Sequence record: SRR2962707_3453
DNA length: 43,227 bases
Direction: 5' to 3' (one strand)
A program made the translations under genes and the position numbers. Positions 1 through 43,227 of this stretch are shown here, piece by piece. The notes under the pieces are model-generated. The model was given only the letters and a program-made list of their open reading frames with translations. It was not told the origin of the DNA and did no database searches. How positions within the stretch are numbered: position 1 is the stretch's first letter; each line of letters starts with the position of its first letter.

Positions 1-236
1 GCCATGTTGTAGGGGCGGATCATCCGGCTTTCATCGCGGATCTGTCGGGGGCCCAGTCGCGTGCCCGGGCGGTTCGAGGTGCCGATATCCATCGGGATAC
101 CGATGAAACAGGCATCAAGCCCCTCTGCCGTGTCTTGCGTTGGCAGGCGCATCATCGTGCCAGGTCCACCAGACCGCGGCATCGAATTCCCACCAAGAGG
201 TTGATTGAACGGGGATGGCTTCGTGGGATTATTCAT
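1..236 (-). CDS. speB: Ureohydrolase (agmatinase/guanidinobutyrase family), 5' part; runs off the left window edge
   Basis: Not in the ORF track. Manual translation of the reverse strand from ATG at 236 gives MNNPTKPSPFNQPLGGNSMPRSGGPGTMMRLP...CFIGIPMDIGTSNRPGTRLGPRQIRDESRMIRPYNM, matching the arginase-family N-terminal GxPxDxGTSxRPGxRxGPxxIR motif. Substrate (agmatine vs guanidinobutyrate) cannot be resolved. Confidence 0.85.
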   Translation of the reverse strand, partial: MNNPTKPSPFNQPLGGNSMPRSGGPGTMMRLPTQDTAEGLDACFIGIPMDIGTSNRPGTRLGPRQIRDESRMIRPYNM

Positions 237-632
237 CTCAAACTCTCAACTTGTGCACAGGACTAGGACGGTACTGGCTTGCCATAAGGACTCACTCAGG
301 AACGAAAAGGCATATCAAACCGATTAGAACAACAAAAAAGGCGGCGACGGAAGGCGCGCTTGGCCCCGCTGCCTCATCCACTTGCATCGCCCCTCAGGTG
401 CCAGGTCAAGATTGGTGCTGAGTGTGAAGGCTGACCGAAGGCGGAATATCGCTGCTACAGCCGCAGTCGGAGAAGGAGGTTTTGGGTCAGGTTTTTCGTG
501 TCTCTGGTCTGCCAGCATGGGCCAAGCCGAGGCAAAGTACTAAAGGGCGTGTAGTGGCGGAACCGAGGGGGGGGCAGTCTTGCTTTCTTTTTCGAACTCT
601 CCTGAAGGTGGATATCTGCCAATCTCCGTAAT

Positions 633-1499
633 TTACGTGTCGGCTGCTGCCGAAAACGCCTCCTGGATCCAATCTACGAAAGCGGCTGCAGGCGCGGTAA
701 ATCCACTTGGGGACGGGGTAATCCAGTATGAGGCCCGCGCGGGGATTTCGGAGTCAAAGGGGCGCAACAGACGACCAGATCGCAGAGCCCGTTCTGAGGT
801 CACGTCGTCACCCAGACACAGCCCCATACCGGCCTCGGCGGAAGCATACATGGCCAAAAGCCCGGTATAGACCAAACCCGCATTTTCCAACATGAGGGTT
901 TGACCTTCGCATTCCAACCACTGTGCCCAATCAGCATAGGTGTCTAAATGCAATAGCATGTCCGCAGTAATATCCGCAGCCGTCAGTGTCCCATGTTTGT
1001 GCAGAAAATCTGGGCTGCAGACCGGAAAGAAAGTGACATCGAACAGCGGTTTCGCACCGCGCGGCGGTGTTTCGGTAAAGACGATACCAAGGTCACAGTC
1101 CGGCATGTCTTCGCCCACCGCAACGCTGCGCATTTTCAACGAAACGGCAGGGTAGCGGTTCAGGAACGCCGATAGACGTGGTGCCAGCCATGTGGCGGCA
1201 AAGCCCGACGTCACCGCGATTTCAAGACTTCCCTTGGCTTGGTCCAACCCATTATGCGCCGCATGCAAGAGTGTTAGGGCAGGGCGGATCGCGGCAACAT
1301 AGCGCCGCGCTTCACTGGTCAAAGCCACACCGCGCCCCTTGGCCGTGGTTAAGGTGAACCCCAACTGTGCCTCCAAAGCCCTTAGCTTATGACTGACTGC
1401 GCTTTGGCTTAGATGTACCTCTTTGGCGGTTTCACGGACCGATCCCGTCCGTGCCAATGTGTCCAGAACGATCAAGGCAGATAAAGGGGGTAAACTCAT
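633..1499 (-). CDS. LysR-family transcriptional regulator (GcvA-like)
   Basis: N-terminal HTH (GSVRETAKEVHLSQSAVSHKLRALEAQLG), WLAPRL...F...YP substrate-binding-domain motif, 288 aa, divergent from 1598. Confidence 0.93.
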   Translation of the reverse strand: MSLPPLSALIVLDTLARTGSVRETAKEVHLSQSAVSHKLRALEAQLGFTLTTAKGRGVALTSEARRYVAAIRPALTLLHAAHNGLDQAKGSLEIAVTSGFAATWLAPRLSAFLNRYPAVSLKMRSVAVGEDMPDCDLGIVFTETPPRGAKPLFDVTFFPVCSPDFLHKHGTLTAADITADMLLHLDTYADWAQWLECEGQTLMLENAGLVYTGLLAMYASAEAGMGLCLGDDVTSERALRSGRLLRPFDSEIPARASYWITPSPSGFTAPAAAFVDWIQEAFSAAADT

Positions 1500-1512
1500 G
1501 CAGAATATTCAT
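1498..1512. promoter_or_regulatory. Putative LysR binding site (ATG-N9-CAT, T-N11-A)
   Basis: ATGCAGAATATTCAT overlaps the LysR start codon in the divergent intergenic region; fits the canonical LTTR T-N11-A dyad. Confidence 0.5.
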
Positions 1513-1597
1513 CATTATCAGGAGGAAATATCAATAGACCTGCGAAAAATTAATCAGTACGGCAGAAAGAAGAGATGGCAAAGGTAAGGACGGATCC

Positions 1598-2581
1598 ATG
1601 GACGCGAGCTTTTCCAGACGTAAGCTTTTGGAGCCAGATGAGCTTCGTGAGTTGAATGCGCGATCTGATTTGCGCGGATGGATCCAAATTCTGAGCCATG
1701 TTGGAGCGATTGTTTTGTTTGCTGTGTTGCATGCCTTTGCCATGGGCAGCGTCTGGGTGCTGGTAACAGGCTTCGGTCTCGGCGTTTTGCTGAACTTTCT
1801 ATATGCGGGCCAGCACGAGTTGTCCCATGGCACGGTTTTTGCCAACCGACGCGTCAATGAGATTTGGGGGCGTGTGATCGGCTTTGTGATGATCTTCCCA
1901 CGGGACTATGATCAGATCATGCATTTCGCGCACCACAAATGGACACAAGACTGGGAACGTGACGGCGAACTGGTGCGTGAGCCCTATACTCTGACCTCCT
2001 ATCTATTGTGGGTAAGCGGCGTCACCTATTGGCGCAACCGTGTTGTCGGCGTTTTGCGCCGCGCGCGCGGCATCATCATTGAGCCCTACATTCGCGCCGA
2101 CGAAGAGGCCAAGGTCATCCTCGAAAGTCGCATTCACCTTGCGCTTTATATTCTGATTATCGCCGGATCTCTGGCATTGGGCAATTGGGCATGGGTCACC
2201 TTTTGGCTTCTGCCGATGGTGCTGACCAAGCCAGTGCACCAGCTTCAAAACACGATCGAGCATCTGGGGCTAAGCCACGATGACAATATTCTCGAGAACA
2301 CCCGCAGCACCCGCACCAATGCGCTGTTCCGCTGGTTGTGCTGGCAGATGCCGTATCACACCGCACATCATACTTTCCCATCTGTGCCATTCTGGAAATT
2401 GCGCGACCTTAACGAAAAGATCGAAAAGAAGATCGGCGGCGAGGTCTGGCGCATGGGATGGATCGAGTTTCAGATCGAGGTCATCAAAAAGCTGCGCCAG
2501 AAAGATGAAAGCCAATATCCCATGAATGAAGTCTGGGTCGTTCCCGTCAATGGACGACCGATGCGGGTGGAAGCGGAATGA
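1598..2581 (+). CDS. Membrane diiron fatty-acid-desaturase-superfamily protein (MocD-like oxygenase)
   Basis: His boxes QHELSH, HFAHH, IEH, YHTAHH, hydrophobic helices, and NTRST and PSVPFWKL motifs typical of the rhizopine-oxygenase MocD-like subgroup. Confidence 0.88.
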   Translation: MDASFSRRKLLEPDELRELNARSDLRGWIQILSHVGAIVLFAVLHAFAMGSVWVLVTGFGLGVLLNFLYAGQHELSHGTVFANRRVNEIWGRVIGFVMIFPRDYDQIMHFAHHKWTQDWERDGELVREPYTLTSYLLWVSGVTYWRNRVVGVLRRARGIIIEPYIRADEEAKVILESRIHLALYILIIAGSLALGNWAWVTFWLLPMVLTKPVHQLQNTIEHLGLSHDDNILENTRSTRTNALFRWLCWQMPYHTAHHTFPSVPFWKLRDLNEKIEKKIGGEVWRMGWIEFQIEVIKKLRQKDESQYPMNEVWVVPVNGRPMRVEAE

Positions 2582-3432
2582 GCCAATCTTTGGACGTCTA
2601 CACTTCGCTTTGGGCCATGCAACCCCATGACCAAAGAGGTATCAAACTGCCTTACGATCAGGTGGTCGAGATGGTCTCTGACGCAGGGTATAAAGGCATG
2701 GCGCTGGATTTCGGCGCGACGTCCGTTGAGGATGTCAAACGTATCCAGCCAATGATGGCACGGGCCGGACTGACGCCCTTTCTGGTGGACTTTCCCAAGA
2801 CTGTCGAAGGCCTGCGCCCGACGTTGAAAATGGCCAAGGACTTTGGCGCACCGTTCGTCGTGGTTATTGGACAGGTCATGCCACTGAGTGTTGAGGGGAT
2901 GATCCCGGTGATCCGCGACTGGATTGCAATGTCTGAGCAGGAAGGCATGCCGATCCTGTTTGAGACTCACCGAGATTGCATCACGAATGATCTGTTCTCG
3001 ACGCTCTGTTTGCTTGATGCGATTCCGGAAATGCGTCTGTGTGCAGACCTGTCTCACTATGTGGTGGGGCGAGAAATGGCCTGTCCGCTTCGTCCACGCG
3101 ACGCAGAACACATGAGCCGTATCCTTGCCCGGTCTGACAGCTTTCAGGGGCGCGTTGCCAGCCGCAGTCAGGTTCAACTGCAACTCGATTTCCCGCAGAA
3201 CCAAAAATGGGTCGAGATGTTCAAGCAGCTGTGGGGCGAAGGTCTCGAAGGTTGGAGACACCGAAATGCCGAAGGAAACTGCGTGTTCCTGTGCGAACTT
3301 GGCCCGCCGGATTACGCTATAACCGGGACCGATGGGCGCGAGATGTCAAATCGCTGGGACGAAGCATTACAGATCAAAGAGTGGGTCGAACAGATCTGGA
3401 CAGACCTTGAGCAAAAGAGCCCTTCGGACTGA
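2578..3432 (+). CDS. Sugar-phosphate isomerase/epimerase family protein (xylose-isomerase-like TIM barrel)
   Basis: Metal-binding motifs FETHR, ADLSH, CELGPP; ATGA overlap with the upstream gene indicates translational coupling. Confidence 0.8.
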   Translation: MSQSLDVYTSLWAMQPHDQRGIKLPYDQVVEMVSDAGYKGMALDFGATSVEDVKRIQPMMARAGLTPFLVDFPKTVEGLRPTLKMAKDFGAPFVVVIGQVMPLSVEGMIPVIRDWIAMSEQEGMPILFETHRDCITNDLFSTLCLLDAIPEMRLCADLSHYVVGREMACPLRPRDAEHMSRILARSDSFQGRVASRSQVQLQLDFPQNQKWVEMFKQLWGEGLEGWRHRNAEGNCVFLCELGPPDYAITGTDGREMSNRWDEALQIKEWVEQIWTDLEQKSPSD

Positions 3433-3578
3433 TTGCTCGAAATTTACAGGGGCCAAAACTCCCTGATATAGGCAGCCGATCTTTTCTTGTGTCGCTCGTC
3501 ATCTCTATTGTGCGGCAGTTAAAGCCAGCATTGAAAGCCGCTAATCCGAATATTCAGCTCAATGGATGAATGCCCAAG

Positions 3579-6500
3579 TCAGATCATGATCACATCGTCT
3601 GTAATTTCCGACAATGTAGTGTTGCGAAAATGGACGGTCACTCCGCTGTCTGTGAATACAACTTCTGATCCGTTTTGAACCATGTTGGCGCGTGCTTCTG
3701 CATCGGACTGATAGCCGAAACCCGTGAATTGAAGGGTGTCCCAAAGTTCCAGATCAAGGACAGTATGGGTGCCGCCAATCGTGGCATTAAACTCAAAACT
3801 GTCTGAAAAAACGCCACCTGCCAAAGTGTTACTCCCAGCCGCGCCAATAAGCCGATCATGTACGCCAAATCCGCGCATCCATGTGTTGAGATCGTCGACG
3901 GTGTCCCTTGTGAATTCAGAACTCTCTGAGAACCCAAGAACAACTTCGGACCGGCTATCGCCCTGACCAAGCCGTGCCAGCCAATTTGAAAGGCCACCCG
4001 GGTCTGAGCCACGCCCCAGAACATTTTGATAGAGCAGTTCGATAAACGCGGAATCCGAGAGCGTGTCATAGGTTGCTCGGAATTCTGTCGAGTTAACAAA
4101 ACCGGAAACGACGGTCTCCAATGCATCACCCTGCGCCAACCGATCTATCCAGTTTTTGAAGCCACCTTGATCCGGGTCACGGTTCAAGGTGGAACGATAG
4201 ACGCGGTAGACTTCATCACTCCAATGAGCGGGGTTCGTATCTTCGGTAAAGGTTTGCGCATCTGAGGCCGTGGCACGGCGGAATTCCAGGCTTTGTGCAA
4301 AGCCGAGAACGACGTCCTCGCGGCTATCGCCTAGAGCCAATCGGTTAAGCCAGTTTTGCAGCCCCCCGGGATCAGACGGGCGATCAAGGACGTTTTCATA
4401 CAACAATTCGACAAAGCCTTCGTTGGATAAGGCGCCATAGGTCTGTTGAAATTCACGACTGCGCACAAACCCAGAAGCCGCTTGGGAAAGATCGATCTCT
4501 TGATCAAACAAGCGTTCCGTCCAATTGGCGTGGCCATTTGTGTCAGGGTCGCGGTCAAGGGTCGACCGATACAGACGGAAAACGGCATTGGCTTCGTTTG
4601 GGGCGTAGCTGGCCTGAAAATTGTCTCCAATCAGGACGTCGTCGTTGGCGTTCCCATAGGCGGTGTCTGCGCCTTCGCCCAGAACAATGTGGTTCTGTCC
4701 AGAGGATCCGAAAACAGAATCCGTTCCATCGCTGCCTTGGATGTCGAGATCGTACACGAACCTGTTGCCGTAGATGTTTATCGAATTTGTCGCAGACCAG
4801 TTCTGCAAGGCGAGATCTGACATGTCCAATTGCATTGGACCCGGTGTCGCCTGGTCAAATAAGTCTATGGTAATGCGTCGTGCTAAAGTGTCGTCCGCCG
4901 GGCCAATCAGCGTCAGACCACCCGGTTGATCCAACAAATGCCCGAACTCTTTTGCGTTAAGCTTTAGGGTTTGGAACGCATCGGCCGATCGGCTGAAATC
5001 GATACGTTCGATGTCGCGGATCAACGCTTTGGAAAGATCGAAATAGTTCTCGTCGCCCAAGACAAGAGTATCGAGGCCTGCGCCGCCAAGCAGCTGACTG
5101 TCATCAAAGGGCCGTCGTGTGTGAACGCCGCTGAAATTGCCGTCGCCCAAAAGGCGAAGTTCATCATTGCCATCACCGCCCAGTAATCGGTCTGCACCAC
5201 CAAGCGCGATCAGCGTGTCATTCCCTGCTTCACCGATCAACGTGTCATTAAAGCGGCTCCCCGTCAGCTGATCCGCCCCGGCGCCCGCTTTTATGAAAAC
5301 CGGGTCTGTACCGGGCGATCTGTAGTTTTCGTTGGCGCCAGTCAGGGTTTGAGATTGCATCAGAGCATTGACTGCAAAATCTTCGAAAACGGCTTGGCCC
5401 GTGTCCGACAGACCAGATAGCCGGAACCGACCGTCCCCAAGATCAGTAATTTCCGGCCAAAAGTCCGGAAAGGTCGCCGTGGGAAAATGTACGATTTCCG
5501 ACGTAGAATTTCTGAGATCATAGTCTTGAACAACACGGTTGTAATCCGGGTCGTAAACTTCAAGGGACAAGCCGTTATTTAGCGTAAATCGAACGCTGTA
5601 TCCATTTGATAAGTAGTGTAAATTTTCTTCTGCATTGTAAAGGGCTGTGGCTCCGCCAGTTTCCTTGGATATCCTATAATCCAACGTGCCGGGGGTTGCT
5701 GTTCTACCCCCCGGTATCGACACCACGAAATAGCCAAGGTCGGTATCGAATATCTTGATCGGCCCTGTTGGGCGAAAATATTGCCCACCAGAAAAAGGAT
5801 CATAAAGCTGACCGGATCTAAAGGTTTCTGTGGCCTCAGAATATAAGGTAAATCCAAGTTGTTTGGTGTCGCCCAGGCTATTTGTGCTGAAATGTTCGTA
5901 AATATACAGGGTTTTGCCAGCGCCATCTGAGGCGGCCGCTAAATCCCCGTTTACAGTTTCGACATTCGCCGTACGGGTTTCGGTTTCTGCGGCTGTATCT
6001 AATAAGGTAAAAGGCGTAATCGGATAATGTTTGAACAGTGCCGTTAATCCTGACGTGTCTTGATTATTGGTCGAAGCCCCCAAAATATGAGTACTGACAA
6101 GCTGAAAAGAGCCTCCGGCACGGGCGGATACTTCATAGTCTTGAAGGCCTGACATCCCAGAGGAAATCGTGAAGTTTTCCTCAAACAGGACAATAAAAGA
6201 CGTGTCTTGAACGTTAAATGTCGCCACGCGTTCTCGGCCGTTCACGACCGGTGTCGAGGAGAGCACATAGCCATCTTGGGTAAACGCGACGCCGTCGGCC
6301 GCAACAGGAGTCAGCCGCAGATCTTCGTATGGGGTTCGCGCCGTAAAGGTGTTCTCTTGGGTTTTTAACCCATCTGCGGAATAGCGTTCGATAAAGAACG
6401 TTTTGTTCCACAACGCACCAAATGGGTTGGCTTGCCCCGAAAAGACAAGGGCGAACTCTCCGTTTGGCAGGTTCACCCTTTCCGGTAGACCAAAAACCAA

Positions 6501-8177
6501 TGTGTCGTCGCGGCTGGACCCAATTTGGCTAAGACCTTCTTGCTCTAACTCAATGGCATGTGAAAACTCTGACGTCGCACCTTCTGGGTCCGTGGCCTGT
6601 ATGGTGACATCCAAGAAAGTTGGGGCAGTTTGTCCTTCGTAGACACCAGACAACAATCCGGTCACGCCATCAAACGACAACCAATCGGGCAAGGACGCGT
6701 CTTCGTTCGTTCCGGGGCGTAGCAACCGATAGGTGAGCTCTCCGCCTTCGGGATCGAAAAAACGACCGTCGACCAAATTGGCTTCGACATATCCGGCAGC
6801 GTCCAGTTGTAGCGCTGGCAATGTCGATTGAAGGATCTCGGGAGCCAGGTTCAGATCAACAATCTTTGTGCGAATGCTGGCATCTGAGTTATCGCTGCCG
6901 CTGCGGCTGTAATCTGACCAGACAACGGCAAAGCGACTGTCGTCGAGCTGAATGATCTCCGGTTCGTTCTGAGTTTCCGCAATCACTTCATTGATTTGGA
7001 AAACGTTACTGCGGTTCACCGTTATTCTGTCATCGAACGGATTAAACTCATCAACGATGTCTTCTTCGAGGAAGGTGAGGTCAAACAGCTGCGCCTTGAT
7101 CGATGTACTGGGATCTCGTGCGCCAAGGGCGACGGCCCCGGCGATCCCACTTTCATCTGTCCATGTCACAACGAACCCACTGGGGCCAAAGGCTGCGATA
7201 TTCGGATCAATCTGAACACCGGCATCGGCGGCAATGACAATTTCAGAACCGACCTTCGCCCCTTGCGCCGAGAAAACTTGGGCGCGGATGTCGAATTTCT
7301 GAGACGCGTCGCTGGTACTTTGCCAGTCGTTCCAAGCAACCACAGAGGCACCGTTTTCCAGTACCGTGACCTTGGGGTTGGTCTGTAGATTGTTAGTGGT
7401 TTGGTTGACGGAGACGGTCTCGCCGTTCTTGGTTCCATCCGCGTTAAAGCGTTGGAGGGTGATTCCCGTGCCAGAACGGTCTTGTCCGGCCAGATCCAAA
7501 CCATCCCACACAACGACAAAACTTCCGTCGTCAAAAGACGCGGCATGAGATTGGACACCAAGCCCATAGGACAGATTATTTAGTGGGATCGACCCTACGG
7601 TCGATACGCCATCATTGTCATATATTCTCCCGGTTAAGGAGCCGTCGATGGTTCCGAATGGATCATAGCCGTTGAGGCTGAGGTACGAGATGAAGTAGCC
7701 ACCGTTCTCGAGCGCCGTAAGGCTCGGGGCACCCTGAAGACCTTGCGTATTCAGGTTCACGCGGAATTCCGGCGCCTCTGGAACACCGTTGGCTGAGAAT
7801 TTTCGGGCGTAAACCTCTGATTCAAGAGGGAAAGGAATGTCTACACCGTTGATGGTTTCTGTCGTTGTCCCAGATGTTGTGTTCCAGGTGACAACAAAAC
7901 CTCCGTCCGAAAGCCCAGCGACTACAGGCGTCGACGCTGCCCCTGAGGCTGGGGTAGTCACATCGAATTGCGAACCGATTTTTTGCCCATTGGCGCTAAA
8001 AATCTGACCACGAATAGTCAGGTCAGGTAACGAGACAGCGTCTGTCCAGACAACGACGTAGTTTCCGTTTTCTAAACGCGAAAGACTGGGGGAGACCTGC
8101 GCACCAAGTACAGATGAATTGGCCACCAAATCTGGGGTCCTCGCCGACAGCAAGGCATTGTGAATACTTGATGGCAC
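3579..8177 (-). CDS. Large secreted RTX/DUF4214 surface protein (adhesin or S-layer-associated, probable type I secretion substrate)
   Basis: 1532 aa, GTG start, no Sec signal. About six N-terminal repeats (GxFVVxW...Q.F.A.G.K.G), one cadherin/He_PIG-like module (FFDPEG..LTY...LPDWLSFD...L.G...ATDPEG), GGxGxD Ca-binding nonapeptides, tandem DUF4214-type units (LYxNVLxRxxDxGGLxNW...SRxxVVLGFxxSxEF). Confidence 0.85.
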   Translation of the reverse strand: MPSSIHNALLSARTPDLVANSSVLGAQVSPSLSRLENGNYVVVWTDAVSLPDLTIRGQIFSANGQKIGSQFDVTTPASGAASTPVVAGLSDGGFVVTWNTTSGTTTETINGVDIPFPLESEVYARKFSANGVPEAPEFRVNLNTQGLQGAPSLTALENGGYFISYLSLNGYDPFGTIDGSLTGRIYDNDGVSTVGSIPLNNLSYGLGVQSHAASFDDGSFVVVWDGLDLAGQDRSGTGITLQRFNADGTKNGETVSVNQTTNNLQTNPKVTVLENGASVVAWNDWQSTSDASQKFDIRAQVFSAQGAKVGSEIVIAADAGVQIDPNIAAFGPSGFVVTWTDESGIAGAVALGARDPSTSIKAQLFDLTFLEEDIVDEFNPFDDRITVNRSNVFQINEVIAETQNEPEIIQLDDSRFAVVWSDYSRSGSDNSDASIRTKIVDLNLAPEILQSTLPALQLDAAGYVEANLVDGRFFDPEGGELTYRLLRPGTNEDASLPDWLSFDGVTGLLSGVYEGQTAPTFLDVTIQATDPEGATSEFSHAIELEQEGLSQIGSSRDDTLVFGLPERVNLPNGEFALVFSGQANPFGALWNKTFFIERYSADGLKTQENTFTARTPYEDLRLTPVAADGVAFTQDGYVLSSTPVVNGRERVATFNVQDTSFIVLFEENFTISSGMSGLQDYEVSARAGGSFQLVSTHILGASTNNQDTSGLTALFKHYPITPFTLLDTAAETETRTANVETVNGDLAAASDGAGKTLYIYEHFSTNSLGDTKQLGFTLYSEATETFRSGQLYDPFSGGQYFRPTGPIKIFDTDLGYFVVSIPGGRTATPGTLDYRISKETGGATALYNAEENLHYLSNGYSVRFTLNNGLSLEVYDPDYNRVVQDYDLRNSTSEIVHFPTATFPDFWPEITDLGDGRFRLSGLSDTGQAVFEDFAVNALMQSQTLTGANENYRSPGTDPVFIKAGAGADQLTGSRFNDTLIGEAGNDTLIALGGADRLLGGDGNDELRLLGDGNFSGVHTRRPFDDSQLLGGAGLDTLVLGDENYFDLSKALIRDIERIDFSRSADAFQTLKLNAKEFGHLLDQPGGLTLIGPADDTLARRITIDLFDQATPGPMQLDMSDLALQNWSATNSINIYGNRFVYDLDIQGSDGTDSVFGSSGQNHIVLGEGADTAYGNANDDVLIGDNFQASYAPNEANAVFRLYRSTLDRDPDTNGHANWTERLFDQEIDLSQAASGFVRSREFQQTYGALSNEGFVELLYENVLDRPSDPGGLQNWLNRLALGDSREDVVLGFAQSLEFRRATASDAQTFTEDTNPAHWSDEVYRVYRSTLNRDPDQGGFKNWIDRLAQGDALETVVSGFVNSTEFRATYDTLSDSAFIELLYQNVLGRGSDPGGLSNWLARLGQGDSRSEVVLGFSESSEFTRDTVDDLNTWMRGFGVHDRLIGAAGSNTLAGGVFSDSFEFNATIGGTHTVLDLELWDTLQFTGFGYQSDAEARANMVQNGSEVVFTDSGVTVHFRNTTLSEITDDVIMI

Positions 8178-8556
8178 GGCACGCTCCCTGTTGGACTGTA
8201 GTGTGGGCAGTTTAACCCGAGAATGTCATTGCGCCAAATTTTGTTGGATCCACGCCTTTTCCCTGATGTCCTTGGTGGGGCGTTGAGGGCTGCAGGACCT
8301 TTTTTTCCTTATGCTGGTCCGGGTTTCTGTTGGGACTTCGGGTCTGAAGTCAGCAATATTTGGCAGGGCTAATGAATGCCCTAAGCCTGACTGGAAACAC
8401 GGTCCCAAGCCTTGCAAGTATCTTTTACTGGCGGTGAAACAAACGCGGTACTTTCTGAGACCCAGGCATGGGTTCGCGTTTTTAAGAGGCGAAAGGTGAG
8501 CCGCGACAGGCGAGGCATCATTTGACCTTTCGTGTTTTGATGCACTAAGGAAACTC

Positions 8557-9753
8557 ATGCCCCTCCATTTAAAGAGAGCCAAAGAATTGCAAATTTCCAA
8601 CGCGCCGTTTTCGTTTTTTAGCCCTGAAGCCATTCACTATGGCCGAGGCCAAAGCCAACAAACGGCCACTTTGGCCAAAACTTTTGGCACCAATGCTCTG
8701 GTGGTGCATGGATCCAGCATTTCTCGGGCTGAATGGCTGATCTCTTCCTGTTCTGACCTTGGATTGTCAGTAACGACAATTGGCTGCGGGCATGAACCCA
8801 GCTTGCCTGATATTGAGGCCGCATTAACGCAGCTCAACGATGTGACGCCTGATGTCGTCATCGCACTTGGTGGCGGTTCGGTGATGGATTTTGCCAAGGC
8901 GTTGTCTGCGTTGATCCGATGTAAATCGTCGCCCTCGGACTATCTTGAAGTTGTCGGTGTTGGTCGTCCGTTGGATCATGCGCCCATTCCCATGATCGCT
9001 TTGCCCACGACCGCCGGAACGGGAGCTGAAGTGACCAAAAATGCCGTTATCTCGGTGCCGGATCGCGGGCTTAAGGTGAGCCTGCGCGATCCACGGATGA
9101 TCCCCAGATTTGCGATTGTTGATCCTGCCTTGATGCAGGGGGCCCCAAAGAGGGTTGTTCTCTCCGCGTCTCTGGATGCTGTGACGCAAGTGATCGAGCC
9201 GTTTCTGTGCACGAAGGCCAACGCGATGACGGATGCCCTGTGCCAGACGGCGATCCCGGCAGGCCTGCGCCATTTGCGCGAGGTGGTTGAGCATGACAGC
9301 GCGCCGGCCTGGGATGTTATGTCATGGGTCAGCACCTATGGCGGACTGGCTTTGGCCAATGCGGGCTTAGGCGCAGTCCACGGTTTGGCCGGGGTCATTG
9401 GCGGAAAGACCAATGCACCGCATGGTGAAATTTGTGGGGCCTTATTGCCGACGGTTTTGGCGTCACATGAAGCCAAGGCAAAAGAGGCCGGTGAAAGTGT
9501 CGTGGCTGAGCGTTTGAAATCTGTGCTGTCGATGATTGATGAGAGCTTCGGCGCAGGGCAGCCCGGTGCAGGCATTTCCGGATTAAAGCAGTGGTCCAAA
9601 GAACAGGGGCTGCGCGGACTTGGGGAAATGGGGCTATCGTCTGAGGTCTTTTCTGAAGTTGCCATTGCGGCTTTGAACGCCTCTTCAATGAAGGCAAACC
9701 CGTTTCCGGTGTCCGAACCTGACTTGATTCAGATAATGCACGCCGCGCAATAG
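8557..9753 (+). CDS. Iron-containing alcohol dehydrogenase
   Basis: ALGGGSVMD, PTTAGTGAEVT, VDP and GAVHGLAG...HGE motifs. True start may be the TTG at 8587. Confidence 0.92.
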   Translation: MPLHLKRAKELQISNAPFSFFSPEAIHYGRGQSQQTATLAKTFGTNALVVHGSSISRAEWLISSCSDLGLSVTTIGCGHEPSLPDIEAALTQLNDVTPDVVIALGGGSVMDFAKALSALIRCKSSPSDYLEVVGVGRPLDHAPIPMIALPTTAGTGAEVTKNAVISVPDRGLKVSLRDPRMIPRFAIVDPALMQGAPKRVVLSASLDAVTQVIEPFLCTKANAMTDALCQTAIPAGLRHLREVVEHDSAPAWDVMSWVSTYGGLALANAGLGAVHGLAGVIGGKTNAPHGEICGALLPTVLASHEAKAKEAGESVVAERLKSVLSMIDESFGAGQPGAGISGLKQWSKEQGLRGLGEMGLSSEVFSEVAIAALNASSMKANPFPVSEPDLIQIMHAAQ

Positions 9754-10403
9754 AGCTTTGGTTTTCCAAAGCGCGTGTCTGTTGGTATGCGGGAATAGCT
9801 GGATTTACGCTTTTGCCTTAGGGCTACAAAGTTCTGAGATGGGCCGTTGTGTCCTCTAAGGCACGTGCTAGGCTAAAATTTGTGAGTTTTGGTTTGCCCA
9901 GTGATATCAAATTCTTGACTCGACCCGGGTGAAATTTCGTTGTCTTCAGAGGGGGGAGGCCGAATGCTCTTTCCTCATCGTGTCGCATTTGCAAACCAGT
10001 TGTCGGGGGGCTGATTTTCTTTGGGCGGCGCGGAGTGGGGCAAAGCGATTTCGCTAAATCAAGACCTTGAAACAAGGCTCCGATGTATTGTCAATTCTGT
10101 CATCCGTTTGGCCGTGCATCGGGGTTTGTTTCCAATTTCGCGCCATTTAGGGAAAAATTGATGAACTGTTTCAAGTTTGGGAAATGGTGTTCAGCGATGA
10201 AATCACCTATGACGGGTGAAATTGACTAATAGAATTTAGACTTTCCCCTTTTGGTTGTGTAATTCATGCCATTTCTAGTTTTTATAGAATTATCATTAAC
10301 TTAACTTAACGGTAGGTAGAGCCTTTCGCGCACTCTCAGAGAATTGTCATAAAGCCGGTCGGCAATGGGACCTTTGGGGACAAAATAGGGAAAGGTACAA
10401 ACG

Positions 10404-10661
10404 ATGACAAAACTAACAAAGAATGCCGTTCTTTCGGGATCGATTTTAGGTCTTGCACTGACGATGGGCGTCACAGCCGTCGACGCAAAGCCAGGGAACT
10501 CTCAAGCTTCTGAGCATATGTCTCAGACGGCAAAAGACAAACTTCAGAGCCTACACTTCCCTGGAAACACAAAGGCCGTTGTTGCGTCGAAAGACGACGA
10601 CACCAAGGATGATCCTGCGAAGCCGCCTAAAGATGAGTGCCCCGTAGACACCAAGTGCTAA
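10404..10661 (+). CDS. Small secreted protein / putative modified-peptide precursor (85 aa)
   Basis: RBS GGGAAAGG upstream; basic N-region, hydrophobic core and VDA|K cleavage site (Sec signal, aa 1-28); mature part has KPGNSQA and FPGNTKA repeats, an acidic Lys/Asp/Pro tail and terminal C-x5-C. Confidence 0.75.
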   Translation: MTKLTKNAVLSGSILGLALTMGVTAVDAKPGNSQASEHMSQTAKDKLQSLHFPGNTKAVVASKDDDTKDDPAKPPKDECPVDTKC

Positions 10662-10708
10662 TCTAGGTCTTGGTTGTAATTTTGCATTCGTGGGGGCTTT
10701 TGTAGCTT

Positions 10709-12094
10709 TTGATGAATCCGAAAATCTGGCAAGTGCCAACCGAACTGGACGCCAAGATGTTTGGCCAGATTGGGGACATGTTGAGCCGCGCTGAATATGG
10801 CGCGGTTCCTGACAAAACGCCCAGCGAACAAGCTGAGGTTGGCTCAGCTCGTAACCTTTTCCAAACTTTGTTCAATGACAGTAAGGCAGTTGTTTTACCC
10901 GACGCTGTTGCCCATTTTGGGCCGGTGGGCGTTGACCTATTGCAAAAAAGTGCTCTTGTAGAAAATAGGAACGGGCAGTTGTTCCCTCTGGCCCGAATTG
11001 CAGGGTGGAACGACATGTTTGTTATCGGTGATCTACGGGACGCTGATCTGGCAAGTGAAGATGCGGTGTTCGCAGTCAGTGGCACCACCAACATTCTTGA
11101 AAAACTGTGCTTGGAACGGTCGGTCGGCCGCGCCTTGGATCTTGGTTGTGGCTCTGGCGCTCTTTCCTTGCGATTGGCGTCTCAGGCTGAGCAAGTCATC
11201 GCAACAGATATCAATTTACGGGCCATCGCGATTTCTCGTGCAAATGCTGCGTTGAATCGGCGCGACAACGTATCTGTCAAAAGGGGGTCTTTGTATGATC
11301 CGTTAGGCGGCGGCAATGTCGATTTGATCTTGGGCAACTTGCCATTTGTGATGTCGCCAGATCAACGTTTTCTATACCGCGATGGCGATCGACCTTCGAG
11401 CCAGCTCTTAACCGAAGCGATCACCGGCGCAGGGCAACACCTTTCGCCCGGCGGCGTGGCGCAGTTTACCTGTAACTGGCCGGTTCAAAACGCGGACCCT
11501 CTGGCGTGGCTGCGAAATCTGGCCGGGCAGACGGGCATTGATATGCTGGTCATTGAGTACCGTCGTCGGACACCGCTGGACCATACCCGCAATTGGAACC
11601 ACCCCGAAAAAGCGCATGGCCCTGACGAGCAACAAGACATTGAAAGACGTTGGGGCGATTGGTTTGCTGCCCAGAACATCGATCATATTGCCTTTGGTGT
11701 GGTGGTTTTGCGAAAACCAGAATCAGAGCGGCTCGGGCGGTTTTGTCATTTTACGGCGGACCGAATGACGGAAAGTGGCGGCGGCAAACAGGTTAATCGT
11801 ATGCTGCAAGCGATGGAGACACCGTTGACCTCGGGATGTATCCTCGCCCACGCACCCCATTCAATTTACCAAAAGCTGGTTAATGATGGGCAAGGGTATC
11901 AGATGATGTCGGCAGAGTGCGCCCTGAAAGAAAGTGCCGGACTTGATTTAACTGTGCCGCCGGAGGCCTTGCCAGTGATGTTCGCTTTGGATGGCAACAC
12001 ACCGTTGAGTGATATCGCTGGGCCAGAAGACCTGGGTTTCGAGGTTCTGCAAAACGGGTATCAGCGCGGTTTTTTCAATCTCAAGGGAACTTAA
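10709..12094 (+). CDS. Class I SAM-dependent methyltransferase, HemK/PrmC-MTS-like, with C-terminal PqqD/RRE-like winged helix
   Basis: Motif I ALDLGCGSG, ATDIN, GSLYDP, motif IV GNLPF (NPPF/Y variant), YRDG, L.PGG.AQ; C-terminus LTVPPEALPVMFALDGNTPLSDI...LQNGYQRGFF. Start TTG 10709 or ATG 10712. Confidence 0.85.
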   Translation: MMNPKIWQVPTELDAKMFGQIGDMLSRAEYGAVPDKTPSEQAEVGSARNLFQTLFNDSKAVVLPDAVAHFGPVGVDLLQKSALVENRNGQLFPLARIAGWNDMFVIGDLRDADLASEDAVFAVSGTTNILEKLCLERSVGRALDLGCGSGALSLRLASQAEQVIATDINLRAIAISRANAALNRRDNVSVKRGSLYDPLGGGNVDLILGNLPFVMSPDQRFLYRDGDRPSSQLLTEAITGAGQHLSPGGVAQFTCNWPVQNADPLAWLRNLAGQTGIDMLVIEYRRRTPLDHTRNWNHPEKAHGPDEQQDIERRWGDWFAAQNIDHIAFGVVVLRKPESERLGRFCHFTADRMTESGGGKQVNRMLQAMETPLTSGCILAHAPHSIYQKLVNDGQGYQMMSAECALKESAGLDLTVPPEALPVMFALDGNTPLSDIAGPEDLGFEVLQNGYQRGFFNLKGT

Positions 12095-12174
12095 GGCACG
12101 TCGAAGTGTCGATACCGTAAGGGATCTACCTGGCGACGGCCCTATCCTTGCTGAGCCACGCCGGAGGCGAGCGT

Positions 12175-14133
12175 CTATTCCGCTTCCAACTGTAGCGCAT
12201 ACATGGGGCCACCGCGCCATCGCGGGAAGCTGTAGCCATTGACCATCACCACATCGATATCGGCGGCGTTTTGGGCGATGCCTTCGTCTAATATCTGTGT
12301 GCCTTCCGCCTGCATCGCAGACAGTAAGCGTTCCATTATCGTCTTGGCGTCGATCGGATGTCGCGTGATGCCAGACTCCTTTGAAGACGCCAAAATGATC
12401 GCTTCGACCTCTGGGCAGGGCGTGCCAAACTTGTCGTGGTAGCGATACCATCCTTTGCCCGTTTTTCGACCAAAGCGACCCGCCTCACAAAGCGTGTCGG
12501 CAATGCCGACATAGCGCTGAGCCGGATCACGTGACGCCGCCTGACGTTTGCGCATGGCCCAGGCGATATCCAAACCAGCAAGATCCTGCATTTGGTAGAT
12601 GCCCATCGGAAAGCCAAAGTCTCGCATCGCAGCATCAACGTCCCAGGGCAACGCGCCGTCTTCTATCATATAGTCCGCTTCACGTCGATAGGCCGACATG
12701 ATCCGGTTGCCAATAAAGCCATCGCACACACCCGCCAGAACGGTGATCTTGCGTAGCTTGCGGCCAAGCGCCAATCCGGTTGCGATCACATCCGGGGCGG
12801 CGTCGTCGGGCACCACCAATTCCAGCAGTTTCATGATATGCGCTGGCGAAAAGAAGTGCAGTCCGATGACCCGACTTGGGGTCTGTGTCGATTGCGCGAT
12901 CTGCGTTACATTCAGGTAGGAGGTATTGGTGGCAAGCACCGCGTCCGGGCGGGTCACGCGATCCAGTTCTGCAAATACCTGTTTTTTGACGTCCATATCC
13001 TCAAAAACCGCTTCGATGACAAGGTCGGCGTGGGACAAGGCGGTATAATCTGTGCTTCCCGAAAAGGCTTGGACTAGGTCGTTATGTCGGGTTTCGGAAA
13101 TAAGGCCGCGCTTAAGGCTGCCGTTCAAAATGTCCAGCACTCGAGAGGTGCCAAGCGCAATTGCGGCCTCGTCACGTTCGATCATTGTGACGGTCAAGCC
13201 GGACAACAAGCAGGCGGCTGCGATCCCAGCGCCCATTGTGCCGCCGCCAATCACACCAATCTGCGTACAGGCGCGGGACGGCACCTCTCTTAGCGCCGGT
13301 AATCGCCCGGCAGCGCGCTCTGCGAAAAAGATGTGGCGCAACGCTTTTGATTGAGGGTCGTCTTTTAGCGCAAGAAATGTGGCGCGCTCCGTCACCAGAG
13401 CCGTCTCCGCATCGCTACTGAGAGAGGTCTCGATTGCTTCACAAGCCGCAACGGGGGAATACTGGCCACGGGCCTTTTTCTGAACTGTCGCGATCTTCAG
13501 ATCAAACGCGGCTATATCGGTTGGTTGCTGGGGCGCACGTTGTGTCAAAGCAGTCGGCAAAGGCTGCTCAATGATGTCATTGGCAAATGCGGTGGCTGCC
13601 GTGCGCAAGTCTTGGTTTGCTACACGATCGATTAGCCCGGTTTTCAGGGCCTGCGCCGCAGAAACAGGTTTGCCGCTCGTCACCATGTCAAGCGCCGCTT
13701 CCGCAGAAATCAGCCGGGGCAGACGTACTGTCCCGCCAGCACCGGGGATCAGACCAAGAGCCACTTCCGGCAAACCGAGTTTTGCAGCGTCGTCGGCAAT
13801 GCGGTAGTGACAGCCCAAGGCGATCTCAAGACCGCCGCCCAAGGCTGAACCATGAATGGCGGCAATCCAGGGTTTCGTGGCGGTTTCAATGGCGGCAATA
13901 ACGTCTGGCAAATGCGGGGTGACGGGAGGTTTGCCAAATTCCCGGACATCGGCCCCGGCAATAAATGTCCGGCCGGCACATATAAGAACAACGGCCTTAA
14001 CCTGAGGGTCCGCCTCCGTCTCAGCAAGGGCGGCCATCAAACCAGCGCGCACTGTCTGTCCGATCGCGTTGACGGGAGGATTGTCTATTGTCGCGAAAGC
14101 AATGGATTTCTCGATAAGCACCGAAACGGACAT
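12175..14133 (-). CDS. Bifunctional enoyl-CoA hydratase / 3-hydroxyacyl-CoA dehydrogenase (FadB/FadJ/PimF-like)
   Basis: Crotonase motifs FIAGAD, ALGGGLE, GLPEV; Rossmann IGGGTMGAGIA, EAVFED, ATNTS, GLHFFSPA. Confidence 0.93.
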   Translation of the reverse strand: MSVSVLIEKSIAFATIDNPPVNAIGQTVRAGLMAALAETEADPQVKAVVLICAGRTFIAGADVREFGKPPVTPHLPDVIAAIETATKPWIAAIHGSALGGGLEIALGCHYRIADDAAKLGLPEVALGLIPGAGGTVRLPRLISAEAALDMVTSGKPVSAAQALKTGLIDRVANQDLRTAATAFANDIIEQPLPTALTQRAPQQPTDIAAFDLKIATVQKKARGQYSPVAACEAIETSLSSDAETALVTERATFLALKDDPQSKALRHIFFAERAAGRLPALREVPSRACTQIGVIGGGTMGAGIAAACLLSGLTVTMIERDEAAIALGTSRVLDILNGSLKRGLISETRHNDLVQAFSGSTDYTALSHADLVIEAVFEDMDVKKQVFAELDRVTRPDAVLATNTSYLNVTQIAQSTQTPSRVIGLHFFSPAHIMKLLELVVPDDAAPDVIATGLALGRKLRKITVLAGVCDGFIGNRIMSAYRREADYMIEDGALPWDVDAAMRDFGFPMGIYQMQDLAGLDIAWAMRKRQAASRDPAQRYVGIADTLCEAGRFGRKTGKGWYRYHDKFGTPCPEVEAIILASSKESGITRHPIDAKTIMERLLSAMQAEGTQILDEGIAQNAADIDVVMVNGYSFPRWRGGPMYALQLEAE

Positions 14134-14272
14134 GTTACTATTTCTCTCAATCTGTTGGTCGATGAACTGACTTTAAGTCCACGCCCTAAAGCCAATGATC
14201 AAGTTCACGTGACGAGCAGGGGTAAGATCATTGAAAAGGGTGCTGACCATTTTTTAGGCAGGGTAAAAGTTA

Positions 14273-14315
14273 CTTTAAGCCTAAAGCTTCTTATTTAAAA
14301 TTTCAAGCTTGAAAT
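14273..14315. promoter_or_regulatory. Two palindromic operators in the divergent promoter of the aryl-CoA cluster (probable MarR sites)
   Basis: Perfect 16-bp palindrome ATTTCAAGCTTGAAAT at 14300-14315 and related imperfect palindrome CTTTAAGCCTAAAG at 14273-14286, in an AT-rich patch. Confidence 0.6.
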
Positions 14316-14367
14316 AAACTTGAGCCGGGATAGGATCAATTTAGAATCAACGACGGAGATGACGAAA

Positions 14368-16665
14368 ATGCGGATTGCTTGCCTCGGTGGTGGACCTGCG
14401 GGTCTTTATTTTGCGATCTCCATGAAGTTGCGGGATCCCGACTGTGAAGTCGTTGTTTTCGAACGAAACAAAGCGGATGACACCTTTGGGTGGGGCGTGG
14501 TCCTTTCGGATGAAACTCTGGACAATCTCTATAAGAATGACCCCAAAAGCGCCGACGCGATCCGAGAGCATTTCGCCTATTGGGATGACATCGCCTTGCA
14601 TTTCAAGGGGGAGCGCATGGTGTCATCAGGCCATGGGTTCTGCGGGATTGGCCGTAAGATGCTGTTGCTTTTGCTGCAGGATCGGGCGCGTGAGCTGGGT
14701 GTGGATCTGCGCTACGAAACTGTGGTGGAAAGTGCCGAGGCCTACCGCTCAGAGTACGACATTGTCGTCGGCAGCGATGGTTTGAATTCGCATACGCGTA
14801 CCCTTTACCAAGACACGTTCAAGCCGAATATCGACAACAGATTGTGCCAGTTTGTTTGGCTTGGAACGCATCAAACCTTTAAAGACGCCTTTACCTTTAT
14901 TTTCGAAGAAACCAAGCATGGTTGGGTCTGGGTGCACGCTTACCAATTCGATGAAAACACCGCGACATTCATTGTGGAATGTACGCAAGAGACGTTCGAC
15001 GCCTGGGGCTTTGGCGACATGTCTCAGCAAGAAAGCATCGCGGTCTGCGAAGAGATCTTCAAGGATCACCTTGGTGGCCATGCGTTGATGACAAATGCGA
15101 ACCATATTCGAGGATCCGCCTGGATACGGTTTCCACGGGTTCTGTGCGAAAAATGGAGTCATGAAAACGTTGTGTTGCTGGGCGACGCGGCCGCAACTGC
15201 GCATTTCTCAATCGGGTCTGGCAGTAAGCTGGCGCTTGAAAGTGCTGTGGCCTTGGCTGATCTGGTCTGTGAAAAACCGACCTTGGAAGAAGCTTTTGCC
15301 GAATATGAAGATGCGCGGCGCCTGGAAGTCCTGCGGCTTCAATCTGCGGCGCGGAACTCTTTGGAGTGGTTTGAACAGGTCGAACGCTACATTGATCTGG
15401 ACCCGGTTCAGTTGAACTATTCCATGCTGACACGCAGCCAGCGTATCAGCCACGAAAACCTGCGGGAACGGGATTCTGAATGGCTTGGATCGGCAGAGCG
15501 GTGGTTCATGGATCAGGCGGGCCTGCCCGCAGAAGCCCCATTACGCGCCCCGATGTTTACCCCCTTCAAGCTCCGTGACTTGGCTTTGAAAAACCGGATC
15601 GTGGTGTCGCCGATGGCGCAGTATAAGGCCAAGGATGGAACGCCGGGCGACTGGCATTTGATCCACTACAGCGAACGTGCCAAGGGCGGTGCGGGTCTGG
15701 TCTTTACAGAAATGACCTGTGTAAGTGCGGAAGGGCGGATCACACCGGGATGCCCGGGGCTTTATGCGCCAGAGCACGAAGCGGGCTGGGCAAAGCTGAC
15801 CAATTTTGTTCATGCTGAGACCGATGCCAAAATCTGCTGTCAGATTGGCCATTCCGGTCGGAAAGGCTCGACCAACATCGGTTGGGAAGGCATGGATGCG
15901 CCGCTGGCTTCGGGGAACTGGGACATCGTGTCGGCGTCTGCGATCCCCTGGACCAAGGACAACGCGACACCGCGTGAAATCACGTTGCCCGAAATGGCCC
16001 AGATCAAGGCTGAATTTGTCGCGTCTGCTCAGATGGCCGACCGCGCTGGCTTTGACATGATCGAGCTGCACGCCGCCCACGGATATTTACTGTCTTCGTT
16101 CATTTCGCCTACCTCTAACGTTCGCGCTGACGCTTACGGCGGTAGTTTGGAAAACCGGATGCGCTGGCCGCTTGAGGTTTTCACCGCCATGCGCGCTGTC
16201 TGGCCTGCGGATAAGCCGATGTCGGTGCGCATCTCTGCCAATGATTGGGTCGGTGATGCGGGGGTGACACCCGATGAAGCGGTACAGATCGCGGCTATGT
16301 TTGCCGAGGCGGGGGCGGATTTGATTGACGTGTCTGCCGGTCAGACAACTTCTGATGCCAAACCCGTTTATGGCCGGATGTTCCAAACGCCTTTCTCTGA
16401 TCTTATCCGCAACGACGCGAAACTGCCGACCATGGCTGTGGGTAATATCTACGAAGCGGATCATGCCAACTCTATTCTGATGGCGGGGCGCGCCGATCTG
16501 GTTGCGGTAGGTCGCCCACATTTGGCCGATCCGTATTGGACATTGCACGAGGCCGCGAAGATTGGGGACCGCGCTGCAACAGATTGGGCCAAACCCTATG
16601 AAGCCGGGCGTGATCAGCTATGGCGGCTTGCGGATCGCGAAGCAGAGATGGCGGGCAAGGTATGA
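14368..16665 (+). CDS. abmA: Bifunctional 2-aminobenzoyl-CoA monooxygenase/reductase (salicylyl-CoA 5-hydroxylase/oxidoreductase family)
   Basis: N-terminal FAD monooxygenase ([37 protein letters not shown]) fused to an Old Yellow Enzyme domain ([34 protein letters not shown]). Start placed at ATG 14368 behind GGAG. Confidence 0.9.
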
Positions 16666-17405
16666 GCCTTGCTGACCAACATGTTGTTGTGACCGGTGGT
16701 GGCACCGGAGTTGGGGCTGAAACCGCTCGTCAATTTGCTGAAGCGGGTGCGCGGGTCACGATCATGGGGCGTACTGAGGCTAGCCTGCAAACCCAGGGCT
16801 TGCCGTATCAGGTCTGTGATGTGACCGACCCAGACGCGGTTAACACGGCGTTTGACGCGGCGCGCGCCGCATTCGGGCCAGTGACCGTCATGGTGGCCAA
16901 TGCAGGGGCCGCGCAAAGCGTGCCTTTCGCCAAGCTGACCCCGAAGGCGCTGAACGATATGTTATCTGTTAACTTGGCAGGGGTGGTGAATTGCTGGCAG
17001 GCGGCGTTGCCAGATATGAAATCTGCCGGATGGGGCCGAATGATCGCGGTTGCCTCGACCGCCGGGTTGCGCGGTTACCCTTACACGACGGCCTATTGTG
17101 CCGCGAAACATGGCGTCGTCGGATTGACGCGGTCATTGGCTCGAGAATTGGCGCGCACGGGCATAACAGTGAACGCAATTTGCCCCGGCTTTATCGAAAC
17201 GCCACTCTTGGAACGCTCGATTGACAATATCATCCAAAAGACCGGGATGAACGCCGAAGAGGCTGCGAAAATCCTGAAGGCCGACAATCCTCAGGGCCGG
17301 TTCATTCAAACCGATGAAGTGGCAGGAGCGGCTGTTTGGCTGTGTTCAGAAGCAGCCCGGTCTGTGAATGGTCATGCGCTTAACCTATCGGGAGGAGAGA
17401 TATGA
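16662..17405 (+). CDS. SDR family NAD(P)-dependent oxidoreductase (3-hydroxyacyl-CoA dehydrogenase-like)
   Basis: [11 protein letters not shown], catalytic [16 protein letters not shown] 16662 overlaps upstream stop (ATGA). Confidence 0.92.
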
Positions 17406-17869
17406 GAGCTCAACGTTCAGCAGAATCTGAACCTTTGTCAAAAACGCGTCTGCGTTTGTGGCTCAAGATGCTCAAAACCAGCAGTCGTATCGAAGGTGAA
17501 CTGCGCCATCGCTTGCGCGAAGAGTTCGCCACAACGTTACCTCGCTTTGATGTCATGGCGGCGTTGTCACGGTTTCCTGACGGTTTGAAGATGAGCGAAC
17601 TGTCAGAGCTTTTGCGGGTCTCCAATGGCAACGTCACGGGTATCCTCGACCGCTTGACGCAGGATGGGCATGCGCTTCGTGTGGCTGTTCCGGGCGACCG
17701 GCGCGCTCAATTGGCCCGCTTAACACCTGCCGGGCAAGCGGTTTTTGCGGAACTGGCAGCGGCGCACGAAGCCTGGCTGGACGAAATGCTCCAAGGGCTT
17801 GATGCCGAGGATGCGGCGGTTCTGCATGACCTGCTCAACAAAACAGAAGGAGATCACGATGCGCAGTGA
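17402..17869 (+). CDS. MarR-family transcriptional regulator
   Basis: [37 protein letters not shown] winged-helix motifs. Confidence 0.93.
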
Positions 17870-18659
17870 TGTGACCCATTTTGAGTGTCGGATTTCTGAC
17901 GGGATCGCCTATGTGAACCTTAACCGTCCGGATCGGAAAAACCCGCTGACGTTTGACAGCTACGCAGAGCTGCGGGATTGGTTCCGGGACCTGGTTTATG
18001 CCGATGACGTACACGCTGTTGTTTTCGGGTCGAACGGCGGCAATTTCAGTTCAGGTGGCGATGTGCACGACATCATTGGGCCACTGACTAAGATGTCGAT
18101 GAAAGAGCTTTTACAATTCACCCGGATGACCGGTGATTTGGTTAAGGCGATGATCCACTGCGGCAAGCCGATTATTGCGGCGATCGATGGAATTTGCGTT
18201 GGGGCAGGGGCGATAATCGCGATGGCCTCGGATCTGCGTATTGCCACGCCCTCGGCCAAGGTTGCCTTCCTGTTCAACCGTGTTGGTCTGGCGGGGTGCG
18301 ACATGGGCGCCTGCGCGATCCTTCCTCGGATCATTGGTCAGGGTCGGGCAGCAGAGCTGTTATATCTGGGCCGTTCGATGAGCGCCGAAGAGGGCGAACG
18401 CTGGGGCTTTTTCAACAATATTGTCCAGGCTGAAACGCTGGACAGCTCGGCGGCAGATTTGGCGAAACGCATTGTTGCAGGCCCGACGTTTGCCAATTCG
18501 ATCACCAAGACGATGTTGGCTCAGGAATGGTCGATGACAATTGATCAGGCGATTGAAGCCGAAGCTCAAGCTCAGGCAATCTGCATGCAGGGCAATGATT
18601 TCACCCGGGCCTACAATGCCTTTGTTGCCAAGGAAAAACCTGTGTTCGAGGGCAATTGA
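17859..18659 (+). CDS. Enoyl-CoA hydratase/isomerase family protein
   Basis: [23 protein letters not shown]; start moved to ATG 17859 behind GAAGGAG. Confidence 0.9.
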
Positions 18660-19816
18660 TGTCAGACCGATCTTTCCTCACGTGGCCGTTTTTTGATGAC
18701 AGGCATCGCGTTCTTGCAGATGAGCTGGACGCTTGGGCGCAAACCCATTTGGCGTCAGTGGATCACAGCGATACTGACGCCACCTGCCAAACTTTGGTGC
18801 GTATGTTGGGTGAGGGGGGATGGCTTGAACATTCGGCCTCGGAAGACGGCGTGCTGGATGTGCGTAGCTTGTGTCTGATCCGTGAAACATTGGCCCGTTA
18901 TGACGGTTTGGCGGATTTCGCCTTTGCAATGCAAGGTCTTGGTACAGGTGCGATCACCTTGTTCGGGACACCCGAGCAAAAAGCCGACTGGTTGCCCAAA
19001 ACCAAATGCGGCAAGGCGATTTCTGCCTTTGCCCTTACCGAACCGCAATCTGGTTCTGACGTTGCAAACTCAACCATGACCGCGACGCGCAAGGGCGACA
19101 GCTATATCTTGAACGGCGAAAAGACCTGGATCTCGAACGGCGGGATCGCAGATGTCTATACAGTGTTTGCCCGAACCGGAGAGGCCCCCGGTGCCAAAGG
19201 TCTTTCGGCCTTTATCGTTCCGGCAGAAACCCCGGGACTACTTATCAAAGAACGGCTTGAAACCATCGCGCCGCATCCGCTGGCAACGCTTGAATTCGAC
19301 GATTGCCAGATACCGGCGACGTCGATGCTGGGCGGTCCGGGTCAAGGGTTCAAAATCGCGATGTCGGTTTTGGATGTGTTTCGATCAACCGTTGCTGCGG
19401 CGGCACTTGGTTTCGCGCGCCGCGCTTTGGATGAAGCGCTGAGCCGAGTTTTGCAGCGTCAGGTTCAGGGGCAGGCGCTGGCGGAATTGCAGCTGGTTCA
19501 GGGACATATTGCCGACATGGCGCTGGATATCGATGCGGCCGCGCTTTTGATTTATCGCGCGGGCTGGACCAAGGACAGTGGGGCGCCGCGCATCACTCGC
19601 GAAGCCGCAATGGCCAAGCTTTTTGCGACAGAACAAGCGCAGGTCATCATTGACAAAGCGGTTCAACTTCATGGCGGAGACGGTGTGCGTTCGGGGGAAA
19701 CGGTGGAACGCCTTTACCGAGAAATAAGAGCATTGCGCATCTACGAGGGGGCGTCGGATGTGCAGAAAATTATCATCGCGCGTCAAGCATTGAGCGCACA
19801 TCAAAAAGGTATCTGA
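18659..19816 (+). CDS. Acyl-CoA dehydrogenase family protein
   Basis: [45 protein letters not shown] coupling with upstream gene. Confidence 0.93.
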
Positions 19817-19818
19817 GA

Positions 19819-21444
19819 ATGTTAAATGCGTCAGCCCATACAGACACTTTTGTGCGCGACAACCTCCCGCCTGTTGAGACATGGCCGGACCTTTTGCTGG
19901 ACGGGTTTGACTATCCGGATCAGCTTAATGCAGGATATGAGCTGACGGATGCCATGGTGGCCAAAGGGTTTGGCGATCATACAGCCCTGATCGGAAATGG
20001 CCGCCGTCGGACCTATAAAGAACTGACCGATTGGACCAACCGGATCGCGCATGTGCTTGTTGAGGATATGGGCGTTGAGCCAGGCAACCGTGTGATGATC
20101 CGATCTGCCAATAATCCAGCCATGGTCGCCTGTTGGCTTGCCGCGACCAAGGTGGGCGCTGTGGTGATCAACACGATGCCGATGCTACGCTCCGGAGAAC
20201 TCAGCAAATACGTTGAAAAGGCTGAGATTGCCTTTGCACTTTGTGATACGCGATTGATGGAAGAAATGGACGCCTGCGCTGCGGGAAGTCCGTTTCTTAA
20301 ACGGGTGATGGGCTTTGATGGTACATCCAATCACGAAGCTGAACTTGACCGTTTGGCGTTGGAAAAACCGGTTCAGTTTGCATCTGTCGAGACCCGGCAG
20401 GATGACGTGGCCCTTTTGGGGTTCACCTCGGGATCAACCGGGGATCCCAAGGCAACGATGCATTTTCACCGCGATCTTTTGATCATTGCGGATGGCTACG
20501 CCAAAGAGGTTCTGGGGGTCACGCCGGAAGATGTCTTTGTCGGATCGCCGCCGTTGGCGTTTACGTTTGGCCTCGGTGGTTTGGCGATTTTTCCTTTGCG
20601 CTTTGGGGCGGCGGCGACCTTGTTAGAGGCGGCCTCTCCACCAAACATGATTGAAATTATTGAAAAATATTGCGCAACCGTATGCTTTACTGCGCCTACG
20701 GCTTATCGTGCGATGATGCGGGCAATGGATGAAGGCGCTGATTTGTCGTCGTTGCGTGCAGCGGTGTCCGCTGGGGAAACCCTTCCTGCGCCTGTTTATG
20801 AAGAATGGCAGGCCAAGACCGGCAAACCTATGCTGGATGGGATTGGCGCGACAGAGATGTTGCACATCTTTATTTCCAACCGGTTTGACGATCACAGACC
20901 GGCCTGTACGGGCAAACCTGTTTCAGGCTACATCGCAAAAGTTGTCGGTCCGGATGGCGCAGAACTTCCGCGCGGTACGCCCGGACGGCTCGCGCTTAAG
21001 GGGCCAACAGGCTGTCGCTACTTGGGCGGGCAACGTCAGGAAGAATACGTTCAGGATGGCTGGAATATTTCCGGCGACACTTTTGTTCAGGATGAAGACG
21101 GGTATTTTCATTTCGCGGCGCGCAATGACGATATCATCGTATCCTCCGGGTACAACATTGCCGGTCCTGAAGTTGAAGCCGCGCTGCTTGCTCATGAGGT
21201 GGTGAGTGAATGTGCAGTCATCGGAGCCCCCAATGCGGATCGGGGATTTATCGTCGAAGCCCATATTATCCTGTCCGACGGCGTGCCGAAATCTGCGGAA
21301 CTGGCCAAGGCGCTTCAGGATCATGTGAAGTCTGTGATTGCACCCTTCAAATACCCGCGTAACATTGTCTTTGCCAATTCTTTGCCAAAGACGGCGACCG
21401 GGAAAATACAGCGCTTCGCATTGAAGCCAGGGGGAGAAAAGTAA
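19819..21444 (+). CDS. abmG: Aromatic acid-CoA ligase (2-aminobenzoate-CoA ligase-like, benzoate-CoA ligase family)
   Basis: SAHTDTFVRDNLPP N-terminus, AMP-binding FTSGSTGDPK, SAGE, DGIGATE, LPKTATGKIQR. Gene symbol from motif plus cluster context. Confidence 0.85.
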   Translation: MLNASAHTDTFVRDNLPPVETWPDLLLDGFDYPDQLNAGYELTDAMVAKGFGDHTALIGNGRRRTYKELTDWTNRIAHVLVEDMGVEPGNRVMIRSANNPAMVACWLAATKVGAVVINTMPMLRSGELSKYVEKAEIAFALCDTRLMEEMDACAAGSPFLKRVMGFDGTSNHEAELDRLALEKPVQFASVETRQDDVALLGFTSGSTGDPKATMHFHRDLLIIADGYAKEVLGVTPEDVFVGSPPLAFTFGLGGLAIFPLRFGAAATLLEAASPPNMIEIIEKYCATVCFTAPTAYRAMMRAMDEGADLSSLRAAVSAGETLPAPVYEEWQAKTGKPMLDGIGATEMLHIFISNRFDDHRPACTGKPVSGYIAKVVGPDGAELPRGTPGRLALKGPTGCRYLGGQRQEEYVQDGWNISGDTFVQDEDGYFHFAARNDDIIVSSGYNIAGPEVEAALLAHEVVSECAVIGAPNADRGFIVEAHIILSDGVPKSAELAKALQDHVKSVIAPFKYPRNIVFANSLPKTATGKIQRFALKPGGEK

Positions 21445-21541
21445 ACGGACGGCCCAGAATGTCGTTGCAGAGGTCAAACGCCTTCTCAACCAAAGAATTG
21501 AAAAAACAAAAAAATCCAACTCCACAACAGGGGAAACCATA

Positions 21542-22681
21542 ATGAAACTGAAGTCTCTTATCCTTTCGACTGCGCTTGCGGCACTTGCCGGCGGTGTAGC
21601 TGCTGCTGATGGTATCAAGGTCGGTATGATCACAACACTTTCCGGCGGAGGTGCCGGTTTGGGGATCGACGTGCGGGATGGCTTTATGCTCGCTATTGCA
21701 CAGTCTGGCCGAGACGATATCGAAGTGATCATCGAAGATGACCAACGTAAACCAGACGTTGCTGTGCAATTGGCGGATCGTCTGATCCAGTCAGAAGACG
21801 TAGATGTGATGACTGGTATCATTTGGTCGAACCTTGCGATGGCTGTTGTTCCATCAACGGTTGCGCAAGGCCGGTTCTACCTGTCGCCAAACGCGGGTCC
21901 ATCTGCCTTGGCCGGTAAAGGGTGCCACCAAAACTACTTTAACGTCGCATGGCAGAACGATGGCCTGCATGAAGCCGGCGGCGCCTATGCTAATTCGGCC
22001 GATTACAACAACTCCTTTATTCTCGCACCAAATTACCCAGCGGGTAAAGACGCGCTGGCTGGATATCGCCGTATGTATGACGGAGAGTTGGCAGGTGAAA
22101 TCTTTACCAAACTAGGTCAGACAGACTATGCCGCTGAAATCGCCCAAATTCGTGCGTCGGGTGCAGACAGCGTATACTTCTTCCTGCCGGGTGGGATGGG
22201 AATTTCTTTCCTGAAACAATATGCCAACAGCGGTGTTGATATTCCGTTGATCGGGCCTGCGTTCTCTTTTGATCAGGGTATTCTCCAGGCTGTGGGTGCA
22301 GCGGCTTTGGGCGTTGTAAACACTTCGCAGTGGGGCAAGGATATCGACAACGAAACCAATGCGGCCTTTGTCGAAAGCTTTTCTGCAGAATATGGTCGTC
22401 TGCCATCGCTTTATGCAAGCCAAGGGTTTGACACCGCTAACTTGCTAATCTCGGCCGTTGATGTGGCTAGCCCAGATGATGCAGATGCGTTCCGTGCCGC
22501 TTTGGAAGCCGCGAACTTTAGCAGCACACGCGGCGACTTTGCCTTTGGGTCGAACCATCACCCGATCCAAGACATCTATGTGCGTGAAGTCGTGCAAGAA
22601 GGAGACGTCTTTACCAATAAAATCATTGGATTGGCGCTCGAAGATCACGGTGACGTCTACGCGGCCGACTGTTCATTCTAA
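21542..22681 (+). CDS. ABC transporter substrate-binding protein (LivJ-type, aromatic acid binding)
   Basis: Sec signal, KVGMITTLSG, EDDQRKPD, APNYPAGKD, QTDYAAEIAQIR. Confidence 0.92.
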   Translation: MKLKSLILSTALAALAGGVAAADGIKVGMITTLSGGGAGLGIDVRDGFMLAIAQSGRDDIEVIIEDDQRKPDVAVQLADRLIQSEDVDVMTGIIWSNLAMAVVPSTVAQGRFYLSPNAGPSALAGKGCHQNYFNVAWQNDGLHEAGGAYANSADYNNSFILAPNYPAGKDALAGYRRMYDGELAGEIFTKLGQTDYAAEIAQIRASGADSVYFFLPGGMGISFLKQYANSGVDIPLIGPAFSFDQGILQAVGAAALGVVNTSQWGKDIDNETNAAFVESFSAEYGRLPSLYASQGFDTANLLISAVDVASPDDADAFRAALEAANFSSTRGDFAFGSNHHPIQDIYVREVVQEGDVFTNKIIGLALEDHGDVYAADCSF

Positions 22682-22692
22682 ACCAGAATGTG

Positions 22693-22718
22693 ACCAGGTT
22701 CGCCAAGGCGGACCTGGT
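22693..22718 (+). other. Intercistronic stem-loop after substrate-binding gene
   Basis: ACCAGGTTCGC-CAAG-GCGGACCTGGT; typical position for an mRNA-stabilising hairpin in ABC operons. Confidence 0.55.
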
Positions 22719-22738
22719 TGCCGTAGGATTATCCCAAA

Positions 22739-23659
22739 ATGTCCACAATATTGATTATCGAACAAGTCCTGAACGGGCTTCAGTTTGGTGTGATGCTGTT
22801 TTTAATGGCCGCCGGATTGACCCTGATTTTTGGGGTCATGGGTCTGATTAATCTCGCCCATGGGTCCCTTTATATGATCGGCGCCTTTGCTGCCGCGGCG
22901 GTTGCCGGTTTGACGGGTTCTTTTGTGTTGGCTCTGATCGCCGCTATGGCGGCGGCTGCCATCGCAGGCGTTCTGGTCGAAACATTGGTGATCCGTAGGC
23001 TCTATGCCACTGATCACTTGGATCAGGTGTTGGCGACATTTGCGTTGATCCTCATCTTTTCAGAAGGCACGCGGTGGGTCTTTGGATCTTTCCCGTTGTT
23101 TCTGGATATCCCCAGCTACCTCTCCGGGCCTGTAACCTTGCCCGGCGGGATCGAATACCCGCTTTATCGTCTGGTCTTGATCTGCGCCGGTCTTTTGGTG
23201 GCAGCGGGTCTGGGGCTGTTGATCACGCGAACGCGCATCGGTATCCAAATCCGCGCCGGCGAGAATGACCGCGAAATGATCGCAGCACTTGGTGTCGATA
23301 TTTCCAAGCTTTATACAATGATTTTTGCCCTCGGTGCAGCTTTGGCCGGACTGGCCGGCGCCTTGGTTGGCGCGATCCAGTCTGTCCAGGTTGGCATGGG
23401 GGAACCTGTCCTGATCCTTGCATTCGTGACCATTGTGATCGGTGGGATTGGTTCGATCAAAGGAGCGCTGATTGGCGCGCTATTGGTCGGGTTAACCGAC
23501 ACGCTAGGCAGTATCTTTCTTCCAGAGCTCTTCAAGCTCTTCATGGAGCCGTCCGCAGCGCAGACCTCAGGATCTGCTGTGGCGTCGATGGCGATTTATA
23601 TCCTGATGGGGGCTGTATTGATTTGGCGGCCAACGGGCCTGTTTGGAGCACGCACATGA
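22739..23659 (+). CDS. Branched-chain-type ABC transporter permease (LivH-like)
   Basis: GLTLIFGVMGLINLAHG, multiple TM helices, IGGIGS. Confidence 0.92.
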   Translation: MSTILIIEQVLNGLQFGVMLFLMAAGLTLIFGVMGLINLAHGSLYMIGAFAAAAVAGLTGSFVLALIAAMAAAAIAGVLVETLVIRRLYATDHLDQVLATFALILIFSEGTRWVFGSFPLFLDIPSYLSGPVTLPGGIEYPLYRLVLICAGLLVAAGLGLLITRTRIGIQIRAGENDREMIAALGVDISKLYTMIFALGAALAGLAGALVGAIQSVQVGMGEPVLILAFVTIVIGGIGSIKGALIGALLVGLTDTLGSIFLPELFKLFMEPSAAQTSGSAVASMAIYILMGAVLIWRPTGLFGART

Positions 23660-24639
23660 TCAAGGAAACATATCTGAACACGCTCGTTCTGGGCCTCTTG
23701 CTGGCGGTGCCGCTGTGGGCATTGGTTGCGGATGAACCCTTTACCATTACCTTGGCCACCCGCGCGGTTATCTTTGCCTTGGCGGCGGTTGGGTTGAATA
23801 TTGCCCTAGGGCTTGGCGGTCTGGTCAGTCTGGGGCATGCACTCTTCTTTGGGATCGGCGGGTATGCCATGGGCATTCTGGCATTTCACGCTCAGACCTA
23901 TACGCCCCTGATAGACGGTGCATTTGTGATCGAAGGCACCAAGTCCATGCCAGTAATCTGGTTGGTGGCCATGGTGCTTTCAGGCATTGTTGCGTTGTTG
24001 GTTGGGCTGTTGTCGTTGCGCACATCCGGTGTTTATTTCATCATGATCACCTTGGCCTTTGGGCAGATGTTCTACTTCTTTTCAATCAGTTGGTCCGCCT
24101 ACGGGGGCGAAGACGGTCTGTCGATCTATGTCCGAAACAGTTTTCCGGGGTTGAATACACTGGTGCCGTTCAGCTTTTTCAGCATCTGTTTTGTCATCCT
24201 ATGCGTGGTTCTTCTTCTTAATGCTTTGATGGCGCGGTCTCCGTTCGGATTGGCATTGAATGCAGCGCGCCAAGTGCCGCAGCGGGTTCAAACCGTTGGG
24301 TTAGATCCGCAGCGCCTAAAGCTGGCTGCCTTTGTGATTTCTGGTGTCGTGACGGGTTTGGCAGGGGCACTGTTTGCCGATTTGAACCGATTTGTTAGTC
24401 CGACAATGTTCAGCTGGCAGATGTCCGGCGAGATCATGATCTTTGTGATCCTTGGCGGTGTTGCCCGACTTTGTGGGCCGGTCGTCGGCGCGGTGGTTTT
24501 TGTGGTGCTTGAACATTTTCTTGGCGGGCTCAGCGAATATTGGCACATCTACCTCGGGGTTCTGTTGCTAATGGTCGTCTTGTTTGCGCGCGGCGGTTTG
24601 GTTGGACTTATTGCGGGACGGGAGGTGTCACATGACTAA
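23656..24639 (+). CDS. Branched-chain-type ABC transporter permease (LivM-like)
   Basis: GLVSLGHALFFGIGGY, YFIMITLAFGQM, GGEDG; start at ATG 23656 (ATGA overlap). Confidence 0.92.
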   Translation: MIKETYLNTLVLGLLLAVPLWALVADEPFTITLATRAVIFALAAVGLNIALGLGGLVSLGHALFFGIGGYAMGILAFHAQTYTPLIDGAFVIEGTKSMPVIWLVAMVLSGIVALLVGLLSLRTSGVYFIMITLAFGQMFYFFSISWSAYGGEDGLSIYVRNSFPGLNTLVPFSFFSICFVILCVVLLLNALMARSPFGLALNAARQVPQRVQTVGLDPQRLKLAAFVISGVVTGLAGALFADLNRFVSPTMFSWQMSGEIMIFVILGGVARLCGPVVGAVVFVVLEHFLGGLSEYWHIYLGVLLLMVVLFARGGLVGLIAGREVSHD

Positions 24640-25384
24640 ACCCATCTTGGCGACGCATAATCTGGAAAAGACGTTTGGGGCGCTGAAAGCCACAGACAAA
24701 GTATCGATTGATCTGTTTCCCGGAGAGATTCATGCGGTGATTGGCCCAAACGGGGCCGGGAAATCGACCCTGATTTCGCAGATCTGTGGTGGATTGGTGC
24801 CCGACGCTGGACGGGTTGAGCTTATGGGCCGCGATGTAACCCACACCAACACCAGAACGCGGGCCAAAGCCGGTATTGGAAGGACATTTCAGATCTCGGC
24901 TTTGGCGATGGAAGACACGGTTTTACAAAACGTTCTGTTGGGCGCTTTGGGGGCTTCAGGATCGCCCTGGCGGTTCTTACGTCCTGCTTTGGGGGATCGG
25001 GCTTTGCGAGAAAAGGCAGAAGCCGCCTTGCATCGGGTTGGACTGGAAAACCACGCGGCCTCTCGCACGTCTGAGCTCAGCCATGGTCAACGGCGCCAAC
25101 TAGAGGTGGCCGTCGCGCTGACATTGGAGCCCAAGGCCTTTGTCATGGATGAACCTATGGCGGGTCTTGGCGCCGAAGGCTCAAAGACCCTAACAGGGTT
25201 TTTGGACGGATTGCGCGACCAGGCACCGATCTTGCTGGTGGAACATGACATGGATGCCGTCTTTGCCTTGGCGGACCGGATCAGTGTGTTGGTCTATGGC
25301 CAGATTATCGAAACAGGCACGGTTGATCATATCAGATCCAGCAAGGCCGTCCGAGAGGCCTATTTAGGAGACGGGCATGAGTGA
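24632..25384 (+). CDS. ABC transporter ATP-binding protein (LivG-like)
   Basis: Walker A GPNGAGKS, LSHGQRR, MDEP, VEHDM; start at ATG 24632 behind GGAGG. Confidence 0.93.
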   Translation: MTKPILATHNLEKTFGALKATDKVSIDLFPGEIHAVIGPNGAGKSTLISQICGGLVPDAGRVELMGRDVTHTNTRTRAKAGIGRTFQISALAMEDTVLQNVLLGALGASGSPWRFLRPALGDRALREKAEAALHRVGLENHAASRTSELSHGQRRQLEVAVALTLEPKAFVMDEPMAGLGAEGSKTLTGFLDGLRDQAPILLVEHDMDAVFALADRISVLVYGQIIETGTVDHIRSSKAVREAYLGDGHE

Positions 25385-26066
25385 TCTTCTGACATTGCAG
25401 AATGTCTCGGCGAGCTATGGCTCTTCCAAAGCGCTGTTCGGTGTTGATCTCACTGTGGCAGAAGGGGAAGTGGTTGCGCTGATGGGGCGAAACGGGATGG
25501 GCAAAAGCACCACCGTTAAGACCATTTGCCGGATGATGCCGGCCTCTGGCCAGATCCTGTTTGACGGGCAGGACCTAAGCCGTTTCGCGAGCTATCAGGC
25601 CGCGCGTTTGGGCATTGGACTGGTTCCCGAAGGTCGTCGTTGTTTTGCTGATCTGACCGTGACAGAGAACCTGATCGCAGCGGCCAAAAGTGGTCCGTGG
25701 GACTTGGCACGCGTAACAGAGCTGTTTCCACGGTTGGGCGAGCGAAAAGCACAACGTGCCAATACCCTTTCGGGAGGCGAACAACAGATGTTGGCCGTCG
25801 GCCGTGCGCTGATGACCAACCCTCGACTGTTGATTTTGGATGAGGCGACCGAGGGGCTTGCCCCGATCATTCGTCAGGAAATCTGGAGCGCGATTGCTTT
25901 GCTCAAGGCGGAAACGGGGATGGCCATTGTCGTGATCGACAAATCCTTAGCCGAGCTGCGTCAAGTGTGTGATCGGGCCTGCATTCTGGAACGCGGCAAG
26001 ACCGTTTGGTCCGGCAATATGAATGACCTGACGTCTGATCTTTCTGAACGTTTGATTGGGGTTTGA
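25377..26066 (+). CDS. ABC transporter ATP-binding protein (LivF-like)
   Basis: GRNGMGKS, VPEGRR, LSGGEQQM, ILDE. Confidence 0.93.
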   Translation: MSDLLTLQNVSASYGSSKALFGVDLTVAEGEVVALMGRNGMGKSTTVKTICRMMPASGQILFDGQDLSRFASYQAARLGIGLVPEGRRCFADLTVTENLIAAAKSGPWDLARVTELFPRLGERKAQRANTLSGGEQQMLAVGRALMTNPRLLILDEATEGLAPIIRQEIWSAIALLKAETGMAIVVIDKSLAELRQVCDRACILERGKTVWSGNMNDLTSDLSERLIGV

Positions 26067-26069
26067 CCT

Positions 26070-26474
26070 ATGTTTGAAATGCGGCAAAAGGTGCTCTTCA
26101 AGCATTGTGATCCGGCGGGGATCGTCTTTTTTCCGCGGTACTTTGAGATGATGAACGATTGCGTTGAGGCCTTTTTCGACGAGGTTTTGCACTGGCCCTT
26201 TGAAAGCCTGCTTCATACGGCAGGTATTCCGACGGCCAGTATTGCGACAACCTTTACAGCACCAAGCCGTCATGGCGATCAGTTGCTCTTGCAGCTTGAT
26301 ATTACCCGTATCGGACGGGCGAGCATTGACTATGTCATGACCACAACCTGTGGGGAAGAAAAGCGGTTTGAGACCAAAGCGACGTTGGTTTACGTCGACA
26401 AAACCGGAAAATCTGCCCCGCTTCCAGATGAGGCCAGACAGCGCCTCTTAGACTTCAATAAGGTGACCACATGA
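26070..26474 (+). CDS. Acyl-CoA thioesterase (4-hydroxybenzoyl-CoA thioesterase family)
   Basis: F.HCDPAGIVFFPRYF hot-dog-fold motif. Confidence 0.9.
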   Translation: MFEMRQKVLFKHCDPAGIVFFPRYFEMMNDCVEAFFDEVLHWPFESLLHTAGIPTASIATTFTAPSRHGDQLLLQLDITRIGRASIDYVMTTTCGEEKRFETKATLVYVDKTGKSAPLPDEARQRLLDFNKVTT

Positions 26475-26866
26475 CCCATAAAACGATCCATCCAGAAGGC
26501 TGGGCCCCAGCACTTGGCTATGCGAATGGGATGCTGACCAAGGACGGTACTCTTCACATCGGCGGTCAGATTGGTTGGGATAAAGATCAGGTCTTTGTGT
26601 CAAAAGAGTTTGTCCCACAAATGCGCCAAGCGCTGCAAAACATCGCCGATATCGTCGTCGCCGCAGGTGGGGTCCCGTCGGATGTCGTGCGCTTGACGTG
26701 GTTTGTCACGGATAAGAAGGCCTATCTTGCAAACCAACGCGCTGTTGGACAAGCCTATCGCGATGTCTTTGGTAAGCATTTTCCAGCGATGTCGATGCTG
26801 GTCATTTCGGGTTTGGTCGAAGACGACGCACTTGTGGAAATAGAAGCGACGGCACAGCTGTCTTAA
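26471..26866 (+). CDS. Rid (YjgF/YER057c/UK114) family protein lacking the catalytic Arg
   Basis: GYANG, IGGQIG, FPAMS (Met at the usual FPARS Arg position), LVEIEATA. Confidence 0.88.
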   Translation: MTHKTIHPEGWAPALGYANGMLTKDGTLHIGGQIGWDKDQVFVSKEFVPQMRQALQNIADIVVAAGGVPSDVVRLTWFVTDKKAYLANQRAVGQAYRDVFGKHFPAMSMLVISGLVEDDALVEIEATAQLS

Positions 26867-26896
26867 CCAATCTGCGTATCACAAACACTGTTTGCC

Positions 26897-26932
26897 GCCC
26901 TGCCGAGGTAAATCCCGGCAGGGTGTTTTTTA
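26897..26932 (+). terminator. Rho-independent terminator of the aryl-CoA operon
   Basis: GCCCTGCCG-loop-CGGCAGGGT followed by GTTTTTTATT. Confidence 0.75.
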
Positions 26933-27081
26933 TTCTGTGCCGCACAAGTAGAGATACATTCTGCACCAAGGCAGGCTTGGACAATCCACCGTATTCTCGG
27001 CATAGATAAAGGAGGTGTGGGAAATGCGGTTTTGACACATGCTGAAACGCGCAACCTTGGGGCAGGGGCTGACATGAATTC

Positions 27082-28308
27082 TTGGATACTGCGATCGGTT
27101 ATTTTGGCCTGTTGTCCACGACCGCTAGGCTTTGGGTCGTGAACGATCCTGTGTCACGGCCTTGGCTTGTTCTGGCGGGATTGGCGCTCGGTGTGACGGT
27201 CACCAATGGATTTGCCCGTTTTGCCTATGGGTTGCTGTTGCCGGCCATGAAGTTCGAGATGGGATGGAATTACGCACAAGCTGGTTGGTTAAACACGGCG
27301 AATGCGCTTGGCTATATTGCCGGGGCGATCTTCACCATGGTGTTTATCCGACGCATTTCACCGACGCGGCTTTTCACTTTTGGCCTGATTGCTACGGTGC
27401 TTGCCCTTTTGGCGACGGGTCTGAACGCGGCCTTGTTGTGGCAAACGGTGTGGCGGGTGTTGGCTGGTGTTTTTGGAGCAATGTCCTTTTCGACGGCAGG
27501 CGTGCTGGTGTCTGGCTTGTTTCAGAACGACCCGCGCCGAAATGCACTGGCCATCGCCATCCTTTTTGGCTCTGGCGGTGGATTGGGCATCGCGCTGGCC
27601 GGAGCGGTCCTCCCCATTATGCTCGATATCTATGGTACGGCAGCGTGGACCTTTGGCTGGATCATAATCGGCGCTCTAAGCCTTGCCTGCCTCCCACTAA
27701 GCCTTTGGGCCGTCGCGCAATTACGTACACCTAAGCAATTTGTCGATAAACCACGTCCTTTGCCGATTAGAAGGATGCTACCAGAACTGGCGGGATATGC
27801 GGGATTTGGGCTGGGCTATATCGTCTACCTCACCTTCTTGTCCGCATGGATGACGGAACAGGATGCAGATGCGAGGTTCATTGCTCTCGTTTGGGTTCTG
27901 CTGGGGGCGTGCATCTGTCTGTCCCCTCTGGTCTGGCGACCGATCTTGGCGCGTTTCGCTTCTGGAGTGCCCCTCGCCATGGTTTTGGTCGGCATTGCGA
28001 TTGGGTCGGCGCTTCCGGTTTTGGTGCCGGGGGGATTGGTCCTAGTAATCTCGGCTGCTGTGTTTGGCCTGTCTGTTTTCATTGCTCCGGGGGCAATCAC
28101 GAATTTCACCCGCCAGAACCTGCCCCCCGAAAGTTGGGGGCGGTCAATAAGTTTGTTTACGGTCGTCTTTTCGATTGCCCAAACACTCGGGCCATATGGT
28201 GCGGGGCTGGTCGGAGACGTCTTCGACAATATCGGGGTCAGCCTTTTGGCGGCGGCGGGTCTGTTGTTGTTGGGCGCGCTTGTCGCCGCCTTTCAAAAAC
28301 CCCTTTGA
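27082..28308 (+). CDS. MFS transporter (YbfB/YjiJ family)
   Basis: NGFARFAYGLLLPAM...AGWLNTANALGY motif, about 12 TM helices. Start more likely GTG 27139. Confidence 0.88.
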   Translation: MDTAIGYFGLLSTTARLWVVNDPVSRPWLVLAGLALGVTVTNGFARFAYGLLLPAMKFEMGWNYAQAGWLNTANALGYIAGAIFTMVFIRRISPTRLFTFGLIATVLALLATGLNAALLWQTVWRVLAGVFGAMSFSTAGVLVSGLFQNDPRRNALAIAILFGSGGGLGIALAGAVLPIMLDIYGTAAWTFGWIIIGALSLACLPLSLWAVAQLRTPKQFVDKPRPLPIRRMLPELAGYAGFGLGYIVYLTFLSAWMTEQDADARFIALVWVLLGACICLSPLVWRPILARFASGVPLAMVLVGIAIGSALPVLVPGGLVLVISAAVFGLSVFIAPGAITNFTRQNLPPESWGRSISLFTVVFSIAQTLGPYGAGLVGDVFDNIGVSLLAAAGLLLLGALVAAFQKPL

Positions 28309-28968
28309 GCGGGACCGCCGACAGGGCAAAATCCTCCGTGCTGGCGTTGTCCTAGCTCACTGGTCGTGAAACGCATCTCTTGGCTTGGAGGTGCGTCGGG
28401 TTTTCCGAGCCTTTTAAGGGCACGACGCATATACCGTTTGGGCCGGGTAAGCACTTTAGTGGAAACAGCCTTCGTCGTTGAGATCAGAGCCGTTGAAGCC
28501 AGATCACCGGGAATAATCACCAACTTCCCTTACGGAAATTATGTGATTCATTTAAGAAATTGATTTTTAATGAAAATAATTTGTTCTTTTAGATCTTTTG
28601 GGGGATGCTTACCCCGGAAATAGGGCCTTATATCAATCTTATTCACGTAGATGCAGACAAAAGAGTTGCGATGTTGACCTATCCAATACAGTCTGTTGCA
28701 TGTTTTAAAAACGTACCTTTGTTGCAAAAAGGGGGATGTCGATCGGCATCGTGACCCTGCAACATCGGAACGCGCGCTTGTTACCCGGCATGGTGTGTCG
28801 GTCTCTTTCGTTCCTTTGATTTCCATTCTTCGCCCACGGATCGTTGCGGATCATGGGCGCGTCTTGCTTACATTCGTAAACGTTTGGATCACCCAAACAG
28901 GTTTCGGCGCCAACGCCTGTTTTATACTGCTTTAAGGGCCGGTTTTCCGGTCAGGAAGGACGCTTGGT

Positions 28969-29721
28969 ATGAGTGAGCCGATGATCCTGATAGAGTCTGT
29001 CAACAAGACCTATCACCTGAAGACACGGCCTGAGCCTGTGCGTGCTCTGGATAATGTCAGCAACAGAATTGATGCGGGCGAAGTGGTCGTTGTGATCGGT
29101 CCCTCAGGTTCTGGAAAGTCGACACTGCTGCGATCATTGAACGGTTTACAGGACGTGGATTCAGGTCGAATCGTCATTGATGGCCAAGACGTGACGGACA
29201 AGAAAACAGACATCAACAAACTGCGCTCCAAAGTCGGTATGGTGTTTCAGCACTTCAACTTGTTCCAGCACAAAACTGCGCTGGAAAACATCGTGATGCC
29301 TCAGATGATCGTCGCGAAACGATCCCGCAAAGAGGCCGAAGACATTGCAAACGACTTGCTTAAGAAAGTTGGCATCCCGGATCGCGGCAACAACTACCCG
29401 TCGATGTTGTCAGGAGGGCAGCAGCAGCGTGTGGCAATCGCACGATCCTTGGCGATGAAACCCAAAGTGATGCTGTTTGATGAGGCAACGTCGGCGCTTG
29501 ATCCGGAAACCGTGGGCGGTGTCCTTGAATTAATGCGCCAGCTGGCGGCGGATGGCATGACCATGGCGGTTGTGACCCACGAAATGGGGTTTGCGCGCGA
29601 AGCTGCGGACCGTGTGATCTTTATGGATGAGGGCAAAATTATCGAGGAAAACACCCCTGATAATTTCTTTGACAATCCTCAATCCGACCGGGCGCAGAAC
29701 TTCCTGCGTCAAATTCTCTGA
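28969..29721 (+). CDS. Polar amino acid ABC transporter ATP-binding protein (GlnQ-like)
   Basis: [41 protein letters not shown]. Confidence 0.95.
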
Positions 29722-29763
29722 CAATAAGAACTAAGAAAAACAAACGAATAAGGGAGAAAACGA

Positions 29764-30561
29764 ATGAAACTCAGAAATCTACTGATGGGCGTCGCCAGTG
29801 GTGCGATATTTGCGGTCACGGCAACAGCGTCTTTCGCTGAGTCGACAATGGAGAAGATTGTCCGCACCGGCAAAATGACAATTGCAGTTCAGACACAAGG
29901 CCCGCCCGTCAGCTTTATTAACAAAGACGGTAAGAGAACCGGACTTGCAGTAGAGCTTGCGCGGATGATGGCGGACGACATGGAAGTCGAGCTAATCATT
30001 CAGGATTATGACTGGAAAGGTCTGATCCCGGCGCTGTCTTCAGGCAAGGCGGATTTTATTGCGGCTGACATGACGCCGACTGCCAAGCGGCATATGCAGA
30101 TTGTCTTTACAGAGCCTGTCTTCTTTTCCGAGACAATTGCCTTTGCCCCTGTAGATGCACCCTTTACGAAATGGGAAGAGCTGAACATGGAGGGTGTTTC
30201 GGTCTCTGCTACTCAGGCGTCTTCATGGGCTGACACCGCTCGGAAGGTTTTACCGAATGCTGAGTTGAAAGAATTTTCGGGCGGGACAGCTCAGGCCGTT
30301 CAGGCCGTGGTTTCTGGACGCGCGAGCGCCGGTCTTTCGGACAAGGCAACCATCGCAGGCTTTATGAGCTCAATCGACGGTCTAAAGGTCTTGGACGGCG
30401 AACTTGCGCAAGAGCCGCTTGGTTTTGCGACACGGCCAGATTCCATGCATCTGCTGTTGGCTCTGGACAACTATGTCCGTCTGATCGAAGCGGATGGACG
30501 TTTGGATGCTGCGCTTGATTACTGGTGGAATTCGACCGCCTGGGAAGCCGACAACAAATAA
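29764..30561 (+). CDS. Polar amino acid ABC transporter substrate-binding protein
   Basis: Sec signal, WKGLIPAL.SGK.D, MT.T..R...FTEP (SBP family 3). Confidence 0.92.
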   Translation: MKLRNLLMGVASGAIFAVTATASFAESTMEKIVRTGKMTIAVQTQGPPVSFINKDGKRTGLAVELARMMADDMEVELIIQDYDWKGLIPALSSGKADFIAADMTPTAKRHMQIVFTEPVFFSETIAFAPVDAPFTKWEELNMEGVSVSATQASSWADTARKVLPNAELKEFSGGTAQAVQAVVSGRASAGLSDKATIAGFMSSIDGLKVLDGELAQEPLGFATRPDSMHLLLALDNYVRLIEADGRLDAALDYWWNSTAWEADNK

Positions 30562-30571
30562 AGCGACACCG

Positions 30572-30611
30572 GTCGGGGCGCATCACGTGCCCCGACGCGT
30601 CTGCCTTTTCT
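30572..30611 (+). other. Intercistronic stem-loop / weak terminator after substrate-binding gene
   Basis: GTCGGGGCGC-ATCAC-GTGCCCCGAC followed at short distance by CCTTTTCTTT. Confidence 0.55.
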
Positions 30612-30645
30612 TTGGCGGACACAGAACTAAAGCGGTGGACCTTGG

Positions 30646-31338
30646 ATGGACTGGCTCCAATTCTATTTTAATTTCCGAATTGTCGGGCAATATGCTGATG
30701 TCTTTATCGAAGGCATTGGTCAGACTTTGTGGATTTCGGTCTTATGTCTGATCCTGTCTCTGATTTTCGGGACGTTGCTGGCGCTGGGACGTATGTCGCA
30801 AAACCCACTGATCTGGCGTCCGATCGCGGGGTACATCCAATTTATCCGGTCAACGCCGCTCTTGATTCAAATCTATCTGGTTTATTATGGCCTTCCGTCG
30901 GTCTTGCCGATTGGCAATCTGTTGGACGAGACCCAGACCGGGATCTTGGCTCTGACCATTCACACGTCGCCTTACTTTGGCGAGATCATTCGGGCAGGGA
31001 TATCCTCAGTCAATCGGGGGCAAATCGAAGGCGCGCTGTCTGTTGGTATGACGCCGCGCCAAACGCTGTTTAATGTGACCTTGCCTCAGGCGCTGGCCAA
31101 TGTGATGCCACCACTGCTTGGCCAGACAGCCGTGTTGATCAAGGACACGTCCTTACTTTCGATTATTGCGGTCTTTGAATTGATGGGCGCAGGTCTGCGC
31201 ATGTTCTCAGAAACGGTGATTGCCACAGAAAGCTATGTCACCACGGCAATCTGTTATCTGCTGATTTACGCCCTGATGCTGGTCATCTCGGGAATGTTGC
31301 AAAACAAGCTGGGCGGCAAAGCCTGGCAGGCAAACTAG
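30646..31338 (+). CDS. Polar amino acid ABC transporter permease
   Basis: RSTPLLIQ, EIIRAGI..V..GQ.E, LPQA, IKDTSL. Confidence 0.93.
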   Translation: MDWLQFYFNFRIVGQYADVFIEGIGQTLWISVLCLILSLIFGTLLALGRMSQNPLIWRPIAGYIQFIRSTPLLIQIYLVYYGLPSVLPIGNLLDETQTGILALTIHTSPYFGEIIRAGISSVNRGQIEGALSVGMTPRQTLFNVTLPQALANVMPPLLGQTAVLIKDTSLLSIIAVFELMGAGLRMFSETVIATESYVTTAICYLLIYALMLVISGMLQNKLGGKAWQAN

Positions 31339-31350
31339 AGGAACGCACAG

Positions 31351-32040
31351 ATGGACTCGATCATCGACAAAATCGACATTGTCCAAAGCCTTTGGCCGTT
31401 CCTGCTAAAAGGGTTATGGGCGACATTCCAGATCTCGATCCTAGCGATCCTGTTTGGATCGATCATTGGCTTTGTTCTGGGGGTCTCAAAGACGCTGGGG
31501 CATTATATTTTGACCAAGGTGATAAACGGTTATCTCCACGTGTTGCGCGGATCACCTTACCTTGTTCAACTTTACATCATTTTCTTTGTCTTGCCGTCTT
31601 TGGACATCGCTTGGTTGCAGTTTGATGGGTTTACCGCCGCGGTTGTGTCCCTATCGCTGTACACATCGAGCTACGTGACCGAGATCGTCGCATCTGCGAT
31701 ATTCGCGGTGCCCAATGGCCAAAGCGAAGCAGCCCGCTCTGTTGGTATGACGCGGTTCCAGACCTATAAGAACGTGGTCATCCCGCAGGCCATGAAACTC
31801 ACGATCCCTCCGATGGCCAGCGTCTATGTCATCGTGATCAAAAGCACGGCGGTGCTGTCTGTAATTGGCGTGTCAGAGCTGACCCGTCAGGGCGAAGTTG
31901 CAATTATGCGGATGCCCGGCGACATTATGTTCATCTATCTGCTGATTGCTTTGTTCTACTTCTTCTACTGTTACCCTGTGCTGCGTTTTTCAAAATGGGC
32001 CGAAGGGAAATTTGGGTCTGTTGGAGACGTTGATCACTGA
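31351..32040 (+). CDS. Polar amino acid ABC transporter permease
   Basis: RGSPYLVQ, GQSEAARSVGM, IPQA, IGVSEL. Confidence 0.93.
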   Translation: MDSIIDKIDIVQSLWPFLLKGLWATFQISILAILFGSIIGFVLGVSKTLGHYILTKVINGYLHVLRGSPYLVQLYIIFFVLPSLDIAWLQFDGFTAAVVSLSLYTSSYVTEIVASAIFAVPNGQSEAARSVGMTRFQTYKNVVIPQAMKLTIPPMASVYVIVIKSTAVLSVIGVSELTRQGEVAIMRMPGDIMFIYLLIALFYFFYCYPVLRFSKWAEGKFGSVGDVDH

Positions 32041-32076
32041 CGACCAAAACTTGCGGATGGCCACAACGAAGTGACC

Positions 32077-32105
32077 GCTTTGGCCAAATGGCCAAAGCTT
32101 TGTTT
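32077..32105 (+). terminator. Rho-independent terminator of the amino acid ABC operon
   Basis: GCTTTGGCC-AAAT-GGCCAAAGC followed by TTTGTTT. Confidence 0.65.
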
Positions 32106-32562
32106 GCGTTGGGGCAGTGAGTTTTGATTGTAAGTATCCACAAACATACACCGCATTATCGGGACGAGGGATGCCGTTCCCGAATCTACGGCACCTTTTG
32201 CATGGTTCTCTTGGAAAAGGCGTCAGCCTTCTAGAACTTGATCACTCTAGGATTGAATCTTGGCTGAGGGTTTCACGCAAGATTCTGCATTGAACGTCAG
32301 CCAGCCGCCGCTTTTTTGATCACAGCGGCGGAGGTTGAGGCGTATGATTTATGCAAGGTAATGAAGTAACGCGCCTCATTCCGTTCATCATCTAACCGCG
32401 ACCCCTTCTAACCCTTTATAAAAGCGCGATTTAGAGGGGGTCGGTGCGAAAAATGCACCGGACCTATGATTTTAAAGCAATTGAAGTGGACAGTATTCCA
32501 ACACACGCTCAGGCCAACGGGAGACACTCAATAGTTTTGGCGACCTTCGAAAGGGCGGATAC

Positions 32563-34170
32563 ATGAGCGAACAAACTTCAAGACGGAATTTTTTGAAAAT
32601 GGGTGCGGCTGGGGCGTCTGTCCTACCGTTTCTGCGTGCAATGCCGGCAGCGGCACAGGGCTCTGACACCCTTGTTGTTGTAACGGGACAAACAATCAAC
32701 TCGTTGGATCTTCACCGGACGGGCACCAGCCGGGCCTCGTATCAGGTCGGGATCAACTGCTATGATCGTCTTGTCTCTTTCGGCACCAAAGAAGCGACAG
32801 GCGGCGGATACTCTTATGACTATGAAGTCATTGAACCAGAGCTGGCTGAAAGCTGGACCGTTTCTGACGATGGTCTGACCCTGACGTTCAAGCTAAAACC
32901 AAATGCCACGTTCTGGGATGGCCGCAAAGTAACCGCCGCTGACGTTAAATGGTCCTTTGATCGCGCGGTCTCGGTTGGTGGCTTCCCGACAGTTCAGATG
33001 AAGGCCGGCGGTTTGGAACGTCCAGACCAGTTTGTCGCGGTTGATGACGAGACTTTCGTAATCAAGCTTGATCGTCCATCCAAACTGACCATTCCGGATT
33101 TGGCTGTGCCGGTCCCGTATATCATGAACTCGGTCGAAGCTTTGGCAAATGCCACTGACGATGATCCGTGGGCGATGGATTACTTGCACATGACACCGGC
33201 TGGTTCTGGTGCATTCAAGGTTGCGCGCTGGACCCCTGGCGAACAGCTTGTTTATGAACGCAATGACGATTGGGTTGGCGGCCCATTACCCGCGGTCAAA
33301 CGCGTTGTGATCCGAGAAGTGCCAAGCCCGGCAACACGACGTGCTCTTGTTGAGCGCGGTGATGTACAGATGGCCTTTGGCATTCCAGATAAGGATGCGG
33401 CTGAGCTGGCTGACAAGATTGATGTTTTCTCGACACCCGTCGAAAACTGCATTCACTGCCTGTGCCCGAACAATGCATTTGAACCTTTCCAGGATCCGGA
33501 TGTTCGTAAGGCGATTGCTTACGCGGTCCCCTACGAAGATATCTTCCAAGCTGCTGCCTATGGCCGTGGTCTGCCTCTTTGGGGTGGCGAAGAAGAGATC
33601 AACGACATCGCATGGCCGCGTAAAACGCAGTATTACACTGACCTCGAAAAAGCCAAAGAATACATGGCCAAATCCGGCTATGCGGATGGGTTCGAAGTGC
33701 CTTTGTCGATCAGTCTTGATCTGGCATCATGGATGGAACCAACCGCGTTGCTAATTCAGGAAGCGCTCGGACAGATCGGTATCACTGTTGAAATCGAGAA
33801 AATCCCCGGTGCGAATTGGCGGACAGCTGTTTTGGTTGAAAAGCGTTTGCCGCTTCACCTCGAGAACTTTGGCGGCTGGCTGAACACACCAGACTATTAT
33901 TTCTTCTGGGCGTACCAAGACGGTCACTTGTTCAATTCTTCCAACTACCGGAACGAAGAGATCGAAGATCTGGTCAATGCGACGCTGCATATGCCAATGG
34001 ATGATCCGGAATATGCACCAAAAATCAAACGCATGTTTGAGATTGTGCTGGATGATCTGCCACGTATTCCACTGTATCAGCCGGCTCTTAATGTGGCGGC
34101 AAATGGCGCAGAAGGTTACGAGTTCTGGTTCCACAGACAGTTGGACGTGCGTCCACTGAAATCGGTCTGA
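32563..34170 (+). CDS. Peptide/nickel-type (family 5) ABC transporter substrate-binding protein with Tat signal
   Basis: SRRNFLK twin-arginine signal; PELAESW.VS.DG..TF.L..NA.F.DG..VTA.DV.WS family 5 motif; GSGAFK. Confidence 0.93.
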   Translation: MSEQTSRRNFLKMGAAGASVLPFLRAMPAAAQGSDTLVVVTGQTINSLDLHRTGTSRASYQVGINCYDRLVSFGTKEATGGGYSYDYEVIEPELAESWTVSDDGLTLTFKLKPNATFWDGRKVTAADVKWSFDRAVSVGGFPTVQMKAGGLERPDQFVAVDDETFVIKLDRPSKLTIPDLAVPVPYIMNSVEALANATDDDPWAMDYLHMTPAGSGAFKVARWTPGEQLVYERNDDWVGGPLPAVKRVVIREVPSPATRRALVERGDVQMAFGIPDKDAAELADKIDVFSTPVENCIHCLCPNNAFEPFQDPDVRKAIAYAVPYEDIFQAAAYGRGLPLWGGEEEINDIAWPRKTQYYTDLEKAKEYMAKSGYADGFEVPLSISLDLASWMEPTALLIQEALGQIGITVEIEKIPGANWRTAVLVEKRLPLHLENFGGWLNTPDYYFFWAYQDGHLFNSSNYRNEEIEDLVNATLHMPMDDPEYAPKIKRMFEIVLDDLPRIPLYQPALNVAANGAEGYEFWFHRQLDVRPLKSV

Positions 34171-34173
34171 GCA

Positions 34174-35208
34174 ATGCTTATGGCATATCCTCGATTGCGC
34201 GCAGTGCTGATGCGTTGCGCGCAATCAATTCCGGTCGTGATCGGCGTTGTGGTGATCAGCTTTTTGCTGACCCGCGCGCTGCCGGGTGATCCAGCGGTCT
34301 ATTTTGCTGGTGTCGCGGCAGATGCAGAGTCGATCGAGCAGACCCGTGTCGCGCTTGGTCTGGACAAGCCCCTTGTACAGCAGTTCTTTATCTACGTCGG
34401 AGACTTGCTGGAAGGGGACCTTGGACAATCTATCTCGAGCGGTCGTCCGGTGGCCACGGATTTGGCCAGCCGTTTGCCTGCCTCCCTTGAGCTGACGCTG
34501 ACCGCACTTTTCTTAGCCTGCGCCATTGCCATTCCTTTGGGCGTCTTGGCAGCCACCCGACCGGGCACATGGGTTGACCATTTGTGCCGCGTTGTGGTGA
34601 CAGCAGGGGTGTCCTTGCCGACATTTTTCACCGGCATCCTATTGATCTATATCTTCTATTACCTGCTTGGTATTGCGCCATCGCCCTTGGGCCGACTGGA
34701 CTTTATCTATCTGGACCCGGACCATGTCACAGGGTTTTACCTGATTGACGCGGCACTGATGGGCGATTGGGAAACATGGCTTGGCGCTGCGAAGCAACTG
34801 ATCTTACCGGCCTTTACGCTTGCCCTTTTCACGCTTGCACCGGTGGCGCGGATGACACGCGCGGCGATGCTGACAGCTCTGTCCTCAGACTTTATCCGCA
34901 CCGCGCGGGCGGCCGGGCTTTCAAACCGGACCATTCTGTATCGTTACGCTTTTCGCAACGCCTTGCTGCCAGTCGTCACCACCCTTGGCATGGTGTTTTC
35001 TTTTGCTCTTGGCGCCAATGTGCTGGTTGAAAAGGTGTTTGCCTGGCCGGGCATCGGGTCCTATGCCGTCGAAGCTTTGGTGGTGTCGGACTATGCCGCC
35101 GTCCAGGGTTTTGTTTTGGCGATGGCGCTCTTGTTTGTCGCCCTGAACCTAGTGATCGATCTGCTGTATACCATCATTGATCCCCGTATAGGATTTGCCG
35201 CCAAATGA
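34174..35208 (+). CDS. Peptide-type ABC transporter permease (DppB-like)
   Basis: LPGDPA, GDLGQS, LPASLEL, DFIRTARAAGL, EKVFAWPGIG. Confidence 0.93.
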   Translation: MLMAYPRLRAVLMRCAQSIPVVIGVVVISFLLTRALPGDPAVYFAGVAADAESIEQTRVALGLDKPLVQQFFIYVGDLLEGDLGQSISSGRPVATDLASRLPASLELTLTALFLACAIAIPLGVLAATRPGTWVDHLCRVVVTAGVSLPTFFTGILLIYIFYYLLGIAPSPLGRLDFIYLDPDHVTGFYLIDAALMGDWETWLGAAKQLILPAFTLALFTLAPVARMTRAAMLTALSSDFIRTARAAGLSNRTILYRYAFRNALLPVVTTLGMVFSFALGANVLVEKVFAWPGIGSYAVEALVVSDYAAVQGFVLAMALLFVALNLVIDLLYTIIDPRIGFAAK

Positions 35209-36083
35209 CTGATGTTCCTTTAAAATCCGCGCGCAAGACTACGGGGGGGCTGGATCACCTGATCTATGTTCTACGCGAAAACCCCGTGACGTTTTTCGCC
35301 TTCGCCATGTTTGCACTGCTTCTTTTGTCGGCCATTTTCGGACCGTATATCGTCCCGTATGACCCTTTGCAGACTAATGCGGTGAATGCTTTGCAGCCGC
35401 CGTCCTGGGCGCATTGGTTTGGCACCGACAATGTCGGACGGGATGTCTTTAGCCGGGTGATCGTCGCGACAAGGTTGGACCTTTCGATTTCCGTGGCCGC
35501 TGTGGCGCTGTCCTTTGTTGTCGGGTCGATTTTGGGCGGCATCGCGGGCTATTGGGGCGGATGGTTGGACATCGTGCTGAACCGATGCCTCGACACGATT
35601 ATGGCGTTTCCCTTGTTTGTTCTGGCTATGGGAATTGTCGCGGCTCTTGGCAACACAATCGAAAACATCATCTACGCAACGGCAATTATCAACATGCCGT
35701 TCTACGCGCGGCTTGTCCGTGCCGAGGTGAATATTCGGCGAGAGGCTGGTTTTGCCCGCGCCGCCAAGCTTTCTGGTAATTCTGACCTGCGGGTCTTGGC
35801 GGTTCATATCTTTCCCAACGCTTTGCCTCCAATGATGGTGCAAGTGTCCTTGAACCTGGGCTGGGCCATTCTGAACGCGGCCGGTCTGTCCTTTATTGGC
35901 TTGGGTGTACGGCCACCGACCCCGGAATGGGGCATCATGGTTGCGGAAGGGGCGAACTTCATCGTTTCTGGCGAATGGTGGTTGGCCGTCTTCCCTGGGC
36001 TTTGGTTGATGATTGCGGTGTTCACATTCAATCTGTTGGGTGACGGTCTTCGCGACATTGTCGATCCACGTAAGAGGACTTGA
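35205..36083 (+). CDS. Peptide-type ABC transporter permease (DppC-like)
   Basis: HWFGTDNVGRDVFSR, LSFIGLG..PPTPEWG, FNLLGDGLRD. Confidence 0.93.
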   Translation: MTDVPLKSARKTTGGLDHLIYVLRENPVTFFAFAMFALLLLSAIFGPYIVPYDPLQTNAVNALQPPSWAHWFGTDNVGRDVFSRVIVATRLDLSISVAAVALSFVVGSILGGIAGYWGGWLDIVLNRCLDTIMAFPLFVLAMGIVAALGNTIENIIYATAIINMPFYARLVRAEVNIRREAGFARAAKLSGNSDLRVLAVHIFPNALPPMMVQVSLNLGWAILNAAGLSFIGLGVRPPTPEWGIMVAEGANFIVSGEWWLAVFPGLWLMIAVFTFNLLGDGLRDIVDPRKRT

Positions 36084-36087
36084 TACG

Positions 36088-37719
36088 ATGCTAAGCGTAA
36101 ATGACTTGGCGGTATCCTTTAAAACCCGCCGTGGCGATGTTGAGGCGGTACGGGGGATCAGTTTCGAATTGGCCAAAGGAGAAATCCTTGGAATAGTTGG
36201 CGAAAGTGGCTCTGGTAAATCGGTGACGTCCTACGCGTTGATGCGTATTCTGGACGCGGGTGGTTCGATCAAAACAGGAGAAGCCACCTATTCTGGCATC
36301 GACCTGCGCCGGGCAGCAGAGCGTGATATGCGCGACATCCGGGGTCGCGAAATTTCGATGATTTTTCAGAACCCGCGTGCTGCGTTGAACCCGATCCGAA
36401 AGGTAGGTCACCAGATCGAAGACGTCTTGCGCCGTCATGCCCGTGCGACGCGCTATGACGCGAAGGAAAAGGCGATTGAGGCGCTGAAATCGGTTCGGAT
36501 CAACGACGCGGAAGCCCGTTATAATGCCTATCCGTTTGAGCTGTCAGGCGGCATGTGCCAACGCATCGTCTGTGCGATTGCCTTAGCCTGCGACCCCCGT
36601 TTGTTGATTGCCGACGAACCCACGACGGGTCTGGATATCACTACTCAAAAAGCGGTCATGGATCTGGTGCGCGATCTTATCCGGGAACGAGAGATGAGCA
36701 GCATTCTGATCACCCATGATCTTGGTCTTGCCGCGCAATATTGTGACCGGATCATCGTGATGAAAGATGGTTTGATCGTCGAGCAGGGCGATCCGACCCG
36801 GATTTTCAGCAACCCAGAGCACAGCTATTCCCGAAAACTGGTCGATGCGACGCCGCGTATTGGCGAAAGTATTCGCAGTCTGTTGCCACCAGAAGAGCGC
36901 AAGGCGGAAATCGCCCACAAAGTGCATGAACGCCCGCTGCTTGAGGTCAATAAGCTGGTGAAAACCTATCAGGGCAAGTCTGGTCCCGTGCACGCGGTCA
37001 AAGGTATTTCCTTTGTGATCAAACAAGGGGAAAGCGTTGGTTTGGTTGGCGAAAGCGGGTGTGGAAAATCCACAACCTCAGAAATCTTGGTGCGTTTGCT
37101 GGATGCCACCAGTGGCGACATTGTCTTTGACGGACAAGATATTGCCGGGATCTCGGCGCAGGACTTTGCCCGCAATCCACGGCGGGCCGACATTCAGATG
37201 GTGTTTCAGGATGCCACCGATAGCCTGAACCCACGACATACATCCCGACAAACCATTGCAGAGCCTTTGCGACGTTTGGGGAAACTGAAGGGGGCAAAGC
37301 TGACGGCTCGGATCGAAGAGCTTGCCGATCTTGTCGGGCTTCCCTTGCCCTTATTGGATCGGTTTCCGCATCAGTTGTCGGGGGGCCAAAAGGCGAGGGT
37401 GGGAATTGCCCGCGCCGTGGCGCTTGAGCCGAAGTTTCTGATCTTGGATGAACCAACGGCCGCGCTTGATGTTTCTATTCAGGCAGTGGTTTTGAACCTG
37501 TTGGTTGATCTGCGCGCGAAACTTGGTATGAGCTATCTTTTCGTCAGCCATGATTTGCACGTGGTCCGATTGTTATGTGACCACGTCATCGTAATGAAGG
37601 ACGGTGAAATCGTAGAGCAGGGTCCCGCGCAAGAGATCATGTCAAACCCGTCCCATGACTACACCAAGACCTTACTTGCCGCTGCACCAACACCGCCTGC
37701 GCGCCGGAACGTCGCCTGA
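36088..37719 (+). CDS. Peptide-type ABC transporter ATP-binding protein, two fused ATPase domains (DppD/F-like)
   Basis: Two Walker A motifs (GESGSGKS, GESGCGKS) and two signatures (LSGGMCQR, LSGGQKAR); start at ATG 36088. Confidence 0.93.
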   Translation: MLSVNDLAVSFKTRRGDVEAVRGISFELAKGEILGIVGESGSGKSVTSYALMRILDAGGSIKTGEATYSGIDLRRAAERDMRDIRGREISMIFQNPRAALNPIRKVGHQIEDVLRRHARATRYDAKEKAIEALKSVRINDAEARYNAYPFELSGGMCQRIVCAIALACDPRLLIADEPTTGLDITTQKAVMDLVRDLIREREMSSILITHDLGLAAQYCDRIIVMKDGLIVEQGDPTRIFSNPEHSYSRKLVDATPRIGESIRSLLPPEERKAEIAHKVHERPLLEVNKLVKTYQGKSGPVHAVKGISFVIKQGESVGLVGESGCGKSTTSEILVRLLDATSGDIVFDGQDIAGISAQDFARNPRRADIQMVFQDATDSLNPRHTSRQTIAEPLRRLGKLKGAKLTARIEELADLVGLPLPLLDRFPHQLSGGQKARVGIARAVALEPKFLILDEPTAALDVSIQAVVLNLLVDLRAKLGMSYLFVSHDLHVVRLLCDHVIVMKDGEIVEQGPAQEIMSNPSHDYTKTLLAAAPTPPARRNVA

Positions 37720-37833
37720 GTTGTCTAAAACCGGAATGTGATTGAAAGGATTTGAGGTCGTGAACAGCTAATTGTTCATGCGTTGAGATACGGGTCGATC
37801 ACACCAACCGAGCATAATCAAAGGGTCATTAAG

Positions 37834-38304
37834 GTGACAATTGTAGAAGAGAAAATGAAGTCCCTCGGGCTGGAATTCCCACCAGATTGGACACCACGCG
37901 GCCAGTTCTTACCTTTTCGGCGAGACGGCTCAATTGTCTATCTCTCTGGCCAAATTTGTGAATGGGATGGCGAGGTTACCCATTTTGGCCCTGTTCTGGA
38001 CACGCCGGAGAGTTTGAAGGAGGCGCAGGCCGCCGCCCAGATATGCGCCTTGAACCTGATCTACCGGTTGAGAGAAGTCTGTGACGGCAATCTCGACAAA
38101 GTTGACTGTGTCTTAAGACTGGGTGGATTTGTAAATTGCCTGTCTGGCTTTCCAAGCAGTCCGGCGGTGATTAATGGGGCCACAGAGGTGTTCATCGCTT
38201 TGTTTGGGGATCAGGGATGGCATGCCCGCACAGCCGTCGGGGTGTCTGGGCTTCCCGGAAATGCCGCTGTCGAAGTCGACGCCATTGTGCGGTTGTTGGA
38301 CTGA
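37834..38304 (+). CDS. Rid (YjgF) family protein, Rid1-like with conserved Arg
   Basis: YLSGQ, LGGFVN, VINGA.E...LFG..G.HARTAVGV..LP.NAAVEVD; start placed at GTG 37834 (ORF track starts at 37783). Confidence 0.88.
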   Translation: MTIVEEKMKSLGLEFPPDWTPRGQFLPFRRDGSIVYLSGQICEWDGEVTHFGPVLDTPESLKEAQAAAQICALNLIYRLREVCDGNLDKVDCVLRLGGFVNCLSGFPSSPAVINGATEVFIALFGDQGWHARTAVGVSGLPGNAAVEVDAIVRLLD

Positions 38305-39546
38305 TCACTGCGTAGGCAATGTTGGTCTCGGCATCGGTGGCGCTAGGTCTTCCAAAGCCTTGGCCAAGGCCAGCAACTTCATATCTTGTCCCGGGTGTCC
38401 TGCAAGCATGATGGACAATGGCCGACCCAACTGATCCAGCCCCCAGGGCAAGCTGATCAAAGGGCCGCCAAAAACTGTCCAAGGGGTGAGCCAGTCCTGA
38501 AACCCTGTGGTACCGTCAATCAGCGGTGCCCCGTCCGGTACAGCCAATGTCAGAATTGTATTGACCCCATTAAGGCTCTGCCAGAACTCGCGCTTTGCCT
38601 TAGACAGATAAGAGACCGAAGCGTTGTAGTCCTCAGCTGTCGTCTCCCGGCCCAATAACAAGCCTGTGCGGAACTTTGGTTGCAGCAGGTCAATGGTCTT
38701 CGCCTGCAATAGGTCTTCGTGCGCCATTACGGCTTCATAGTTCATGATACGTCGATGATGGTGAACGACTTCGGAGACATCTGCAGAGAATGTCCAAGTT
38801 TTGGCGTCAATATTCAGCGTTCCAAGAGCCTCAGCCGCGCGGTCGTAGGCCTTGATCATCTCTTCCGCAGGAGGCGGATCGGCGGGTAGAATTGTCTTTA
38901 CGGCACGAAACCCATCGACGGGGTCTTTGCTAATTTCAGGGCGCGTCGGGCACATAACCTGAAAGCACTTTGATGCCAGCTCTACCGAGGTTGCGATGAT
39001 CCCAATCGTATCGAAGCTGGGCGCAAGAGGCGTTGCGCCGGTGCGCGGCAAGACGGCATAAGAAGGCTTGAACCCCACTGCGCCGCAATATGCGGCAGGT
39101 CGACAAAGCGATCCGGCGGTCTGAGTGCCAAGCGCCACATCCACCAACCCCGCTGCGACCGCAGCGCCAGATCCACTGCTTGATCCGCCGGGAGATCGCT
39201 GCGCGTCATGGGGATTGCGACAGCTGGTGGGGTCAGTAAAGGCAAACTCTGTGGTTGTTGTTTTGCCAATGATCTCAGCGCCGCTGGCGCGTAAAGCGGC
39301 CACAACCTCTGCGTCCTGAGCAGCAGGCAGGGCGTCTTGGCAGGCCAGACTGCCATTGCTTGTTTTCATCCCGGCCACGTCAATGACGTCTTTGACACCG
39401 ACACGCAGCCCAGAAAGAGGGCTGTCGTTTTTTGCAGACTTGGCTGTATCTTGAGGTCCGCAGAACGCGACAAAGGAATGGATATGCTGTTCCCACAATT
39501 CAATCTGTGTGTCTGGGTGAGCTTTCACTTCGCATCGTTCTTTCAT
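38305..39546 (-). CDS. Amidase signature family protein
   Basis: [42 protein letters not shown] (Ser-cisSer-Lys triad motifs). Confidence 0.92.
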
Positions 39547-39825
39547 CTTTGGGCCGAGCCCGGCATTTCAAGAAATCGCCTTGAAATGTATGCGTGAGAA
39601 TGGCTGGATGGGATAGTTTTGATGTCGCGCACGGTTCGCAAACAAATGGGTTTTGCCGCCACTGTCATTTGTTTGGCCGTCTCTTGGGAAAAGAGGCATT
39701 TATTGTGCGTTTTGCAAGAGGGTTCAAAGTAGCGGTTGAACGTCTGGTCGATTTCAAACCAACCTGCTCAGACCTTGGCAGTGAGTACAGATCAGGACTG
39801 GCTTACAAAAGTAAGCCAACTGGCC

Positions 39826-40824
39826 CTAGGCCGGGTCTAGTAAGTCGGTCAGAACCTCAGCTGCGATAGAGAAGGACTTCAATCTCGCCTGATGGTCATG
39901 GATCATCCCCGTCACAATCATTTCGTCCGGTTGAAAATTGGTGATCAGTTGGCCCAGCTGCGCCTTGATCGTCGCGCGCGAACCTGTCGCTGAACAGGAC
40001 AGCGCCTGATTGACCTGTGCCATGACGGCGCGCGGCACATGCGCGGTGATATCGTCGACCGGACGCGGCAGTTTTCCGGGTTTACCAGTTCGTAAATTGG
40101 CAAACGCGAGAGTTTGCGAGGTGCGGAGAAATTCAGCCTCTGAATCCGTGTCCGCGGCACAAACCCCTGCCGCCATGATGGCATAGGGTTCCGACAACAC
40201 CTTGGACGGTTGGAAGGTCGACCGATAGATCTCCAAAGCCTCTTCGAGCATTGCAGGCGCAAAATGCGACGCAAAGGCATAAGGTAACCCCAGAAACGCG
40301 GCCAATTGTGCGCCATAGAGGCTGGAACCCAAAATCCAAACCGGCACAAGTGTCCCCATGCCAGGCACCGCTCGGACGGGTGCGTTGTCCGGCATATCCT
40401 CAAAATAGCCCATCAGCTCTTGGACATCCTTTGGAAAGCTGTCCTCGGGGGCCATGTGGCGACGCAAAGCCCGCATCGTTGCCATGTCCGTTCCGGGCGC
40501 GCGGCCCAATCCAAGGTCAATTCTATTCGGAAAGAGCGTGGCCAATGTCCCAAACTGTTCGGCAACCATCAGCGGGGCATGATTGGGCAACATGATGCCA
40601 CCTGCACCAACGCGTATGGATTTGGTCGCTGCCGCAACATGGCCGATCACCACAGCGGTTGCGGCGCTGGCGATGCCGGGCATGTTGTGATGCTCTGCCA
40701 GCCAATACCGGTGATACCCGGAAAGCTCAGCCGCTTGCGCCAACGCGACCGTGTTGGCCAAAGCGTTGGCTGCTGTTTGCCCCTCTGGGATCGGGGATAA
40801 ATCGAGAAGTGAGAATTTTTTCAT
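39826..40824 (-). CDS. LLM-class flavin-dependent oxidoreductase (luciferase family, YhbW-like)
   Basis: [54 protein letters not shown]. Confidence 0.93.
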
Positions 40825-41049
40825 GGCCGTCTCCGTTCAAGCCAGACCTATGCACGGCGGGTGTGATGGACAAGGTCAATCGCAACCCACTGAGAAAACT
40901 ATGTCGTGGATGAGCAGCCCATTTTGACCCTTAGAAAGACGGCCGTTTTTGGAGACCGATTCAACAGGCCCAAGTGTGTCGCTTCTTTTGTATACCTAGC
41001 GGCGGGTTTCCAGGGCGCGGGCACGCAAGTTGCGTCTGTCCGGCAAAAT

Positions 41050-43086
41050 CTAAATCTGCCAGCCCAGCTGTTTGAGCCGCTTGATGATTTTCTGAACATG
41101 ACCCGGTTCATCAAGGTCGATCGCATTAAGCTTCCAGAACCAATAGATGTATTTTTCAAAGGAATGCTTCATGCCCTTTGCTTTTGCAAAAGCTGCTTTG
41201 TGGCCGAGCGTTGGAACCGACGCGCAGATGTGGTGAAAATCTATACCGGCAAACAAAACGGCGGGTTTCTTGTAAAACATACCGTGGAAGGCCGCGCTGG
41301 AATTCTGGGTGACAATCAGATCACAGGTAGCAAGCATGTCTTCCATCCTGTTTGTCTCGACCCGGAACATGGGGTGTCGGATTTGCAAATCCTCCAAGGC
41401 CTCCAGTTCGTCGGCTTGGTATGTTTCGTTTGGGTGCAAGGTGGCGACAATCGGCAGGTCAGTTTCGCGAAGCGTTGTTGTGATCATGTCGACGGGAGAC
41501 ATCGATTGAAACGATCTGGACTGCAACAGCTTGCCTTGCAGCGGCATATAGATGAAGCCGTCTGAAGAGGTTTGCGCCGCATTGTGACCCGTTTGTTGAT
41601 CCTGCCAATGCTCAAAAAACGCATGCGCCATGGTGGTCTCGACTTGGTCGGGAGCAAATTCTGCCCGCGCCAATTGCCAAAGCCACCGTTCCGCAACGGC
41701 TTCGATCCGATAAAACGCCCCAGCATATTGTTTGCGGAAAACCAATCCACTGGGACCAATGGGCTGCGACATGTGAACAAGACTGAGCGCGTCAATTCCA
41801 GCCTGAGCCCGATTGTGCGGTGTGTCCCGAACCAACCGGACATCCCGGTCTTTGCGCCGTCCAAGTTTCTCAAACGCGTTAACCATGTGATGATCGCCAT
41901 GCCGGGCGCGTTGCAGGCTATTTTGCGTCAAATAGAACGATATTGGCGATTTTTTCCGATCTTGTGAGGCGCCTTTCATCGCAAAGGCGTTGCGAGCAAT
42001 GGGGCGTAGCCGAGCAAGGGTCCGTTCTTTCGCCAATGTGCTGTCCTTGGCGTCGGGTTGGACGTGGATCAGCTCACCCAATATCTTGCTATACAATAGA
42101 AAATTCACGCTGGGGTCATTGGGGCCAACCAAGGTGTATCCCTGAAAGAACGCCTCTTTCGCATCATCAGGGACGACCTGTCCGGGCCGAAGATCAGAGG
42201 CTTTGCGCTCAATCGACGTGTAATCTAATAGAAATTTAGCGATGTCATGGCCAACTGGCCCGGGCTGATTTGAAGAGATATCAATCCCGGCCAGACATGT
42301 GCCGTCAAAAATCAGGTTCCGCATGTGAAAATCACCATGCTGGGCGGCGGCAATGGTTGGCTGGTTGTCAAATTCGGGGGCCATTTCCGCAAGTGCCTTG
42401 ATCCCGCGCAGAAAAAGTTGCCGCGCCGCGACTTGCTTTTCTCCGCTCAAAATCTGATCGCGCAGCGAGGTATAATACCGGACCGTGAATTGCGGTTTGA
42501 AATTCCGGGTCTCTATTGGGCCATGCCGATGATAGGCATCAAGCCAGCGTCCTGCTTGGGTCAAAAGGTCAAGTTGGCGTTGCGGGGTTTGGCGGGCCTG
42601 AAACATCGCTTCGGCCAGAGGGGTACCTTCAACATAGCCCAGCAAACTCGACTGGGTTTCTGGATCAACAAAAATCGGTTTTGGCAGGGTCAGTTGGTCT
42701 GAGTGTGGGAAGGCCCGGAAGGCCTGTTCCTGCATGCGGTAGGCCTCAAGGAAGGCGTCTGGCGCATGGGGGCGCCGTTGGAATTTAAAGGTAAAGCGCC
42801 CCATATTTGGATGTGCTGCCAGATAGCTGATCCTTGAAATCGTCGGGTCATCGCGTTTTGACAGGCAGGTCAGGCTCCAATCGGACGTTGGAAAGGCGGT
42901 ATCTGTGAGTAGCTTGCCCCAGGCATCAAGGGCAGAACGCTCTAATTCTGAGGGTGCCCCGGTGCCCAACATAAACGTCCAATCCCTTGCGACAGCTGAC
43001 TTATCCGCAAGGGTATCGCAGCCAGAGGCGGGGGGATAGACCTGTAATCCCCCATGGTCCGGGGCTTGCCGTGTCGATTGTGTCAT
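41050..43086 (-). CDS. Fusion: APH/choline-kinase-like phosphotransferase plus KpsS/capsule-synthesis-like glycosyltransferase
   Basis: N-half: FTFK, QHGDFHMRN catalytic loop, GID, HDIAKF. C-half: YMPLQ, ATLHP, VTQNSSAAFHG...KPAVLF, resembling KpsS/KpsC-type domains. Confidence 0.7.
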   Translation of the reverse strand: MTQSTRQAPDHGGLQVYPPASGCDTLADKSAVARDWTFMLGTGAPSELERSALDAWGKLLTDTAFPTSDWSLTCLSKRDDPTISRISYLAAHPNMGRFTFKFQRRPHAPDAFLEAYRMQEQAFRAFPHSDQLTLPKPIFVDPETQSSLLGYVEGTPLAEAMFQARQTPQRQLDLLTQAGRWLDAYHRHGPIETRNFKPQFTVRYYTSLRDQILSGEKQVAARQLFLRGIKALAEMAPEFDNQPTIAAAQHGDFHMRNLIFDGTCLAGIDISSNQPGPVGHDIAKFLLDYTSIERKASDLRPGQVVPDDAKEAFFQGYTLVGPNDPSVNFLLYSKILGELIHVQPDAKDSTLAKERTLARLRPIARNAFAMKGASQDRKKSPISFYLTQNSLQRARHGDHHMVNAFEKLGRRKDRDVRLVRDTPHNRAQAGIDALSLVHMSQPIGPSGLVFRKQYAGAFYRIEAVAERWLWQLARAEFAPDQVETTMAHAFFEHWQDQQTGHNAAQTSSDGFIYMPLQGKLLQSRSFQSMSPVDMITTTLRETDLPIVATLHPNETYQADELEALEDLQIRHPMFRVETNRMEDMLATCDLIVTQNSSAAFHGMFYKKPAVLFAGIDFHHICASVPTLGHKAAFAKAKGMKHSFEKYIYWFWKLNAIDLDEPGHVQKIIKRLKQLGWQI

Positions 43087-43152
43087 CCCAATTCACGGCG
43101 GTCTTGGGGTAAGCGCCACTTAGGCCGTGCAGACAACACCCGTGGCCCAACG

Positions 43153-43183
43153 AAAAACGGTGCCCTGAAAGGACACCGTTTTT
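43153..43183. terminator. Bidirectional Rho-independent terminator downstream of the tRNA
   Basis: AAAAACGGTG-CCCTGAAAGGA-CACCGTTTTT with A- and T-tracts on either side, 15 nt past the tRNA CCA. Confidence 0.8.
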
Positions 43184-43198
43184 ACGTCGTGAATAAAG

Positions 43199-43227
43199 TG
43201 GTAGGCCCGGCAGGACTTGAACCCGCA
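43199..43227 (-). tRNA. tRNA 3' end (T-arm, acceptor strand, CCA); probably tRNA-Ile, anticodon outside the window
   Basis: Reverse complement TGCGGGTTCAAGTCCTGCCGGGCCTACCA contains GGTTCAAGTCC T-loop and encoded CCA. Isotype is a guess from the acceptor stem. Confidence 0.88.

Follow-up and report, generated by a model that had tools for sequence, protein, structure and literature searches.

Among the described systems, the proteusin enzymes AerE and PoyE (PDB 7RC2-7RC6) N-methylate asparagine side chains. According to the accessible text of PMC9060474, AerE methylates the Asn amides of a RiPP, depends on residues N231, F234, and V235, acts independently of the leader, carries no RRE domain, and needs D-Asn from a radical SAM epimerase. 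GenN, the gentamicin 3''-N-methyltransferase (PDB 5TYQ, 5U4T, and others), has an aminoglycoside as its substrate and is part of a large biosynthetic cluster, while PrmC/HemK is the release-factor Gln N5-methyltransferase. Modification followed by export is described for bufferins and oxazolins, which rely on an MNIO and a DUF2063 RRE-type partner. In the available portions of PMC11626156 and PMC12710340, their precursors carry a Sec signal, are modified in the cytoplasm, and are then exported and cut by general machinery. In Actinomycetota, there are also proteins with a DUF7059-MTS-DUF7782 architecture (PF23186, PF05175, and PF25004); our literature search found no paper that names DUF7059 or DUF7782. 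Literature searches also found no described pathway with the layout reported here, as the first-pass annotation had supposed.

The locus consists of two genes on the + strand of the window, by which we mean the whole stretch of DNA analyzed (43,227 nucleotides; sequence record SRR2962707_3453). Its features and flanks are as follows.

8557-9753: Fe-alcohol dehydrogenase gene flanking the pair
10389-10396, + strand: Shine-Dalgarno-like purine-rich stretch GGGAAAGG, 7 nt before the peptide ATG (from sequence)
10404-10661, + strand: peptide ORF, 85 aa
10404-10487, + strand: predicted Sec signal peptide, residues 1-28, MTKLTKNAVLSGSILGLALTMGVTAVDA, possibly also a leader (judged by eye)
10488-10661, + strand: hydrophilic part, 57 aa plus stop codon, predicted to be exported
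10662-10708, + strand: intergenic spacer, 47 bp, with no terminator or known RNA element detected
10709-12094, + strand: class I methyltransferase ORF, 461 aa
10709-11083, + strand: N-terminal domain, residues 1-125, corresponding to that of GenN and, in relatives, to DUF7059 (the alignment of the family profile with GenN starts at profile position 39)
11084-11719, + strand: class I SAM-dependent methyltransferase core (Pfam MTS plus motifs)
11138-11158, + strand: motif I, LDLGCGSG, D144-G150
11336-11347, + strand: motif IV, NLPF, N210-L211-P212-F213
11720-12094, + strand: predicted PqqD/RRE-like winged-helix domain, residues 338-461, plus stop codon
12175-14133: enoyl-CoA hydratase/3-hydroxyacyl-CoA dehydrogenase gene, convergent flank

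The coordinates of both ORFs were confirmed, and the layout that had been claimed for them (an 85-aa peptide, a 47-bp gap, and no clear terminator) was borne out by the sequence and by a terminator scan. The methyltransferase ORF opens with TTG, and its second codon, the ATG at 10712, is the likelier start. No terminator-like sites were found on the + strand between the two genes, the spacer (10662-10708) folded no better than its shuffles (z = -1.38), and an Rfam scan of 9700-12300 returned zero matches at E ≤ 1. Promoter- and terminator-like sites around the pair were about as frequent as expected by chance, and the + strand had none before either gene. The two-gene unit is not flanked by repeats, apart from a weak direct pair of 18 nt and an inverted pair of 14 nt. 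A gene for a giant calcium-binding repeat protein lies near the pair on the opposite strand, with the alcohol dehydrogenase gene in between.

The enzyme carries the hallmarks of the class I MTS/HemK-like methyltransferases: it matched Pfam MTS (PF05175) at E = 2.6e-15 (56.9 bits; cut-off, 23) and has motif I (GxGxG) and a motif IV of the [DNS]-P-P-[YFW]-like type. Across 61 relatives, G146, G148, G150, and P212 were invariant and N210 was nearly so. The NLPF that had been reported at motif IV is present; in the window's clade, Leu takes the place of the motif's first Pro. In a tree of 22 of the 61 rows, six enzymes formed this clade with 100/100 support on a long branch, and four of the six share 51 to 55% identity with the window enzyme. 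We compared the family with solved structures using two approaches. The family profile found GenN at E = 3.1e-38 and AerE at E = 7.6e-20. Foldseek gave E = 5.9e-24 for GenN (TM 0.78 on the target) and E = 4.3e-19 for AerE (TM 0.66). An AlphaFold model of the enzyme had a pLDDT of 94.3. With GenN and AerE as its nearest solved relatives, the enzyme is placed by profile and Foldseek comparison in one N-methyltransferase lineage with GenN, AerE, and PrmC/HemK, which agrees with the enzyme type first proposed for it.

Each of these relatives also differs from the window enzyme. GenN is the closest by sequence and structure and shares the N-terminal domain and Rossmann core, but it is only 320 to 341 aa long, lacks a C-terminal domain, and has N-S-P where the window enzyme has N-x-P-F. 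PrmC/HemK has an MTS-type core as well, with a motif of the N-P-P-[YF] type for an amide nitrogen, but it has another N-terminal domain and no C-terminal one. The window enzyme is not a PrmC/HemK equivalog: it scored 55.9 bits against the 199.1 of TIGR03534 and 49.4 against the 115.5 of TIGR00536. AerE and PoyE have the same fold and lineage, and the N-x-x-F-V spacing of the essential AerE residues, as given in the available text of PMC9060474, matches the N210/F213 motif. Both also act on a ribosomal peptide, a substrate type that is only proposed for the window enzyme. The window pair differs from AerE in its fused PqqD-like domain, its Sec-signal precursor, the lack of a conserved Asn, and flanking genes that, as far as they were examined, include no epimerase. 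The pair does not look like a proteusin system: a scan of the immediate flanks found no radical SAM epimerase, and the precursor has a Sec-type signal in place of a long nitrile-hydratase-like leader.

The lineage leaves room for another substrate. The enzyme and peptide could be functionally linked while the enzyme, like its relatives PrmC, RsmC, and GenN, methylates something else (another protein of the cell, nucleic acid, or a small amine), with the peptide travelling along as an accessory or in an unrelated periplasmic role. We regard this as unlikely, although it is a serious contender. It is favored by the fact that the nearest solved relative, GenN, N-methylates an aminoglycoside, and by NCBIfam matches of the enzyme to HemK, PrmB, and RsmC, all of which were sub-threshold.

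The presence of a PqqD-type peptide-recognition domain on the enzyme argues against such a substrate. In its structural model (pLDDT 91.1), the C-terminal domain has strands at 47-55, 60-69, and 76-79, followed by helices at 81-88, 96-99, and 105-115, with one additional strand at each end. This is the order of elements, three beta strands and then three alpha helices, in the strict RRE definition given in the accessible part of PMC12710340. A profile of the C-termini (alignment A5, n = 49) searched against 177,635 PDB sequences found the PqqD structures 5sxy (E = 3.3e-4), 5vrd (E = 0.0032), and 3g2b (E = 0.0076), and the relative P0006 matched Pfam PqqD at E = 3.3e-4, below the cut-off. The PqqD/RRE likeness suggested by the first-pass annotation was therefore recovered at the level of the family profile and not from the window sequence alone, whose C-terminal 124 aa matched zero Pfam families at E ≤ 10. 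At the family level, the domain may also resemble solved RiPP recognition elements in structure. A predicted complex of enzyme, SAM, and peptide scored 0.00 in both runs; alignments were unused and the peptide fold was uncertain, so this result counts neither way.

The window enzyme also showed homology over its full length to the DUF7059-MTS-DUF7782 proteins, with 23 to 28% identity and alignment across all three parts of their architecture. Proteins carrying PF23186 and/or PF25004 were matched at E values from 1.5e-44 to 2.0e-22, the weakest match, P0017, listing neither domain. Neither Pfam family was found in the window enzyme itself, since its N-terminal 134 aa, like its C-terminal 124 aa, matched no family at E ≤ 10. 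The window clade is separate from the actinobacterial proteins and long-branched.

The small peptide is a candidate secreted precursor. Read by eye, it begins with an n-region that contains Lys, followed by a hydrophobic core and A-x-A, consistent with the Sec-type signal first proposed for it: MTKLTKNAVLSGSILGLALTMGVTAVDA is followed by KPGNSQA...FPGNTKA, which contains both of the PGN motifs that had been pointed out. Pfam and NCBIfam gave nothing meaningful for the peptide, and its matches in the ESM Atlas were to unnamed clusters and scored no higher than 0.80. A profile search of 1.84 billion representatives returned eight matches at E ≤ 0.001, seven of them small signal-bearing peptides and one of them repeat junk. 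By this sequence-level evidence, the ORF belongs to a genuine gene family.

In an alignment of nine family peptides, the N-terminal segment was the most conserved region and the tail the most variable. Five of the seven invariant columns (G12, S13, I14, A18, and G22) fall in the signal segment, and the remaining two (A43 and L47) in the hydrophilic part, which contains a conserved S-x-[ST]-A-x-[DE]-x-L-x-x-L-G-x-P-G, a variable, charged tail with Lys and Pro, and two C-terminal Cys residues. Signal features (n-, h-, and c-regions, small residues at -3 and -1, absence of a lipobox Cys and of twin-Arg) were read by eye in the nine members; an A-x-A site precedes the hydrophilic part in six of them, the segment ends in V in P0028 and P0030, and in P0034 it ends in A-L-A. 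A conserved front with a variable tail is the usual RiPP leader/core pattern, as far as an alignment can indicate, and this precursor-like organization speaks against the enzyme acting on something other than the peptide. The same alignment contains no invariant Asn, Gln, Lys, or His column, and the missing conserved acceptor lends weight to that alternative. The idea that the Asn of PGN is the methylation target was not supported: PGN occurs in three of the nine peptides, the N32 column has Asn in three, and the N55 column has Asn in two and Ala in five.

We found the pair again outside the window. On the metagenome contig L085, a gene for a 96-aa peptide lies 88 bp upstream of an enzyme that is 36% identical to the window's; the two peptides are about 32% identical (BLASTP E = 7e-07), and the order, orientation, and short spacer are the same. 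In Pseudoruegeria sp. M32A2M, peptide NDR58772.1 and enzyme NDR58773.1 have consecutive accessions, each on a 733,566-base contig. The ENA peptide P0029 and enzyme P0039 probably share one contig, judging only from the equal figure of 6,521 bases given as the longest contig for both. For the contigs of 72,850 and 7,312 bases that carry peptides P0032 and P0034, no clade enzyme was listed, but that search returned word-sharing candidates only and is uninformative. Genomic context was thus covered for four of the nine family members. Because of the adjacency at L085 and the consecutive accessions, we interpret the pair as a conserved unit and not a chance neighborhood.

Both genes are scarce. 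The enzyme clade was present in one of 401 family, one of 401 class, and one of 401 phylum genomes, in each case the centre genome itself (none of the 400 others), and the peptide profile found none in the 401 family genomes, in a search run without a positive control. A plasmid collection yielded only a distant Nonomuraea match to the enzyme (31.6%), and a metagenome scan yielded one true clade member (L085) along with nine weaker matches of about 100 to 160 core residues each. The two-gene cassette is very rare and is found in marine bacteria. Each gene is present in fewer than 1 in 400 of the genomes sampled, and yet the two lie next to each other in the same order again across enzymes only 36% identical, which is hard to square with an enzyme that acts on another substrate. 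It is also at odds with there being no functional link at all, in which case adjacency would reflect the shared descent of one small mobile segment and the peptide would simply be some small periplasmic protein. The known independent contexts number only three to four, and four of the six clade enzymes are rather similar to one another (51 to 55% identity to the window's), as shared descent would have it. However, the L085 pair has diverged deeply in both enzyme and peptide while keeping its arrangement, and both genes are otherwise extremely rare; we consider the absence of a link improbable.

At L085, the cassette lies directly beside the end of a transposase gene (DDE_Tnp_1_4, E = 3.8e-10). 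Rickettsial lysine methyltransferases methylate the surface protein OmpB, and by analogy the window enzyme might methylate surface or secreted proteins generally before their export, above all the nearby giant calcium-binding repeat protein, with the peptide as one client or none. The strand of the giant gene and the dehydrogenase gene that separates it from the pair argue against this, as does the position of the L085 cassette beside a transposase end and not beside a giant gene (two contexts inspected). Giant calcium-binding repeat proteins are, moreover, common in this bacterial group. Of all the readings considered, we find this one the least probable.

Enzymes also occur without the peptide. 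Pelagimonas varians has an intact clade enzyme and a broken second copy, and a search of its genome for the peptide gave best E values of 0.149 (protein) and 1.84 (profile), with no family member. Likewise, the 97 collected loci other than L085 contained zero peptide family members. Beside the actinobacterial enzymes, there was no conserved small ORF; all the clusters of small ORFs there seemed to be neighboring genes read in the wrong frame. A lipoprotein-like ORF after the enzyme in L008 was not conserved at other loci. When actinobacterial loci were checked by Pfam, two of six enzymes lay between H+-pyrophosphatase and topoisomerase I. Since the actinobacterial enzymes have the same architecture and no adjacent peptide, the recognition domain alone does not imply this peptide. 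The peptide-less enzymes, in Pelagimonas and throughout the actinobacterial branch, strengthen the case for a different substrate. The first-pass annotation had proposed looking for a conserved, PGN-bearing peptide beside homologs of the enzyme. A small peptide gene beside the enzyme, as would be expected of a RiPP, was found in the window, at L085, in the consecutive accessions, and probably in the one ENA case, but not in Pelagimonas or Actinomycetota, and PGN was not conserved.

With a putatively exported peptide encoded beside an enzyme that has a peptide-recognition domain, methylation of the peptide before export is plausible on sequence grounds. We give an even chance to the pair being a self-contained, horizontally moving peptide-modification cassette whose enzyme N-methylates the exported peptide. 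Its recurrence and rarity count for this reading, together with the transposase end at L085, the GenN/AerE lineage, the PqqD-like domain, the leader/core pattern, and the bufferin precedent. The lack of an invariant acceptor, the peptide-less enzymes of Pelagimonas varians and Actinomycetota, the small-molecule substrate of GenN, the coverage of genomic context for only four of the nine peptides, and a family-wide peptide search run without a positive control count against it. Whether the pair can be called RiPP-like is similarly balanced: an undescribed pair of that kind is plausible, with the chances about equal on either side.

If the pair is such a cassette, a cytoplasmic N-methyltransferase of the GenN/AerE type, with an intact N-x-P-F acceptor motif and a fused C-terminal PqqD-type recognition domain, would capture the nascent peptide through its highly conserved N-terminal segment, which would double as the Sec signal. 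One or more methyl groups would then pass from SAM to nitrogen atoms of the hydrophilic part; candidate acceptors are the Gln of the S-Q-A/S-Q-T stretch or a Lys of the Lys/Pro-containing tail. Finally, Sec would export the peptide and signal peptidase I would cut after A-x-A, so that a dedicated protease or transporter would not be needed. The analysis shows the gene pair, its recurrence, the lineage of the enzyme, and the fold of its C-terminal domain, whereas binding, the methyl acceptor, the sequence of steps, and what the product does after export are all inferred. The parallel with bufferins and oxazolins would extend to the Sec-signal precursor, its modification in the cytoplasm, its export and cutting by general machinery, and the RRE-type domain, as these are presented in the accessible text of PMC11626156 and PMC12710340. 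Those systems differ in that an iron oxidase converts Cys to thiooxazole, the enzymes belong to other families, and the precursors are Cys-rich DUF2282 proteins; around the pair, neither MNIO nor DUF2063 genes turned up in the flanks.

More tentatively, and with less confidence than we attach to the cassette, the pair may represent the first member of a new class of RiPP-like systems, in which a GenN/AerE-type N-methyltransferase with a PqqD-type domain acts on a precursor whose leader doubles as a Sec signal, with cytoplasmic methylation followed by general export. By extension, the DUF7059-MTS-DUF7782 family would consist of N-methyltransferases that a recognition domain guides to peptide or protein substrates encoded elsewhere. 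Should the enzyme indeed methylate the peptide, the two genes would amount to a minimal RiPP-like system with a methyltransferase as its only enzyme, recognition built in, and Sec and signal peptidase borrowed from the cell. After bufferins, it would bring a second enzyme chemistry to the few Sec-exported modified peptides, and it would provide a first clue to the function of the DUF7059-MTS-DUF7782 family, which is large and common in Actinomycetota.

The name Pseudoruegeria sp. M32A2M occurs within clusters of Aliiruegeria sabulilitoris. A search of sequencing runs found no run containing half of the query words. A 223-nt metatranscriptome contig spans 10395-10617 with two differences and covers the peptide gene only, a weak hint of peptide transcription from a library that may contain DNA. 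As the bridging evidence consists of contigs, co-transcription cannot be read from it. Relatives of the pair that are about 95 to 99% identical occur on marine metagenome contigs, and one DNA contig bridges the pair (10416-11711).

The two genes described in the first-pass annotation, a peptide gene and a methyltransferase gene separated by 47 bp with no clear terminator between them, are present in the ORF listing of the window, in the following setting:

3579-8177, minus strand: giant secreted-type protein, 1532 aa, 2.2 kb from the peptide-methyltransferase cassette
8557-9753: Fe-alcohol dehydrogenase gene, flanking the pair
10404-10661, plus strand: peptide ORF, 85 aa
10709-12094, plus strand: methyltransferase ORF, 461 aa
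12175-14133, convergent: enoyl-CoA hydratase/3-hydroxyacyl-CoA dehydrogenase gene, flanking the pair
14320-16665, plus strand: flavin oxidoreductase fusion, 781 aa, beside the fatty-acid oxidation type gene

The purine-rich sequence GGGAAAGG lies 7 nt 5' of the peptide ATG. The methyltransferase ORF opens with TTG, and the second codon, an ATG at 10712, is the likelier start. No terminator-like site was found between the two genes on the plus strand, the 47-bp spacer had no better fold than its shuffled counterparts (z = -1.38), and there was no Rfam match at E <= 1 within 9700-12300. The pair is not bordered by repeats. The 650 bp of noncoding DNA 5' of the peptide gene (9754-10403) has a G+C content of 0.44 to 0.48, compared to 0.53 to 0.59 in its neighbors, with TTAAC repeated three times near 10300; a simple scan of its plus strand returned no promoter-like site. 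The fusion at 14320-16665, which joins an FAD-monooxygenase-type domain to an Old-Yellow-Enzyme-type domain, resembles a component of an aryl-CoA pathway and seems to have no relation to the cassette.

The window enzyme matched the Pfam family MTS (PF05175, E = 2.6e-15), while its NCBIfam matches were all of the HemK type and sub-threshold. Lacking an N-terminal hydrophobic segment, it is expected to reside in the cytoplasm. It has few close relatives, namely, a protein at 55% identity from Aliiruegeria sabulilitoris, two clusters at 51% from metagenomes, and a protein from Pelagimonas varians. The distant relatives are Actinomycetota proteins of approximately 500 aa that align over the whole length (23 to 28% identity) and carry Pfam DUF7059, MTS, and DUF7782; the two DUF models did not detect the window enzyme itself. 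Our 61-sequence alignment took in 48 of 61 locus ORFs, with 13 dropped by eye owing to over-long starts or short contigs. In a phylogeny of 22 of the 61 rows, the window enzyme, its three close relatives, Pelagimonas, and the enzyme from metagenome contig L085 formed one clade on a long branch (support, 100/100), within which the branching order of L085 and Pelagimonas was not resolved.

Using a profile of 12 family members, we searched the PDB and recovered GenN over the N-terminal domain and core (E = 3.1e-38), followed by 7RC2-7RC6 (E = 7.6e-20) and, further down, HemK/PrmC. For an AlphaFold model built on the 61 aligned sequences (pLDDT, 94.3), Foldseek ranked GenN (E = 5.9e-24; TM on target, 0.78), AerE (E = 4.3e-19; 0.66), and PrmC (E = 3.3e-11). 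The protein in entries 7RC2-7RC6 is AerE, which N-methylates D-Asn side chains in aeronamide, works without the leader, and requires N231 and F234 (PMC9060474). The spacing of these two residues equals that of N210 and F213 in the window enzyme.

Residues 338-461 extend beyond GenN and AerE. This is the segment in which a likeness to PqqD and the RiPP recognition element (RRE) had first been noted, and the family bears it out. The best PDB match of a profile of 49 C termini was Methylobacterium PqqD (5sxy; E = 3.3e-4), with two further PqqD entries at E = 0.0032 and 0.0076, and one enzyme relative (P0006) matched Pfam PqqD just under the cut-off (E = 3.3e-4). Folded alone on the 49 aligned C termini (locus sequences only, two short ones dropped), the domain was modeled with a first helix followed by four strands, three more helices, and a strand at the end (pLDDT, 91.1). 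Its top Foldseek match was a carbamoyltransferase subdomain (E = 6.9e-4), and TglHI had an E value of 0.14. Domain scores were 5.7 for MibB, 5.6 for TbiB1, 5.3 for MccB, and 5.2 for ThcOx, with NisB, LynD, TbtB, CteB, McbB, SuiB, and TglI below them on the same list and non-RiPP winged helices scoring equal or higher. The PqqD sequence matches provide support that is independent of the structural comparison, and on that basis the C terminus of the enzyme family is a predicted PqqD-type recognition domain.

The window peptide begins with MTKLTKNAVLSGSILGLALTMGVTAVDA and continues into a hydrophilic part of 57 residues, which contains both of the motifs attributed to it by the first-pass annotation, KPGNSQA and FPGNTKA, and a C-terminal C-x5-C. 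Signals for Sec and signal peptidase I have an n-region with Lys, a hydrophobic core, and A-x-A. The front of the peptide shows all of these features, and it is predicted by eye to be such a signal. A word-indexed protein search returned a single relative, a 100-aa hypothetical protein from A. sabulilitoris (63% identity), and a third family member was found on contig L085 (BLASTP E = 7e-07 to the window peptide). When a profile of these three peptides (A3) was run over 1.84 billion representatives, there were eight matches at E <= 0.001, of which seven were peptides of 68 to 118 aa sharing the front end and one was repeat junk.

The nine aligned peptides share the pattern LSGSILGLAL..G, followed by A-x-A and then S-Q-A..H-x-S-x-T-A-K-D-x-L-x-S-L-G-x-P-G-A-T, and end in variable, charged tails that always have some Lys and often Pro. 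Seven columns are invariant, five within the signal-like segment (G12, S13, I14, A18, and G22) and two beyond it (A43 and L47); no invariant Asn, Gln, Lys, or His column was found. Asn occupies the N32 column in three of nine peptides and the N55 column in two (Ala in five), and the PGN tripeptide occurs in three. It follows that the two PGN motifs belong to this lineage and, judging from the alignment, not to the family, which weakens the original proposal that the Asn of PGN is the most plausible target.

Pairing of the two genes is conserved inside the enzyme's own clade and not outside it. On L085, a 2445-base metagenome contig, gene order and strand are as in the window, with a gap of 88 bp:

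510-800: peptide gene
889-2280: enzyme gene, full length, 36% identical to the window enzyme

At 3-164 on the plus strand of L085, approximately 350 bp upstream of the peptide gene, is the C-terminal end of a DDE transposase (PF13701, E = 3.8e-10), which suggests that peptide and enzyme move as a unit. In Pseudoruegeria sp. M32A2M, cluster look-ups listed a contig of 733566 bases for both peptide NDR58772.1 and enzyme NDR58773.1, and both clusters also bear the name A. sabulilitoris. Because consecutive accessions normally denote consecutive genes, these two are probably adjacent. Likewise, peptide P0029 and enzyme P0039 (ENA) presumably share a contig, as the longest listed for each is 6521 bases. 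Three of the remaining peptides are on contigs of 601 to 1391 bases, too short to judge, and the other two are on contigs of 7312 and 72850 bases. Genome samples show both genes to be very rare. Of the 401 genomes sampled at each of the family, class, and phylum levels, only one, the centre genome, had the enzyme, and the peptide profile matched 0 of 401 family genomes in a search without a positive control.

Other loci speak against the pairing. Pelagimonas varians has one intact enzyme gene and a second copy interrupted by two in-frame stops, and the peptide was not found in its genome (best E = 0.149 by protein and 1.84 by profile). In the second copy (L084; genome G001, contig C31, about 1597-2848), the stops within the match are a TAG and a TAA, and what survives is a 288-aa ORF and a separate C-terminal ORF. 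The ORFs upstream of it look transposase-like by eye; two that were scanned gave no Pfam family. Across 97 stored loci, the peptide profile matched only L085 and the window. In two of the six Actinomycetota loci scanned by Pfam (L002 and L008), the enzyme gene directly follows an H+-pyrophosphatase gene and precedes topoisomerase I, and the ORF cluster containing that pyrophosphatase is upstream of the enzyme in 44 of 80 genome loci. The PqqD-like-domain enzyme thus has a housekeeping-type setting in these loci, with no visible peptide partner. A search of the Actinomycetota loci for conserved small ORFs adjoining the enzyme returned none that was genuine. The expected small ORF beside homologous enzymes was found within the clade in L085 and probably in Pseudoruegeria, and it was not found in the Pelagimonas and Actinomycetota loci. 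Given the latter, the enzyme could act on another substrate while the peptide merely travels along, which we consider possible though rather unlikely; with the former in view, it is highly improbable that the two have no functional link.

The giant window protein has RTX, DUF4214, and Ig-like domains and N-terminal "GGFVVTW"-type repeats. A Pelagimonas protein with the same repeats (L001, 6-3767, plus strand; BLASTP E = 8e-18) is encoded directly upstream of the homologous methyltransferase gene, on the same strand and with 155 bp between the two. A further reading, in which exported proteins such as the neighboring giant repeat protein are the substrates of the enzyme, draws on this arrangement, and we regard it as highly improbable. 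The presence of the giant protein near the enzyme could reflect shared island content or a second enzyme client.

We favor, with roughly even confidence, a predicted pathway in which the peptide is methylated by the enzyme before Sec export. The recognition domain would bind the conserved front of the precursor, a segment doubling as the Sec signal, and the methyltransferase core would then methylate at least one nitrogen of the hydrophilic part. Export and maturation would be completed by the Sec system and signal peptidase I. This mechanism fits a cassette with no protease or transporter gene, the leader-like conservation of the peptides, and the precedent of bufferins. Bufferin precursors have Sec signals and an RRE-type partner (PMC11626156), with no distinct recognition motif seen apart from the signal (PMC12710340).

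As for the acceptor, the N-x-P-F motif suggests an amide or similar planar nitrogen, by analogy with HemK and AerE, and this would favor the Gln of S-Q-A or S-Q-T. GenN shows that the lineage is also able to methylate aliphatic amines, which would allow Lys of the Lys/Pro-containing tails.

Consistent with the initial statement that no described pathway has this layout, we found no such system in literature on the combination of RRE, methyltransferase, and signal peptide. A name search found neither DUF7059 nor DUF7782 in the literature covered, and a term search of a review on RiPP methyltransferases from 2024 found neither "RRE" nor "signal peptide".

In an algae-associated metatranscriptome run, one contig of 223 nt covers 10395-10617 (the peptide gene only) with 2 differences, and the same run had no enzyme-gene piece; at most, this hints weakly at a higher abundance of the precursor transcript. 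Marine metagenome runs contain relatives that are approximately 95 to 99% identical, and one DNA contig spans both genes. Among the pieces compared, there were fewer differences in the peptide gene (1 in 177 and 1 in 217 letters) than in the enzyme gene (15 in 423 and 14 in 290).
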